Virus record (IMG/VR): IMGVR_UViG_3300025326_000018
Location: 1-64,000 of that record
Direction: 5' to 3' (one strand)
DNA length: 64,000 nt
From: a virus
Below, in pieces: positions 1-64,000 of the stretch. Position 1 is the stretch's first letter. The number at the start of each line of letters is the position of its first letter. The notes beneath the pieces were generated by a model. That model made no database searches, had not been told where the DNA came from, and saw nothing but the letters and a program-made list of their open reading frames with translations. The position numbers were made by a program, and so were the translations under genes.

Positions 1-20
1 AGATTACCGACCGTAAGGTT

Positions 21-380
21 TTGTACCGTCCGAAGAAATCCTGGCACCACGCTGAGAAACTTCCTGGCAGTGATTTCTCGACGGAATACAATATTCTCGA
101 TGATCTTCGTGGCGCGCATGCGATGGTTACCTATGGCAGCAATGCTGTCATGGAGGCGATAACTGCCGGCATTCCTGCAATCTGTCTCGGCGATGCTGTC
201 ACTGCTGGAATATCATCGCGGACACTGGAAGACGTAATTTCACCAAAGGAGGCAAGTGCAGAAGAAGTTAACGCTATACTGAACGATTTGGCGTATTGCC
301 AATGGAGTACTGACGAAATCAACGACGGGAAATTCTGGAGTACGTTGAATGGGTGCGTTCAAATACGAAAAGCGTTATAG
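21..380 (+). CDS. Capsule-polysaccharide-biosynthesis/GT-B-like protein, C-terminal part (likely starts before the window)
   Basis: YGSNAVMEAITAGIPAICLGDAV...LNDLAYCQWSTDEI mirrors TVGSSIVLESVLSGVPTIVLGDAV...LNDLAYHQWSWDEF of 10685-11521, so the two are paralogs. Confidence 0.6.
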   Translation: MYRPKKSWHHAEKLPGSDFSTEYNILDDLRGAHAMVTYGSNAVMEAITAGIPAICLGDAVTAGISSRTLEDVISPKEASAEEVNAILNDLAYCQWSTDEINDGKFWSTLNGCVQIRKAL

Positions 381-888
381 GGAACTTCACCAAGAGCATC
401 CGAAGTGGTTCAGTGGTGCTCTAAAACCAGTCTCAGTTCAGAATATTACTGACCTGGTGCGCGATACCGGAGCCAAGACCCTTCTTGATTACGGAAGCGG
501 GAAAGGCTATCAGTATCTTGCGACTCGTGTACATGAAGCCTGGGGCGGTATCCTTCCTGTATGCTACGACGTCGGTGTCATACAACTCAAGAATAAACCT
601 ACAGGTAGATTCGACGGAGCTATCTGCACAGATGTGATGGAACACATTGCGCACGACAACGTCGAAGAAGTTTTAGCAGACGTTTGCCAATACGCGACTA
701 AGTTTGCGTATTTCGCGATCTGCTGCCGGCCGGCGAGGAAGTCGTTCAATGACGGTGTCAACGTACACCTGACGGTCCGTACACCTCGGTGGTGGAACGA
801 TGTACTTAAAAAGTACAATCGCAAGAACTTTATCATCCGCGCGGACTACGAGGTTAACGATGATCCGACTTGTTACGACGACGAGTAA
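349..888 (+). CDS. Class I SAM-dependent methyltransferase
   Basis: Motif I LLDYGSGKG; FDGAICTDVMEHI. Confidence 0.85.
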   Translation: MGAFKYEKRYRELHQEHPKWFSGALKPVSVQNITDLVRDTGAKTLLDYGSGKGYQYLATRVHEAWGGILPVCYDVGVIQLKNKPTGRFDGAICTDVMEHIAHDNVEEVLADVCQYATKFAYFAICCRPARKSFNDGVNVHLTVRTPRWWNDVLKKYNRKNFIIRADYEVNDDPTCYDDE

Positions 889-1651
889 GAGAGGATACGA
901 CGAATACGGCCATCGCATGTTGAAGACCTTCCAGCGTTATTGGGCGAAGGAGATTAAACTCTACTTCTACAGCGAGGACATACCTCGGAACACGCTTCCC
1001 GTCATCGACAATGTTGTATATCGGCAGATTCCGGACTGGTATACAAAGTTCAAAGAGAAGTATTCTGCTGTCCCTGATGCTGTTGGTCGTGACAGAAGGA
1101 GGAATAGAGAAAAGCGAGAGTACGACTTCCGCCGAGATTGTTTGAAGTTCGGACACAAGGTCGCAGCCTTGACAGACGTAGCTTCAAACGTAGGAGAAGA
1201 TCTGCTGATCATGATCGATGCCGATACCTTGGCGCATGACAACGTCGATTGTGAATGGCTCTACAATCTATTTCGATCTGACACCTATCTCGCATGGTTG
1301 CATAGGAATCGTGGTTATCCTGAATGCGGCTTTATGATGTTCAAGTGTTGGCGCCCTGAGCATGTGCGATTCATGTCGGAGTTGCGGACGATATATGAAT
1401 CTGGAAAGATTTTTGAGGAGGATGAGACTCACGATTCTTACATCTTTCAGCAGATCGTTCGTAGGGGAATCGCTGAGGGTTGGATGACTGATCCCCACAG
1501 CCTATCGGGTGATGCCAGTCGCTACCATCATCCATTCGTTCGGTGTGAGCTTGCCGCTCGGCTTGATCATGCGAAGGGCGCTCGGAAGAAGATCGGCAGG
1601 ACGTCAAAAGTAGAAGTCAGGAATGAGAGACGGGAGCCTTATTGGAGATGA
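860..1651 (+). CDS. GT-A fold glycosyltransferase-like protein
   Basis: MIRLVTT...GY start, KFGHKVAAL, IMIDAD (DxD), ECGFMMF; start placed at ATG 860. Confidence 0.7.
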   Translation: MIRLVTTTSKRGYDEYGHRMLKTFQRYWAKEIKLYFYSEDIPRNTLPVIDNVVYRQIPDWYTKFKEKYSAVPDAVGRDRRRNREKREYDFRRDCLKFGHKVAALTDVASNVGEDLLIMIDADTLAHDNVDCEWLYNLFRSDTYLAWLHRNRGYPECGFMMFKCWRPEHVRFMSELRTIYESGKIFEEDETHDSYIFQQIVRRGIAEGWMTDPHSLSGDASRYHHPFVRCELAARLDHAKGARKKIGRTSKVEVRNERREPYWR

Positions 1652-2313
1652 AAGAAATTAAGGGGATGTGGTTCCCCGACGACGATACGCACTTCCAGCA
1701 TCACCTCGAGAGCAGCCCGATGCTCAATGAGAGAGGGACGTATCAGCTGAAGAAGCTTCAGGCTGCTGTGGGGTTCGTTCCCGAGTCTGCACGCGGCCTC
1801 GCGGTCGACGTCGGGGCCCATGTTGGACTGTGGTCGCATGTGCTCTCTACGATGTTCGAGGAAGTCGTAGCATTCGAGCCTCACCTCGCGCTTTACGAGT
1901 GTTGGAATCGCAACTGCAATGATATCGATAATGCGATATGCTACCATATGGCACTGTCGCATACGAACGACGATATCAGTATCGCGTATGTTCAAGGCAA
2001 CAGCGGCAACGCCCATGTTGTCGATAAGCCTGCGCAAGGCGCTAGTTTTACGCGCACGTACGCGTTGGACAACTTCCCTCTAGGTCGCAAGATCGATCTC
2101 CTCAAGATCGATGTAGAGGGCTGGGAATTATTTGTAGTACAAGGAGCAAAAAGAACAATACAAGAAGACAAGCCTGTCATTATACTCGAGCAGAAACCTG
2201 GGAATGCCGAACGATTCAACATCAGACGTTTGGCAGCCCTGGAGTATCTGATCGCACTTGGTTATAAACTTGTTTGGGAAAAGTCAGGAGATTACGTTGT
2301 CACCTACGCGTAG
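1648..2313 (+). CDS. FkbM-family methyltransferase
   Basis: AVDVGAHVGLWS, VVAFEP, LLKIDVEGWE; ATGA overlap with upstream gene. Confidence 0.9.
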   Translation: MKEIKGMWFPDDDTHFQHHLESSPMLNERGTYQLKKLQAAVGFVPESARGLAVDVGAHVGLWSHVLSTMFEEVVAFEPHLALYECWNRNCNDIDNAICYHMALSHTNDDISIAYVQGNSGNAHVVDKPAQGASFTRTYALDNFPLGRKIDLLKIDVEGWELFVVQGAKRTIQEDKPVIILEQKPGNAERFNIRRLAALEYLIALGYKLVWEKSGDYVVTYA

Positions 2314-3040
2314 CATTTTTATTGGGTTCGACTCTCGTGAGACTAATAACTTCGTCGTGTGCGTGAAGTCGGCGGTCGGCCACATGCGTGAGAGTATCGA
2401 GATCCGAGGCCTGGTTCTCGACACGCTTCGCCGGCAGGGGTTGTATACACGCAAGACGTCTGTGAGCAGCGAGGGCAAGTTGTGGGACTGCATCAGCGAG
2501 GCTCCAATGTCTTCGGAGTTCGCCAACTCCCGCTTCCTTGTTCCGGTCATCCAAAAGGAAGGTTGGGCATTGTTTGCTGACTGCGATACGATGTTCCTGG
2601 CCGATCCGGCCGACGTCTTCGCACTCGCCGATTCCTCCAAAGCTGTGATGTGCGTAAAGCATAATCACGTTCCTGTGGAGACCAAGAAGAAGAGCGGTGA
2701 GGTGCAGACGGTCTACCCAAGGAAGAACTGGTCTTCGGTGATGCTGTTCAACTGCGAGCATCCGGCGAACGAGAAGCTGACCGTTGAAATGGTCAACACT
2801 CTTCCTGGCCGGGACTTACATCGCTTCTGCTGGCTACAGGATGACGAGATCGGCGAGCTGCCGCCGACGTGGAACCACCTTGTTACCGTGAGCGAGCTTG
2901 CAATCGGCTCTGAGCCATTGAACTTGATTCACTGGACGCTCGGCAGTCCTGATATCCTCGCCCGTGAGAATACTGAATTCTACGATGACTACCATCGTGT
3001 ACTAAACTCGTGGGCGAATCGCGGTGGCTCCCTCAGCTAG
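2297..3040 (+). CDS. Phage glycosyltransferase (GT8-like)
   Basis: IFIGFDSRE, SSEFANSRFLVP, LFADCDTMF, YPRKNWSSVMLFN, WNHLV, IHWTLGSP; TTG start after AGGAG. Confidence 0.8.
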   Translation: MSPTRSIFIGFDSRETNNFVVCVKSAVGHMRESIEIRGLVLDTLRRQGLYTRKTSVSSEGKLWDCISEAPMSSEFANSRFLVPVIQKEGWALFADCDTMFLADPADVFALADSSKAVMCVKHNHVPVETKKKSGEVQTVYPRKNWSSVMLFNCEHPANEKLTVEMVNTLPGRDLHRFCWLQDDEIGELPPTWNHLVTVSELAIGSEPLNLIHWTLGSPDILARENTEFYDDYHRVLNSWANRGGSLS

Positions 3041-3578
3041 GGTTATAGCCTTCGTTCTCGGAGGTGCTAAGTGCGTCTGGGCTGACCTTGCGTCAGCCCA
3101 GGATCTGTGTATGCCTGACATGGTGGTTGTCGTCAACGACATCGGTATCGACTACCCAGGAAAAATAGATCACTGGGTTTCATATCATTCGGATCAGTTG
3201 GGCAAGTGGTCTAGGGAGCGAGCGGCGCGTGGATTAGATCCAGCAGGCACATATTGGGCAGGGAAGGGCGGCCCAACGCGGGCGGCTCCAAAGGGAACGC
3301 GGACCGTGAACGCGGTTGGGGGATCGTCCGGCATGCTGGCAGCGTTCGCAGCCTTGCGAGCTGGCGCGACAGCGGTCGTTTTGTGCGGCGTGCCTATCGA
3401 CCCGGCGATGCCCCATTACCACGCTCACAAGCGGGGTCTGCCGTGGACAGAGGCTTCCAAATATCAGAAGCATTGGATCGCAGCTAAAGAATCAGAGTTC
3501 AGGGATCGAGTACGGAGCATGAGTGGTTGGACAGCCACTCTTTTAGGTTCCCCTACTGTTGAGTGGTTGGAGGGTTAG
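3024..3578 (+). CDS. Maf/MptE-like (glycosyltransferase-associated) protein
   Basis: FVLGGA...VVVVND...GSSGMLAAFAALRAGATAVVLCGV pattern; lies in the GT cluster. Confidence 0.45.
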   Translation: MAPSARVIAFVLGGAKCVWADLASAQDLCMPDMVVVVNDIGIDYPGKIDHWVSYHSDQLGKWSRERAARGLDPAGTYWAGKGGPTRAAPKGTRTVNAVGGSSGMLAAFAALRAGATAVVLCGVPIDPAMPHYHAHKRGLPWTEASKYQKHWIAAKESEFRDRVRSMSGWTATLLGSPTVEWLEG

Positions 3579-5642
3579 ATGCAGTTTATTCCGCAGTCTC
3601 GAATCGTGCAGTGCAAGCACGCCGTTCTAGGTAAGGCCTTACCTCCCGATGTGCGACGTATCGTTACATTCGAGACCGGTCAAGAGACTCTGATTCGCGC
3701 AGCCTTCAATACATTTCTGGAGGGCTGTAAGTCAGATGATGTGGTCGGCAAGTTCCGTGACATGTACGCCGCCAACAGGCTTGTGCAGTGCTTATCCGTC
3801 ACCGACGATCTTGTAGAAGACTTTTCAGAGGTTCTTCCTACCGTCTTCGAGAACGCAGGAAACTTCGAGACGCGCTGGCTGATTAAAGAATTGGATATCA
3901 CGCAAGTCAAGAAGATAGAAGTTAGCCCGACAGTCAATCTATCGTTCGATCCTGGTAGTGCTGATGCTGCACGCTTGATGCGTCAATCACTTCTTGAATT
4001 CATTCGTGAGATAGTAGATGCGCAAAGGAAAGCAATTCGTACTGTCCTCGCACGTGCGTTGAAAGAAGGTATGAGTCCCATCGAGGCCTCAAGGTTGTTT
4101 CGTGATCAGATTGGCTTGACACAACGCCAGATGGGAGCAGTCTCCAACTATCGTAGCCTTCTACAGAGTGGAAGTTCGGAAGCGCTGGATCGTACTCTTC
4201 GGGATCGTCGATTTGATTCCTCTGTATCTCGTGCAATCGATCGAGGTGTTCAATTATCTACTTCTCAAATCGATAGGATGGTGGGTCGCTACCAGGAACG
4301 GATGTTGTCTATGCGCGCGGAAACTATCGCGCGTACGGAGATGCTGAGTACGACCAATGTGGCACGACATCAAGCGATGATGCAGACGGCTACTAAAGTT
4401 GATTTGGAGATGGGCCGCATCCGCCGCACCTGGCGTACGAATGTAGATGGTCGTGAGCGTCAGACACACTTCTTTCTAAACAAACAAGAGCGCGGTGCTG
4501 AAGAACATTTCGTTAGCGTATCTGGTGCGAAATTGATGTATCCTGGAGATAGATCAGCACCAGCGGCGGAGACTATTCAATGCCGCTGTACTACGCTCAC
4601 GAAAATACTTCCACCGGGTCAGAGTACAGCGTTACAACGCCCGATTGTTGTTACGCCAAAACCTGCCCCTCCGCCAATATACACGAGTCTTAAAACCTCG
4701 TACGATACTGACTACGCTGATGGCTTTGTCACCTTTGCTGATAATGATGCAGCACGAGGAGCATTCAATCAGCTGAACTCGCAGGTGGCTGATGTTCTAA
4801 AGAATGTAGAAGCTGCTCAAATTGCTGAAGCAGACAAGATACTCAGCGCGGCCTTGAAGACGGCGGAGGCTTTAGAACTTGCTGAATTGAAAGCGGCAAA
4901 GAAGTATACTGAGGTTGTTCGACAAGCTGCAAAGAACCGTGGCATCACGTCGACATCAACTAAGACTATCGCCGGTGAAGATGTTGTACAGGCTGCTAAG
5001 TATGAATATGGTGTGCCTACAACAGTTACGAAACCTCCGAAAGGTACTGGGAAAAATCCAGAAGATTTTATCAGTAATTTGAAAACAATGGAGATGCGTG
5101 AACTTTTAGACGATTTGTATAAAGAAGGTTTCACGGCAAAATTAACACTAGCCGAAATGGATACGCTAAAGCACTACACTTCTGGTTACGGTTATGAAAT
5201 AATCAATAAACAGGTAGTGAAGCGGTTGCGGTACGGTGACGCTCCATTCCTTGGTTATGCTGATACGATGCGTAGTGCCGACAGGATGATAGCTGAGCTT
5301 GACAGTGCTTTTGCAAAAGCCGTTCTCGCTGAGGACGTCATCGTCTACCGCGGCATGAAGGGCAGTAGGTGGAAACGCACCTTTGCGAGCTTGCAAATTG
5401 GGCAAACAGTGCTTATAGATCAAGCTGTGTTAAGCACTAGCATGAGCAGGAGCTTTGCGGCGAATTGGATACACGGCAGCGGTTTTGTTGTCGAGATTCT
5501 TCTTCCTAAGGGCTCTAGAGCGATCTCCATGGAAAAGTTGACATCCAACAAAACCGAATTCGAAATACTTCTTGATAGAGGTTCCAAGTTTATCGTTCGA
5601 GAAATTAAAGCGAATGCAGTAGTTCTCGAACTACTACCATAG
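3579..5642 (+). CDS. Minor head (MuF/SPP1 gp7-like) protein fused to a VIP2/C3-type ADP-ribosyltransferase domain
   Basis: RAETIARTE, RRTW...DGRER..H, YPGD...ETIQCRC (MuF); C-terminal VYRG, STS and EFEILL (R-S-E triad). Confidence 0.9.
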   Translation: MQFIPQSRIVQCKHAVLGKALPPDVRRIVTFETGQETLIRAAFNTFLEGCKSDDVVGKFRDMYAANRLVQCLSVTDDLVEDFSEVLPTVFENAGNFETRWLIKELDITQVKKIEVSPTVNLSFDPGSADAARLMRQSLLEFIREIVDAQRKAIRTVLARALKEGMSPIEASRLFRDQIGLTQRQMGAVSNYRSLLQSGSSEALDRTLRDRRFDSSVSRAIDRGVQLSTSQIDRMVGRYQERMLSMRAETIARTEMLSTTNVARHQAMMQTATKVDLEMGRIRRTWRTNVDGRERQTHFFLNKQERGAEEHFVSVSGAKLMYPGDRSAPAAETIQCRCTTLTKILPPGQSTALQRPIVVTPKPAPPPIYTSLKTSYDTDYADGFVTFADNDAARGAFNQLNSQVADVLKNVEAAQIAEADKILSAALKTAEALELAELKAAKKYTEVVRQAAKNRGITSTSTKTIAGEDVVQAAKYEYGVPTTVTKPPKGTGKNPEDFISNLKTMEMRELLDDLYKEGFTAKLTLAEMDTLKHYTSGYGYEIINKQVVKRLRYGDAPFLGYADTMRSADRMIAELDSAFAKAVLAEDVIVYRGMKGSRWKRTFASLQIGQTVLIDQAVLSTSMSRSFAANWIHGSGFVVEILLPKGSRAISMEKLTSNKTEFEILLDRGSKFIVREIKANAVVLELLP

Positions 5643-5648
5643 GTGGAG

Positions 5649-5813
5649 ATGATGGCAAGAACAAAGAAGGTTGCACAGAAGAAAGTAGTGAGTAGATTCG
5701 TCTGGGATGACAGCGAACGGGAGTTTGATATCATTCGTTACGACGACGAAGCTCGGAGGAAAACTATAGAGGCGCTGCTCGCCGAGAGCCGTGCAATGCT
5801 AAAGACTTCATAA
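5649..5813 (+). CDS. 54-aa ORF, candidate immunity protein for the MuF-ART
   Basis: MMARTKKVAQKKVVSRFVWDDSEREFDIIRYDDEARRKTIEALLAESRAMLKTS; GGAG upstream; starts 7 nt after the toxin stop. Confidence 0.5.
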   Translation: MMARTKKVAQKKVVSRFVWDDSEREFDIIRYDDEARRKTIEALLAESRAMLKTS

Positions 5814-5983
5814 CAATCTATCGAGAATGAATGGCTCCATGGATTTCGGAGCCATTCGCATGTTTCGTCGAATTTTCCTATATTGCGTCACGTAAAGGGG
5901 TATGCTACTTTTGTCGTCCTACGAGGACCGGCCCCTACCGCACTACGGTGGCTGCCAGCGCTCTCCGTAGCTCCCCAGCACAT

Positions 5984-7156
5984 ATGCCATGGCAATCGAA
6001 CGCTGACCTTCCTGAGTCGGTGAGATCAGCTCTCCCCGAGGCAGCACAGACTGTATTCAGAGAAGTCGCAAACTCTCAAATAGAATCCGGAGCATCCGAA
6101 CCCGTTGCCAAGCAATCGGCATGGGCGGCGGTCAAGGAAAACTGGGAGAGGGGTGACGATGACCGGTGGATTGCCAAGATTGGTGCGCGGAATTCCCGTA
6201 ACGATCTTACAGACATCCAATCAATACATAATGCTGCTGTACGGCTTGGTGCTGTATGCGAAGCTCATGGTCCTGGGATTGAGAAACGTTCAGCTGAACG
6301 TTCGATGTATGTCAGTCGTCGTTTAATCAATTCCGATGAGTTTATTAAGTGGGCGAAGGCACAGGGATTCAAGACAGTGCTACAGCCTGGAGACCTTCAC
6401 GTAACCATCGCGTACTCGCACGCTCCGCTTGAGTGGCCCGCTTCCGTGACTTCTACTCTTGCTGCTGAGGATACAGCTGGGCGGGAAGTTGTCGCGTTGG
6501 GTGATGGTGGTGCTGTCGTTCTGCAATTCAAATCTAATGAGTTGAACGAGCGCTGGGATTATCTGCGCTCCGTTGGTGCGACCTGGGATCACTTCCAATA
6601 CACCCCGCACGTGACGATATCCTGGGATGCCGGTGACGTTGATCTTACCAAGGTGCATCCCTTTACAGGTGTGCTGCTCTTCGGTCCTGAGCGCTTCAAC
6701 GTTGTAAAAGATGATTGGCACGATTCGATCACCGAGAAGGTGTTCCACGTTGCCAAGGTCGAGGAAGTCAACGAAGAACTCGGTATCGTCTTCGGTTGGG
6801 CAATCATCTCGAAGATTCGCGGCAAGGAGTATTTTGACGTCCAGGGCGATCACATTCCTGAGGATTCGATGCTCGTCGCTTCGGCCAACTACATGCAGAA
6901 ATCCCGCATCGGTGGACACATGCATCGCTATCGGGGAAATGATGCGGAGTCAGTAGAACGTGCCGGAGAAGTAATCTTCGCATTTCCCTTGACAACAGAT
7001 ATTGCGAAGGCGATGGGTATTGCTTCCCCAACTACAGGATTGATGATCGGCATGAAAGTAGACCGGCCTGACATCCTCGAGAAGTTTAAGAACGGGACGT
7101 ACACCGGGTTTAGTATTGGCGGTCGCCGGTTACTTGATGAAGAGGTAGGCGCATGA
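5984..7156 (+). CDS. ChaB + Acb1-like 2H phosphoesterase + XkdF-like prohead protease fusion
   Basis: MPWQSNADLPESVR...AWAAVK (ChaB); two HxT motifs LHVTIAYS and PHVTISW; GIVFGWA...DVQGD...MH...GFSIGG (XkdF). Confidence 0.8.
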   Translation: MPWQSNADLPESVRSALPEAAQTVFREVANSQIESGASEPVAKQSAWAAVKENWERGDDDRWIAKIGARNSRNDLTDIQSIHNAAVRLGAVCEAHGPGIEKRSAERSMYVSRRLINSDEFIKWAKAQGFKTVLQPGDLHVTIAYSHAPLEWPASVTSTLAAEDTAGREVVALGDGGAVVLQFKSNELNERWDYLRSVGATWDHFQYTPHVTISWDAGDVDLTKVHPFTGVLLFGPERFNVVKDDWHDSITEKVFHVAKVEEVNEELGIVFGWAIISKIRGKEYFDVQGDHIPEDSMLVASANYMQKSRIGGHMHRYRGNDAESVERAGEVIFAFPLTTDIAKAMGIASPTTGLMIGMKVDRPDILEKFKNGTYTGFSIGGRRLLDEEVGA

Positions 7157-8403
7157 GTAAGGGTAAGAACAAAGAACAGAAGATTATGCGCGCTTTTGAG
7201 ATCGGCGAAATCAGTGCTGTTGATACTCCGGCCCAACAGGGCGCACTCATGCGCATTGCCAAAAGTGCGGATGGAGATGTTGATATGACGAAACTCGATA
7301 TTGGAGCCCTTACAAAACGATATATTGATCCGATGGATGGCGCCGTTCCGTTCTCGACTGTTCTTTCCGAGACGATGCGATGCGAGCAGTATTACGAAGC
7401 GCTTGAGCACGTTGGGCCCATTATCAATGCAATGGAAACGTCGCTCAGATCGATTGCCGGAGATCCTGTTACTCCTCCGGAAACTAAACTTACCATGGCT
7501 AGGAACACGGTAGAAGATTTCATGTCCGTTATCAGACGGATGTGGAGCGAAGCCGACATGGTAATGATGTCAGCTTTGGGTAAATCAACTGAGGAGATTG
7601 AGGATATGGCGAAGGTGTTGACCACCGAGCAGATGAAGGTTCAGATTTCTGATCTGGAGAAGAAGCTCGAGGATCTCACGAAGGCTTCTACGGATGCTGG
7701 TGTGGCTGCTGAACTGACGACTCAGGTCGAATCCCTGACTGCTAAGGTCGAGGAGCTCACCACTTCGCTCGAGGTGGAGACCGCTAAGGCCTCGATGAAC
7801 GACCAGGAAAAGGCTTACATGTCCAGCCTGGGCCGCGAGGAGCAGAAGGCTTTCCGCGGTTTGTCGGCCGGCGATCGCAAGAAGAAGATGGGCAAGGCTG
7901 CCGACGACGAGACCCTGACGGTCAAGGGCCAGACGATTCGGAAGTCTTCGGTCGGCGACGAGATGTTCGCTATCCTGAAGGCGCAGTCCGAGGAAATCGA
8001 GTCGGCGGTGAAGTCGGCCGCTACCGAGAAGGCTGCTCGCCAGATGGGCGAATACGAGAAGGTGGCCAAGGCTGCTTACACGAACCTGCCCGGCACCGAT
8101 ATCGAGAAGGCCCACGTCCTGAAGGGGATCGAGAGTCTTTCCGAAGATGTTCAGGCTTCCATCGTGAAGATGCTGGCGGCCGGCGAGGGTGCCATCAAAT
8201 CGGCGTTCACTCGTCTCGGTGATGGTGGCGGCGAAGACATCGGCCGGCAGTCGGGCCTGCGGAAGGGTGCTTCGCATCCGTTCATGGGCAAGGTGCGTGA
8301 AATCCAAAAGCGTGACAGTCTCGGCCACGCCGCTGCGATGACCAAGGCGCGCACGGAATACCCGGACGAGTTCGCTGCGTATCGTGAGTCCGACGCCAAC
8401 TAG
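7153..8403 (+). CDS. Capsid scaffolding protein
   Basis: EISAVDTPAQQGA N-terminus, long coiled coil; lies between protease and capsid genes. Confidence 0.65.
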   Translation: MSKGKNKEQKIMRAFEIGEISAVDTPAQQGALMRIAKSADGDVDMTKLDIGALTKRYIDPMDGAVPFSTVLSETMRCEQYYEALEHVGPIINAMETSLRSIAGDPVTPPETKLTMARNTVEDFMSVIRRMWSEADMVMMSALGKSTEEIEDMAKVLTTEQMKVQISDLEKKLEDLTKASTDAGVAAELTTQVESLTAKVEELTTSLEVETAKASMNDQEKAYMSSLGREEQKAFRGLSAGDRKKKMGKAADDETLTVKGQTIRKSSVGDEMFAILKAQSEEIESAVKSAATEKAARQMGEYEKVAKAAYTNLPGTDIEKAHVLKGIESLSEDVQASIVKMLAAGEGAIKSAFTRLGDGGGEDIGRQSGLRKGASHPFMGKVREIQKRDSLGHAAAMTKARTEYPDEFAAYRESDAN

Positions 8404-8473
8404 TCGAGAGGGCTGGGTGTAGAATCTCAGCCCCCGACCTTGATTCCTTACTGAAGATTTGGAGAAAACGGAA

Positions 8474-8842
8474 ATGGCAATCTTTCGTGTGCCTGCGGAA
8501 TTCATGTATTCGGAGACGGCTGGTGAAGATTTCACCGGTGATCTGAATAAAATCGTCGCACTCAACCAGCAGCAGAAGTTGGTTCTCGCCGGCAACGGTG
8601 CGTTGGCGATCGGCACCCTGTACGAGGAGGCTGTTGCTGACGAGCCGGCCACCATTCAGATGCTCGGCATCGCCAAGGTGAAGCTCGGTGGCACGGTTCA
8701 GGCCGGTCAGCGTGTGATGTCCAATGCGTCCGGCCTTGGTGTCGCAGCGACTTCGGCGCTCTACTCGATCGGCGTCGCACTCGTGGCTGGTGTTTCCGGC
8801 GACGTGATTCCGGTCACGCTGATCCCGGGCACTGTGGCGTAA
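8474..8842 (+). CDS. Head decoration/cement protein (DUF2190-like)
   Basis: Small Gly/Ala-rich beta protein (GIAKVKLGGTVQAGQRVMSNASG) just before the MCP. Confidence 0.7.
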   Translation: MAIFRVPAEFMYSETAGEDFTGDLNKIVALNQQQKLVLAGNGALAIGTLYEEAVADEPATIQMLGIAKVKLGGTVQAGQRVMSNASGLGVAATSALYSIGVALVAGVSGDVIPVTLIPGTVA

Positions 8843-8890
8843 CTCTTTCGAGTCGCGATCAGGTTTAATCTGGTTCTGGAGTAGAAGTAT

Positions 8891-9898
8891 ATGCGTATTC
8901 AAAAGAATTCCCCTTCGGCAACGAACATCGAAGGGACGTTGCACATCGACCGCTACCTGACCGACTTCTCCGTGATGTTCGTTCAGGATTCGGCGCGGTT
9001 CATCGCACAGAGCTGCGCCTCGGTGATTCCGGTCCTCAAACAGACCGACAAGTTCGTCGTTTACGATCGCGGTTACTTCTGGCGCGATGAGGCTGCTCCC
9101 CGCCCGCTCGGTGGTCGTCCCGTTCAGGTCGGCTACAAGATCGGTGAGGGCACCTACAGCGCTGTCGAGTTCGCGCTGGAGCATACTGTCGATGACCGTC
9201 AGCGCGCGAACGCCGACGATCCGATCCGGCTCGACGAGAACGCCACGATCCTGCTCACGCAGAAGCATCTCATCAAACAGGACCGTGTCTGGGCGCAGAA
9301 CTTCTTCCGCACCGGCGTCTGGACCACGAACTATGAAGGTGTCGCCTCAACTCCCGGCAACCTCCAGTTCCTGCAATTCAGCGATGCCTCCTCCGATCCG
9401 ATCGGCGTTATCGATGCGGCGAAGGATGCGATGAACGAACTTACCGGCTACATGCCGAATAAGCTCGTTCTTGGTGCCGACGTGAAACGGACTCTGCGCT
9501 CCCATCCCGATATCGCTGACCGCATCAAATACGTCCAGCACGGCGTGGCCGACGATATGATCCTGGCAGCCCTGTTCGACGTCGACCAGGTCGTGACTGC
9601 TCGTTCTGTCTACAATGCGGCGGCCGAAGGTGCCACGGACAGCTTCAACTTCATCGTCGACAAGAAGGCGATGCTGCTGGCGTACATCGAGCCGAATCCC
9701 GGTCTCGACTCTCCGACGGCAATTGCCAACTTCGCCTGGACCGGCCTGATCCCCGGCGCCACGAATGCGATGGGCGGCGTCATCGAGTCCGGTCGTGACG
9801 ATCGCGCGCACAGCGACTTCTTCCAGGGTCGTATGGCGTGGGATCTTCAGCGCGTGTCGGCCGACCTCGGCGTGTTCTTCAACGACGTGGTGATCTAA
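8891..9898 (+). CDS. Major capsid protein
   Basis: 335 aa with strong codon bias; HIDRYLTDFSV, PIGVIDAA...PNKLVLG; position in module. Confidence 0.85.
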   Translation: MRIQKNSPSATNIEGTLHIDRYLTDFSVMFVQDSARFIAQSCASVIPVLKQTDKFVVYDRGYFWRDEAAPRPLGGRPVQVGYKIGEGTYSAVEFALEHTVDDRQRANADDPIRLDENATILLTQKHLIKQDRVWAQNFFRTGVWTTNYEGVASTPGNLQFLQFSDASSDPIGVIDAAKDAMNELTGYMPNKLVLGADVKRTLRSHPDIADRIKYVQHGVADDMILAALFDVDQVVTARSVYNAAAEGATDSFNFIVDKKAMLLAYIEPNPGLDSPTAIANFAWTGLIPGATNAMGGVIESGRDDRAHSDFFQGRMAWDLQRVSADLGVFFNDVVI

Positions 9899-9918
9899 GC
9901 TAGTAATTGACTAGCTTT
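9898..9918 (+). terminator. Hairpin after the MCP gene (possible terminator)
   Basis: AGCTAGT-aattg-ACTAGCT followed by TT. Confidence 0.45.
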
Positions 9919-9949
9919 AGTACTATAGATTAATCCTGGAATAAAAGGA

Positions 9950-10420
9950 ATGGCAACAATGTCCAGGTATACAGCATTTCCTCGTCCGCTACCTTTCAAT
10001 CGTGATTGTGAATTTACTGTTCGTCGTGGGATTCGTCTTAACGGTCAGGAATTCAAAGATGGTGATGTGATCGATAAGACGCTCCTAACAACTCGACGGC
10101 TACGTCAGTTGTTCGAACAGCGCTTTATCGTACAGGGTGACTCGGTACCCAACACGCTTGTAGTTCCGCATTCTATTGATTTTAAACAACTGCCGACCGC
10201 TGCTATCGTGAGTTGGTTGGCGCAGCGACAGAAGACCCCAAGACCGGGAAGCGATCGGGCCAAAACAATCGCTTTGGCCGAGATCGTCCAACGGAAAGAG
10301 AAGGAAGCTGAAGATGGCGTCGTTTCTGGAAACCCAGTTAAGGAACGCGATCCACAAAGGCTTCCAAGGAAGGTTGCTAAAAGGGATTCTGCGCAGAGCG
10401 ACGCTCAGCAGCACAGTTGA
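9950..10420 (+). CDS. Head-associated hypothetical protein
   Basis: ORF between MCP and head-closure gene; overlaps the next gene by 107 nt. Confidence 0.55.
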   Translation: MATMSRYTAFPRPLPFNRDCEFTVRRGIRLNGQEFKDGDVIDKTLLTTRRLRQLFEQRFIVQGDSVPNTLVVPHSIDFKQLPTAAIVSWLAQRQKTPRPGSDRAKTIALAEIVQRKEKEAEDGVVSGNPVKERDPQRLPRKVAKRDSAQSDAQQHS

Positions 10421-10685
10421 CGCAAACGGGGATCCGAGCAGAACTTACACCAACTACAATCTAGAAGGTTTCGTCGACACCTTCTCTGTTTTTCAGAAAG
10501 CTACTGCGGGCATTCCCGAGTCAGACGTAAAGCTTCTGATCATCGCCGGTAGCCTTTCTATCGACCCTCGTAAAGATGATCAAGTTCGCTTCCGAGGTGT
10601 GTGGTACCAGGTCCGCGCACTTGGCAAAGATCCGGCGATAGCAACTTGGGAACTACAAAGCTTTCAGATAGCGGATCCTACCTGA
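10314..10685 (+). CDS. Head closure/head-tail joining protein
   Basis: DANGDP...GIPESDVKLLI...P..DDQVRFRGVWYQV...DPAIATWELQ. Confidence 0.7.
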   Translation: MASFLETQLRNAIHKGFQGRLLKGILRRATLSSTVDANGDPSRTYTNYNLEGFVDTFSVFQKATAGIPESDVKLLIIAGSLSIDPRKDDQVRFRGVWYQVRALGKDPAIATWELQSFQIADPT

Positions 10686-11521
10686 TGCATATCGCCTTCT
10701 ACAGAAGTGAAAAAGAGAGATGCCAACAATTCGCTGGCGTCTTTCGTACTGCGCTTTTGGCACAGGGCGATACCGTAACAGAGTACCCAGTCTTCGGCGA
10801 TGTCGATAATCAGGCCGATGCTATTGTGATGTACCGCGTTAGGCGGAAAGAGCTTCTCGACCATGCTGAGGCAAAGCAGATTCCTTTGCTCTACTTCGAT
10901 AAAGGATACACTCGCACTCACGAATGGCAGCGGATTGCATTTGATGGAACCGAGCCTGGGTTTACTCTTGGGACCTACGGTTTTCCAGATAATCGGCGCA
11001 AAGCGTTCAATTGGCTCTTCCATCCTTGGAGGAGGTCTGGAAACCATATCGTTCTGGCCTCCTCAAATGAAGTAGAGCACGAATGGCGTGGACTTCCTTC
11101 CCCACAAGAATATGCAGTTTCAGTAGTTGAGAAGATCCGACGCTTTACAGACAGACCGATTATTCATCGCTGCAAACCAAATCAGAATCCTGTCTTCTCT
11201 GTTCCGGGCACAACTCAATCTCCTCAGGGCAGAACTGTACAAGAAGATTTGCAGGGTGCGCACGCCCTGGTAACAGTTGGATCGAGCATCGTGCTTGAGT
11301 CGGTGCTGTCAGGTGTCCCTACAATAGTTCTTGGTGACGCGGTAACTGTAAACATTTCAACTGCCGACCTAACCAAAATCGAGAATCCTCTGTTGGTCTT
11401 CGCAGAAGAAGTTATCGCAGTCCTGAACGACTTGGCGTACCATCAATGGTCTTGGGATGAATTTAAATCAGGCGTGGCCTGGGCTGCAATCCGGCCGATG
11501 CTCGTAAAGAAAGTATTGTGA
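10685..11521 (+). CDS. Capsule-polysaccharide-biosynthesis/GT-B-like protein
   Basis: YFDKGY, RPIIHRCKP, ALVTVGSSIVLESVLSGVPTIVLG; paralog of 21-380. Confidence 0.6.
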   Translation: MHIAFYRSEKERCQQFAGVFRTALLAQGDTVTEYPVFGDVDNQADAIVMYRVRRKELLDHAEAKQIPLLYFDKGYTRTHEWQRIAFDGTEPGFTLGTYGFPDNRRKAFNWLFHPWRRSGNHIVLASSNEVEHEWRGLPSPQEYAVSVVEKIRRFTDRPIIHRCKPNQNPVFSVPGTTQSPQGRTVQEDLQGAHALVTVGSSIVLESVLSGVPTIVLGDAVTVNISTADLTKIENPLLVFAEEVIAVLNDLAYHQWSWDEFKSGVAWAAIRPMLVKKVL

Positions 11522-12147
11522 TGCAAGTGTACGAGGGTTTGTCCTTCCCTGAATCCGCAATCGCGTATCTACTACGACACAAGGGCGATGCTGCTAGCGT
11601 TCAAAGAACGTGCGAACGTCAGGCTATGCGTGCGCGGAAACAGTTTGAAGCCCTATCCCCGTACATCGGCAAAGACGTAGAACGGGTCCTCGATATCGGT
11701 TGCGGGCTTGGTGCGATTGATGTCGTTCTCGTTGCCGAGCGGCCGGTCACAACTCTCTATCTTGTTGACGGTGATGGGTCGCACGAGCGGCATGGCGAGT
11801 ATCGTGACGTATCCGAGCCTTGGAATAACGTTGCTGACGCCGTCGAGTTCGTGCAGGCAAATACATCGAGGTTGCTCAAGATCGTACCGACGTGGCCAAC
11901 CAAAAGCGTTGACCTGGTGATCTCGCTCAAGTCTTGGGGGCTGCATTATCCTGTAGACTGTTATCTGAATCTCGTGCCACACTTGTTAGATCGAGGAGGT
12001 GTGCTGATAATCGATCTGCACAAACCAGAAGCTCGGCAAGCACTCGAGGGCGTGGGACTCACCTGTACAGGAACGATTGGAGACTACAAAGATCAAGGAA
12101 CGGCGTTGCTTCCGTTCGTTCGGCACATCTTTAAAAAGGTGGCGTAA
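11521..12147 (+). CDS. Class I SAM-dependent methyltransferase
   Basis: VLDIGCGLG, VDLVISLKSWGLHYP. Confidence 0.85.
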   Translation: MQVYEGLSFPESAIAYLLRHKGDAASVQRTCERQAMRARKQFEALSPYIGKDVERVLDIGCGLGAIDVVLVAERPVTTLYLVDGDGSHERHGEYRDVSEPWNNVADAVEFVQANTSRLLKIVPTWPTKSVDLVISLKSWGLHYPVDCYLNLVPHLLDRGGVLIIDLHKPEARQALEGVGLTCTGTIGDYKDQGTALLPFVRHIFKKVA

Positions 12148-12569
12148 TGGCATCCCCAATTACCTGGAACGGGAAGCGAATCTCAGCAGGTATCCGCAGT
12201 GCTGTCATGCGGGGGTTGATCACTGCTGCGAATGATGTTCGTAACACAGCAGTGGACTCAATCATTGAGGGTCCGAAGACCGGTATTGTGTATCATCGTA
12301 GAGGTGTAGCGCATCAGGCATCTGCTCCAGGAGAACCACCAGCGGCTGATATCGGAACGTTGAACAACTCGATAACCATTCGTCCTGATGTCAAAAGTCT
12401 TACTGTCTACGTCAATGCTGGTGCCAAGTACGCGGCCGCACTTGAATATGGAACAGCGAAGATGGAACCGCGTCCGTACCTCAGACCAGCTTTGTTGCAG
12501 CACGCTCGATCGATTGATAATCTGGTAGCGCTTGAGGTTCGCGCGTATCTTGCCAGCGGAGGTAAGTGA
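12147..12569 (+). CDS. HK97 gp10-like neck/tail protein
   Basis: SAPGEPPA.DIGTL.NSI, YAAALEYGTAKMEPRPYLRPAL. Confidence 0.9.
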   Translation: MASPITWNGKRISAGIRSAVMRGLITAANDVRNTAVDSIIEGPKTGIVYHRRGVAHQASAPGEPPAADIGTLNNSITIRPDVKSLTVYVNAGAKYAAALEYGTAKMEPRPYLRPALLQHARSIDNLVALEVRAYLASGGK

Positions 12570-12991
12570 TGGATTTGGCGGCCCCGCTATACGCAGCGTT
12601 GAGTGCTGATGCGGCGATAACGAGTCTACTAGGAACATTTCTTTCGGGTCCGTCCATTCATACAAGAAGGCCGGTTCCAGAAGAAGCAGGATATCCGATG
12701 TTGATCGTTTCGGCCAACGTCGGAGTCACGGACGAGGATGGATTGGTATCTCGGCGTCCCATCCTCGTTCGTGATATCATCGCGTACGGGGAACAGGATA
12801 GTCAGTATCGTGTAGTTGAGCAGCTGGCTGACCTCCTCCGTACGAAGTTTCATAGGCAACGCGATTCCTTTACCATTTCAGGTTTTCATGTTGTTGACGT
12901 AGTCGCCGTAGGGCCTATCCCTGGCCCCACAGATGACTTTAATCACGTAGCTCGAGTAGTAACGCTAACCATTCGTTTGGTAGCGGAGTAG
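12569..12991 (+). CDS. Tail terminator (DUF3168-like)
   Basis: LYAALSADAAITSLLG..., position before the tail tube gene. Confidence 0.75.
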   Translation: MDLAAPLYAALSADAAITSLLGTFLSGPSIHTRRPVPEEAGYPMLIVSANVGVTDEDGLVSRRPILVRDIIAYGEQDSQYRVVEQLADLLRTKFHRQRDSFTISGFHVVDVVAVGPIPGPTDDFNHVARVVTLTIRLVAE

Positions 12992-13006
12992 TAGAAAGGA
13001 TATTTG

Positions 13007-13471
13007 ATGACAGTCAATACAGCCGCCCAATCCCGAGTGTTTATCGGTACTACAGGTCAGGCGAATGACGTGACGGACTACGAGGCCGATAGCTACATTG
13101 AGGTCGGCGAAGTCGAGGACCTCGGCGAGTTCGGCGACACGGCTGAGGAAGTCACCTTCACAGCCTTGAAGGATCGTCGTACTCGGAAGTTCAAAGGATC
13201 GTTCAACGCAGGAACAATGACTATCATCTGCGGTTCCGATCCCGAGGATGTTGGACAGGATGCACTCCTCGCCGCGTTCTTGTCCGACTTTGATTACAAC
13301 TTCAAAGTCACGCTGAACGACAACATTACTCCTGCAGGCGCGCCGTCCACGCTGTTCTTCAGCGGCAAGGTGATGTCGAAGAGTCGGAACGTGGGTCAGG
13401 TGAATAACGTCGTTCGGCAGACGTTCATGGTCGGTATCAATACCGAGATCCTCGAGGTCACTGCGACTTAA
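13007..13471 (+). CDS. Major tail (tube) protein
   Basis: EVGEVEDLGEFGDTAEEVTF...RTRKFKGSFNAG...GQ. Confidence 0.85.
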   Translation: MTVNTAAQSRVFIGTTGQANDVTDYEADSYIEVGEVEDLGEFGDTAEEVTFTALKDRRTRKFKGSFNAGTMTIICGSDPEDVGQDALLAAFLSDFDYNFKVTLNDNITPAGAPSTLFFSGKVMSKSRNVGQVNNVVRQTFMVGINTEILEVTAT

Positions 13472-13596
13472 TCGGCGGCAAATCTGGACGAGCGACGGGC
13501 CCTAACGGTCTCGCCGCTGCTACCGTACCAGAGGCACCGCTTCCGCGAGCGAGCGCCGCAGATTCGCCGGCTCACGGCTAGCGTAAAATCGTTGGA

Positions 13597-13977
13597 ATGG
13601 AACAAGCAATGACAAAGAACCTACCGCTGCCTGGCTCAGGCGACGTCCCTATCACCCTCGATGGGGAAGATCTTTTCCTGAAGCCAACATTGGAAGCCTG
13701 CCTGAGGATTTCTCGGCTTCATGGGAATCCACACGACACCGCCACTAAGATTATGGCGATGGACTTCGATACGGTCGTCGCTGTTGTTGGCATTGGTCTT
13801 CGCCGAACGACCAACAAAGATCTTCAGGAGAAGGTGTATCGTACAGGTCTCGTGAATCTCCGAGCATCCCTGATCTCATTCATCCACATCGTCAACAACG
13901 GCGGTCGGCCGATCGAAGACGAAGGTTCGGAGGATGAGAAGAAAGAAGAAGAAAACCCTCAGGAGCCGAGCCTGTAA
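13597..13977 (+). CDS. Tail assembly chaperone (gpG-like)
   Basis: Between tail tube and tape measure genes; acidic C-terminus. Confidence 0.75.
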   Translation: MEQAMTKNLPLPGSGDVPITLDGEDLFLKPTLEACLRISRLHGNPHDTATKIMAMDFDTVVAVVGIGLRRTTNKDLQEKVYRTGLVNLRASLISFIHIVNNGGRPIEDEGSEDEKKEEENPQEPSL

Positions 13978-14255
13978 GCCTATCGGAATATTATGGCAAG
14001 CTGTTAGAATTTGCAGCGGGCTGGCTCGGTTGGCCTCAAGAACAAGCCCTAGCATGCGACATTAACTATCTAGTATACGCGTACCAGGGTCGGATGTCGA
14101 TGTTCCAGATGCTCTTCGGATCTAGGGAACAGGAACCTCCGCAGAAAAGAGCGAAAGCGAACGATATTAAACAGTTCGCAAAGACGCACAACCTTCTTGT
14201 ACGTACGGGTAAGGTGAAACTTCCTAAGAAGAAAGCGAAAGCGAAAGTAGTATGA
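13953..14255 (+). CDS. -1 frameshift extension of the chaperone (gpGT-like)
   Basis: Heptamer A-AAC-CCT (X XXY YYZ) at 13953-13959; the -1 frame (..PVSLSEYYGKLLEFAAGWLGWPQEQALACDINYL..) is open until a TGA overlapping the TMP ATG. Confidence 0.65.
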   Translation, partial: KPSGAEPVSLSEYYGKLLEFAAGWLGWPQEQALACDINYLVYAYQGRMSMFQMLFGSREQEPPQKRAKANDIKQFAKTHNLLVRTGKVKLPKKKAKAKVV

Positions 14256-16561
14256 CCCAAGTAGCTGGATCTGTGGAAGTCGCCGTCCGTGCAAATATGC
14301 AGCTATTCCTACGCGATCTCGAACGGGCGCGTATGGAGTTGCAGAAGTTCAGTTCGACGGCAACTCGAACAACTGCTGGAACGGCTAAGCAGTTCGACGC
14401 TATGGGTTCTGCTTCCTCGCGAGCATCAGGAGCTATTGCAGCATTCACGCGACAGTTTGCGTTCCTAGGCACCTTGACTGCTGGCTTTGCGCTCTACAAA
14501 GTCTCAGATCAGTTCGCTAGCTTCGAATACAACATGAATACCGTGCGGGCGGTCCTGAACACAACAGGATCAGAGTTCGCGCTTCTCAATACCAAGGCCC
14601 AAGAACTCGGTAGTTCTACTCGGTACTCGGCCGAGCAGGTTGCTGAGGCGATGACCCTCATGGCCAAGGCCGGAATGTCTGCCGGTCAGGTCTACGGTGG
14701 TGTTGCGAGTACGCTACAACTTGCAGCCGTTGAGGGTCTCGATCTGGCCACGTCTACTGAAGCCGTTGTCAACATCATGACTGGCATGGGTCTGTCAGTC
14801 AAAGACCTCGACCGTGCGGTTAACGTCCTAACCAAAACCAGTATAGATTCTACTACTGGTGTTACCGAACTTGCGTATGCCTTTAAGTACGCATCGGGGA
14901 TCTCCGAGACAGCAGGTGTTAGTCTCGAAGAAGTAGCCGCTGCCATGGGCTTGATGGCGCAAGCGGGTACCAAAGGCTCAACCGCAGGTACAGCCCTCCG
15001 CGGTATCATCACACGACTTGTTGGCCCCACAGAGGAAGCCCGCAAGGTGATGAAGGCTTGGGGCATCTCGGTAGTTGATGCCTCAGGGAAGTTTAAGCCT
15101 CTTAGCGATGTTATTCGACAGTTCGAACCGATGGCCAAGGCGGGAGCACGCGGCTTAGAGGATATGTTCACTGTCTTCGGCGCTCGACCTTTCCAGGGCA
15201 TTGCAGCTCTTACGAAAGCGGGCGCGGACGAGTTCGACAAGTTTACAAAGAACTTGCAGAATACAGGTGATGTCGCCAAACGCGTCTCTGAGATTCAGAT
15301 GGAGGGTCTCAAAGGCGCGATGCTGCAATTAGGTACAGCGGCATCCGGACTAGCGGTGGCTATCGGTGAAAGCGGCCTTGGTAAGGCTTTCGAGTATCTC
15401 GCTGATAAGGCTACTTCCGCACTCAATGCAATGACTGCCGCTCTAAAGGGCATGGCCCCCCTTCAAGAGCAGTCAGCCGCGGTTCTTCGAAATACATTAT
15501 CTTCGCAGCAAGCCGAACTCGATCAGGTTGATCGCGCCATTGAGCGTTTGCGGACCAATCGAGCAGGTGCGGGTCAGATCGCAGCTCTTGAAGCCGGTCG
15601 CAAGAAGATGGTCGAGAATATGACGACCACGCATGAATTTCTCATGCAGCAACAGCAGGTACAAACTGCTCTCAAGGCTCCGGCAGCAAAAGTAAAAGAG
15701 CAGCTTGACGATGTTACACCTCCCGCCGCTGTAGATGTTGAAGGTGGCCTAGCGAAGCGTAAGGCAGCGCAAGAAGCTCTCCAGCGGTTGGAATCTGAAT
15801 ACCTCGAGAGCACTAAACAGAATAAACGTCTTATCGAGGTTGAGCAAGAACGCGAGCTTGCCAAGTTTAAAGAGCTTCTCGAAAAGAAGTTGATTTCTCA
15901 GACGGAGTACGAGAACGCTGTCCGGCAACTGGGTGAAGTCACTCAGAAGAAGATGGAGGAGCTCCGCCAGAAGGACTTGAAGTTCATTGAGGATATCACC
16001 GGAGCGATTTCGAGTGGGCTGGAGGGAGCCTTCCGCTCATTTATCGAGACAGGTAAGGTCGACTTTAATGAGTTGACTCGTTCCATCCTCGCCGATATCG
16101 CTGTTATCGCTCTCCGCATGGCTGTGCTGCAACCGTTGTTTGGTGGGGGTGCGGGCGGTGGTGGTGGTGGAGCCATTGGAAGTATGATCGCCTCGTTGTT
16201 TCATACGGGTGGTGTCGCCGGTAGCGGTAGTGGTGTGAAGCGTGAAATGCCGATGGCTGCATTCTTTGGTGCTCCCCGGATGCACAAAGGTGGTCAGATC
16301 CTCGGCGCGAATGAGGTGCCTGCGATTCTCAATCGGGGTGAACGAGTTGTTCCTGCTGGTGCAAATGATAACGGTAAGGTTACTGTTCAGATCATCAATA
16401 ACTCAAGTGCGCAAGTTAAAGAAGACTCTACTCGGTCATCAGACGGCGAAGAGATTCGCAGGTTCGTTATCGAAGAGACGAATAAAGGTATGACCCGTGG
16501 AGCCTTCGATGGTTCCATGCGCGGTCGGTACGGTAATCAGGTTGTTGGTACTCGCCGGTAG
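14252..16561 (+). CDS. Tape measure protein (TP901-type core)
   Basis: FEYNMNTVRAV...LGSSTRYSAEQVAEAM...; helical Ala-rich 769 aa; C-terminal MHKGG...EVPAILNRGERV. Confidence 0.95.
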   Translation: MTQVAGSVEVAVRANMQLFLRDLERARMELQKFSSTATRTTAGTAKQFDAMGSASSRASGAIAAFTRQFAFLGTLTAGFALYKVSDQFASFEYNMNTVRAVLNTTGSEFALLNTKAQELGSSTRYSAEQVAEAMTLMAKAGMSAGQVYGGVASTLQLAAVEGLDLATSTEAVVNIMTGMGLSVKDLDRAVNVLTKTSIDSTTGVTELAYAFKYASGISETAGVSLEEVAAAMGLMAQAGTKGSTAGTALRGIITRLVGPTEEARKVMKAWGISVVDASGKFKPLSDVIRQFEPMAKAGARGLEDMFTVFGARPFQGIAALTKAGADEFDKFTKNLQNTGDVAKRVSEIQMEGLKGAMLQLGTAASGLAVAIGESGLGKAFEYLADKATSALNAMTAALKGMAPLQEQSAAVLRNTLSSQQAELDQVDRAIERLRTNRAGAGQIAALEAGRKKMVENMTTTHEFLMQQQQVQTALKAPAAKVKEQLDDVTPPAAVDVEGGLAKRKAAQEALQRLESEYLESTKQNKRLIEVEQERELAKFKELLEKKLISQTEYENAVRQLGEVTQKKMEELRQKDLKFIEDITGAISSGLEGAFRSFIETGKVDFNELTRSILADIAVIALRMAVLQPLFGGGAGGGGGGAIGSMIASLFHTGGVAGSGSGVKREMPMAAFFGAPRMHKGGQILGANEVPAILNRGERVVPAGANDNGKVTVQIINNSSAQVKEDSTRSSDGEEIRRFVIEETNKGMTRGAFDGSMRGRYGNQVVGTRR

Positions 16562-16571
16562 GGAGTAGGGC

Positions 16572-18869
16572 ATGGCTTACAAAACTAAATTTGGCGGGTA
16601 CCAAGCGGACAGTGACTTGTCCGCTTCTGACTGGACGAAGCGCTGGAATACAGCAGCCACCGCCACCGTTCTTGGTATTGGATATGAGTTTATCTCTTCA
16701 GCCGTTAGTCCAGTACAATCTCGAGAAAACACGTTCTCGGCGGTAATCCCAGCATCGGGAACGTATATTATTGCGTTGGAGGGTCGGTCTGTTGATGCTC
16801 CAGGTGTGCAGGGAGTATCGATTGATGGTCAACTCGGTCAGGAACTTTTCGAAGTAACTAATGGTAGTACTTTCCTAGCTTTCTGGTTGGTGGATCCTAC
16901 TAGTTTCTCCGCAGGTGATATCAATGTACTTTTGAATTCTACTCACAACGGTTTTACTATTTCTGTATGGCAGGTATTCGGTAATGTAACAACATATGGA
17001 GATAGCGCTCAAGGATTGACGAGTGGCGCCACTGACTCTTTAGCTCTTAGCATTCGAAACGTTATTCTTGGTGTAGCGCGTAGTGGTGGATCTGTTGTTG
17101 TGGGGAATAGTGGCACCACTAAAGTGATGCTTCACATGGACGGCGCGGATGCTTCTACAACATTTACGGATGTAAATGCTGGGGGTTCTGCAAAGACTTG
17201 GACCGCTGCTGGAAACGCGCAGATTGATACAGCGCAGTCAAAGTTCGGCGGTGCATCGGCGTTGTTTGATGGCACGGGGGATTACGTTTCGACGTCTGAC
17301 CATGCGGACTTAGAAGTAGGAACATCAGATTTTACCATTGATTGTTGGTTTTTCGCCAATCACAGCGGCAGCGGTTCCTTGCATGGCATCTGTGGTAAGG
17401 CGACCGATTTTTCAGCGGCCACTCACAGCTACGCGTTGATGATTAACGCAAGCAACAATTTAGAACTTTCTATATCAAATGGAACCACACGATCAACTAT
17501 GGCGGGGACAACTCAGTTTAACGACTCAACAAACGTTGGTTGGCACCATGTCGCTGCTGTCCGTTCGGGGAGTACGACATTGCTGTTCGTTGACGGCGTC
17601 TTGGAAAACAGTCAGACATTTTCAGGAGCAGTTCCAGACCTAGCGGAAGCATTGGTCGTTGGATCAAATTTCGAATCAAGTGATTTTTTTAACGGCTGGA
17701 TCGATGAATTCCGCCTGTCGGTCGGCACTGCCAAATGGACCTCGAATTTCACACCACCAACATCCGAGTACGTAATAAACTCTGGTGCTGGTGCCGTTTC
17801 TGATATTCATTTTTGGGCTAATTTAACAGAGAGACTCGATCAGTTTCTCTCAGGTGCGGCGTACTGGTCGGCTGCTGATCAATTAATTACTACTGATGCT
17901 ACGTCTCGTGAATTAGTAGTTGAAGCTACTGAGAATCCTACCACACTAACTTGGGCTGCTCTTGCTTTCTATACACCTGCTCCATACTTCCCTTCCGGTC
18001 AGGGTGTGCGGTTCGAAAAACAGTCGACGGGCGGTCGCACGTTCTGGTCTTGGGACACTATTCCACAAATTGCGGATGTAGACGTACTCGCTTTGGTGCG
18101 ACCTACTGCGCAATCAGGAGCCTTTAACATGGGTGTGTCTGCTCGCTCGAGTGGCGCCATAGCCTTAGAAACTAACTATTCATTAGCATTGCTACAAAGC
18201 GCGCCGGGAGCCCAAGACCTCTTTGAAATGACTCGTCGTGTTGCTGGTGTACCCACGTCGCTCGGATCAGTTGCATTTAGTTGGAGTTTGAATACTAATT
18301 ATTGGCTGCGGTTTAGATTGCGCGGCACAACCCTTCAAGGTCGAGTATGGGCGGACGGGCAAACCGAACCAACCGCGTGGCACCTTGAAACTACTGATTC
18401 GGCGAACGCATCGGGATACGTTGGCATCTACTACACAGAGCTTAGCTCGATCTTGGAAGTCGGGCATTTTGAAGCTCGTGAACTCTTTGCTGAGTGGCCC
18501 ACGGATACAATTCCGAACAACTGGACTGTCGGTATACAGGGCGGTCCGCAGCTCAACAAGATTTCCTTTAATCCTGATGTCGGACCTTCGATTGATAGAC
18601 GTCGCGCAAGCGCTATCGCGAGAAAGTACCAAGTCGACTGCCCTGGCTTGACTCAAACAGAATACCTCGCCTTTGTAGAGTTCTATCACACAACACTAAA
18701 GGAAGGTACGCTTCCGTTTACGGCGATGGATCCGTTCACTGGCGTGGAGAAGACGTTTAAGTTCGGTTCCGAAGATCCGGCGTATACCGAATCTATTCAA
18801 AGGTCTCCCGGACCTGACTACACTAATGGAATCTATCAAGTAGCATTCAATGTGGTGAGGTTGGATTAG
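16572..18869 (+). CDS. Distal tail protein with large LamG/lectin-like N-terminal extension
   Basis: DFTIDCW...WHHVAAVRSG...FNGWIDEFR (LamG); C-terminal PDVGPSIDRRR...FVEFYHTTLKEGTLPF (Dit-type). Confidence 0.75.
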   Translation: MAYKTKFGGYQADSDLSASDWTKRWNTAATATVLGIGYEFISSAVSPVQSRENTFSAVIPASGTYIIALEGRSVDAPGVQGVSIDGQLGQELFEVTNGSTFLAFWLVDPTSFSAGDINVLLNSTHNGFTISVWQVFGNVTTYGDSAQGLTSGATDSLALSIRNVILGVARSGGSVVVGNSGTTKVMLHMDGADASTTFTDVNAGGSAKTWTAAGNAQIDTAQSKFGGASALFDGTGDYVSTSDHADLEVGTSDFTIDCWFFANHSGSGSLHGICGKATDFSAATHSYALMINASNNLELSISNGTTRSTMAGTTQFNDSTNVGWHHVAAVRSGSTTLLFVDGVLENSQTFSGAVPDLAEALVVGSNFESSDFFNGWIDEFRLSVGTAKWTSNFTPPTSEYVINSGAGAVSDIHFWANLTERLDQFLSGAAYWSAADQLITTDATSRELVVEATENPTTLTWAALAFYTPAPYFPSGQGVRFEKQSTGGRTFWSWDTIPQIADVDVLALVRPTAQSGAFNMGVSARSSGAIALETNYSLALLQSAPGAQDLFEMTRRVAGVPTSLGSVAFSWSLNTNYWLRFRLRGTTLQGRVWADGQTEPTAWHLETTDSANASGYVGIYYTELSSILEVGHFEARELFAEWPTDTIPNNWTVGIQGGPQLNKISFNPDVGPSIDRRRASAIARKYQVDCPGLTQTEYLAFVEFYHTTLKEGTLPFTAMDPFTGVEKTFKFGSEDPAYTESIQRSPGPDYTNGIYQVAFNVVRLD

Positions 18870-19388
18870 ATGCCGCGTTCAATTCCTCCCGAAGTTATCC
18901 GAGAACTCAATCGACAAGATTCACCTGAGTTTTACTTAGTGTTTCTCACGATAGCGCATCCGCAATTTGCTGATGCGATTCGTGTTGTTTCGGATCCGCG
19001 TAACTTCAGGTTGAACAATGAAACTCATATCGGATTTCAATTCGATATTCGGCTTCTTACAGATAACGAGGCAGCACCGTTCTCGCAGTTGACTATTCAG
19101 AACGTTGATAAGCGGATTCCTGAGGGTATCCTATCCGCGAACTCACCTGCGCGTATCCATATCGAGGTTTTTGCAGGTAGCGAATTTAATCTAGATGAGG
19201 AACCTGGTACTGAGAAGAATGGTCCAGGTTCCGCAATTCATACGTACGACGCTCCGCAGTTGTATCTTACTGAGGTTGAGGCTGATGCGATTCAGATTAC
19301 AGGTCGCATCGTTTCTTGGGATTACACACAAGAAATCTGGCCAGGTATGATGGCTACCAAAAATAGGTTCCCTGGGTTATTCAGATGA
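18870..19388 (+). CDS. Tail tip protein (DUF1833, gpL-like)
   Basis: LVFLTIAHP...IRVVSD...LTIQNVD...FPGLF. Confidence 0.85.
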   Translation: MPRSIPPEVIRELNRQDSPEFYLVFLTIAHPQFADAIRVVSDPRNFRLNNETHIGFQFDIRLLTDNEAAPFSQLTIQNVDKRIPEGILSANSPARIHIEVFAGSEFNLDEEPGTEKNGPGSAIHTYDAPQLYLTEVEADAIQITGRIVSWDYTQEIWPGMMATKNRFPGLFR

Positions 19389-19804
19389 GTTGGATCAAGA
19401 AGTATGTAGGCATTCCCTTCGTCGATAAAGGTCGCGATCTTAAAGGTTGCGATTGCTGGGGACTCGTCAGGCTTGTATACAAGAATGAACTCAACACTGA
19501 ACTCCCTACATACGGGGAAATCTCAGCAAAAGACCTTGCAGCTGTATCCCAAGCTGTTGGAGATAACCACATTCTTGAGCCTTGGTACGAAGTTCGCAAA
19601 GAAGATATTCGATCCTTTGATGTTGTTGTTATGCGATTTTACGGATCTCGTCAAATAGGGCATGTCGGAGTAATTGTAGCTTCGGGGACGCACGTCCTTC
19701 ATACTGAGAGAACGGTTGATTCTGTTTTAGTTCCTTTAGGACACATGACAGTACGCGCGCGAATCGTCAGCTTTCGTCGGCATCGAGATTCTGTAGTGAG
19801 GTAG
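19385..19804 (+). CDS. NlpC/P60 tail-tip peptidase (gpK-like)
   Basis: YVGIPFVDKGRD..GCDCWGLVRLVY, HVGV, VLHTE. Confidence 0.92.
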   Translation: MSWIKKYVGIPFVDKGRDLKGCDCWGLVRLVYKNELNTELPTYGEISAKDLAAVSQAVGDNHILEPWYEVRKEDIRSFDVVVMRFYGSRQIGHVGVIVASGTHVLHTERTVDSVLVPLGHMTVRARIVSFRRHRDSVVR

Positions 19805-19805
19805 C

Positions 19806-22800
19806 ATGGTACATACGCTATATCGTGATCCTTTTTCTTTAGGATCTCCGCACATCTCAGAAGCCAGAGAGGGTATAACCCTCTTTGAGATTGTATGTAC
19901 TAATCCTCATCTTCCTAAAAACTTTCTGGATCAAGGCTCGATAACAATCAACGGCGAGCTTGTTCCGCAAGAATACTGGCCGAGGATGAAGCCCAAGCGT
20001 GGTACAGTTGTATCGATGCACGCCTACATTGGTGGTGGTGGAGAGGGTGGGGGTGGTAAAGCGATCTTTGGGTTGATTGCCGCTATCGCCTTAACTGTCA
20101 TCACTGCTGGTATCGCTGCTGGCGCGTTAGCTCCTCTCCTGGGTTCAGCATTCGCCGCAGGTACGATTGGTGCCAGCGTTCTTTCCGGTGTTGTTGGTCT
20201 TGTTGGGTCGTTGGCTCTCAGTGCTCTAACATCACCGCCAACAGCGAAACCAGGAGCAGAGCAGGCAGCAGGAGGATTGCGTCTCGAGGCGGCGTCAGTT
20301 GAGGGCAACCTTCTTGAAGCGAATACACCTGTTGCTCGTGTGGTCGGTACGCGTAGAGTGTACCCCGCTTTTCTAACTGAACCGATTATCGAACGTATTG
20401 GTCAGAATGAATTTGTTGAAGCTCTGTGGGGACTTGCCGGACCGCATGATTTGTCAGATATCCGTTTAGGTGACGCTGCGATTGATTTGGATGATGATAC
20501 AGCAAAAGATATTGAGGTTCAGGTACGTAACGGTTTACCGGGTGAGGTTGCAGTTACGCTAACCGAAAGGCAGGGACGTACTACTGAACCCAATCTAGAG
20601 TTGTCGGTCCACACCGTTGATCCTGAGAACCAGGATACATTGCAGGGAGAAGATCCGCTTCCCGTTTTTCATACAATCACTACTCGTATCGATCCCGATG
20701 AGGATTGGATTCATCTTAATCTGATTGGGTTATCGAGACAGAATGCTACGGGATCGCTGCGTATTCCCTTCCGTATGCGTATGCGGCGTCGTGGTTCAGT
20801 AACCTGGCGAGATCTTCCTGAATTCCATTATCAAAACGATACCCAGAATCAGGTAAATCTGCAGATAAAGATTTACTGGGGAGATGCGCTCACTGAGACT
20901 CTTCCTCCCGTACCTTCTGCAATTGGCTTTGTCGAAGCACGCAAGCTTGTACCTGCGCAGAATGTTCAGCCGCTGGGCACAGACTTTAACTCTGACTCGT
21001 ATTTCTCAGCTGGTGCAGGTAATGACAGACTTATTTCGGGAACGGAAACAACTACAAATCTAAGGAATGTGGTTTTATTTGCTGAGCACATAGATTTTTA
21101 CCTTAGTTCCGCTAGCTGGCCGGCTGGAATTTATGATATTGAAATCAAGCGTGGTGCTACTTTTATAGCAGCTAACTTTACATCAAGCACGTACACCCAT
21201 AGCGGAAGTATTCTAGACTTCTTTGGTCGTCGTGATTCCGGAGAACTTCCGCTAACACGAGAGGGATTACTCGATACCTTAACGCTAGTACGAATGGTCA
21301 ATGTATGGAATGAATATCCGGTCATTCAATCCAGCATGACCTTGATAGCGATCGTTGCTCGAAATCGTGCAGTTCAGAAATTATCAGCGTTGGCTTCGGG
21401 GTACGTCAAGGACCTTCCGCTTGGCCGTGGTATCTGGCTAGTAAGAACCTCTAGTGTTGTTCGCACAGCTCTTACGTTTGATGCTGCTGGGAGTATGACT
21501 GATCCGGAAGTGCTCGCTTTCGTTCGACCGTTTCCTGATCTCAGTACAGTTGATGTTGATATTCCTGGGGGTATTCTTCTTCGAGTTAGTGGTGCTGCGG
21601 GAACTGAACAGTGTTATCGTATCGGATTGCGCACAGCTCCAGCAGCGGGTACAACGACACTATTTGTCAGTAAGTTTGTTGCTGGTACTTTCACATTTTT
21701 ATCATCAACACCATTTCCTGTACAGTCAGACAGAAATTATTTTATTCGTGCGCAGATGCGCGGAACAACATTGAAGGCCAAAGCATGGCCAGCAACTCTC
21801 GCTGAACCAGATGATTGGATGATTACCCTTACTGATGCGAGTATTACTACTGCAGGACGTGTCGGTCTTTTTACAAATCAAATAGCTCTTAGTACTCGTG
21901 TTAATTGGTTCTCAGCGAGTGATGGAGGTACAGCTCCTTTCCCACCAGGACCAGCTCCGGTATCTACAGATTTTTCCGAGAATACCTTGAATGTCAACGC
22001 TGTCGGTTGGACGAACTTCTGGAGTACAGCAAACTTTACTTATGTCGTGGTTGCAGACGTGCGTTTCCCGTATAATGGCAGACAATCGAATTGGGATGAA
22101 TTCAGAACATCAAGCAATCCCGCATCGCATTTTCGCGACATTCTTACGGGTGCGCAAAACTTTGATCCTCTGCCGGAAGAACTACTGGATGACGAGTCGC
22201 TAGTAGCATGGTGGAGACGATGCGCCGCCTCGGATTTTACTTGTGATATGGTGGTTGAAGGTCTTGAGGTTCCTGATCTACTTCGTGTTGTCTCTTCATG
22301 CGGGTACGGTAGGTTGTACCGATCGGAACTGTTTGGTGTAATTCAAGATTTTGATCGTAGTGCCGACACTCCAATTCAAATCTTCTCACCAAGGAACAGC
22401 TCTGGACTATCGTGGAAGAAGGCGTTTCCACGACTGCCGGCTGGGTTTCGGATCAACTTTCGATCTGAAGATTTGGATTACGGTAACGATCAAGTTGTCG
22501 TCTACAGAACTAATATGGAAGGATCGCAGAACCGGTTAGAGCAAGTTACCTACGATGGTCTTATTACAGAGGCAAATATTATTCGTAGGGCTAGTTTTGA
22601 TCTACTACAAGCAGAGCGTCGAGCAGCATTCTACTCGTTAAATGCCCCTGTCGAATCGATTGTTTGTCGGCGCGGAGATTTAATTGGTGTAACTCACGAT
22701 ATACTACAATCGCATCACGGCTACGCGCGCGTCAGTGACGTAGTATACGACGATGACGAAATAACCAGCATTATTCTTGATGCGCCAATCGATGTAGTTA

Positions 22801-23177
22801 CGGAAGAAGACGTCCTTGCTACCTTTGACATGTTAGAAGTAGATGATGTGTTGAATTTAGGTGTGCAGACTGGTATAGCCATCCGTCTTACGAATGGTTC
22901 GAATTCCACGCATGCAATATCTACACCTTCTGGTAACACAGATGAGTTGACGTTTACCACGCCGGTACCAATCAAGTATGGTGTATCATCTTCGTTCGAT
23001 CGAAGTTTGATCCATACGATCGCTCCAGGATGTTTAGTTGTTGCCGGCGTCCTTGGTAGTGAATACAAACGACTAGTTGTGTCTGAAGTAGCTCCACAAG
23101 TCAATCTGGAAGCCCAGCTTGTATGTGTTGATGAGGCTTCGGATATCTTCACTTCGGTTTTTGGAGTTGTTGTCTAA
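19806..23177 (+). CDS. Tail tip/hub host-specificity protein (gpI+gpJ-like) with inserted lectin-like domain
   Basis: N-terminal ubiquitin-like part plus TM-like stretch, SNPASHFRDIL, GDLIGVTHD. Confidence 0.85.
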   Translation: MVHTLYRDPFSLGSPHISEAREGITLFEIVCTNPHLPKNFLDQGSITINGELVPQEYWPRMKPKRGTVVSMHAYIGGGGEGGGGKAIFGLIAAIALTVITAGIAAGALAPLLGSAFAAGTIGASVLSGVVGLVGSLALSALTSPPTAKPGAEQAAGGLRLEAASVEGNLLEANTPVARVVGTRRVYPAFLTEPIIERIGQNEFVEALWGLAGPHDLSDIRLGDAAIDLDDDTAKDIEVQVRNGLPGEVAVTLTERQGRTTEPNLELSVHTVDPENQDTLQGEDPLPVFHTITTRIDPDEDWIHLNLIGLSRQNATGSLRIPFRMRMRRRGSVTWRDLPEFHYQNDTQNQVNLQIKIYWGDALTETLPPVPSAIGFVEARKLVPAQNVQPLGTDFNSDSYFSAGAGNDRLISGTETTTNLRNVVLFAEHIDFYLSSASWPAGIYDIEIKRGATFIAANFTSSTYTHSGSILDFFGRRDSGELPLTREGLLDTLTLVRMVNVWNEYPVIQSSMTLIAIVARNRAVQKLSALASGYVKDLPLGRGIWLVRTSSVVRTALTFDAAGSMTDPEVLAFVRPFPDLSTVDVDIPGGILLRVSGAAGTEQCYRIGLRTAPAAGTTTLFVSKFVAGTFTFLSSTPFPVQSDRNYFIRAQMRGTTLKAKAWPATLAEPDDWMITLTDASITTAGRVGLFTNQIALSTRVNWFSASDGGTAPFPPGPAPVSTDFSENTLNVNAVGWTNFWSTANFTYVVVADVRFPYNGRQSNWDEFRTSSNPASHFRDILTGAQNFDPLPEELLDDESLVAWWRRCAASDFTCDMVVEGLEVPDLLRVVSSCGYGRLYRSELFGVIQDFDRSADTPIQIFSPRNSSGLSWKKAFPRLPAGFRINFRSEDLDYGNDQVVVYRTNMEGSQNRLEQVTYDGLITEANIIRRASFDLLQAERRAAFYSLNAPVESIVCRRGDLIGVTHDILQSHHGYARVSDVVYDDDEITSIILDAPIDVVTEEDVLATFDMLEVDDVLNLGVQTGIAIRLTNGSNSTHAISTPSGNTDELTFTTPVPIKYGVSSSFDRSLIHTIAPGCLVVAGVLGSEYKRLVVSEVAPQVNLEAQLVCVDEASDIFTSVFGVVV

Positions 23178-24289
23178 TGGCTGATCGTACAACATTTACT
23201 TCTTCTAGTACTGCTCCTGTAACAGGAAAAGAGTTACTCGATAATCTAGCTGAAAAGATAGATATCCTTTTCGATGCTATAGCTCTTATTCCTACGTCAA
23301 TTACTAACAGCGGTAACGACTACACCATCGTTATTGATCCTACCCTTACGGCTGATGTTGTCAACAACATGCTGTTCTGGATCACTCCAAATGTCAATAA
23401 TACAGGTGCAACACGGCTGCGAGTAACAGCGTCTAATCCGTATTATGATTGGGTTCAGGTTAATGGTGATGCTTACGCTACTGGTGAGATTGAAGCTGGA
23501 ACAACCTATGGTGTGTTGTTCATTGGCGGTGAGTTTAAAACTGTAACAATTCAATCTGATGCTGCTGCCGCTGCTACTGTTAACTACCAGGAATTTACAG
23601 CTTCAGGAACATGGACTAAACCTGAAGGTGTTTCCGTAGATTCTCTTGTATTCGCGCAATTGTGGGGCGGTGGTGGGGGCGGTGCTCTTAGTACTGCTCA
23701 AGGTGGTGGTGGTGGAGGCGGTGGCTACAACTACGGATTTTTCCAAGCGGCTGATTTAGCACTTACAGTAACGGTTACGGTTGGTGCTGGTGGTACCGCT
23801 ACTGGGGGCGCTGGCGGGAATTCATCGTTCGGCTCACACTTCTCAGCCTTTGGCGGAGGATTTGGTGTTGGTAGCGGTACTACCAACGGCGCCGGTGGTG
23901 GTGGTGGTGGTCAGCTATCGGCGGGGGGAAATGCTGCTAGTGCTACAGGTGGAGCTGGTGGTGATCCGTTCCCTGGTGTTGCTCCCGGTGGTGACGGGAA
24001 TACCGGAGCTGGTAGCACTACGACTGGAGGTGACGGTCTATTTGGCGGTGGTGGTGGTGGCAATGCCTCCGGTGCCGGGGGCAATAGCTGGTACGGCGGA
24101 GGCGGTGGCGGTGGGGATCAGGATGCTACCGATCAAGCTGGAGGACAGAGTGTCTTCGGGGGAGATGGCGGCGCAGGTCAATCTGTCGCAGGTGCTGGTT
24201 CTGCTCCTGGTGGTGGCGGCGGCGGTTCCAGCGGAACAAGCGCTGGTGCCGGCGGTCGCGGTGAGTGTCGTGTTTGGACAATAGGGTAA
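23177..24289 (+). CDS. Glycine-rich tail fibre protein
   Basis: QEFTASGTWTKP...WGGGGGG...TVTVGAGG...GAGGRGECRVW. Confidence 0.8.
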   Translation: MADRTTFTSSSTAPVTGKELLDNLAEKIDILFDAIALIPTSITNSGNDYTIVIDPTLTADVVNNMLFWITPNVNNTGATRLRVTASNPYYDWVQVNGDAYATGEIEAGTTYGVLFIGGEFKTVTIQSDAAAAATVNYQEFTASGTWTKPEGVSVDSLVFAQLWGGGGGGALSTAQGGGGGGGGYNYGFFQAADLALTVTVTVGAGGTATGGAGGNSSFGSHFSAFGGGFGVGSGTTNGAGGGGGGQLSAGGNAASATGGAGGDPFPGVAPGGDGNTGAGSTTTGGDGLFGGGGGGNASGAGGNSWYGGGGGGGDQDATDQAGGQSVFGGDGGAGQSVAGAGSAPGGGGGGSSGTSAGAGGRGECRVWTIG

Positions 24290-24293
24290 TAAC

Positions 24294-24866
24294 ATGGGAC
24301 CGATGTATAGACTCGCAGTAATTGCAAATGGTGTGATTGAGAACGTCATTCTTGGTGACGAAGATTTCAGCCTCCCCGAGAAGGAACTCGTTCGTTTAGC
24401 CGAAGTTGACGATGATGGTCACGACGCCAAACGGCTTATCGAGGAATCGATAGCGTATCCAGGTATCGGGTGGGCGTATGACGGTTTAGCATTCACACAT
24501 CCCAATAATTTCGAAAAACCGATAACTGAGTTGAAGAAACATCTAGCTCAGTACAGGTTTTCTGTTGAGCAGTCGGGTATCATTTGGGAAGGTGAAAGGA
24601 TTGGCACCTCACGAGATGAGCAAAGGGTCTTTGGGGAAATCAGGACGCGCGTAGGGCAATTCCCCGATGAGGAGATGAGCTACAAGACAACGTCGGGGAA
24701 ATTCATAACTACAACCTTGGTACACCTTCTACCTCTCGCCGAAGTTGTATACGCGTATGTTCAGAAATGTTTCAAAGCAGAAGCGTATGTATCGAATATG
24801 ATAGACGACGCTTCTGTCACAACTATCACGCAAGTAGAGGAGGCCTTCGACTCACAGATGGGATAG
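24294..24866 (+). CDS. DUF4376-like tail fibre accessory protein
   Basis: LKKHLAQYRFSVEQSGIIWEG...TSRDEQ. Confidence 0.65.
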   Translation: MGPMYRLAVIANGVIENVILGDEDFSLPEKELVRLAEVDDDGHDAKRLIEESIAYPGIGWAYDGLAFTHPNNFEKPITELKKHLAQYRFSVEQSGIIWEGERIGTSRDEQRVFGEIRTRVGQFPDEEMSYKTTSGKFITTTLVHLLPLAEVVYAYVQKCFKAEAYVSNMIDDASVTTITQVEEAFDSQMG

Positions 24867-25023
24867 AAATGTAACTACTCGTTCTCGCACAAGCAAAGAT
24901 AGAATACGACTCATAGAAAGGTAAAGACTAATGGCAAGACCATTAGGAGTCTGCGCTGATACAAATCAGTCCTGCTTGGTTAATCAACACCGCAACTCTG
25001 TAGATTGGCGAGAATAATCAGCC

Positions 25024-25302
25024 ATGGTAGATGATAGATCGACTGATCGTCTACTTGGGCAACTCATTGCTGAGGTTAAGTCATTACACGACCGCCTCGA
25101 TCGCAATGATAAGCATGTGGAAGATATTCGCAACTCCGATCGTGAAGATATCAAGAAACTTAAGGAGGATGTAGAAACCCTCAAAGACTATATGCTCCGA
25201 GTCGAAGGGGGCAAACGGATGCTGTTTAGCATGTTGGCTATAGCGGCAACCCTGGGTGGTTTCGTGTGGGAGATTCTTTCACGGTACCTTCCCTTCAAGT
25301 AA
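25024..25302 (+). CDS. Coiled-coil membrane protein (holin/antiholin-like)
   Basis: N-terminal coiled coil plus a single C-terminal TM helix. Confidence 0.5.
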   Translation: MVDDRSTDRLLGQLIAEVKSLHDRLDRNDKHVEDIRNSDREDIKKLKEDVETLKDYMLRVEGGKRMLFSMLAIAATLGGFVWEILSRYLPFK

Positions 25303-25324
25303 GCAATACCCACAAATGGAGACT

Positions 25325-25558
25325 ATGATGAACGATACGAAACCCTGGTACGTCTCAACTACGGTTTGGGCCAGCCTTGTGCAGATCCTGGTAGGGCTGG
25401 CCGTCAGCCTTGGATTCGTTGATCAGGCCGCAGGTACAACGATCGCGGATCAGGCTCCCGGTCTCATTATTGCGATTGTGACATCGCTGTCGGGTGTGCT
25501 CACACTGTACGGCCGCGTCACTGCGACGAAGCAGATCACAGCCACCAAACAAGCGTAG
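25325..25558 (+). CDS. Holin
   Basis: KPWYVSTTVW motif, two hydrophobic helices, GRVTA tail; GGAG upstream of tandem ATGs. Confidence 0.65.
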   Translation: MMNDTKPWYVSTTVWASLVQILVGLAVSLGFVDQAAGTTIADQAPGLIIAIVTSLSGVLTLYGRVTATKQITATKQA

Positions 25559-25579
25559 GAATAGCCGTCGATATGTAAC

Positions 25580-25611
25580 ATATAACGCCCGCAGCGAATC
25601 GGGCGTTATAT
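25580..25611. promoter_or_regulatory. 11-bp inverted repeat ATATAACGCCC-N10-GGGCGTTATAT
   Basis: Perfect IR between holin and nrdJ; related IR at 32832-32859. Confidence 0.45.
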
Positions 25612-25633
25612 TACACACACGCAGGAGATATTT

Positions 25634-27445
25634 ATGGGCCCTACTCTCGTTGTTTCGGACCAGACACACTATGATAAGTATCGTGCTGAGAATGAGTCGT
25701 ATCGGGACGCCGTCGTTCGTGTTGCTAACGGAATGGCTACTGATTCTAAGCATTTCTATCGCATCAAAAGTATTCTCGGAGATATGAGTTTTCTACCCGC
25801 AGGTCGTATTCAATCGGCTGTTGGAAGTCTGCGGAAGGTGACGGCTGGTAATTGCTACGTCAGTCGCATGATCGAAGATTCCATGGAAGGCATCATGCTC
25901 GCTGCGCAGGAATGCGCGATGACCTTACGCCAGGGCGGCGGCTGGGGAGGCGACTTCTCAACTATTCGCCCAGACCGAGATATGATCGCCTCGCTTGGTT
26001 CGAAAGCGTCAGGTCCTGTCAGCTTTATGGGTGTCTTCAATGGCACGTGTGAAACCATCAAGTCGGCCGGACATCGTCGTGGTGCCATGATGGCGGTGCT
26101 GCGTTGCGACCATCCTGACATCCTTCAATTCGTTCGATGCAAGCGGGCTCCTGTTCAGACTCAGGTGTTGTGGGATCTGGCGGAGGCCGAGACCGATCCC
26201 GCTCTTAGGCAATCGATGTTTAATGCTCTTCAGGCAACGCTTCGGTTGACCAACTTCAACATCTCGGTTGGCATAACTGACGAGTTCATGCGGGCTGTTG
26301 AAAACAACTCCGACTTCGATCTGAAGTTTGGAGGTCGTGTATACGCGACAATTCGTGCTGTCGATCTCTGGTCTGAGATCATGCGGGCTACTTGGGACTG
26401 GGCAGAACCAGGCGTGCTGTTCATCGATACAATCAACAAGATGAACAACCTCTGGTATTGCGAGAAGCTAGCTGCCACCAATCCATGTGGAGAACAGCCC
26501 TTACCTCCATTTGGCGTCTGTATGCTCGGCTCGTTCAACCTCGTGAGATACGTCGTTCGTCGTGGTGATAAGCTCACCTTCGACTTCGACGCATTCAAGT
26601 CTGATATCCCGCCCGTCATCGAAGGCATGGACAACATCTTTGATGATGCTACTTACCCGCTTCCGCAGCAAAAAGAAGAACAGATGAATAAGCGGAGGAT
26701 GGGCATTGGTGTTACAGGAGTCGCCAATGCTCTTGAAGCATTAGGTTGTCCCTACGGCTCCCCAGACTTCTTGGAAGTGCTCGAGAAGATTATGACGGTC
26801 CTTCGCGACACCGCATACGAGACATCGAGCGACCTCGCGAAGCACCTCGGATCGTTCCCGGTATTCGATCGCGACAAATATCTCGATGGGGGATTCATCA
26901 AGACTCTGCCCGATACTATTCGGGAGAAGATTTCCGAACAGGGCATCCGCAACTCTCACTTGTTGTCTGTCGCCCCGACGGGTACGATCTCCCTGACTGC
27001 CGATAACGTCTCGTCAGGTATTGAGCCCGTGTTCGCGTACGAATATGAGCGCAAGATGTATACGCCGAATGGTCTGCAAACCTTCAACATGCAGGACTAT
27101 GGTCTGGCTCGATTTGGTGTGCGCGGGAAGACGTCGGCCGACTGTACGATTGACGAACACCTCAACACCTTGGCCGTGGCTTCGAAGTTCGTCGATTCGT
27201 CGTGCTCCAAGACGTGCAACGTTGGTCCTGATGTAACCTTCAGCGAGTTCAAGGATGTCTACTTCCGAGCCTGGAAATTGGGTACCAAAGGATTTACTAC
27301 ATTTCGTCTCGATGGCAAGCGTATGGGTATTCTCAGCGCCCCCGCCAAAGAGGTGAAAGAGGTTATCGAGGAACCCGTGAACGATCCGGTGAACGGTGCC
27401 TGTGTCTATGATCCAACCACAGGCATGCGCACGTGCGATCAGTAG
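25634..27445 (+). CDS. nrdJ: Class II (adenosylcobalamin-dependent) ribonucleotide reductase
   Basis: FLPAGRI, GNCYV, GGGWGGDFS, TNPCGEQPL, C.LGSFNL, RNSHLLSVAPTGTIS; no small-subunit gene nearby. Confidence 0.9.
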   Translation: MGPTLVVSDQTHYDKYRAENESYRDAVVRVANGMATDSKHFYRIKSILGDMSFLPAGRIQSAVGSLRKVTAGNCYVSRMIEDSMEGIMLAAQECAMTLRQGGGWGGDFSTIRPDRDMIASLGSKASGPVSFMGVFNGTCETIKSAGHRRGAMMAVLRCDHPDILQFVRCKRAPVQTQVLWDLAEAETDPALRQSMFNALQATLRLTNFNISVGITDEFMRAVENNSDFDLKFGGRVYATIRAVDLWSEIMRATWDWAEPGVLFIDTINKMNNLWYCEKLAATNPCGEQPLPPFGVCMLGSFNLVRYVVRRGDKLTFDFDAFKSDIPPVIEGMDNIFDDATYPLPQQKEEQMNKRRMGIGVTGVANALEALGCPYGSPDFLEVLEKIMTVLRDTAYETSSDLAKHLGSFPVFDRDKYLDGGFIKTLPDTIREKISEQGIRNSHLLSVAPTGTISLTADNVSSGIEPVFAYEYERKMYTPNGLQTFNMQDYGLARFGVRGKTSADCTIDEHLNTLAVASKFVDSSCSKTCNVGPDVTFSEFKDVYFRAWKLGTKGFTTFRLDGKRMGILSAPAKEVKEVIEEPVNDPVNGACVYDPTTGMRTCDQ

Positions 27446-27454
27446 AGGTATCCG

Positions 27455-27682
27455 ATGTCTGCTTTCTTCGCGTGGCTGTCAACATTCCTCACGGGCCTGC
27501 TAAAGACCCCGCTGACGCATCTGATTGCCTACTGGGTGGGGAAACGTTCAGGAAGAAAGGAGCAGCAAGTTGAACAACAAGCCACCGACCTTGACGCGAT
27601 TGCGAAAGCTGAAACCGCTCGCCGTGCTGTTAAGCATGATGCTGCCAGCGTGCGCGACGACCCCTTCAACCGTGACGCCTAA
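27455..27682 (+). CDS. i-spanin (Rz-like)
   Basis: N-terminal hydrophobic segment, coiled coil, DDPFNRD end; overlaps a lipoprotein ORF. Confidence 0.65.
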   Translation: MSAFFAWLSTFLTGLLKTPLTHLIAYWVGKRSGRKEQQVEQQATDLDAIAKAETARRAVKHDAASVRDDPFNRDA

Positions 27683-27803
27683 AGTAGTTTGCCTCATTTT
27701 CCAACCAATCGCCTTTTCAGCGAAGAAGGATTCAGAGGAAACAGTAAAGCAGGTACGCGAGCATAATGCAGCGTACCTGTCGCAGTGTCCTCCGACGAAG
27801 TGA
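27600..27803 (+). CDS. o-spanin (Rz1-like lipoprotein)
   Basis: TTG start; (M)RKLKPLAVLLSMMLPA-C lipobox; C..F.PI..S..D..ET..QV.EHNA...C pattern. Confidence 0.7.
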   Translation: MRKLKPLAVLLSMMLPACATTPSTVTPKVVCLIFQPIAFSAKKDSEETVKQVREHNAAYLSQCPPTK

Positions 27804-27829
27804 TGCGGATGCTCCGTCGGGGGCGACTT

Positions 27830-27861
27830 CCCGCGAGCTCGAAAGGGCCCGCGGGCTTTTT
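27830..27861 (+). terminator. Intrinsic terminator ending the late operon
   Basis: CCCGCGAGCTC-GAAA-GGGCCCGCGGG then CTTTTT; at the junction of convergent genes. Confidence 0.75.
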
Positions 27862-27911
27862 ATTATGACCCTTAGAGTCTGGACGAGCGACTGGGGAACG
27901 CGGTGGGCCCG

Positions 27912-28316
27912 CTACCTCAGCCGCTCCCTAACCGCTTCCGCTGGTCTCTGAGCCTCGCTCGCGGTCGATATCGCAGGGCCGGAATGAGGCTCTTCGGATT
28001 CAGGAAGGGTGATCTCAACGTATCCCTTCCCTGCGCAGGTATCGCAGACCTTGGAATCCTCGAACGGGTGGTTACCGCACGCGATGGCGAAAGCGTTCAT
28101 CGATGACAGTCCGCCCTCCTTACGACCGTAGAAGGCATCGATGATCGCCAGCACTGTCTCGAACTCTTGCCGACGTTGCTCTATCGGTTCGAGCCTTGCA
28201 CTCTCCATTCCAGCAGAACGGAAGCGAAAGATTTTCCGAGCAGCATTGAGCGGAGACTCGCCGTCCATAGCCGTGATGACCTGCTGGTCTGTCATTCGCT
28301 CCGGAGGGATGCTCAT
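27912..28316 (-). CDS. Hypothetical protein with CxxCxGxG motif
   Basis: ORF; CDTCAGKG. Confidence 0.55.
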   Translation of the reverse strand: MSIPPERMTDQQVITAMDGESPLNAARKIFRFRSAGMESARLEPIEQRRQEFETVLAIIDAFYGRKEGGLSSMNAFAIACGNHPFEDSKVCDTCAGKGYVEITLPESEEPHSGPAISTASEAQRPAEAVRERLR

Positions 28317-28589
28317 TGACGAGTGGGATCCCCAGAGGGCGGCAGCGGAGTATTCGGATCGTCAGGGATATCGTAGAAATCCTTGCGGCCGGGGTCCTGC
28401 TCCAGATCGCGACGGATGTCTTCTCTGCTCGGAGGAGTCGGAGGTGTATCTTTCTGCGTCATAGTCGTCTCTTTCTTCAAGGGTTGGCTCGCAGCCGCTA
28501 TTCAGATGTTCAAGAATAACGCAAGTGCTAGTGTCACAACTGCGAGGGTGGTGGAGTTCACTAGGATCCTGTGGGTTTTCATGCAAGCC

Positions 28590-28730
28590 TCACAGTAGCT
28601 TGTAGTGGATGGCTGCCGCGATCAGGATAAGCAGGGCAATGAGGACAATCACACCTTGCAGGATGCTAATATACTTCTCCCGTTGCTTTCGCCGCTTCCA
28701 GAGCTCTACCTCATTCAATTCTCTGGTCAT
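28590..28730 (-). CDS. 46-aa single-TM protein
   Basis: MTRELNEVELWKRRKQREKYISILQGVIVLIALLILIAAAIHYKLL. Confidence 0.45.
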   Translation of the reverse strand: MTRELNEVELWKRRKQREKYISILQGVIVLIALLILIAAAIHYKLL

Positions 28731-28942
28731 CTGTCGCGAACTCCGATGAATTCCGTGAGCTGGATGGGCTCCTCGATCGCGTCGAGGATTTCTCGCACGG
28801 TCAGATCCTGCGGAACGTCTACGAGGAACTTGCGAACCTTCCACCGCAAAGCATCAACGACTTTGAGGCTGGGTACATTCGCGTCGCTCGTAGCAGCGAG
28901 GGTAAGTGATGTTATCGCTGCTTCCCGGTTATCGTCGTCCAT
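28727..28942 (-). CDS. Hypothetical protein
   Basis: ORF with AAGG upstream, in the minus-strand operon. Confidence 0.5.
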   Translation of the reverse strand: MDDDNREAAITSLTLAATSDANVPSLKVVDALRWKVRKFLVDVPQDLTVREILDAIEEPIQLTEFIGVRDR

Positions 28943-28955
28943 GTGGTTACCTTTC

Positions 28956-29309
28956 TTAGGGTCGTAGATGCAGGGTGAACGTCGAGGTTAGTCCGTCCGT
29001 CGTTTCGATCCAGCCATGTTTTCTGAAGAACGCTGCGAACTGTTCAGTCTGCACGTTCTCTACGATCAGCGCGCGGTAATCAGATTCTAGTGAGACCGCT
29101 TCGACGGTGGGAAGGATCACATTCTTGAATGTACCCTGTCCGGTGTGAAGTACGTCGATACTCGCCAGCCAGAACCGATCCTTGTTGAATCCCCGGCGAA
29201 CGTAGATCTTGAACTTGTTGGTGTAAATCCAAGTATTGCGCGCACCCTTGGAATTGATGAATTCGACCAAGCTGTATCGAAGTCCCGCGCGTTCTGCTTC
29301 TAAAATCAT
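28956..29309 (-). CDS. GNAT-fold acetyltransferase-like protein
   Basis: LASIDV...GQGTF, LIVENV...FAAFFRKHGW. Confidence 0.55.
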   Translation of the reverse strand: MILEAERAGLRYSLVEFINSKGARNTWIYTNKFKIYVRRGFNKDRFWLASIDVLHTGQGTFKNVILPTVEAVSLESDYRALIVENVQTEQFAAFFRKHGWIETTDGLTSTFTLHLRP

Positions 29310-29356
29310 TTCCCCTCCTGTGGTGAGAGTCGGAGGGGCTGCGGCCCCTCCTTAGA

Positions 29357-29593
29357 TTATGATACTGTTACCGTTCCCTTACCGAGGCAGTTTCCGCAGG
29401 CTACAGTTACGCCGAACGAGACTACTTTTCGTGTCCCCAAACATCTGGGGCAAGTGTTACTCACCCACTCGACGCAAGTGCCTTTGCAGGTGTCGCACTT
29501 CCGCCAACCACGCTGTTCGGTTATGGACTGTCCGGGGACTTCGAAGCCACCCCGAGCTTGGCACGAGCGGCAATTGATTTTGATTAATGGCAT
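29357..29593 (-). CDS. DnaJ-type zinc-finger protein
   Basis: CRSC, CDTCKGT, CPRCLGT, CGNCLGKG. Confidence 0.6.
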   Translation of the reverse strand: MPLIKINCRSCQARGGFEVPGQSITEQRGWRKCDTCKGTCVEWVSNTCPRCLGTRKVVSFGVTVACGNCLGKGTVTVS

Positions 29594-29857
29594 AGGTTAG
29601 CGCTTTCAGCTTGGTAAGAGTAGTTAGGGGAGCTTGCGCTCCCCTTTGGTTAGAGGCAAAGGCCGTGCAGAACTCCTGGATTTTCTTTTTCGACTTTCGG
29701 TAGGTCGGTAAGCATTTCCAAAAGCAGGGAGTGCTCCCCGGCAGGAATTCCAACCTCTGCGGCGCGCAAAGCTTCGACGAGGCGGACGCGTTGATCTTCG
29801 TCGATGATAATGGTATAGGTCTGCATTTTTAGCTCCTGTGATTAATATCGTCTACGC

Positions 29858-29890
29858 ATTATATGTAAGGTATAATCCATACTAATGCAA
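29858..29890 (-). promoter_or_regulatory. Repeated phage early promoter
   Basis: TTGCAT-N17-TACATA(TAAT) on the minus strand; same architecture as the plus-strand copies. Confidence 0.7.
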
Positions 29891-29898
29891 TTGTAGAT

Positions 29899-30192
29899 TT
29901 AGGGCCACGTCTCATATTCAATATCCTCGCCCTGAAGGTAGTCCATCAGAACCGCCTTCGATACGCGCCACAGCAGTAGTGTATCCGCGCCAATTACATT
30001 GAAGTCGCCGTTCTTGCTGGTCAGGAAGAAGGCGCCGTCCTCTGCCTTGATCTCCTTAGGCGTTCCGGTTTTGTTGAAGATGCGAATTCTATCAACAAGG
30101 CAGTAAATCTTCTGCCCCGTCCGTCGAGTAACGTCAGCGCGCAACGGAATATCTCGAGCTGCAAGTAGTACGGCTAGTTTGTGTTCGGACAC
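29899..30192 (-). CDS. Hypothetical protein
   Basis: 97-aa ORF in the early operon. Confidence 0.55.
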   Translation of the reverse strand: MSEHKLAVLLAARDIPLRADVTRRTGQKIYCLVDRIRIFNKTGTPKEIKAEDGAFFLTSKNGDFNVIGADTLLLWRVSKAVLMDYLQGEDIEYETWP

Positions 30193-30348
30193 GGCGGAGA
30201 CTCCTCTCTTTCTAATTTGGTTGACAAATCAGCCAAGACTGGATGCGTGCAGAGTTTCATAGCCATCAGGAACATCTGATACTCCGCGCCCGTCGGGAAT
30301 GTAAAGATGACTTTGATGGACTTTGGCTTCTTCTGAATTGCTACGCGT

Positions 30349-30591
30349 TTAACTACTCCCATTGTCTTCCTTCTCCGCAGCTTTGGTGGAGGTCGCGTAG
30401 CCGACCAGGTGTACTTTCCAGGACTCATCGCCGACAATGCCAAGGAATGCTGTTGTGCGGTATTCAGACCAAACCTGCGTATTGGCAGAGAGGCCGAGAC
30501 CTTGTGGTGGTTCTCGAGGCTCACCAAAGCGTGAGGCTTCGACGTTTTTAGCGAGATACCACTCACCGTTGATTAGAATTGCGTAGACCAT
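30349..30591 (-). CDS. Hypothetical protein
   Basis: ACAGGAGA SD upstream; followed by a small ORF at 30362-30174. Confidence 0.55.
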   Translation of the reverse strand: MVYAILINGEWYLAKNVEASRFGEPREPPQGLGLSANTQVWSEYRTTAFLGIVGDESWKVHLVGYATSTKAAEKEDNGSS

Positions 30592-30794
30592 ACGTATTTT
30601 CTCCTGTGAAGGTTGCGGGCGACATTACATCGCCCGCAGACTGGTTATTTCGGTTGATTCGGTCCCGTGCGCTTGGGCCCAGCGATTCCTCCAGGCTTTG
30701 TCGGTGTAGGGGGTGTATCGGCCGGCTTCTCTTTTACGGGTTTACCTTTTCTGGGCATGCTACATATCCTTTGTTGTCTACTTCGACGTTTCGT

Positions 30795-30977
30795 TTAGTT
30801 GGGTGTGCGCGGCGCAGGCTGCGTAGTGCGTTGATGCACAGTACCAGCTCCGCCATTGTTGCCGAAGCGTCCGGCCGGACCATAGCTATCGGGAGTATCG
30901 AAAACATGCGAGGGACCATCACCTCCGGCACAGCCAATGAGGGTCAGAACCAGGGCCGCGAGTACAACGTATTTCAT
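30795..30977 (-). CDS. Small lipoprotein
   Basis: MKYVVLAALVLTLIG-C lipobox. Confidence 0.55.
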   Translation of the reverse strand: MKYVVLAALVLTLIGCAGGDGPSHVFDTPDSYGPAGRFGNNGGAGTVHQRTTQPAPRTPN

Positions 30978-31249
30978 TGTGTTTTCCTATGGTTGATAAG
31001 GAGAGCGGCGTTGGTTCGCCGCCTCGTCTTCTTCGCTGGGAATCTTATTTGGGTATGTTGCCCTTCGCGATGTCGCGATGTTGATTGGCCAGGTCGGTCA
31101 GACGTTCCTTCTGGGTGATATTCGTTGCCTGATCTGCCTTCTTCTGAGTGTCCCGCGCAAGGTGCGCGTGCTTCCTCGTATCCACCGCGCCTTTGTTGCT
31201 CGGGTCGTTGGTGTTCATGTGAACCTCCGTTTCTATGTCTACTTCATTT

Positions 31250-31282
31250 ATTATGTATAATGGAAAGGACGTAGTAACGCAA
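31250..31282 (-). promoter_or_regulatory. Repeated phage early promoter
   Basis: TTGCGT-N21-CATAAT. Confidence 0.65.
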
Positions 31283-31652
31283 GTAAAGTCTACGCGTTAT
31301 CCTTATTGATTGCGGTTACGGAAAAAGATGACAATCCAGCACCGAGCTTGTTTATCCCCTCGCCGAGCAGCAAGAAGAATCTCCACAGCCTTGGCTGGTG
31401 TGTGCCCTTCGGTCTTCAGTAGTTTATAGGTATGCGGAAACTTCATTGAATTTCTACCTAGTTGGTATCGCTGAATCGTACAGCTACGAGAGCGTACACT
31501 TTTTGAAGGTTTGCCACCTCTGCTACCACCTTCGGATCTTGTCTGGCAAGACCGCGATCTGGCTGATATTTGATTCCGAAGTTGCGAGAGACCGATCCGA
31601 CCTTGGTAATGCCTACAAGGGTAACTCGAGTGTGTAGTGTCATTAATACATC

Positions 31653-31907
31653 CTAGAAGGGAATTTCGTCGTCAGCATAAGTAGAAGGACGGAACGGACC
31701 ATATACATATTCGTCGTAATCGTCTTCTTCGGGATGGGGCACCTTTGGTCCGTGATAAAATGGGTTGGGGTACCAAGCATCGCGATTGGAAAGGATCCAG
31801 GCGCGGTCTGGGTTGTCAGCCCCGACGTTGTGCGCGTATTCACGATCGGCGGAAGCTTCGGTAGCGAGACCGCCGGATTCATCGTCTGGGTGAATGTAGT
31901 ACTGCAT
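31653..31907 (-). CDS. Acidic hypothetical protein
   Basis: MQYYIHP...NPFYHGPKVPHPE...DDEIPF; CAGGAGA SD. Confidence 0.6.
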   Translation of the reverse strand: MQYYIHPDDESGGLATEASADREYAHNVGADNPDRAWILSNRDAWYPNPFYHGPKVPHPEEDDYDEYVYGPFRPSTYADDEIPF

Positions 31908-32119
31908 TTTCTTTCTCCTGCTGGAGTATTTAGAATGGGACGGCGCCGGCGAGTTCAAGACAATCATCGAAGGATAGCGGTCCGCCCCGAGCTTCCATCG
32001 CATCTTGCAGTTCGATGTAGTAGGCTTGGTCCATCAGGCGGGCCATATAGTCGTCGAAATTATCAGCGGTATGAATTGGGTGCGTCATCTTCTTCTCCGT
32101 TGCGTTCGTCTACCTGTGA

Positions 32120-32152
32120 TTTATGTGTAAGGTAAAGCTCATACAAACGCAA
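32120..32152 (-). promoter_or_regulatory. Repeated phage early promoter
   Basis: TTGCGT-N17-TACACA-TAAA. Confidence 0.65.
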
Positions 32153-32426
32153 CGGAGAATTTTAAGTGATGTAGAAATTTACCCCTGGTTCGGTTTGTGG
32201 AGATGTGCAGTCTCTTCTTTCCATTCAATCCTCGACCAGGGGAAGCGATCGGTGATCAGCTCGTTCATACGAATGTACCCATCAAGCGTGTCCCAGGGCT
32301 TCGTCGGAAACACAAGCTTGATGCGGTCGTCCAAATCAACCATGAGGCAGGGCGGTATAATGACGTGCATGGATTTGTTCCTGTGGGAAGGTGGGCGGAG
32401 AGTGTCTCCCCGCCCGTGCAGTTAGA

Positions 32427-32669
32427 TCAGGTGCGGCTTTGGAAGTTCTTGACCAGCCACCGTGCGAACTCATTTTCGGTCTTCCAGGGCAATCCGGGAG
32501 CTTCGGTGAGCAGCGCAAAGTAGTTTTTTGAGAAGTCGGTTGCGTCCTTGCTGAGGGCAACGTCGATTTGTTCGTCGGTCACCTTTTCCCAGTCGAGTTT
32601 GGCGTAGTTCTCGTTCTGGTAGTTGAAGAACAGGTCCGAGATCAGAGCTACGCGAGTTATTGGATCCAT
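32427..32669 (-). CDS. Hypothetical protein
   Basis: CAGGAGA SD; promoter TTGCGT-N17-TATAAA at 32735-32707. Confidence 0.6.
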   Translation of the reverse strand: MDPITRVALISDLFFNYQNENYAKLDWEKVTDEQIDVALSKDATDFSKNYFALLTEAPGLPWKTENEFARWLVKNFQSRT

Positions 32670-32855
32670 TGTTTATCTCCTGTGGTGCGCATCATCGCGC
32701 AAGGCCTTTATAGTAGGTAAAGTACGCGCACGCAAGCCTGTAGGCGGTCTGGTAGAAAAGAAGTCAAAAAGAAACCCCCGACCGCGAAGTCGGAGGCTCA
32801 TTCGTTGTACCCGATTTTCCCCGTACGCATGATAACGCCCCTCCCGTAGAGGGTG

Positions 32856-33125
32856 TTATGCTACCAAGCGGACACGAGCCCGCGGGCCCAAGGGTTTGGC
32901 GCGGAGGCTCTGAGTCTTTGCCCATACTGCTACGTCGGCAGGATGGAACCGAACCGAGTGCCGAACGTTATCGCGTGGACCACCCTTGATCTCAATCGAG
33001 GGTAGGTTGCGATCTTTCCTCCAGGTGTAGACAGTCATCGCCGTCACGCGAAACATGTCACAAATATCGTGAACGGTCAGCAATTGATTCAGAGCGTTCT
33101 GCAGGTCTTTACTATCTGCCAGCAT
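32856..33125 (-). CDS. Excisionase/AlpA-like HTH DNA-binding protein
   Basis: LLTVHDICDMFRVTAMTVYTWRK...VRFHPADVAVW. Confidence 0.8.
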   Translation of the reverse strand: MLADSKDLQNALNQLLTVHDICDMFRVTAMTVYTWRKDRNLPSIEIKGGPRDNVRHSVRFHPADVAVWAKTQSLRAKPLGPRARVRLVA

Positions 33126-33153
33126 TGTCTATCTCCTAACTTCGCATATTGCT

Positions 33154-33182
33154 TATATAATCCGTTTTGGGCGATAGGTCAA
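33154..33182 (-). promoter_or_regulatory. Sigma70-type promoter of the HTH gene
   Basis: TTGACC-N17-TATATA. Confidence 0.7.
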
Positions 33183-33498
33183 TAATTTGCCGCTTGACCT
33201 AATGGATAGACGAACTTATGCTCTTTTTGCGGGCGACATGCCCAATCTCGTCCGCTCCCGGAAGTGCCGGATCTCTCCGACCCTCGCGTCTCCTAGCCCC
33301 CCTGGAGAACACCGCCTAGAGAGATCCGGCATTTTACTGTGTGAAGTCTTTCTGCAATTGGACCGCGAATCTGGCTCAATCGCTCGCGCAGCGAGCTATT
33401 CCCCGGTATCGCTAGCGGAGATCCAGGAACACGAGTCTTTCGCAGGCTCTGCCGCGATCTCGCAGCCTTCCCAGCCCTTCCCTCCTTCGAATTGCAAT

Positions 33499-33532
33499 AA
33501 TTTTCACATTACGAAAATTTAATGTGAAAATT
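33499..33532. promoter_or_regulatory. 13-8-13 inverted repeat (lox-like geometry or operator)
   Basis: AATTTTCACATTA-CGAAAATT-TAATGTGAAAATT. Confidence 0.6.
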
Positions 33533-34222
33533 CCGCAAAATACCCAAAAACCTGGAAATCCGTTCATATGTAATATTAGTCATCCAGAGTCCATGCGTGC
33601 AGCACTCAGCGAATGTCGCACCAGCACAGAGCACGCTTGATTTAGGTGACTCATAGCCAGGACCTTATGTCCCCTACCGCATGTGAGAATGTGCAAGGAA
33701 AGATGACGAAGGGCATCGTCGCGACAACTGTTAGGAAAAATCCTAACTATGGAGTGTGGAAAAAGCTCGAGAAGAACCACACCCGGAGCAGGCTCTGGCA
33801 ACTTCCAACCTGCGTGACACGTAGAACCTGTTGATAGAAGAGCTCGTTCTACAGTCCTTAGATGGACAGTCTCCGTTGCTTTAGTGCAAGCTGTATGTAA
33901 AGGTGAGAGAGTGACCCCACCTATCCTGACTAGACTCAGGTTGTACACTTCTAGCGCAGTCAGTAGATTGAATGGATCTTAGAAGTGTTCTTATAAAAAG
34001 ACATTCTAATGATTTCCTCTCTACTTGCTGTATGGCGCTCCCTCACGGCCTCAGGTGATGAGAGAACTGTAGTTGTCCCCATCATTAGGGGCAAGCTATG
34101 GTTCAGCCCTACGGGTTCCTAGGTGATAATATACATCTTAGGTTATAAATTATAGAATAGGAATAAGATACTTCGCGCGAAGAAATAACAGTTCACAGTG
34201 AAGTATGAATTAGGGGGTATCG

Positions 34223-35571
34223 ATGCGGAAGCTTTATCATAGAAGTAGAAACGAGTACTTATCGACAGATACAGGATTTGTTGGCTTGGAAGGTCCAACT
34301 AAAGTAGGTAAACCTTGTCCTAAATGTAGAAGACAGATGTTTAGGAAATGGCGACCAGCGCTGTGGACAGCAAAAGCGAAACAGCCGTATTACTTTCGGT
34401 ACTGGGATATATGTCAACCTTGTAAGCATATTCAGCACTACGAGGAAGCGAAGGTTTTTGTTGACCAAAGCCGTTCTGCCTCGAAGAAGGTCTGAAGAAC
34501 GATAGCCCCGCAAGGAAATACAGGTTTCTTAGCTTTTCCGCTTGCGAGTTTTCTCGGGTTCCGTTAAGCCAAATGAACTTTGCCATTAAGCCAAATAGAC
34601 AGGAGGTTGAGGTGAAAAGGACTAAGTACACGGGACCACATCGCTGCTCTTGGCACAAGCCAGATAACCTCGATTTTCTTTCTGCATCTGCTGATGCTGA
34701 GGAACGCCTAGCGAATGGCGAGCTGCAACGTCAATGTCCAGTCTGCCATCTTTGGCACTGGCGCCATGAATGGGGCAACGAACCCAAAGGACTCAACCTT
34801 CCGATGGTCCTCGCGCAAGAAGGTGAGACGCACATAGAGAAGGAGGAATAGATTGTGGATATTGTTACCAGCGATCGTGGTTTGGAATACATTCACTTCA
34901 AGGAGGGTACTGATTCTACGCAGAAATCACGTTTGGTATCACAGTCTTCGGTGGTAGGTGATTATACAGACAGTGCGAGTCGTCCAGGCAGCTCATATCT
35001 CTGGATTGGTGGTAACCATCATCTTTCTCGTGAGCAGGTTCGGGAACTGGTTCGGCATTTGAATAGCTGGTTGGAGACGGGCTCTCTCAGAAGTAAATAG
35101 TGAAGCAAAGACGCAGTAGGAGTAAATGATGCGCGGGCCCCAATCTTATCGCATGCTCAAGGACTCGACGGTTCAACCCGAGGTCAAGGCTGGGACGATT
35201 GTTTACCGCTGCGCGAAATGCGACTACGGTCTCGCAAGCGACGACTCGTGGTTGACAAAGATTCCGCACATCTCAGTAACTCTGAATGCTGACGGCGACT
35301 ACCCGTTCTTCACCGTTCCTGAATGTGACCTCGAAGCCACTGGAGAAGACGAATGACATTAGAGCGCATAGAGGCTTTGCTCGCTGCATCACACAAGCGT
35401 GAGCGCCTTATGTGGATTGCGGGAGGTCTTGTCTATCAACACCTCTCGGAGAAAGCCGACCTTGTAGCAATGCGCCGCGTCCCGCGATACGAGAACGTGG
35501 CTGAGAACTTACGCAGATTTGCCGTTGATTGTTTTGACATCGCCGTCCGGCAAGGTTTTGTCGACTGCTGA
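34223..35571 (+). other. Run of five small hypothetical ORFs (34223-34495, 34573-34851, 34855-35100, 35126-35356, 35353-35571), three with CxxC motifs
   Basis: Closely spaced plus-strand ORFs; CPKC/CQPC, CPVC, CAKC. Confidence 0.5.
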
Positions 35572-35588
35572 CGTGATTCATATGTAAT

Positions 35589-36110
35589 GTGTATCAGGAT
35601 TGTGAACCGATGACTTCTAAGAAAACATCGAGGTATTTGGAAATGGAAGCAGTGACTCGGACTAAGGTTTTTATCACCTGGAGCGAAGTTGAATTCCAAT
35701 GTAGGAATCTGCATAGTCAGATCAAGGACCATCGCATTGGGCCGCACCTGAAGACGATTATAGCGATCGCGCGCGGTGGTATGGTTCCAGCGACGATGCT
35801 CGCGCACGCGCTTGGCACTCAACGTCTCCAGTCAATCTCGATTTCTTCGTATGTCAACGACCTCAAGAAAGATCTGGTCGTCGACCCTATCCCCGATTAC
35901 ATCAAATCGATATGCAACGAGAGTACTGTGCTCTTCGTTGACGATATTGTCGACTCCGGCGCCACGCTTGGTTTCATCAAGAGCACGTTTCCCAAGGCGC
36001 ACTTCGCGTCTATGATTACCAAGGCTCCTGCCATCTATCCCGATTATTTCTGCGCTTCCATTCGGACTTCGGATGATTGGGTGGTTTTTCCTTGGGAGAA
36101 GACTTCGTAG
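35589..36110 (+). CDS. Purine phosphoribosyltransferase (Gpt/Hpt-like)
   Basis: IIAIARGGMVPA, PRPP loop VLFVDDIVDSGATL, WVVFPWE. Confidence 0.9.
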   Translation: MYQDCEPMTSKKTSRYLEMEAVTRTKVFITWSEVEFQCRNLHSQIKDHRIGPHLKTIIAIARGGMVPATMLAHALGTQRLQSISISSYVNDLKKDLVVDPIPDYIKSICNESTVLFVDDIVDSGATLGFIKSTFPKAHFASMITKAPAIYPDYFCASIRTSDDWVVFPWEKTS

Positions 36111-36124
36111 TAGATTGGAGTCCT

Positions 36125-37708
36125 GATTGAATTGACGAACGCGATCGAGTTATATTGCGGTAGCGATCTGAATGACCTGACCGAAGTAGATAACGAGAGT
36201 GACCTGGGGGATCAGATTGAAGTGTTACACGAGAGAGAACTGACACCACGGATTGAGTTAATCGAGCTGATTGAATTGTGGACTGCGACCGAGTTATGAA
36301 AGTTGACGGATTTGAGGAAGTGGATCGAATTTAGAGACCAGAGTGATCTGCATGACAAAACTGATTTGTACAATGCGATAGATATGCTGAGACGGAGAGA
36401 GTTAGGGTTACGGATAGAACTGCGAGATAGGATCGAGTTGCACCGACCTATAGAACTATGACAGGTGACCGAGTTAAGCCCTCTGATAGAATTGTAGACG
36501 GTGACCGAGTTTACGAGATCGATAGAATTGTGGGATACGAACGAAGTTCTGGTCCGGAATGATCTGATAGAACCGATTGAGTTGTGGACGAGAAGCGAAC
36601 TGTTAGGTACTGATCGAAGTGCTGGGCGGAAGCGAACTGATACAAGCGATTGAGTTGTCGGAAATGATAGAATTGCTTTCCTAGAACGAGTCGGAATGGT
36701 AGAGTGAACTGTATCGCAGAAGCGAAGTGTGGGCCTCGAATGAACTGTCGATTATGATTGAGTTGTTGTGAACGATAGAACTGCATTGCAAGAACGAAGT
36801 GTTTGGCGCGAGTGAATTGTGCTCCTAGATTGAGTTTTTCACCAAGAGAGAACTGTTCAAGCAGAACGAGTTAGCGGGACGGTGAGAACTGTTTTAGGGG
36901 ATCGAGTTTTCGGAGATGAAAGAACTGCTGAAGTCGAGCGAGCTGCTCACCTTGACGGAACTGTTACACGAGAGCGAACTAGAAGATCAGAGTGAACTGT
37001 TGAAAAAGAATGAGTTGTGTCCGAAAATAGAATTGTGAAGGGCGACCGAGTTATGTTCGAAGATGGAACTGTGAAAGGCGACCGAAGTATAAGTATCGAT
37101 AGAAATGCACCAAGTGATTGAGATTCGACTTTGGATTGATATGTTATAGGAGATCGAGATTCCGGAAGCGATAGAACTGCGGGACCGAATCGAGGTAGAC
37201 GGCTAGAGAGATCTGTAGCGACCGATTGAGTTTCATCAAAGGATAGAACTGTACTATGCGACCGACTACTTGTAGGATATGATAGACATGCGCATTGCGA
37301 AGGAAGTGTTTGCTTGGAGTGATCTGTAAATCGGGAATGAGTTAATACTAGGGATAGAACTGTATGTGGTGAGCGAATTTCCAGACATGAGAGAACTGCA
37401 TTGCAGGAATGAGTAGGAATGGTAGAATGAACTGTAACGCAAGAACGAATTGTGCGATATGACAGAACTGCGGTATCGAGAATGAGTTGAGTATGGCGAC
37501 TGAATTGTATTTCGAGAACGAATTAAGCAGCTTGAGAGAACTCCTGTCCTACAGTGAATTGCAGGTCCAGATAGAATTGGGCACAATGACTGAGGTGTGA
37601 AGGTACAGTGAACTGTTACAAGTGAACGAATTTCGGGAACTGATAGAACTGTTGTATGGGAATGAAGTATCTGTGCTGTGAGATTGAACTGCTACCTGCG
37701 ATAGATCG
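36125..37708 (+). repeat. TIGR-like dual-repeat array 1 (88 nine-nt repeats, about 44 units of 36 nt)
   Basis: GAnnGAnnT repeats every 18 nt, alternating GATAGAACT(G)-type and GAYYGAGTT-type, separated by 9-nt variable spacers; four register slips (+1,+3,+1,+4). Confidence 0.9.
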
Positions 37709-37717
37709 CGAAGGAGA

Positions 37718-38623
37718 ATGAATATGTTGACTGTTGATGACATCGATAGTTTGGCTATCGAGCGCTTGAGAAAAGACCTGCGCGAAGCGGCCAAGACTAT
37801 GGGTCCTGACCAGGCCAGGTTTCTGGTCGACCATTACTACTCCATTCAGAACTACCGCAAGAGCGCGGCCAATCAGCAGCGTTCCCTGGCTGAGGCGCAA
37901 GAGCCGATTGACGTACTGAAATGGTTCTACGAGCAGAGCGACAAACTCGAGACGTATGTGAAGACAGCGCTCGATGTTTACGCCCACAACCATCCTGTTG
38001 GTAAGTGGATGCTTGGTATCAAGGGTATCGGCCCGGTTATCACGGCAGGGCTGCTCGCGCATATCGATATCGAGAAGGCTCCGACAGTCGGCCACATCTG
38101 GCGGTTCGCAGGTATGGACAGCACGGTGGTCTGGGAGAAGGGGCAGAAGCGACCTTGGAACGGACGTCTGAAGGTGCTCTGCTGGAAGATCGGCGATAGC
38201 TTTGTTAAGCAGTCCACCGGAGAGAACCCCAGCCCGTACGGCATCCGCTACCGCGCGTGGAAGGACGAATATGTCAAGCGGAATGCGCAGGGCGACTACG
38301 CAGAACTGGCTGCCGAGACTTTGGTCTCTCGAAAGTTCCGTGCGGACTCTGATGCCATCCAGCACTATAAAGAAGGGAAGCTGCCTCCCGGCCGTCTCGA
38401 GTTGCGCGCGCGACGTAAGGCTACGAAGTTGTTCCTGAGTCACATGCATGATTTCTGGTATCGGACGCACTTCAAAACTGATCCTCCGGTGCCTTACGTC
38501 ATCGAACATCTGGGGCATACGCACTTCATTCCCCGCCCCGACCTGATTCCCAAAGAGCAGTGGCCTGTGAATTTCGGTCGCCTTCCCTGCGGGAGAATTC
38601 ATCAGCACGTCGCGGCCGAGTGA
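37718..38623 (+). CDS. IS110/Nop-domain RNA-binding protein lacking a RuvC domain (TasA-like)
   Basis: GIKGIGPVITAGLLAHI, WRFAG, RARRKATKLFL resemble the IS110 C-terminal/Nop domain; no N-terminal DEDD domain; no PxxxxSG serine loop; flanked by arrays. Confidence 0.85.
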   Translation: MNMLTVDDIDSLAIERLRKDLREAAKTMGPDQARFLVDHYYSIQNYRKSAANQQRSLAEAQEPIDVLKWFYEQSDKLETYVKTALDVYAHNHPVGKWMLGIKGIGPVITAGLLAHIDIEKAPTVGHIWRFAGMDSTVVWEKGQKRPWNGRLKVLCWKIGDSFVKQSTGENPSPYGIRYRAWKDEYVKRNAQGDYAELAAETLVSRKFRADSDAIQHYKEGKLPPGRLELRARRKATKLFLSHMHDFWYRTHFKTDPPVPYVIEHLGHTHFIPRPDLIPKEQWPVNFGRLPCGRIHQHVAAE

Positions 38624-38709
38624 TGCCCGATTTGTCGTTTTTTCCAGTAGCCCTCGTGATTCTCGTAATAGGGCTGCTCATACTGGGGAAGATTTGGAGA
38701 CTCTGGTAG
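38623..38709 (+). CDS. 28-aa hydrophobic peptide translationally coupled to the Tas-like gene
   Basis: TGATG overlap; MPDLSFFPVALVILVIGLLILGKIWRLW. Confidence 0.5.
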   Translation: MPDLSFFPVALVILVIGLLILGKIWRLW

Positions 38710-38720
38710 TTGCATGTCGT

Positions 38721-39100
38721 GATTGAATTGTAGAGTATAAACGAGTTGCATGCACCGTGTGAACTGTATATCAGGACTGAGTTTAATGAGTGGATAGATC
38801 TGCATTGTTGGACCGAGTTGCAAACGCTGTGTGAACTGTTGACTGATACCGAGTTTGTGCGAACAGATAGAATTGTATTGCTAGACCGAAGTTGTATAGA
38901 CGGATAGAAGTGCATCACAGGATCGAGCTACGCGTAGGGATAGAACTGTGTATCGCGATCGAGATGGGCGTAAAGAGAGAACTGACGAACATGATCGAGT
39001 TGCCTTTCGTGGATTGATTTGATTGATGAGACCGAGCTACCCGCTTGGACAGAACTGAGGTTCGCGATCGAAGTTATCAGCGCGAGTGATCTGCAAGACT
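38721..39100 (+). repeat. TIGR-like dual-repeat array 2 (21 repeats, about 10 units)
   Basis: Same repeats and 18-nt period as array 1; three +1 slips. Confidence 0.88.
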
Positions 39101-39163
39101 GTATTGACACGTAGAATGTGATAGGGAGGTTGGGTCTGGGGCTCAGCCTTCCTTGATCTTTAA

Positions 39164-39628
39164 ATGAGGGTTACGATGTTTCCAGGAGTTGTTTCCATTC
39201 GCGTTGTTGTTCGCCGTTCGGAACATACTTCGCCTTCTACTATCCTGTTGTTGAAAGATGCAGAGGGTCGGTTCGCCGGTCAGTGGCGACTCCCCGGCGG
39301 TGAGTACCGGGGTGTTCAACATACTTGCGAGGCGAGTGCTGCAATCATACTTTTTCAGGAGACTGAATTTACTGTACGACCGAAGGATCTGCGGTTGCAG
39401 TTTGTTGCAGGTGAGCCACATCGCGATCCGTCACAGAGAGACCTCGCGATGGTCTACCGAGTTGATTTTCGCGAGCATTGGACATTTCTTAACAACCCTC
39501 GACATGCTCAGCAGGAGGTAACATTTCGCTGGGTTCCGCAATCTGAGATTCTACTTAATACGTTCGGTCCGATAGCTCTCGATCACAGTTCTCTCGTGCG
39601 GCGCGCTATCACTGGGTTTTCTATATAG
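39164..39628 (+). CDS. Nudix hydrolase (NrtR/ADP-ribose pyrophosphatase-like) with degenerate Nudix box
   Basis: GQWRLPGG...FQETEF, RDPSQRDLAMVY, PIALDH. Confidence 0.7.
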   Translation: MRVTMFPGVVSIRVVVRRSEHTSPSTILLLKDAEGRFAGQWRLPGGEYRGVQHTCEASAAIILFQETEFTVRPKDLRLQFVAGEPHRDPSQRDLAMVYRVDFREHWTFLNNPRHAQQEVTFRWVPQSEILLNTFGPIALDHSSLVRRAITGFSI

Positions 39629-39691
39629 GAGCTTCGCAATCGCGATTGATATGTAGCTTATACGCCCCTATGGCCCTGTTGATCGAATGGA

Positions 39692-40009
39692 TTGGATATG
39701 AAGCCAAAGACACAATTGTATCTCGTTAATTCCAAAGATGTATCCGACGGCATTGCTCGCGCCTCCGGAACAGTGGGCACAGCGATTCGAGCGTGGTTGG
39801 CGGAAGAGATCAGGTTAGGCGCTTTAGATTTCTCTGATGTTGCGATGGCATTGCATGTCGTTGTTGCTCAGGAATCTGCGATACATGCTCTCTCGAAATG
39901 TCGGCCAAGGAATGCGAAGAATATGAAGAAGCAGTACAGCGACCTTGTTGCATTGTGCCTTGATCACCAATTCGAGAAGATGATCGAGATTGGTAAAAAT
40001 GAGTTCTAG
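39692..40009 (+). CDS. Hypothetical protein
   Basis: 105-aa ORF. Confidence 0.5.
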   Translation: MDMKPKTQLYLVNSKDVSDGIARASGTVGTAIRAWLAEEIRLGALDFSDVAMALHVVVAQESAIHALSKCRPRNAKNMKKQYSDLVALCLDHQFEKMIEIGKNEF

Positions 40010-40505
40010 AACGTACACAACGATAAAATCCCTGATGGGGCATTTGTCCCGCGAGGAGCAGCTTCAGCTTCATAAGCTTCTAACTCAGAAGTTGGGAGGC
40101 GCTGTATACTCTGCTGAGAAACCCATCGAGGTAGCTGGTGGGATTCGTGCTGTTATCGGCCAGCTGTTAAAGTTCGCAAGGTCGATTGGTATCTCTGAAG
40201 AGGATGCGACGGTTCCCGCGATTGATCGGATCCTGAATAGGAAAGTAGGCAAGGGTGCGCTTCCAAAGTGCGAAGCGCTGTGGACGTTCATCTCTGCTCA
40301 GACTGACGACAGGCTTAAGCGCGAGGCGTTGCTTCAGATCGGGTTTCGGCTGCATTACGATGAGCTGCGGACTTGGGTAAATGTCGTAGGCATTGATCAG
40401 ATGCTTCAATTCCTCGACCGCGTTCCAGCCTGCTTCGATTCACAGTTTCCCGGGTATGCCTCCCAGCGCTTGTTGGAGAAACTCGTTAGTACGCGAAAGA
40501 GGTAA
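39999..40505 (+). CDS. Hypothetical protein upstream of the helicase
   Basis: Helical ORF abutting the DnaB-like gene. Confidence 0.55.
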   Translation: MSSRTYTTIKSLMGHLSREEQLQLHKLLTQKLGGAVYSAEKPIEVAGGIRAVIGQLLKFARSIGISEEDATVPAIDRILNRKVGKGALPKCEALWTFISAQTDDRLKREALLQIGFRLHYDELRTWVNVVGIDQMLQFLDRVPACFDSQFPGYASQRLLEKLVSTRKR

Positions 40506-40510
40506 TTGCT

Positions 40511-41968
40511 ATGGCCGAACATGCCGCTGTTACACTACAGGAGAATCTTCTGACCTTGCTGATCTTTGATGACGTTCATGGTCAGCTTGTACACAACCTA
40601 GTTGATGTGGAACACTTTCACGGCGAGTATCGAACAATTGCCGAGCGGTGTTATAGCTACCGTGACACGTATGGCGCAGCTCCCGGTCGCGAGCACATTC
40701 ACGATCTGCTCGCTGACATACTCGAGGATAAGAACAACAGCAAGCGTGGTGTGCTGCTCCAGACGCTCGACGCCATGCAGAGGCTCTCAGAGGGGATCAA
40801 CACTACTTATGTTCTAGACCAAGCGAACACCTTCGTTCGACAGCAGACGATCTCCCGTGCAATTTTAAAGTCAGCTCAGCTCTTGCAACAACGGCGAGAA
40901 GACTCTATTACGGATATCGAGGCCATTTGGTCGAGCCTGCTTCGAGTTGATTCTGTTGGCTTTGACGCCGGCCTTCGTCTCGGAAATACCGAGAGGATCA
41001 TCAACTTTCTGAATGAGCGTTACGTTGAATTTGATACTGGGATTGCGGCCTTCGATGCGAACGGCATCGTGCCTTATCGCGATGCCGTATTCCTGTTCCT
41101 CGCGGCGACGGGCATGGGGAAGAGCTGGTGGCTGATTCAGTTAGGCAAGCGGGCGTTGTTACGAAGAAAGAAGGTGCTGCACATCACCTTAGAAATGTCA
41201 GAGGAGGAGGTTGCGTCCAGATACTTTCAGTCGCTGTTCTCGGTAAGCAAGCGCAGCGGCGATGTTTCTGTCACAAGTTTGGAGCTGAATACGCGGGACA
41301 GGTTATCCGGATTCGAGATTTCCGAGATTGCACCTGAGTTCTCATTCGACTCAAGGATCCTGGATGAGGAGCTCAGGATTCATATGCGGGCTTTCGGGCC
41401 TCGGCTAGAAAATCTGGTAATCAAGAAGTTTCCAACTCGTGGACTAACACCTGACGGGCTGCGGAGATACTTAGACACCCTAGAGCGTGTTACGAAGTTT
41501 ACACCCGACTTGCTCCTGCTCGACTACCTAGGCCTGATGAAGACGGATGCGAAAGATCATCGCATCGCGCTGGGGCGGAACTTCGAAGATGTGCGCGGCA
41601 TATCCGGAGAGCGGCATATGGCCGTTGGAACAGCGCACCAGATATCGAGAGCCGGCGCAAAACAAAGGATGGCGTCGTCTACTGATGTATCTGAAGACTG
41701 GTCACTGATCGGAACCGCCGACCGCGTGGTAACGTATTCGGCGACCGATCAAGAAAGAAGGTACGGACTCGCTCGACTGTTCGTTGATAAGGCCCGGTCC
41801 GACCTTGATAAGTTTGGAGTGCTGATTACGCAGAAGTACGGGTTGGGGCAGTTCGTACTTGATTCTGTTCGCATGGACAACAAGTATTGGGATATCCTGA
41901 AAGAGTTGAGCGGTAACCAGGATTCGAACAATTCTGACGATGAGAACGAAACGGAGGACGAAGAATGA
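40511..41968 (+). CDS. DnaB-like replicative helicase
   Basis: Walker A AATGMGKS, LHITLEMS, LLLLDYLGLM, TAHQISR. Confidence 0.88.
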   Translation: MAEHAAVTLQENLLTLLIFDDVHGQLVHNLVDVEHFHGEYRTIAERCYSYRDTYGAAPGREHIHDLLADILEDKNNSKRGVLLQTLDAMQRLSEGINTTYVLDQANTFVRQQTISRAILKSAQLLQQRREDSITDIEAIWSSLLRVDSVGFDAGLRLGNTERIINFLNERYVEFDTGIAAFDANGIVPYRDAVFLFLAATGMGKSWWLIQLGKRALLRRKKVLHITLEMSEEEVASRYFQSLFSVSKRSGDVSVTSLELNTRDRLSGFEISEIAPEFSFDSRILDEELRIHMRAFGPRLENLVIKKFPTRGLTPDGLRRYLDTLERVTKFTPDLLLLDYLGLMKTDAKDHRIALGRNFEDVRGISGERHMAVGTAHQISRAGAKQRMASSTDVSEDWSLIGTADRVVTYSATDQERRYGLARLFVDKARSDLDKFGVLITQKYGLGQFVLDSVRMDNKYWDILKELSGNQDSNNSDDENETEDEE

Positions 41969-44555
41969 CAGGTTTTTTGCTTGCTACGGATAAAGACTAC
42001 GCTATCTTTTCGTGTAGGTACAACATACGAGTGACTTATAAAGGTGGAAAATCAGATACTACAAAACTGATGGGTAACATTTATAGCATTAATCCTGTAA
42101 TAGGATGGCAGTTATCTAATAATGATGGCTTAGCGGATGCTCAAAGGTACGCTATTCCTATTACTCCCTTTTGGTGGGATATTAATGCGGAGCGGGCGTA
42201 TTACCAAGATGGGTACTCTACGAAAGAATCTGGTCCCGATTCTTCTCTGTACTCCTTTGTGTACTGTGGGTTAGTCCACAGGAATTTAGTAGTTATGGAT
42301 GGCTCCACGTTTGGTCCTATTCCGTTGAAACAATGGTTTGATTCTTTTTCATTGGTTAACCGTGAGGACATAAAAGAGTTAAATTCTGTGTATAAGAAAC
42401 AAATGAAAGTAGTTGCAGATTTTTTTGAGAAGATATCATAATGGCTAGTACAGACACCAAACTTGATTTACTTCTTTCAGGACTGCGAGGCGTTGCTTGG
42501 GAGGAAGCGAAGGGAGCCTTGCGAACAGCGTATATGGCTGTTGGAACAACTACGGCTTCACGCCTCGGCGATGACTCCAATTGGATCAAATTCCGAGACC
42601 GTGCTGAGCAGTTTATCAAGAGCATCGAACAAGATGGATTACACGAATAGGAGGATGGGGAATGGCTAAACCCCGAGTAAACCCACCATGGCCTTGGTTG
42701 CCCACAGATTTGTTTTCTGCGTCATATCTTAGAGGCTTTCGACTTTCGAATGGCTGTGCGGTATCCACTGAGCTTGCTTATGCGAAACGCGCTGGTGTCG
42801 GGCCTGAATTCAAGCTATACAGATATCGACAGAATGAAACGGTACTTAGAGTTTCTTGGTCTACATTGTCGGTGTGGCTTCGTAAGCGTCGGCTGAAACT
42901 AATTGATTTAGAAGGAGTTGGCTGCGCGGAGTTGACGGCGTACCGGTATAGGGCTATGCGGCAAAAGGTTATTCTACTTGTGGATGGGCAATGAGACAAC
43001 TCAGACTTCTTGACAAGAACGGTGACATTGTGATCACATGGACGCAGGAACACGACGACGCGATTGAAAGTATTATCGAGAAGAAGATGGCCGAGGGCAT
43101 GTCGTTCTTCATTCTTGAACCGCAGGCCGGTGGACTGCTGCCGCCGACTCGGACGAAATTGACATCGGCGAAGAACGCCAGGACCTTTCGTGCCCTCGCG
43201 ATCGACGATCCCGACTTTTCTGCTTTCATTGGTGCTGGGAAAGGTGAGATGATTGACTCTCCTGTTGCTCCAATCAAGACGACGCGCCGAGCAAAAACGG
43301 CGAAAGAAGTTGTCGGATTTGACACCCTTGGATTGAAACCTAGGAAGAGTGGATGATGCAGGTTCAACCTCCGGTATCGCTTACGGCTCGAAACGTGCTC
43401 TCGATGATGCTTGACTCAGGGAGCATTGACTACGCCACCTTCCTCACTGCGCATTTGTATATGAGCCGCAGCGTCGTTGATCGGCTGCTCTTGAATACAG
43501 GTGACGTTGAAAGTCGTAAACGGATGGCGCACGTTTTGTTCGATCTTCGCGATGATATTTTTCCGGAGATCTCTGCTGATTTGCGTAGTGTTATCGTTTA
43601 CCTTGCGGTTCTCCATCTTTCTGATTACGTGATAAACCTTTCGGAGATCTTCGCCAGTTGGGCGTACACGGATTCCACTTATGGTGGCGCCGCAGAGGAT
43701 TTCAAGTCGAAACCTATCGTGCGGTCTGACGGAAGTCTTACACCTAAGGTACGGCGCCGTTTGTATTCTCCTTCCTGGATTCGTCGATATGTTAAACACG
43801 GACTAGAGATTGGTTGGCTCAGATACGTCAGGACGAGGCTCGACCCGCACTTGGACGTGGTGCGAGATTTGAGTAGCGTGTCGGCAGGTATCGAGCAGTT
43901 GCAGTTGCATATTGAGCGGCAACAGCAGTTGGGTGAGCAGAGCGAGGTGTCGGCCGCTAAGCCGGCGCGGGCTTTGCGACCGTTTCAGGATCGGCGGGTC
44001 TTAGCTCGATCCCTGCGGCTGGCCCGTTCGATTTTGCCTGCGAAAGTTGTTCAGGATTTTTTTGCTGGCAAGTCGGTCGTTCTTCCTGGGGAGACCATGG
44101 ATCTGGCGATTAAGCTTCGTGAGTCAGTATTTTCGATGGGCCACGGAACCTGTTACGTGAGTGGATATTCAAAGGCGGGAGATATTTTAGTTGATTTGTG
44201 TGTGTACTTCGAGGACACTCCGGCCCTCGATCAGCTTGTTGGTTTCGCGTTGCATATGAGTTCAGGGTTGGAGCATGAGCTACTCACATCTGCGAATATG
44301 GTTCGAGCGTACCCTGCGGGAGTAAAGCACCCTCTTGTTCGGAGAATGATCCAGGGTCACGGTTGGGCGCGTCGTGATCGGCGTTTGTTGGAATTGGAAT
44401 ATTTCAATGACACGAACGATTTGTGGGGGTTTACCTGTCTCGAATTCGTATTCGGTTCCTGGCGGTCTGCTATGCTGCGGAAGGTCCTCTTCCCTGGGGG
44501 CGCTCTGCCGCGACGCTCGCTGACAGACGGACGTTCCACATTTCCGCTGGTATAG
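41965..44555 (+). other. Five overlapping hypothetical ORFs (41965-42441, 42441-42650, 42662-42994, 42991-43356, 43353-44555)
   Basis: Tightly coupled starts and stops; no recognisable motifs. Confidence 0.55.
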
Positions 44556-44886
44556 GGTTCCGGGGTCGCTTTCCGCCCGTCTATGAGCCTGACTCGTAGG
44601 CTATCGCGGTCCATAGATTGATTGGTGATTTCTAATATCGGTGAAGCAGATATGCGCACTACGAAATATGATTCAAACTGCCTGTGCTGTTTGGGAACAG
44701 GTACCCATTCAGTATGGGTCGTAGATGGCTGGTCTGCAATTGAATGCCTGTGCGCCTCAGGTTGGAAAATGTCTAGAGAGGGTCAATGGATTCCTCTGAA
44801 CACAACAGTCAAACACGCCGATGATTGTGAGTGCGCTGTTTGTTGGCAAGAAATGGAATGCCGTAGTTAACCCCAGGAGGGTTTTT

Positions 44887-45405
44887 ATGTTTACTCGAGA
44901 AGTGCTGGATTCAGTACTACCACCGGGCGATGCGCTGAACGCTGCGGTACGTCGTTCGTTGTTTGAATGCTTCAATGTCGATACGCCCTATGCTATTATT
45001 GATTTGGAGTTCTTGCTCGCCGCGATGGCTGGTTTCGTAGAAATGCATGCGGGTTTTCGGAAGCAAGAGGAGCAGCCTTGGCAGGTATTGCATTCTCCGG
45101 AATACGAGTATGACTGGTCGTACACAATTACTGTTCGCGGCGTTGACTACAAGCCTCGGTCAAATTACTTGACACTTGAAGGTTGGCCGACGGGTACAAC
45201 CTGTTGGTTTGTTACTGTTGACTACGGATGGCGTGAGAATATTACTGCTCCGGGTCCACTTCTAGCTGTACTTCGTGCGATCATTGTTCTCTGTGCAGTA
45301 GTTCGTACGAGTAAGACCGCACCCTCGAAACGCCGTGAAGTTCTCGAAGTGATGAAACAAATTATGCAGGAAGGTGAAGATGCCGCTGGGACCATTCAAG
45401 GTTGA
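44887..45405 (+). CDS. Hypothetical protein
   Basis: CAGGAGG SD, ATG at 44887. Confidence 0.55.
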   Translation: MFTREVLDSVLPPGDALNAAVRRSLFECFNVDTPYAIIDLEFLLAAMAGFVEMHAGFRKQEEQPWQVLHSPEYEYDWSYTITVRGVDYKPRSNYLTLEGWPTGTTCWFVTVDYGWRENITAPGPLLAVLRAIIVLCAVVRTSKTAPSKRREVLEVMKQIMQEGEDAAGTIQG

Positions 45406-45904
45406 GTATTTTATTCCGAGTTCCGACGTTCCGCAGCGGCAAGGATTCAAGAAAAAGGCTAGGTTGCTGAATCCCCCGAAGATGCATATGATTGCGGTTG
45501 CTGGTGTGAGCTATCGGCAATCAGAGGTTCGACAAGCTGTTCGCGACTTTAAGGCGGCTAACGGAGCGTATGAGCGCCGCGCCGAGCTTGTTTACGAGAA
45601 TAATAATTCACACGACCAGCTGGCCGTTGCTGTTTATTTTTTGGAGTATGCTGTCGGGTATCTACCGCGACAGCTATGTAAAGAGTATCGAGATGCTCTG
45701 TCGCGCGTAATTCCGAGCGACCTCAATGAACTTCCAATGTTCTGCCCTGTTATCTTTGTAGGAGGTGGACCTGGGGAGCACATGGGGTTTCGACTTGCGC
45801 TCCCCCGATCTAGTCAAGCCGCAGTGGCGCGAACACGGAAAGCCAAGACAGGCAAGAAGACAACAGCAGTATCGTACGATTCTAAGATGTTTGAGAGGAC
45901 GTAG
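45374..45904 (+). CDS. HIRAN-domain protein
   Basis: VAGVSYRQ, ELVYENNNSHDQLAVAVY, VGYLPR. Confidence 0.75.
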   Translation: MKMPLGPFKVEYFIPSSDVPQRQGFKKKARLLNPPKMHMIAVAGVSYRQSEVRQAVRDFKAANGAYERRAELVYENNNSHDQLAVAVYFLEYAVGYLPRQLCKEYRDALSRVIPSDLNELPMFCPVIFVGGGPGEHMGFRLALPRSSQAAVARTRKAKTGKKTTAVSYDSKMFERT

Positions 45905-45914
45905 AGGAAAAGAA

Positions 45915-46634
45915 ATGTTCGGAAAGAATGTAATAACAAAACCGTATCCCCATGACGATGGTTCATTGAAGGTACACTCGTTTTGGTACACTATTCAGGG
46001 TGAGGGTCCTGATGCTGGCCGACCAGCAGTATTCGTGCGGTTAAGTCATTGCAATTTAAGGTGTTTTTTCTGCGACACTCAATTCGATACCGGTGAGGTG
46101 CGTGAGTGCGTGGAGATTGCGTACGATGTAGTTAAGCTTGCGATGACCAACAAATGCCCGTTGGTGGTGATTACCGGAGGCGAACCGTTCCTCCAGAACG
46201 TGGGACCATTTATTGTTTTGTTGAATCAGGCCGGGATTGCTGTATCGATCGAGACGGCCGGCACCGTGTTTCTTCCTAGCATTCCTCGCTTGTTCGCGAA
46301 AGATTCGGTAAACAAGATTGTATGCTCGCCGAAGACCCCGCAGTTGAGCCCGAACCTCATTCCGCACATCCACTCGCTGAAATACATCATTCGAGCCGGA
46401 GAGGTTGATGATGAGGACGGCCTTCCTTGTATGTCAACTCAGATCCCCGGAAAGATCACGAAGATTTATCGACCTTGTCAAAGTCTTCCCGAAGGTACGC
46501 CTATCTACGTTCAGCCGATGGACGAAGAGAATGAGACTGAACGCACGAAGAACATAATGGAAACTGCTGCGGTTTGCATGAAGTTTGGTTACCGTTTGTC
46601 GATCCAGTTGCACAAGCTTGTGGGGGTAGATTAA
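45915..46634 (+). CDS. queE: 7-carboxy-7-deazaguanine synthase (radical SAM)
   Basis: FWYTIQGEG...GRPAVFVRL..CNLRCFFCDT, VITGGEP, IETAGT, CSPK, RLSIQLHK. Confidence 0.95.
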   Translation: MFGKNVITKPYPHDDGSLKVHSFWYTIQGEGPDAGRPAVFVRLSHCNLRCFFCDTQFDTGEVRECVEIAYDVVKLAMTNKCPLVVITGGEPFLQNVGPFIVLLNQAGIAVSIETAGTVFLPSIPRLFAKDSVNKIVCSPKTPQLSPNLIPHIHSLKYIIRAGEVDDEDGLPCMSTQIPGKITKIYRPCQSLPEGTPIYVQPMDEENETERTKNIMETAAVCMKFGYRLSIQLHKLVGVD

Positions 46635-46859
46635 TGAAAGCTCTCATAATCGTTAGTTGTCTGCTCGGCAGCGGCACGGATTGGTATCCCCGAGGACATT
46701 ACAAGAGCTGGAAGCAGTGCGAGAATAACATTCGTAAATTCGAGCGTAGGCTGGTTCTGAAAAAACGCACATTATGCTGGTGCCATCGGAAAGACTACGC
46801 TTACCCATACCTGGTGAAACCTCCATTACCTCGTCGTACTGATACGGATACAAAGTGAA

Positions 46860-48446
46860 ATGGGTGTTATTCCTAAGGCGGCCATTCGACAGTTCCTCGC
46901 GCGCGAGCGCGGGGACTACCGAAAGTGGAAGAACTACAAATTTAACAAGCTCGATGCGCTGATGGAGAAGCTTCCAGCTCGACCTCCCATCTGGCGTAGG
47001 TTACGGAAGCACCAACGCGTCTGTCTTCTGTTAGGGGCCCGGCATGGTAGCTGGGCCTTCTTCCTTGATACGGGTTGTGGGAAGACTCTGCTGTCGATTG
47101 CCCTCGCTCGATACTTTGAAAAGGTGAAGCGCGGTAAGGTGTTCCTCGTCTTAGTCCCAAATCGAATCAACATGTTCGAGTGGGGAGACGAGATAACCAA
47201 GCATTCTCCGAACACGAAGTATACGATCCTAGGAGGATCAAGCAAGGAGAAGTGGGCAGCGGTTCAGAAAGGTGACTCGCTGCTCTACGTGACGACGTAC
47301 ATGGGCCTGCTGCATATGGTCTGCAAGACGACTGTGACCAAGAAAGGTGTCACGAAGATGACACCCTGGGATAAGCAGATCAACGCCCTACTCCGTATTG
47401 TGGATGGATTCTTCTTCGACGAGTCTACTGAACTCGGCAACCCCGACAGTTTGACGTATCGCATTTGTAGACGTTTTGCAAAAGCCAAGAACAAGCTTGT
47501 ATACCCTCTAACGGGTACGCCTTTCGGAAAAGATCCAAAGCCACTATGGGCTCAGATGTTCTTGGTAGATCTCGGCCACAGCTTGGGTGAGACCCTAGGT
47601 CTGTTCCGGTCCGCGTTCTACTCCGAGACGATGAACCAGATGTCTGGATTTCCGGAGTATCATTTCGAGAAGAAGAAGGCTAAACTACTTCATGAATTCA
47701 TTGCAGCGCGGTCGATTACGTACGAGGCCGAGGCGACGTCGCTACCTAAGTTGATCCCCGTAGTAAAAGAAGTCAATATGTCTTCTGATGCTGAGGCGCA
47801 TTACTACGCTGTACAGGATGAGTTTCGTAGTGCCCTAGAGGTTCAGGGCCCGAAAGACCTAACGGTAATCAAGAACTCTTTTTTACGTCTCCGGCAAATA
47901 TCTTCTGGGTTCATTGGCTACCACGATGATGAGACGGGCGAGCGCGCCTCGCTCGAATTCAAAGACAATCCTAAGCTCGATCTGCTGCTGAGCATACTTG
48001 ATGAGGTTACACCTCGATACAAGGTTGTGGTCTATTGCCAGTTTACAATCTCTGGCGCGATGATTTGCCGAGAATTAACTAAGGTGAAGATAGGTCATCA
48101 AAGAATTTATGGTGGGACAAAGGATCAGAAAGTTGTATTGGAAGCTTTTAAGACAGACGAATCCTGTAGAGTGCTCGTGTTGAATAATGACTGCGGCGGT
48201 TTTGGTTTGAATCTACAGATAGCGAGATACGGGATATACTTCGAGAGTCCTATTTCACCTATCATGAGAAAGCAGACTCGAAGACGAGTGGAGCGGCAAG
48301 GTTCGGATCACAGTAGTGTTTTCATCTACGACCTAATCACTCGTGGCACATACGACCACGCAAATCTTGCAGCGCTAGAAGAAGGCAAGAACTTGCTGGA
48401 AGAGGTGCTCCGCGGGAAAGCAAAAGATTTTATTTTCGGAAAGTAG
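46860..48446 (+). CDS. SNF2/superfamily II helicase
   Basis: DTGCGKT, FFDES, LTGTP, LRLRQI, GGFGLNLQ, RVERQG. Confidence 0.9.
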   Translation: MGVIPKAAIRQFLARERGDYRKWKNYKFNKLDALMEKLPARPPIWRRLRKHQRVCLLLGARHGSWAFFLDTGCGKTLLSIALARYFEKVKRGKVFLVLVPNRINMFEWGDEITKHSPNTKYTILGGSSKEKWAAVQKGDSLLYVTTYMGLLHMVCKTTVTKKGVTKMTPWDKQINALLRIVDGFFFDESTELGNPDSLTYRICRRFAKAKNKLVYPLTGTPFGKDPKPLWAQMFLVDLGHSLGETLGLFRSAFYSETMNQMSGFPEYHFEKKKAKLLHEFIAARSITYEAEATSLPKLIPVVKEVNMSSDAEAHYYAVQDEFRSALEVQGPKDLTVIKNSFLRLRQISSGFIGYHDDETGERASLEFKDNPKLDLLLSILDEVTPRYKVVVYCQFTISGAMICRELTKVKIGHQRIYGGTKDQKVVLEAFKTDESCRVLVLNNDCGGFGLNLQIARYGIYFESPISPIMRKQTRRRVERQGSDHSSVFIYDLITRGTYDHANLAALEEGKNLLEEVLRGKAKDFIFGK

Positions 48447-48505
48447 AGCTCCTTCAGCCTAGTCGAAAGATTGGGATTTTTATTTGTTTGAAGTAAAGTA
48501 TTCTC

Positions 48506-48538
48506 TTGCGTTAGTATGGATTATAGCTTACACATAAT
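48506..48538 (+). promoter_or_regulatory. Repeated phage early promoter (further copies at 48930, 49225, 52240, 52978, 54616)
   Basis: TTGCGT-N17-TACA(C/T)A-TAATG.(A/G)TAGG(C/T)AG; ACAGGAGA-type SD downstream. Confidence 0.8.
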
Positions 48539-48573
48539 GAGTAGGCAGTAGCCTATATACACAGGAGAAGAAA

Positions 48574-49633
48574 ATGACCAACCCTACAAATACCCAGATA
48601 GCTGCACGCCTTGTTGAACTTGCGGCCGAGATCGAGTTTGCCGAGCACAACGTGTGTGCGGTGAACGAGGCGGTCGCGCTCACAGCTATCGGGTTAGCGC
48701 AGACTCCAGTGAACGGTCTGATCATTTATACAGACCTGGATGCCGAGCGCATGGAGGCGGCCATTCAGAACTTCGAGAATATCGTGCGGATGTTCAATTG
48801 GGAGCGTGAGCAAGCTGCTCACACCGTTTCGAGGATAATCGAAGTTTTTGGGTGGTAATAATCGCCCTCGAGTAGAGAGAAGCCCTGCCGAAAGGTGGGG
48901 CTTTTTCTTTGTTTGATTTAAAGTATTTCTTGTGTAAGTAGTAATTATACTTTACATATAATGCATAGGCAGACAAACACAACGGAGAAAGATTATGAAC
49001 GAAGAGCAAATGAAGATTTTGGATACAGTGCTTGCTCGCATTCTTCGGAACTTTCCTGACGCTGCTGAGGACGAGGTCCGGCAAGTTATCGAAGAGGGTT
49101 TTATGGCCGGTTGCGAAGATGAATATACGCTAAATCGGTACACTGAAAAACACTTCAGCTTCTGATCAAACAGAGGCCCTACCGAAAGGTGGGGCTTTTT
49201 ATTTGTATGACGTAAAGTATTTGCTTGCGTTGATAGTAACTTTAGCTTACATATAATGAGTAGGCAGCAAGCTTACAACAACTCACAGGAGAAGAAAATG
49301 ACCAAGCATACATTCCGCAGCATTAAGACCGGCGATGTTCTTGAGGTTGGGTATCGTGGTCACCTCGACCGCTGCGAATTCCTTGGTTTCACGGACAACA
49401 AGACGAAGTACAGCGAAACGCCAGTATTTAAAACTGCCGCTGAGATGCTTAAGTTCGCAGGCGTAACCAGCTTCCCCGCTTTGGAGGAGTATCAGGATGC
49501 GCAAAATCTCGAGTACGGGCATCACTTTTACGCGGTGTTTAAAGACCTGTCGACTGGCGATGTTTTCCAAGCTTACCTTTTCAAGGGTCGCTGGGTTCTT
49601 GGCACTTCTGCAGACGTCGCAAAGCTGCGCTAG
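48574..49633 (+). other. Three monocistronic early-gene cassettes (48574-48858, 48995-49165, 49298-49633)
   Basis: Each has promoter, SD, ORF and hairpin-T terminator. Confidence 0.7.
48880..48907 (+). terminator. Intrinsic terminator (near-identical copy at 49174-49204)
   Basis: AAGCCCTGCC-GAAA-GGTGGGGCTTTTT. Confidence 0.85.
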
Positions 49634-49852
49634 TTGAAATCGGGTCGGGTGGAAACACCCGGCCTTTTATTTTGTATTCGACAAGGTTTTTTATTGCAAA
49701 AGGTTGTAGTTGGTCTTAAATACAACGGATAGACAGCAAAGATATTCAAGCAGAGCAAGTATATTCCGGGGTAGTAAAATCTTTTTAGTTTTTTTGCTTT
49801 ATTTTATATAAAAGGTATTGCATTACTACAAAGAAGTTACTATATTGTATTT

Positions 49853-50161
49853 ATCGGAGCTGCAGAGCAAGTGTCGAAAGACCCCTCAAGGCTCCGAAAG
49901 GAAAGGCTCCAGGCCCGACCAGCGACTAGAGAAGACGGTAGAGAGGACTACCGACCCGAGAAGGGGAACCAGGCACCGAACGGAGCGGAAGCTGGGAACA
50001 TCAAAAGAAGCTCACGATAAAAAGAAAAAGGACTTCCTGGACCTTAAACCTACCGGCCGCGAAAGCACACCGGAGAAGACGAAAAGTCGAAACCTAGAGG
50101 AAAAAAATTCCTCGAAGGTCGTCGGGAGATGAGCTACCCGGCTTGAATAAGACAGCTCATT
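49853..50161 (+). ncRNA. Candidate structured RNA/leader of about 310 nt
   Basis: Follows promoter TTGCAT-N17-TATATT (49818-49846); several GAAA-capped hairpins; contains a hammerhead-like stem III module. Confidence 0.55.
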
Positions 50162-50175
50162 CACAGGAGTAGAAG

Positions 50176-50478
50176 ATGCTTAAAGTTATCGCCCTCGCTG
50201 CTTCAGTTGTACTGCTTACAGTCCCAACGGTTTTAGCTGGGGAAGGTACCGAGAGGTGCGGTGAGAAGGTGACCTGGAAAGGCGTCTGGTGTATCGTTAG
50301 CCTAAACGACGCGAAGGCACATTGTACCCTAGCTGCAAAGTATGAGAATAGGGTCAAGCATGCAGAGGTCGACGGTGACCTCGACGCTGCTCAGATGTAT
50401 CGCAATCGCGCAGCTTACCAAGCTGCCGAGTGCAAGCGCTTCCTAGAACTGCACGCCGTAAAGTATCCGACGAAGTAA
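50176..50478 (+). CDS. Secreted hypothetical protein
   Basis: Signal peptide MLKVIALAASVVLLTVPTVLA; four Cys. Confidence 0.65.
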   Translation: MLKVIALAASVVLLTVPTVLAGEGTERCGEKVTWKGVWCIVSLNDAKAHCTLAAKYENRVKHAEVDGDLDAAQMYRNRAAYQAAECKRFLELHAVKYPTK

Positions 50479-50557
50479 GCCGAAATCTAGGGGGTGGCGA
50501 AAGCTGCCCCCGATGATCGCTGAGGTGTGAGAGACCCCGGCCCGATGAGGCATCTCA
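50479..50557 (+). ncRNA. Type II hammerhead ribozyme, copy 1 (CCGAUGA core)
   Basis: GCC-GAAA-stem III-GAUC-stem I-CCGAUGA-GGC; loop I TGAGA pairs with tail TCTCA. Confidence 0.8.
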
Positions 50558-50575
50558 ACTACACAGGATTAGAAA

Positions 50576-50989
50576 ATGTTCCTCGGAGAAGCGAAAAACG
50601 TCGGTAATCTTCGTCTCTTGCTAAACGCGAAGATGAATCTTTATACGTCGATGCTGGAGAATCTCAAGACTCAAGCAGAGATGGACGCTGCCTATGCCGG
50701 CGAGCACGGTGATGTAACTTTTCATCATCAGGCGCATTGGTTGGGCTGGTATGCCATCGAGCTTCCAGTAGCGGCGTTCACGGCAGATCAGGCGGCGCGG
50801 GTCCTTATCGAGATTAAGGATGCTGCCGACGGCGATGCAATTCCGGAGCGGATTAAGTCTGAGGCGCTTCGGAACGTTCTTTCGAGCATGAAGTTGGGTA
50901 GCCGGTCCACATCGGCTGCAAGCAACTTGGCCGAGGACGCTGTTCGCGCCTTCTGGGTGGAACTTGGTTCCATCGTGCTAACGAAGTAG
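50576..50989 (+). CDS. Hypothetical protein
   Basis: ORF ending GSRSTSAASNLAEDAVRAFW. Confidence 0.7.
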   Translation: MFLGEAKNVGNLRLLLNAKMNLYTSMLENLKTQAEMDAAYAGEHGDVTFHHQAHWLGWYAIELPVAAFTADQAARVLIEIKDAADGDAIPERIKSEALRNVLSSMKLGSRSTSAASNLAEDAVRAFWVELGSIVLTK

Positions 50990-50990
50990 A

Positions 50991-51067
50991 GCCGAAACCT
51001 AGGGGAAGCGAAAGCTTCCCCGATGGTCGTTGTGAGGTGGGAGCTCACGGCCCGATGAGGCATCCCG
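50991..51067 (+). ncRNA. Type II hammerhead ribozyme, copy 2
   Basis: Same topology with compensatory changes in stems I and III and in the pseudoknot (TGGGA/TCCCG). Confidence 0.8.
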
Positions 51068-51085
51068 ATCAAGTAGGAGTTAGTC

Positions 51086-52186
51086 ATGAACCAGTCCGCT
51101 AAGAAGTCCGTTTCTATCGCCGCAGCTTGGATCTTTGGTACGGTGATTTTCGCCATCGTGCTCGTAGCCGGTGGCCTAAGCTTGTATATTAACGTCGTCG
51201 TCGGTCTGACGATGGGTATCGCTGGTGCGGTGATGTTCGCTATCGGCGACGTCACGAAGATGGTTCTGCCGGTTGCCATGCAGGCGGTGGGCAAGACGGT
51301 GCTGCTGCGCAGCATCTACTGGATGGTCACACTCGTATCTTTCGTCTGCGCCTTCCTAGCCACTGCCGATATGTTCGGTACGCAGTTTGTAACGACGCAC
51401 ACGGCGCAGAAGATCGAAACGGTTGGTGCTGAGAACCTAAAGGACCTCCGCGCTTCTCTCGATGTGGCGCGCGCGATGATGCTCGCTGAGTCGAAGAACA
51501 AAGGTTGTAAGGACAAGTGCACCGCTCTTGTTGCTCGCGTAGACATCCTGGAGAAAGAGATTAAGGTCCAGGTTGTGAAGCAGCAAGCGAACACGACCGC
51601 AGAGATGTCGGGGAAGGCGATTCTCGGCCAGACGATGTTCGAGGTTGCTGGAACCAAAATCGACACGTACACGACGGCGATGATTGTCGTCTTCCAGATG
51701 GTGATGATGGAGATGATCAGCCTAATGTCCGGCTTTGCTGCTGGGATGATTGGCCACGCTATGAAGCTTTCCGCAGATAAGAAAGCGGAGATCATTGCCA
51801 AGAAGGTTGCTGCTGAGAAGAAGATTGCTGCTGCCGCGAAGAAGGTAGAGACGGCAAAGAAGAAAGCGGCTGCGGCCCGGAAGTTGGCAGCGGCAGCGAA
51901 GAAGAAGGCGGCTACCGAAGGTCAGGATGCTGAGGCGGCGAAGAAGCTTGCAGCGGCAGAGAAGATTATCGAAGCCAAGAAGATTGCCCTCGAGAAGAAG
52001 AACCTTGCTGCCGCGAAACGTCGCGCTGTCGCAGCCGCGAAGAAGGCAGCGGCCGAGGCCAAGAAGATTGCCGCCGCAGCGAAGAAGGCAGCCGCTCGCA
52101 AGGTTGCAGCCGAGAAGAAGGCTACGCGCAAGACCAGCCCGAAGGTTGTCCAGCTCGTGCGCAGTCAGGAGAAGATCAGCGCCTAG
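51086..52186 (+). CDS. Multi-TM membrane protein with coiled coil and Ala/Lys-rich (TolA/H1-like) tail
   Basis: About three N-terminal TM helices, one more near residue 205, then AAAKKKAA repeats. Confidence 0.75.
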   Translation: MNQSAKKSVSIAAAWIFGTVIFAIVLVAGGLSLYINVVVGLTMGIAGAVMFAIGDVTKMVLPVAMQAVGKTVLLRSIYWMVTLVSFVCAFLATADMFGTQFVTTHTAQKIETVGAENLKDLRASLDVARAMMLAESKNKGCKDKCTALVARVDILEKEIKVQVVKQQANTTAEMSGKAILGQTMFEVAGTKIDTYTTAMIVVFQMVMMEMISLMSGFAAGMIGHAMKLSADKKAEIIAKKVAAEKKIAAAAKKVETAKKKAAAARKLAAAAKKKAATEGQDAEAAKKLAAAEKIIEAKKIALEKKNLAAAKRRAVAAAKKAAAEAKKIAAAAKKAAARKVAAEKKATRKTSPKVVQLVRSQEKISA

Positions 52187-52190
52187 TAAG

Positions 52191-52222
52191 GTGGCCCAGG
52201 AGACTGGGCCACTATTTTCTTT
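52191..52222 (+). terminator. Intrinsic terminator
   Basis: GTGGCCCAG-GAGA-CTGGGCCAC-TATTTTCTTT. Confidence 0.8.
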
Positions 52223-52298
52223 CATATACAAAAGGGCGCTTGCGTAAGTAGGCGCTTTACCTTACACATAATGCATAGGCAGACGCACACAACAGGAG

Positions 52299-53273
52299 AT
52301 GAAGATGGCAATTCGTGTATACAAATCCTGGGCGAAGGTCCCAGGCAAGACTGCTCAGAAGAAATGGGACAAGCTTGTTGCCGATCACGGCGATCTTGCT
52401 TCTGTTGAGTGCTTCAAGATTATCCTATCCGATCCTGAGTCTTTCAAGTATGGGGACGGTCGGGCATATGCTGTGGACGATCACGAGGTTGGTGTTCTGA
52501 TCGCTGCAAAGTATTTCACGACCGTTCGTAACGTCGGCCGAGGCGTGCCCAAGGACCGTCGTGAATTCAAGACCTTTGCAGAGGCTGTCGCCGATGCGAA
52601 CAACGATCCTCAGGTGTTAGTTTACGGTGTCGTGACTGAGATCAACTCGACCAGCCTGGCTCCGAAGTACTGGGGCTTCTACGCAGTGATTCTAACAGCG
52701 CTGGCTGCGCGTAGTATATAGGAGATTGAAATGCGGTATCCAGGACTACCAGACTCAGTGGCTACAGAGCTGGATCGCAGCGGCCTTGATTGGCACGTGC
52801 GGCAGCGAACCAACCATGACGCTATTGTTGTCGGGGGTGAGATTGTCACCTATTTCGGTAGGAGTCAACCGGGCCCAAGAAATGAACGTAATATGGTTGC
52901 TGCTGTGCGTAGGTTTGTGCAAGGACGCGCTGTTAACAAGTACCGGAAAGTTTCTTAGGGCTCAGACAATTTCTGCATTGCGTTAGTAATCGCTTTACCT
53001 TACACATAATGCATAGGTAGACGAAACACATCACAGGAGACGAAGATGATTCAGGTTACCCCAGCACACGTCAAAGATGTTCTTGATCGTCCGATTGAGA
53101 TCGCATCCAAAGGCAACAAACAGTATCGGTATCTGTTGGTATTCACTGCGCACCGGCTCGCGTTCGAGATTACACGGCGGTCCAATGCCACGGCGAAGAC
53201 AACCCTCGTAGCATCGTATGGGGAGGATGTTCTCCAGAACGCGCTTGATCACTACAACGGCATCACGGTTTAA
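52299..53273 (+). other. Small early genes (52299-52721, 52731-52958 possibly HicA-like fold, 53046-53273)
   Basis: SD motifs and repeated promoters. Confidence 0.6.
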
Positions 53274-53317
53274 TCTACTAGCGGGGGAGAAATCCCCCGC
53301 ACCACCCACACAGGAGA

Positions 53318-54076
53318 ATGAAAATGACCAAGCCGAAAACGAAGATGACGATCCAGGAGAAGATCCGGGCCCTGATCGCGCTGGCCGCTTCCCCAAACGA
53401 GAATGAAGCTGCCGCTGCGATGGACAAGGTGCAGGCGCTGCTCGCGAAGCACAACCTGTCTATCAAGGACGTTACCGACGCGACGTCGGCAGCGAAGTTC
53501 AAGATCACGCAGGGCAAGGTGGGCGACGTGTTCGCGCACAAACGGCAGATCGGTGTCGCAGTTGGGAAGATGTATTTCTGCAAATACTTCTACAGCGTGG
53601 TTCACGTTCAGTCGAAGGGCAAGAATATGTACAAGCGCGAGCGGCATTGCTTCGCCGGTGAGGAGCACAACCTTGATATCGCGAATATGATGTTCGATTA
53701 CATTGTTGCTACGATCGACCGTCTCGCGAAGGAGGCTGCTGACCAGATCGAGGACAAGAAGAAGTATTGGAGCTTCATGACAGCATTCAAGACGGCGGCT
53801 GCGCATCGAGTTGCCGATCGTGTCATGGCGAAGATTCAGGCTGTCACGGCTCCGACGACTTCCGGTGGTAATCTTCCGGCCCTCGCGAGCCTCTACGATC
53901 GGGCCGACTCTGAGATCCGAGCTTTCCTGGAAAGTCAGATGTCTCTGAGCCCGGGGAAGACAAAGAAGCAGATGTACGATGCTGCTGGGCTGCGAGCTGG
54001 TCGAGTCGCTGGCGATTCGATCGGCCTGGACACTCAGATCGGCGGAGGTGGCAACACCAGTAATCTGCTGACGTAG
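53318..54076 (+). CDS. DUF2786-domain protein
   Basis: EKIRALIALAASPNENEAAAAMDKVQALLAKHNLS. Confidence 0.85.
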   Translation: MKMTKPKTKMTIQEKIRALIALAASPNENEAAAAMDKVQALLAKHNLSIKDVTDATSAAKFKITQGKVGDVFAHKRQIGVAVGKMYFCKYFYSVVHVQSKGKNMYKRERHCFAGEEHNLDIANMMFDYIVATIDRLAKEAADQIEDKKKYWSFMTAFKTAAAHRVADRVMAKIQAVTAPTTSGGNLPALASLYDRADSEIRAFLESQMSLSPGKTKKQMYDAAGLRAGRVAGDSIGLDTQIGGGGNTSNLLT

Positions 54077-54130
54077 CCAGTTGTAGCTAAGGTGTGGGGA
54101 GGAGACTTTCCACACCTATTCAGGAGAAGA

Positions 54131-55147
54131 ATGATGGCAGTCAAGAATGCGACAACGAGGAAGAAGATTGCGACCGTGAAGTTTACGGAAGCGGAACTTC
54201 AAGTCCTCGCACAGATCCTCCACAGCCTTGAATACGAAGAAGATGCGAGGAGTACTGGCATAGCTTTTCAAAGTGCCCAAAAGAAAGTTTTTGAAGCTAA
54301 GGGCCTGTTTGGTAAATACACGTAGAAAGGAGAATACAATGAGCCGCTCCAAGCACGATCAGAAGGGCCGTCGTATCAACGGAGAGATTTGGGGTCGCGG
54401 CTGCTACAAGGTTGTCGAGGGTAAGGTGTATCCCGATTGCGGAGGTGAGCCTGTCGGTTCCCCCAAGAGCAAGAAGCATGCGAAGATGAGTGCGGCTCGC
54501 ATGCGGCGCCGGAAGTTCCTCCTGGCGCTTCACCTAGAGCAGCTTTACAGTGATATTGGAGAATGAGAGGCGGGGCTGGTCCCCGCTTTTTTTTTGTTTG
54601 AACTAATTTTTTCCATTGCGTAGGTAGAGTCTATGCCTTACACATAATGCATAGGCAGACGAAGACGACACACAGGAGAAGAAGATGAAGCTCACGGATC
54701 TCGAAACGAAAGCCCTTGCCTCCCTCCGCTCCAACGTCGAAGGCGGAGAAATCAGCCAAGCCGGAAAGATCTGGAAATCGGTTTATATCGACAACGCGTC
54801 AGCAAAAGTTGAAATGCCTCGCCGCACTTGGTCAGGAGTCTTGTCAAGCCTAACCAAGAAAGGTCTTTACCGCCCAGAAGACAACGATCCCAAATCAGCT
54901 TTCGGACTTGTGGTGGTGGGGGAATAACCCCCACCTTTCCCCTTCCTAATCACAGGAGAAGAAGATGACTAGATACACGATTCTAGAGACGCGCACGGCC
55001 ACCGGTGAAGTTACTGACCTCCGTACTACGCTGCCTCGTATTCTCGGCCGCATTGGTAATGATAAGGAGAAGGTGGACGCCATGGCTGTTCGCCTGACCG
55101 GAAGCGGTCCAAGGACGTTTACCTACGAAGTTGTCGAAGCGAAGTAA
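54131..55147 (+). other. Small early genes (54131-54325, 54339-54566, 54685-54927, 54965-55147)
   Basis: Each preceded by an AGGAGA SD. Confidence 0.6.
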
Positions 55148-55198
55148 CACTTGCGCGGGGGAGAAATCCTCCGCCCCTTCCCACCACAGGAGACTACA

Positions 55199-56176
55199 AT
55201 GGCTGATCATGTAGAAACAATGGCGTACGCGGGTGAAACCCCCTGGCACGGCCTCGGCACAGAAATTCCTCCCGGTGTCAGCACCGACGAGATGTTAAAG
55301 CTCTCCGGTCTCGATTGGCTGGTGACCAAGGAGAAGCTTTACCTTGGTGATAATACCGAGGTTCCGAAGATGCGCGCTATTGTGCGCGACACGGACAAGA
55401 AGATCATCTCGATCGTCGGTTCCACCTACAAGGTGACTCAGAATTACGAAGTCCTCGGATTCTTTCACAAGTTCGTGGAAGCGGGGAATATGGAACTCGA
55501 GACGGCCGGCTCACTACATGGTGGCCAGTATGTCTGGTGTCTGGCTCGCGTCAAGCGGGATTTTGTCATCGGCAAGGACGACGAGGTTCGTACGTATCTA
55601 CTCTTCTGCAACCCGCACATCTACGGGTACAGCCGCTCGATCAAATTTACAGGCGTGCGTGTGGTGTGCTGGAACACGTTGAACTTTGCACTCGGAGCCA
55701 ACCTTACGGGGAGGAATACTCGGGGGCTGACTTTCAATATCCCGCACTCGATCGATTTCGATGAGGTCTCTAGGGCTGCTGCGGAGAAGGCCCTCGGGAT
55801 TGCGTTGACGCAGTCTGCGGAGTTTGAGGAGGCGACTAAGTTGTTCGCCAAGACGAAGCTCAAGCAGGAGGCCCTCGATTCATACTTCAACACGATTTTG
55901 AAGTTCGATCCAGAAACTGCCAAGCTGCGGAAAGACGGAACGGTACGTCTACCCAGCATGTTGAATAAGTTCAACGAGGCTCTCGAGTCCGCTCCCGGCC
56001 AGGATTTCAAGTCCTGCAAGGGCACGCTGTGGGGAGCTCTGAACGCCGTCACGTACGTCATCGACCACGACATGGGTCGGACTCGTGATAACGGTCTGAC
56101 TTCGGCTTGGTTCGGCTACACGGGCGATATCAAACGGAAGGCATTCGAGATTGCCCTCGAGTTGGTAAAGCGCTAG
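55199..56176 (+). CDS. DUF932/TIGR03299-family phage/plasmid protein
   Basis: MAYAGETPWHGLG, ETAGSL.GG..VW, RVVCWNTL, GTLWGALNAVT. Confidence 0.9.
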   Translation: MADHVETMAYAGETPWHGLGTEIPPGVSTDEMLKLSGLDWLVTKEKLYLGDNTEVPKMRAIVRDTDKKIISIVGSTYKVTQNYEVLGFFHKFVEAGNMELETAGSLHGGQYVWCLARVKRDFVIGKDDEVRTYLLFCNPHIYGYSRSIKFTGVRVVCWNTLNFALGANLTGRNTRGLTFNIPHSIDFDEVSRAAAEKALGIALTQSAEFEEATKLFAKTKLKQEALDSYFNTILKFDPETAKLRKDGTVRLPSMLNKFNEALESAPGQDFKSCKGTLWGALNAVTYVIDHDMGRTRDNGLTSAWFGYTGDIKRKAFEIALELVKR

Positions 56177-56225
56177 AACAGCACTGCGGGGGCGGCAACG
56201 CCTCCGCTTCTCAACACAGGAGAAG

Positions 56226-56672
56226 ATGATGGACTGGGAAGTTACAGTTAAATTTCCGACACGGCCCTTTCTCGGCAATGTGCTTCAGCTGGCGGAGGCG
56301 ACATCTATAGTTATGCGGGAGGTTCCCAGCGCTCCGAAAGTGCCCGGCACGGATACCTATCTCGATCGGACACCCACCGCCTGTACGTACCAGCCTTACG
56401 GAGACCCTCGCCCGCGCCACTCTGGGTATGTCCACCGTGATCTCAAACCTACGGGATCGATGCCTACGTTCGACAAACCAAAGCCGGACGGCATCGTGAC
56501 TCAAGATGATATCGACGCGGCCGACCTCGAAGGATACTCCGCGTTCCTCGAAGGAGATACTGCGCGCATGTCTGGGCGGCCGTATGAGTTAGGTTCGACT
56601 CTCGATCGAGCTTGGCAGAACGGTTGGGATCGTGCCGAGCACTCCGACGATTCAGACAAAGACGGAGTTTGA
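56226..56672 (+). CDS. Hypothetical protein with C-terminal RMF-like motif
   Basis: EGYSAFLEG...PY...RAWQNGW. Confidence 0.5.
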   Translation: MMDWEVTVKFPTRPFLGNVLQLAEATSIVMREVPSAPKVPGTDTYLDRTPTACTYQPYGDPRPRHSGYVHRDLKPTGSMPTFDKPKPDGIVTQDDIDAADLEGYSAFLEGDTARMSGRPYELGSTLDRAWQNGWDRAEHSDDSDKDGV

Positions 56673-56674
56673 GA

Positions 56675-57322
56675 ATGAAACTCTATCATGGAACAAGTGA
56701 GCGGTACGTGGAGTCGATTCTTCGGAACGGCATTACGCCTCGCGGCAATCGCAAAGGTAATTGGCAGAACACTGTTACCTCGAATAGTCGTGCTGTATAC
56801 CTCACTACAGCGTATCCCATTCACTTCGCTAAGGCGTGCGTGCGGAGGGAAGAACGCCTCGCGCTGCTCGAGGTAGACACAGAACTTTTGTCATTCGATT
56901 TACTCGCTCCCGATGAGGATTTCCTCGAGCAAGCAACTCGAAAAGATCCGAAGTACTCGAACTGCGGAAAGGATATGAAAGAGCGTACTCTATGGTTCCG
57001 CAAGCGAGCCCTTGTCGAGTTCAAGCAGCATGCTCCCGCATCTGTTCAGCATATGGGGACCTGTACGTATTTCGGCCGTATCCCGCCCGCAGCACTAACT
57101 CGTATCGCCTTTGTTCCGCAAGGGCATGAGCTGTACCAGATGAGTGATCCTTCCGTCGGCATCGCCAACTACGGGATCATGGGCGCCTTCTATCGCAACC
57201 TCACCAGGCTGGCGTTTAAGGATGTCAGCGACCTTGAAGACGACGCATATTGGTTGATGAACATGAACGATGAAATACCCGATCTTTCGGAGATCGAAGT
57301 CAAGGACCTGGTGAAGAAGTAG
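56675..57322 (+). CDS. ADP-ribosyltransferase-like protein (H-Y type)
   Basis: KLYHGTS...ILRNGI.P, VYLT...FA, CTYFGRIP. Confidence 0.6.
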   Translation: MKLYHGTSERYVESILRNGITPRGNRKGNWQNTVTSNSRAVYLTTAYPIHFAKACVRREERLALLEVDTELLSFDLLAPDEDFLEQATRKDPKYSNCGKDMKERTLWFRKRALVEFKQHAPASVQHMGTCTYFGRIPPAALTRIAFVPQGHELYQMSDPSVGIANYGIMGAFYRNLTRLAFKDVSDLEDDAYWLMNMNDEIPDLSEIEVKDLVKK

Positions 57323-57323
57323 C

Positions 57324-58343
57324 ATGTTTGATTGGCCAGATTTTTTGGACCGGAACGGGATTGAGTATATCACCACCGGTCCTAACGTTGCTCGGAATAA
57401 TATCAACGTTCATTGTCCCCTTTGTGGTGCGGGGGATCCCTCGCACCACTTAGGCATCTCTCTCGTGGGGCCCTGGTGGGGCTGCTGGCGAGACCATGCG
57501 CATCGCGGCACGAGCGTGGCGCGTCTGGTTCAATTGCTTCTCGGTTGCTCATGGGAGCAAGCCCAGCGTCTTGCCGGCGAGTCCGCGAGTCTACCGGGTG
57601 ATCTCTTAGGGAGCGTGGAAGCGTTGCTGTCGACGTCCGTTCCAGACCCTGCGCCTTTGCGTAGCCTAAAAATGCCTGAAGAATTTCTTCCGTTTTCCAA
57701 TAAACCTGGTGAGCGGTACTACCGATCGTACCTGCTACGGCGTGGGTATTCCAACAAGAAGATCGACTCCCTGACGGCTAAGTACGGGATCCGGTATTGT
57801 AAACATGGTCCATTTCGAGGACGGATCATGTTCCCCATTTTTTATGAAGGAAAGCTTGTTACCTGGACAGGGAGATCTATATTTCAGTCTGACACTTTGC
57901 GCTATAAAACATTGACCGTCGATCCCGATCGTGCTAGTGTGCTCGGGCAAGAATCCGCAGCAGGCAACATTAGTGATTTCCTGTTGTGGTATGATGAAGC
58001 AAGTGCAGGAACCTTCGAGACCTTGGTGATCGTAGAGGGTCCGTTTGATGCGCTAAGGCTGAGAGTGTTAGGAGACCGCCATGCTCTAATCGCAACATGC
58101 TTTTTCACCGCCCAGCCGTCACATCGGCAAATAGGACTACTGTACAGACTGCTACCGAAATACAAGAGAAGATGTTTACTACTGGATGCAGGAACCCTTT
58201 CGAAATCTCTTACGCTGAAGACCGAATTTGACTGGGTTCTTGCATCTGCTGATATTGAGGTCCTACATCTGCCAGAAGGTGTAAAGGATCCGGGAGAACT
58301 GTCTAAAACAGATTTCCTGAAAGTGTTTGCCTTATCTCGATAG
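57324..58343 (+). CDS. DNA primase (zinc finger + TOPRIM)
   Basis: CPLC..GD.SHHL...CWRD, RIMFP, IVEGPFDA, LLD, KDPGE. Confidence 0.85.
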   Translation: MFDWPDFLDRNGIEYITTGPNVARNNINVHCPLCGAGDPSHHLGISLVGPWWGCWRDHAHRGTSVARLVQLLLGCSWEQAQRLAGESASLPGDLLGSVEALLSTSVPDPAPLRSLKMPEEFLPFSNKPGERYYRSYLLRRGYSNKKIDSLTAKYGIRYCKHGPFRGRIMFPIFYEGKLVTWTGRSIFQSDTLRYKTLTVDPDRASVLGQESAAGNISDFLLWYDEASAGTFETLVIVEGPFDALRLRVLGDRHALIATCFFTAQPSHRQIGLLYRLLPKYKRRCLLLDAGTLSKSLTLKTEFDWVLASADIEVLHLPEGVKDPGELSKTDFLKVFALSR

Positions 58344-58438
58344 GCATAACCATGAAGCACATCATGGTTCTCCTGTGGCGGAGCTGGGGGTCCCGTTTAT
58401 CGAGAAACCCCCAAAGTAATAAGTAATGACAACAAGGC

Positions 58439-58939
58439 TTGCGTATGTCAAATATCCCGCCAGACCCGAACCGCGGTCACATCTCCACAAAAACGTATAT
58501 GCATGAAGCAGGACTCTCCTGCTGCTTCCGACAATGGCGGGCCAACTCCCATTGTCGGTATTTGCATGGCTACCCTCTAAAAGTAAAGTTCACGTTCGGC
58601 GCCTCCGAGCTTGACGATAACAACTGGGTAGTTGACTTTGGCAGTCTGAAGCCCCTTAAGGCCTACCTGGAAGACATGTTCGATCACACGTGTCTCGTGG
58701 CTGCGGATGATCCTCAGTTGGCATTCCTACAAGAGGCTGACCGTCGTGGCCTTCTTTGTATTCGGGTACTTCCTGCTGTTGGCTGCGAAGCCGTCTCCGT
58801 GCTGATTCTTGAGCACGCTGAGCAGTGGCTTGTCGACGTTGGCTACAGTCCTCGCTGTTTCCTTATCTCTGTTGAAGTCGCAGAGCACGGCGGCAATTCA
58901 GCGGTTTGCTTCAACAAGAGGCACTTCCAACCGCTATAG
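58439..58939 (+). CDS. queD: 6-carboxytetrahydropterin synthase
   Basis: CFRQWRANSHCRYLHGY, WVVDFG.LK, MFDHT, VGCE. Confidence 0.92.
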   Translation: MRMSNIPPDPNRGHISTKTYMHEAGLSCCFRQWRANSHCRYLHGYPLKVKFTFGASELDDNNWVVDFGSLKPLKAYLEDMFDHTCLVAADDPQLAFLQEADRRGLLCIRVLPAVGCEAVSVLILEHAEQWLVDVGYSPRCFLISVEVAEHGGNSAVCFNKRHFQPL

Positions 58940-59028
58940 TAACGCCCTACTGTAGCGTACCTTCCTTACCTATTGCAAAATATAAAAGTACCCTTAAGCT
59001 AAGCCTCCGTACGGCGTAGGAGGTTTGT

Positions 59029-59634
59029 ATGGTGGTGAAACTGGACGTAGGGGGAACGCGATGGTTGGAAAGGTACGCGTGGAAGAATTATTGGAAGGTT
59101 CGTCATATCTACGATGACGTGAACGACCTGATACAAGACGGGCATATGTGTTGGGGGATCGTTGTAAACAAGTATACAGACGTCGGCGATCTGACACAGG
59201 ATGGACGTCTGATGAGCTTGTTCAAGATGACGTTCGTGAATCATATTCGATGGGTCGCTTCACGGGACAAGGACAAAGAATACAACAAATTAAAAGTTCG
59301 TATGGACGACTTAGTCCATCCTGGAGAGCATGTATCGTTAGAGCAGTGGTACGCCTTTCTTGATCGGGTTTGTCTACGGAACGGTCAGTCAGGTGATTTG
59401 TTCAGTGACTCCAGCGTGCAGCGGACGATAATTGAAGCCTCAGAGCCTATTCGGTCAGTCCTGCAATTCTTGGTATCTGATCATGGAATAGATGTGATGC
59501 GCCGTCCGTTTCGACGCAGACTTGATGGATCGAGGGAGACCGTAAACGCTCGCATTCGTCGATACATAGGTAAGGGGGAGAATCTCGACCTCTTGGGAAT
59601 GACAAAGCAATATCTTCTCGAAGCAACGCACTAG
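59029..59634 (+). CDS. Possible sigma-factor-like protein (region 2-like)
   Basis: DDVNDLIQDG...KY...LFKMTFVNHIR resembles the sigma70 region-2 pattern. Confidence 0.4.
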   Translation: MVVKLDVGGTRWLERYAWKNYWKVRHIYDDVNDLIQDGHMCWGIVVNKYTDVGDLTQDGRLMSLFKMTFVNHIRWVASRDKDKEYNKLKVRMDDLVHPGEHVSLEQWYAFLDRVCLRNGQSGDLFSDSSVQRTIIEASEPIRSVLQFLVSDHGIDVMRRPFRRRLDGSRETVNARIRRYIGKGENLDLLGMTKQYLLEATH

Positions 59635-59643
59635 GAGTCTAGC

Positions 59644-60354
59644 ATGTCGAAAGCAGCAGTTTTATTGAGTGGTGGTATCGACAGCACTACAGTTCTGTAC
59701 ATGGCAGCGAAGGAGCACGGCGCGGCGAACGTACTCGGTTTGTCGCTTACTTATGGTCAGCGCCACCGGAAGGAAATCGAGTACGCGGATCGCAGTTGTG
59801 AGGTGCTCGGCGTGCTTCGGAAAGTCGTCGATATCGGCTCGATCATTCCCTCGACGATGTTGACCGACGAGTCGCGTGAGGTACCCAGTATCTCTTACAA
59901 AGATATTGTCGGCACCTCTCCTACGTATGTTCCGTATCGAAACGGATTGCTGCTTTCGGCGGCGGCATCTATCTTTCACGGCGGTCTCCTGAATGGTGAA
60001 TTCGGAGACGTCAGTTCCGTCGAGGATTCTGGTGAGCACATTCTGTATTACGGTGCTCACGCCGAAGATGCTCAAGGTTGGGCATACCCCGACTGTTCGC
60101 CTGAGTTCAATGGTGCGATGGCGAATGCTATCTACATCGGCACCTACTCTCAGGTGCGGTTGCATACGCCCTTGCAATGGTTGACGAAAGCGGATATCAT
60201 CCGCAAGGGGCAGGAACTGGGTGTGTGGTGGAGCAACACTTGGAGTTGTTATAAAGGAGGTGAAATGCATTGCGGAGAGTGTCCCACGTGTCGGGCACGC
60301 CGCGCAGGATTCGAATTGGCTGGGGTCGCTGATCCTACTCACTACGCCGCTTAG
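59644..60354 (+). CDS. queC: 7-cyano-7-deazaguanine synthase
   Basis: LLSGGIDST, YGQRH..E, YVPYRN, YPDC..EF, TWSCY.G...HCGECPTC..R. Confidence 0.97.
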   Translation: MSKAAVLLSGGIDSTTVLYMAAKEHGAANVLGLSLTYGQRHRKEIEYADRSCEVLGVLRKVVDIGSIIPSTMLTDESREVPSISYKDIVGTSPTYVPYRNGLLLSAAASIFHGGLLNGEFGDVSSVEDSGEHILYYGAHAEDAQGWAYPDCSPEFNGAMANAIYIGTYSQVRLHTPLQWLTKADIIRKGQELGVWWSNTWSCYKGGEMHCGECPTCRARRAGFELAGVADPTHYAA

Positions 60355-60405
60355 GGTTTAAAACTGTTTGTTCTGATTGAACAGCAATAACAAAGGTGAA
60401 GTATT

Positions 60406-61224
60406 ATGGTATCGAAAGTCGAAGCCGAACTCGTCAAAGCGCTGAAACTCAAGAAGCAGAAATCCAGCGAAGGTCGGGACGATTATCTCGCTCGGGCTCT
60501 CAAGGCCATCGACGATCTCGACGATGACGGCTGGGCTGAGCTTTCCGAGGCGGCGCAGAAGTGGGCAAACGACGCGGCCAAGAAGGCCAAGGCGAAGAAG
60601 GATATCCCCGACTTCCCGAAGGACAAGGAAGACGAGGAAGAAGAGGGCGAGGAAGAAGAAGAAGAGAAGCCGGCGAAGAAGAAGTCCAAGAAGGACGACG
60701 ACGAGGAAGAGGAGACCGAGGAAGAAGAGGACGGCGAGGAAGAAGAAGAAGAAGAAGAGAAGCCGGCGAAGAAGAAGGGCAAGGAGAAAGCCAAGGAAGA
60801 TAAGAAGCCGGCGAAGGAAGAGAAGAAGCCGGCGAAGAAGAAGGCGAAGGACGACGACGAAGAGGAAGAGGAAGAGAAGGAAGAGGAGGAGACCGAGGAC
60901 GACGACGAAGACGAGGCTCCGAAGAAGAAGGGCAAGAAGGACGAGAAGTCTGCCAAGTCCGATAAGAAGGCTGCCAAGCCCGAAGCCAAGGCCGGCAAGC
61001 GCTCGGGTGCGCAGGGTGTCACGGCGAGCATCAAGAAGATCATGCTCGGCGACCCGCAGATATCGGTCGAGAACCTCACCGACGCTCTCAAGGAGAAGGG
61101 TTTCGATACGATCAGTAATATGACTGTCACGACCGTTCGCGCCGACTTCCGCCACACGCTGCGGATCATGAAGGAAGAAGGCGGCCTCAGCAAGGCGCTC
61201 TCTTCGAAGATGGACGACGAGTAG
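60406..61224 (+). CDS. Low-complexity Glu/Asp- and Lys-block protein
   Basis: Alternating EEEE and KPAKKK blocks between small folded termini. Confidence 0.8.
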   Translation: MVSKVEAELVKALKLKKQKSSEGRDDYLARALKAIDDLDDDGWAELSEAAQKWANDAAKKAKAKKDIPDFPKDKEDEEEEGEEEEEEKPAKKKSKKDDDEEEETEEEEDGEEEEEEEEKPAKKKGKEKAKEDKKPAKEEKKPAKKKAKDDDEEEEEEKEEEETEDDDEDEAPKKKGKKDEKSAKSDKKAAKPEAKAGKRSGAQGVTASIKKIMLGDPQISVENLTDALKEKGFDTISNMTVTTVRADFRHTLRIMKEEGGLSKALSSKMDDE

Positions 61225-61314
61225 ACCCACCTGTAGGGCATCTCGTTTAGAGTTGGGGCCAGGATTGACAAGATCCTGGTCCTGCTACATTGCTAACTTC
61301 CCAGGATCTTTTAC

Positions 61315-61929
61315 ATGACCCAACGACTGCCACAGGCGGGCACTCCTCACGTACTCGGATCTGATTGTATCGAGAATTTTATGGAGCGCCTCGTCGGTCC
61401 CGATGAGATGCGTCGGGCGGGTCTTAGTGAGACGCCTGCGCGGTACATGAAGGCCATGCAGTCCTTGACGCAGGGTTATCATATTGATCCCACGACGTTC
61501 CTAAAGGCGTTTGAGGATGGGGCCGAGGGCTACAACGGTCTTGTGTTTCAAGGGCAGATTCAGCTCTACAGTTTGTGTGAGCATCATATGCTCCCGTTCT
61601 TCGGAGTAGCACACGTTGGCTACATTCCCCGAGGAAAGATTATTGGCCTGTCGAAGATCGCGCGCATCGTGAATATGTTTGCGCAGCGGTTCCAGGTACA
61701 AGAACGATTGACCCGACAAGTCGCCGATGCTCTTGACGAGTATCTACAACCTGCGGCTGTGGGCGTGGTTATTCGCTGCCGTCATATGTGCATGGAGATG
61801 CGAGGCGTCCAGAAGTCGGGGACGGTGACGTACACTTCGCATCTATCAGGTGATTTCCTGAATGAGCCTGAGGCCAGGGCTGAATTCATGAAGTTTGTTG
61901 AGATGGCAGACTCGGGGTTACATATATGA
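61315..61929 (+). CDS. folE: GTP cyclohydrolase I
   Basis: ETPARY, SLCEHHMLPF.G, GLSK.AR, QVQERLT, HMCMEMRG. Confidence 0.97.
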   Translation: MTQRLPQAGTPHVLGSDCIENFMERLVGPDEMRRAGLSETPARYMKAMQSLTQGYHIDPTTFLKAFEDGAEGYNGLVFQGQIQLYSLCEHHMLPFFGVAHVGYIPRGKIIGLSKIARIVNMFAQRFQVQERLTRQVADALDEYLQPAAVGVVIRCRHMCMEMRGVQKSGTVTYTSHLSGDFLNEPEARAEFMKFVEMADSGLHI

Positions 61930-63152
61930 AAAGAATTCGAGTACATGCTCCCAAGGTGCGAACTGAGGGTTTGCAGCCTATCGATGTAGAGCTCATGCTG
62001 GACTCGGGGGCCTTTGGAGCGTGGACTCGCGGCCAGGAAATCAAGGTCCAGGACTACATTGCGTTCGTCAAGGAGTATGGTCAGTACTTTCATTCCGTCG
62101 TCAACCTTGATATTATTCCAGGTGATTTTGGAAGGACGAAGACACCCAAGGACGTTGAGATCGGAGCACAACGTTCTTACGACAATCTTCAAGAAATGAA
62201 GGCGGCAGGTTTGTCGCCTATTCCTGTGTTTCACCAAGGTGAGGAATTCCATCACCTTGAGCGACTCCTAGACGACGGTGAACCTTATATTGGGGTATCG
62301 CCATCAGGTGATTCCATCTCGCAGAACTCGGGATGGTTCGATAAGGTGTTCGACTACATCACTGATTCCTCTGGCCGTCCATATGTTAAGACTCATGGGT
62401 TCGGCGTCACAGCCGTGCCCGTGCTGCACACGTATCCTTGGTACAGCTTCGATAGTGTGACTTGGGTGATCAAGTCAGGATATGGTTGTATCTTCGTTCC
62501 TCCTGAGCTGAACGGCAAGGGCTCTGGGTTTAACTACAGCTGCAACCCGATATCAGTTTGGGTGACAGGATCTCCTAGAAAGAACGACCGATACGAGATG
62601 GAGATGCAGGGTCCAGAGTATCAGAGGTTGGCGCGGCGCTTCATCGAAGACGAGGTGAAGACGCAGATGCATTACCTTCGACATGATCCATATGTACGTA
62701 TGGAAGCCATGGCGATCTATTATCAGAACTTGTCGCGCATGCTTCCTTACAAACCGTATCGGAAGAAAGGCACGCTGCTACCAAGCCAGAGTACTTACGA
62801 CCTTCCGACGTGGAAGATGAAGAAAGCGATCTTTGCGGTAGGCCCTACTGGAAACGTGCGCCGGTCTGCAATTTTAAACAGACTCGGTATCGCCGAGAGG
62901 CTTTTGTCTTACTTCGATTTGCGTGATGCCGACCCTGCGGAGATTATTGCTTACGCGAAGTATGGGGCAGTGAAGGCGCCGCCGGCTCGAAGGACTCTGA
63001 AGTTTAAGAACATCCATCGCGAGGAGTATTGGAATCGTCGGAAGATCCAATTAGCTGACAGAGTGTTTCGTAGAGGTTCTACTCCTCCTTACATTGACCC
63101 CAAAGATGCCTATTGGCTAGAGCAGATAAAGGATAAACTTGATGAAGCGTGA
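61926..63152 (+). CDS. TGT/DpdA-like deazaguanine transglycosylase
   Basis: MLDSGAF, VNLDII, PIPVFHQG, HGFG, YPWYSFDSVTW. Confidence 0.7.
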   Translation: MKRIRVHAPKVRTEGLQPIDVELMLDSGAFGAWTRGQEIKVQDYIAFVKEYGQYFHSVVNLDIIPGDFGRTKTPKDVEIGAQRSYDNLQEMKAAGLSPIPVFHQGEEFHHLERLLDDGEPYIGVSPSGDSISQNSGWFDKVFDYITDSSGRPYVKTHGFGVTAVPVLHTYPWYSFDSVTWVIKSGYGCIFVPPELNGKGSGFNYSCNPISVWVTGSPRKNDRYEMEMQGPEYQRLARRFIEDEVKTQMHYLRHDPYVRMEAMAIYYQNLSRMLPYKPYRKKGTLLPSQSTYDLPTWKMKKAIFAVGPTGNVRRSAILNRLGIAERLLSYFDLRDADPAEIIAYAKYGAVKAPPARRTLKFKNIHREEYWNRRKIQLADRVFRRGSTPPYIDPKDAYWLEQIKDKLDEA

Positions 63153-64000
63153 GAGTCTACTAGGAGTCCTTTCTACTGTCGATCCCGCGTTGGCGGCGAA
63201 CGATCTGATCCCGGTCCTGACCCACTACTGGTTTACGGGTAAGGCGGTAATGGCATACAACGATGTCGTCGCTATTGCAGCGCCGTACAAGACCGAGTTT
63301 AAAGGAGCGATCCGCGGATCACTTCTTGGCGGTGTCCTGAGCAAGCTCGCCGGCGACGATGTCTTGTTCACACAAGGGGACAACTCTATGGTTATCAAGT
63401 CGGGTCGGTCCCGGCTCGAGGTTCCTCTGTTGCCGCCTGATTCCTTCCTATTCACCTTTCCGAAGGTTGATGAGGACGACGCAATGTTGTCCCTCGATGA
63501 GGAAAGCAAGCCGGCTTTGATCCGAGCCTTTGACATTTGCCTGCAATCGCTCAGCCGGCGTGTATCTGAACCGCAGCGGCTGGGAATTACTGTTGTCCCT
63601 GAGTCGAAAAAGGCTCTTACGTTCTACAGCACTGATTCCGTAACGTTGTCTTCCGCTCCTGTTGCGGCCGACGGACATGGTCTTGAGAAGCACGTCACCA
63701 TGTCCAAGTTGTTCTGCGAAAGTGCGCTCAAGTTGATGCAGCGCAAAGACGTGAAGGAAGTGAAGCTATACCTTGACGATGAGTACGCCCTCATGCTGTT
63801 TGACAACGGCGTCAAACTGTATGGCCGACTCATCGATGATCCTAATCCTCCGAAGTTCAAGGAGATCGTGGGGAACTATCTCCCGAAGGGCAAGGGCAAC
63901 GGAATGGTCCCGGTTCCGGCCGGACTGTCGGCAGCACTAGAGCGCGCCTACCTTGTTGTGCATAAAGCGTTGGAGCCGGTAACGAAGCTTCGGGTGGCTG
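63142..64000 (+). CDS. DNA polymerase sliding clamp (beta/DnaN-like), runs off the window
   Basis: Frame read manually: MKRESLLGVLSTV...LIPVLTHYWF...AYND...STDSVTLS; not in the ORF track because it has no stop in the window. Confidence 0.65.
   Translation, partial: MKRESLLGVLSTVDPALAANDLIPVLTHYWFTGKAVMAYNDVVAIAAPYKTEFKGAIRGSLLGGVLSKLAGDDVLFTQGDNSMVIKSGRSRLEVPLLPPDSFLFTFPKVDEDDAMLSLDEESKPALIRAFDICLQSLSRRVSEPQRLGITVVPESKKALTFYSTDSVTLSSAPVAADGHGLEKHVTMSKLFCESALKLMQRKDVKEVKLYLDDEYALMLFDNGVKLYGRLIDDPNPPKFKEIVGNYLPKGKGNGMVPVPAGLSAALERAYLVVHKALEPVTKLRVA

Follow-up and report, generated by a model that had tools for sequence, protein, structure and literature searches.

Type II hammerhead-like RNAs with non-canonical cores precede each cistron of a three-gene operon in an uncultivated tailed phage

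Three RNA elements encoded by an uncultivated tailed phage, here called HH0, HH1 and HH2, are related to type II hammerhead ribozymes, and this kinship can be regarded as secure. HH1 and HH2 carry C instead of U at core position 4 (U4C), and U4 is treated as an essentially invariant base of the hammerhead. We consider it probable, at odds of roughly two to one, that the three elements are self-cleaving ribozymes of one transcription unit at 49.7-52.2 kb that would cut before each cistron, and that these RNAs, together with their counterparts in a related phage, G001, still cleave themselves. Judged from the sequences, U4C is probably a functional natural variant of the core and not a defect, because C4 is fixed in the paralogs, kept in G001 and present on three further contigs, and because the other catalytic bases and all helices are under selection. 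The original prediction for this DNA described two hammerheads, HH1 and HH2; both are real, and the count was incomplete, as a third copy, HH0, lies at 50084-50161.

The window, by which we mean the whole stretch of 64,000 nucleotides that was analysed, is the first 64 kb of the 78.6-kb IMG/VR virus record IMGVR_UViG_3300025326_000018. The public sequencing runs in which the record occurs are all of DNA and are labelled as soil, sediment and freshwater metagenomes. All window genes (100%) are on the + strand, and the products include a major head protein, a tape measure protein, ribonucleotide reductase, a DnaB-like helicase, an SNF2 helicase and a primase. A blastn comparison of window positions 49800-52200 with 50,697 deposited phage records gave 0 matches. 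Several other genes of the window deserve mention. A MuF-like head morphogenesis protein (3579-5642, +) ends in an ADP-ribosyltransferase exoenzyme domain (PF03496, E 4e-17; Alt-like in PHROGs), and a 441-aa protein encoded within the head-morphogenesis region (5831-7156, +) combines ChaB, Acb1 anti-CBASS (PF23474, E 1e-37) and XkdF-like protease domains. The gene at 61926-63152 (+) encodes a queuine tRNA-ribosyltransferase-like protein (PHROG 887, E 5e-41) that has no Pfam match; phage proteins of this kind are linked to 7-deazaguanine DNA modification.

The operon is arranged in the order leader, HH0, ORF1, HH1, ORF2, HH2, ORF3 and terminator-like hairpin (Table 1). Another terminator-like hairpin, upstream, may close the preceding transcription unit and would mark the upstream edge of the operon, while the hairpin directly 3' of ORF3 marks its downstream edge. 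The promoter-like site ahead of the leader was recognized by direct reading of an AT-rich stretch; it falls below the cutoff of the consensus scan, so that it is unlisted there, and it is kept in G001 as TTGCGT-N17-TATATT. Pfam and PHROGs searches with ORF1, ORF2 and ORF3 returned no family for any of them. HH1 and HH2 begin 0-1 nt past a stop codon (TAA 50476-78 and TAG 50987-89, respectively) and HH0 begins after the leader; a Shine-Dalgarno sequence and an ATG are located 8-19 nt 3' of each hammerhead tail. For HH1 and HH2, this placement between a stop codon and the next Shine-Dalgarno sequence is the one that had been described. Just upstream of the operon (48458-49675, +) the transcription units are very short: terminator-like hairpins occur at 48458, 48877, 49172 and 49642, four in all, and position 49230 has a near-consensus promoter, TTGATA-16-TATAAT.

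Table 1. Features of the hammerhead operon and of its three hammerheads, with R2 covariance model matches
Feature	Position	Strand	Description
Terminator-like hairpin and T-run	49642..49675 (hairpin 49642-49665)	+	10-bp stem, 7 G-C pairs, then TTTATTTTGT
Promoter-like site	49819..49848	+	TTGCAT-N17-TATATT
Leader	49853..50083	+	purine-rich, structured, ~230 nt, without supported ORF
HH0	50084..50161	+	type II hammerhead-like, ahead of ORF1
HH0, R2 match	50084-50161	+	40.4 bits, E 4.6e-9
HH0 stem II	50086-88/50151-53	+	GUC/GAC
HH0 GAAA	50089-92	+	
HH0 stem III and predicted cut	50120/50121	+	stem III with UA/GAA internal loop; C17 at 50120
HH0 stem I	50121-26/50137-42	+	GUCGGG/CCCGGC
HH0 pseudoknot	50129-35 with 50154-60	+	7 bp, AUGAGCU with AGCUCAU
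HH0 core	50143-50	+	UUGAAUAA; U3-A8 swap and one inserted base after A6
ORF1	50176..50478	+	100 aa, signal-peptide-like N-terminus; no family match
HH1	50477..50560	+	type II hammerhead, U4C core
HH1, R2 match	50477-50559	+	48.6 bits, E 2e-11
HH1 stem II	50479-81/50549-51	+	
HH1 stem III internal loop	50488-89/50512-14	+	
HH1 predicted cut	50518/50519	+	from alignment
HH1 pseudoknot	50528-32 with 50553-57	+	UGAGA with UCUCA
HH1 core	50542-48	+	C4 at 50543
ORF2	50576..50989	+	137 aa, ATG at 50576; no family match
HH2	50989..51070	+	type II hammerhead, U4C core
HH2, R2 match	50989-51069	+	48.1 bits, E 2.8e-11
HH2 stem II	50991-93/51059-61	+	
HH2 stem III internal loop	51000-01/51022-24	+	
HH2 predicted cut	51028/51029	+	from alignment
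HH2 pseudoknot	51038-42 with 51063-67	+	UGGGA with UCCCG
HH2 core	51052-58	+	C4 at 51053
ORF3	51086..52186	+	366 aa, ATG at 51086; N-terminal transmembrane segments, Ala/Lys-rich C-terminal half; no family match
Terminator-like hairpin	52190..52223 (hairpin 52190-52213)	+	10-bp stem, 7 G-C pairs, then ATTTTCTTTC

HH1 and HH2 have the layout that had been read from the letters: GCC-GAAA, stem III with its loop, UC, stem I, CCGAUGA and GGC. The pattern GCCGAAA-N-CCGATGAGGC matches the window twice, at 50479-50551 and 50991-51061 (+), with 0 matches expected (100 shuffles). In both copies stem II is GCC/GGC and GAAA (G12-A13-A14, A15.1) is present. Stem III has 3 bp at its base, a 2x3 internal loop UA/GAU, a GC-rich helix of 8-9 bp and a GAAA tetraloop. 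Next come U16.1-C17 and the 8-bp hairpin of stem I, which has a 7-nt loop; bases 2-6 of the tail pair with loop I in a pseudoknot. The core CCGAUGA agrees with C3-U4-G5-A6-N7-G8-A9 at six of the seven positions. The minimum-energy structure that RNAfold gives for HH2 is exactly the hammerhead three-way junction, and that for HH1 is near-equivalent, except that the base of stem III pairs in another 3-bp register. C17 falls at 50518 in HH1 and at 51028 in HH2, which agrees with the cleavage positions originally predicted. The stem III 3' strand (CCCCGAUG) and the core (CCCGAUGA) are near-repeats. The 2x3 loop UA/GAU, in some cases as UA/GAA, UA/GAC or UC/GGA, is kept three pairs above the junction across the subclass of relatives described below; we take it to resemble UAA/GAN-type loops.

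The differences between the two copies speak for base pairing. Stem III shows a change from U-A to C-G, as had been claimed, and the exchange of UGAGA/UCUCA for UGGGA/UCCCG in the pseudoknot was likewise confirmed. In stem I three pair changes are real (A.C to U-A, G-C to A-U and U-A to G-C), whereas the example originally cited for this stem, GCTG against GTTG, is only a C-G to U-G wobble. G-U pairs restrict the hammerhead fold to the + strand.

Rfam gave no indication of these elements: cmscan reported no hammerhead in the whole window at the gathering threshold and none in 50400-51150 at E<=10. The gathering threshold of RF02276 (Hammerhead_II) is 37 bits. Locus L010 (G004:C1:397-4141, minus strand), part of another phage record that has about nine tandem canonical type II hammerheads within its first 4.2 kb, served as a control. 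Its canonical-core hammerheads score only 21-28 bits with Rfam and most go unreported; Rfam reports 2 of the ~9, both below threshold. A search for relatives in IMG/VR, in which the pattern held stem III fixed and left core position 4 open, brought up eight other loci with the same GAAA/stem III/UC architecture and with CUGAUGA at the homologous position. Rfam at its gathering threshold also misses the canonical relatives with the stem III loop, and in L011 a missed copy is in tandem with two Rfam-certified Hammerhead_II matches. The silence of Rfam is thus no evidence against hammerhead identity, because RF02276 is too narrow and misses canonical-core relatives. It misses a whole subclass, that with the stem III loop, and for this reason phage hammerheads are under-annotated.

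A covariance model named R2 was built from 28 canonical-core hammerheads on other phage contigs and from nothing else, and it matches HH0, HH1 and HH2 with high significance (Table 1); the R1 covariance model gives HH1 70.1 bits. A search with hammerhead models, which had been suggested as a check, therefore had a divided outcome, the Rfam type II model giving no match and R2 matching all three copies. The type II assignment with a U4C core, as originally put forward for HH1 and HH2, is supported by the R2 matches, by the eight CUGAUGA relatives, by covariation of the helices and of the pseudoknot and by conservation in G001. With respect to the hammerhead clan CL00010, helices I, II and III covary round the junction, and the cores of HH0, HH1 and HH2 all deviate from C3-U4-G5-A6-N7-G8-A9; these deviations lower the case for membership in the clan but do not exclude it, rare natural variants being accepted (PMC3088659). 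G12-A13-A14, the A15.1-U16.1 pair, H17 and the G10.1-C11.1 pair are invariant in 3/3 window copies and in 9/9 aligned non-canonical copies. The topology is that of type II, with stems I and III closed by loops and stem II open, and loop I forms a pseudoknot of 5-7 bp, with compensatory changes, with the bases just 3' of stem II. None of the copies reaches the 37 bits of RF02276, and all three, by their significant R2 matches, belong to the subclass with the stem III internal loop, which is defined in this analysis from the IMG/VR relatives.

HH0 turned up with covariance models made in this analysis, and its R1 score is 44.9 bits (E 4e-10). Its core reads U-U-G-A-A-U-A-A, and the core of the G001 ortholog is 7 nt long, UUGAUAA. 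The leader that precedes HH0 has 82% column identity with the G001 leader (L061:5707-5940, minus strand), which exceeds the conservation of the neighbouring genes, and there are 9 compensatory pairs between the two sequences. A search of the leader against Rfam gave no match. We regard the leader as a probable structured non-coding RNA, which cleavage by HH0 would set free.

G001 (IMGVR_UViG_3300023263_000002, 100.9 kb) is the single related phage found. Its syntenic operon encodes proteins with 43% (ORF1), 57% (ORF2) and 51% (ORF3) identity to those of the window, and a search for more orthologous operons gave nothing with the single ORF3 protein and G001 alone with a two-sequence ORF3 alignment. 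G001 has four hammerheads, three at the orthologous places and one more downstream, with the cores UUGAUAA, CCGAUGA, CCGAUGA and UUGAUAA in operon order, so that U4C is found at both positions orthologous to HH1 and HH2. The fourth (G001:C1:21300-21380, minus strand, the same as L061:2801-2881) follows the ORF3 ortholog at a distance of ~1.9 kb, flanked by two genes of ~77 aa, and is without counterpart in the window. Hammerheads of the window and of G001 are 82-83% identical, compared to 55-60% for the adjacent coding DNA. In contigs from other samples, strain variants alter HH2 at three places only, a stem III A to G change that leaves the position paired (G-U), N7, which is the single free core position, and one base beyond the tail; C4 is kept.

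Covariation extends over all nine aligned non-canonical copies. In 17 pairs of 4 helix segments 97.4% of cells are paired, and 10 of the 17 pairs show double compensatory changes, a result equalled by none of 500 shuffles; with slid partners pairing falls to 28-51%. The alignment was fitted to the model, which favours structure, and the slid controls and the raw sequences agree with its result. The pseudoknot was assessed in a fixed register because a free-register search is too noisy (mean loop/tail complementarity 5.3 for cognate against 4.2 for non-cognate combinations). In the fixed register 5/5 pairs form in 8/8 clade members, with six different sequence pairs, and only 4 of 40,320 loop/tail permutations are equally good. 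G5, A6, A9, G12-A14, A15.1-U16.1 and C17 are invariant in all copies, and the core varies at positions 3, 4 and 8.

The cores of 49 distinct covariance model matches in IMG/VR viral contigs were compared. CUGANGA is present in 41 copies, all on other phage contigs, CCGAUGA in 4 (window and G001 only), UUGAUAA in 2 (G001 only), UUGAAUAA in 1 (window only) and some other core in 1, on L032. Outside the window and G001 the canonical core is thus found in 41/42 matches, and the lone exception is probably a spurious match. Further U4C copies came from pattern scans of metagenome and genome contigs for non-U at position 4. The loci returned by these scans were mostly chance, since the covariance model rejects 11 of 15 metagenome loci and 8 of 9 genome loci, and the real sources are L047, L058, L063 and duplicates of G001 only. 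In total, U4C is represented by eight copies on five contigs with different stems, and in 8/8 all other core positions are canonical. L047 is a 1-kb soil contig. On its reverse strand (~153-237 and 481-585 of the reverse complement) lie a type II hammerhead with U4C, whose pseudoknot is UGGCC/GGCCA, and a canonical type III hammerhead; both precede a gene and have nearly identical Shine-Dalgarno contexts (GAAAGGGAAAGACTATG). An additional hammerhead-like motif may lie downstream on this contig. The 43-kb contig L058 has one U4C copy with different stems I and II, and L063, a contig binned with a Melainabacteria MAG, has two in tandem. The pseudoknot is 5-8 bp long in variant-core copies versus a mean of 2.8 bp in the 41 canonical copies, a link that is not independent because the seven copies of the window and G001 represent one lineage. 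In a literature search CCGAUGA was not found, and hammerhead and U4C occurred together in PMC3088659 only; what we describe is a conserved and so far undescribed core variant in a known kind of element (Perreault 2011).

How the operon may work can be pictured as follows. The region at 49.7-52.2 kb would be transcribed as one unit, and each hammerhead would fold during transcription and cut after its C17 (50120/21, 50518/19 and 51028/29), freeing the structured leader and turning the polycistron into three mRNAs. Each upstream product would carry a 2',3'-cyclic phosphate at the end of its GC-rich stem III hairpin; each downstream product would have a 5'-OH and open with the stem I hairpin, shortly before the Shine-Dalgarno sequence. 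Cleavage is probably slower than in canonical relatives, as expected from the non-canonical cores of HH0, HH1 and HH2, and the long pseudoknot of 5-7 bp may partly compensate for them. Perreault et al. 2011 (PMC3088659) suggested that defects of the core are made up for by tertiary contacts, and the long pseudoknots of the variant copies fit this proposal. Cutting would probably affect mRNA stability and the relative expression of the cistrons. Such splitting of a polycistron would match the published behaviour of tandem hammerhead arrays inside prophage polycistrons, which cleave in vitro and in E. coli (PMC3088659); type II hammerheads were also shown to cleave in vivo in Desulfovibrio (PMC8782182).

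Self-cleavage is favoured because fold, pseudoknot and all catalytic bases but position 4 (or the 3-8 pair) have been kept by selection, and this retention spans a duplication, the divergence of the phages and three further lineages. Several observations stand against it. The base changed in HH1 and HH2 is near-invariant, and the extra base of HH0 resembles the A6a core insertion, a variant of low activity (PMC3088659, Fig. 5). Most core changes cost much activity in published mutagenesis, and a viroid U4C variant, as its study (Ambros & Flores 1998) is summarized in PMC3088659, is considerably less active in vitro. The minimum-energy fold of HH1 has the alternative register at the base of stem III, and Rfam has no match even at E<=10, though it under-scores canonical relatives too. 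That the elements resemble hammerheads by chance or are repeats acting as DNA (REP-like elements or recombination sites) and not as RNA could likewise appeal to the absence of Rfam reports, and can practically be dismissed: no pattern matches are expected, R2 reaches E-values of 1e-9 to 1e-11, the G-U pairs and the covariation hold for the + strand only, and the placement on the coding strand, from stop codon to Shine-Dalgarno sequence, is conserved. The main rival, which we consider unlikely, is that of hammerhead-derived RNAs that no longer cleave and whose fold is kept for a non-catalytic role, e.g., as an intercistronic insulator or stabilizer hairpin, a site for an RNase or RNA-binding protein of host or phage, or a translation-coupling element beside the stop codon and the Shine-Dalgarno sequence. 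Covariation proves selection on the fold and not on catalysis, the canonical core is absent from 7/7 hammerheads of the window and G001 while real matches elsewhere keep it, and changes of the U4C and A6a type are reported in PMC3088659 to cut activity strongly. However, a structural role has no obvious need for the invariance of the other catalytic bases, and G5, A6, G8 or A8 paired with position 3, A9, G12-A14 and C17 are invariant in eight U4C and three U3-A8 copies with very different stems. U3-A8 is, moreover, a known active covariation; U4C works in vivo in the viroid, according to the same summary; and the sharing of one array by a U4C and a canonical hammerhead in nearly identical Shine-Dalgarno contexts on L047 suggests that the two are interchangeable.

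It is also conceivable, though again improbable, that the ribozymes are conditional and that processing serves to time or regulate the three cistrons, in response to Mn2+ over Mg2+, to pH via protonation of C4, to temperature or to a ribosome at the stop codon abutting stem II. Natural precedents exist: A6C alone switches a phage hammerhead to Mn2+ (PMC7151607), and the core-insertion variants of haloviruses need high Mg2+ and precede an early polycistron (PMC3088659). With only 0-1 nt between stop codon and stem II, a ribosome that terminates there would melt the motif, and the near-repeats CCCCGAUG and CCCGAUGA permit alternative pairings. Neither feature is specific to the variants, however, as stop codons abutting stem II and the near-repeat (with U4) also occur in canonical relatives. 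A doubtful extension is that this lineage abandoned the canonical core in every hammerhead while strengthening the pseudoknot, which would make the ribozymes slow or dependent on metal, pH or translation. If so, slow or conditional hammerheads would time the release of the leader and set the relative expression of the three cistrons, acting as a regulatory device and not as constitutive cutters. With three ribozymes, one per cistron, and a leader, the operon is a compact test system for whether core variants tune the rate or the conditions of cleavage.

Type II hammerheads that carry a pseudoknot between loop I and the 3' tail abound in prophages (PMC3088659), and the role of hammerheads in bacteria and phages is stated to be unclear (PMC7151607). 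The elements of the window share with the type II hammerheads of RF02276 and Perreault et al. the open stem II, the hairpin stems I and III, GAAA, A15.1-U16.1, C17 and the pseudoknot of loop I with the 3' tail. They differ in the core, which in the window and G001 is CCGAUGA or UUGA(A)UAA and not CUGANGA, in the conserved 2x3 stem III loop UA/GAU, in the longer loop I and pseudoknot and, compared to RF02276 members, in having no Rfam match at all, canonical members of this subclass also scoring below threshold. As in the Agrobacterium triple array that flanks ardA (PMC3088659), tandem copies are located between genes of one phage polycistron.

Each of the core changes has a counterpart among known hammerheads. 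The viroid hammerhead of Ambros & Flores (1998) has U4C at the identical core position, and in vivo its activity is sufficient, as reported in PMC3088659. According to that report, the viroid case is a sequence variant, and the hammerhead is of type III and part of a viroid RNA that replicates, whereas U4C here is a fixed feature of type II hammerheads in dsDNA phages, conserved across paralogs and diverged phages. The natural covariation of C3-G8 to U3-A8, variants with which are active (PMC3088659), recurs in HH0 and in two G001 copies, which have U3...A8 for C3...G8. After A6, HH0 carries an additional base, as does the A6a variant (PMC3088659), and unlike either of these known variants it combines both changes. 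Finally, natural single-site core variants of intergenic phage hammerheads are known from Bcep176, where A6C makes the ribozyme prefer Mn2+ (Naghdi et al. 2020, PMC7151607), and from haloviruses HF1/HF2, where the core-insertion variant 'HHphage' needs high Mg2+ and is located before an early polycistron (PMC3088659). Both of these variants alter metal dependence; in the elements described here, which are known from sequence, it is another core position that is changed.
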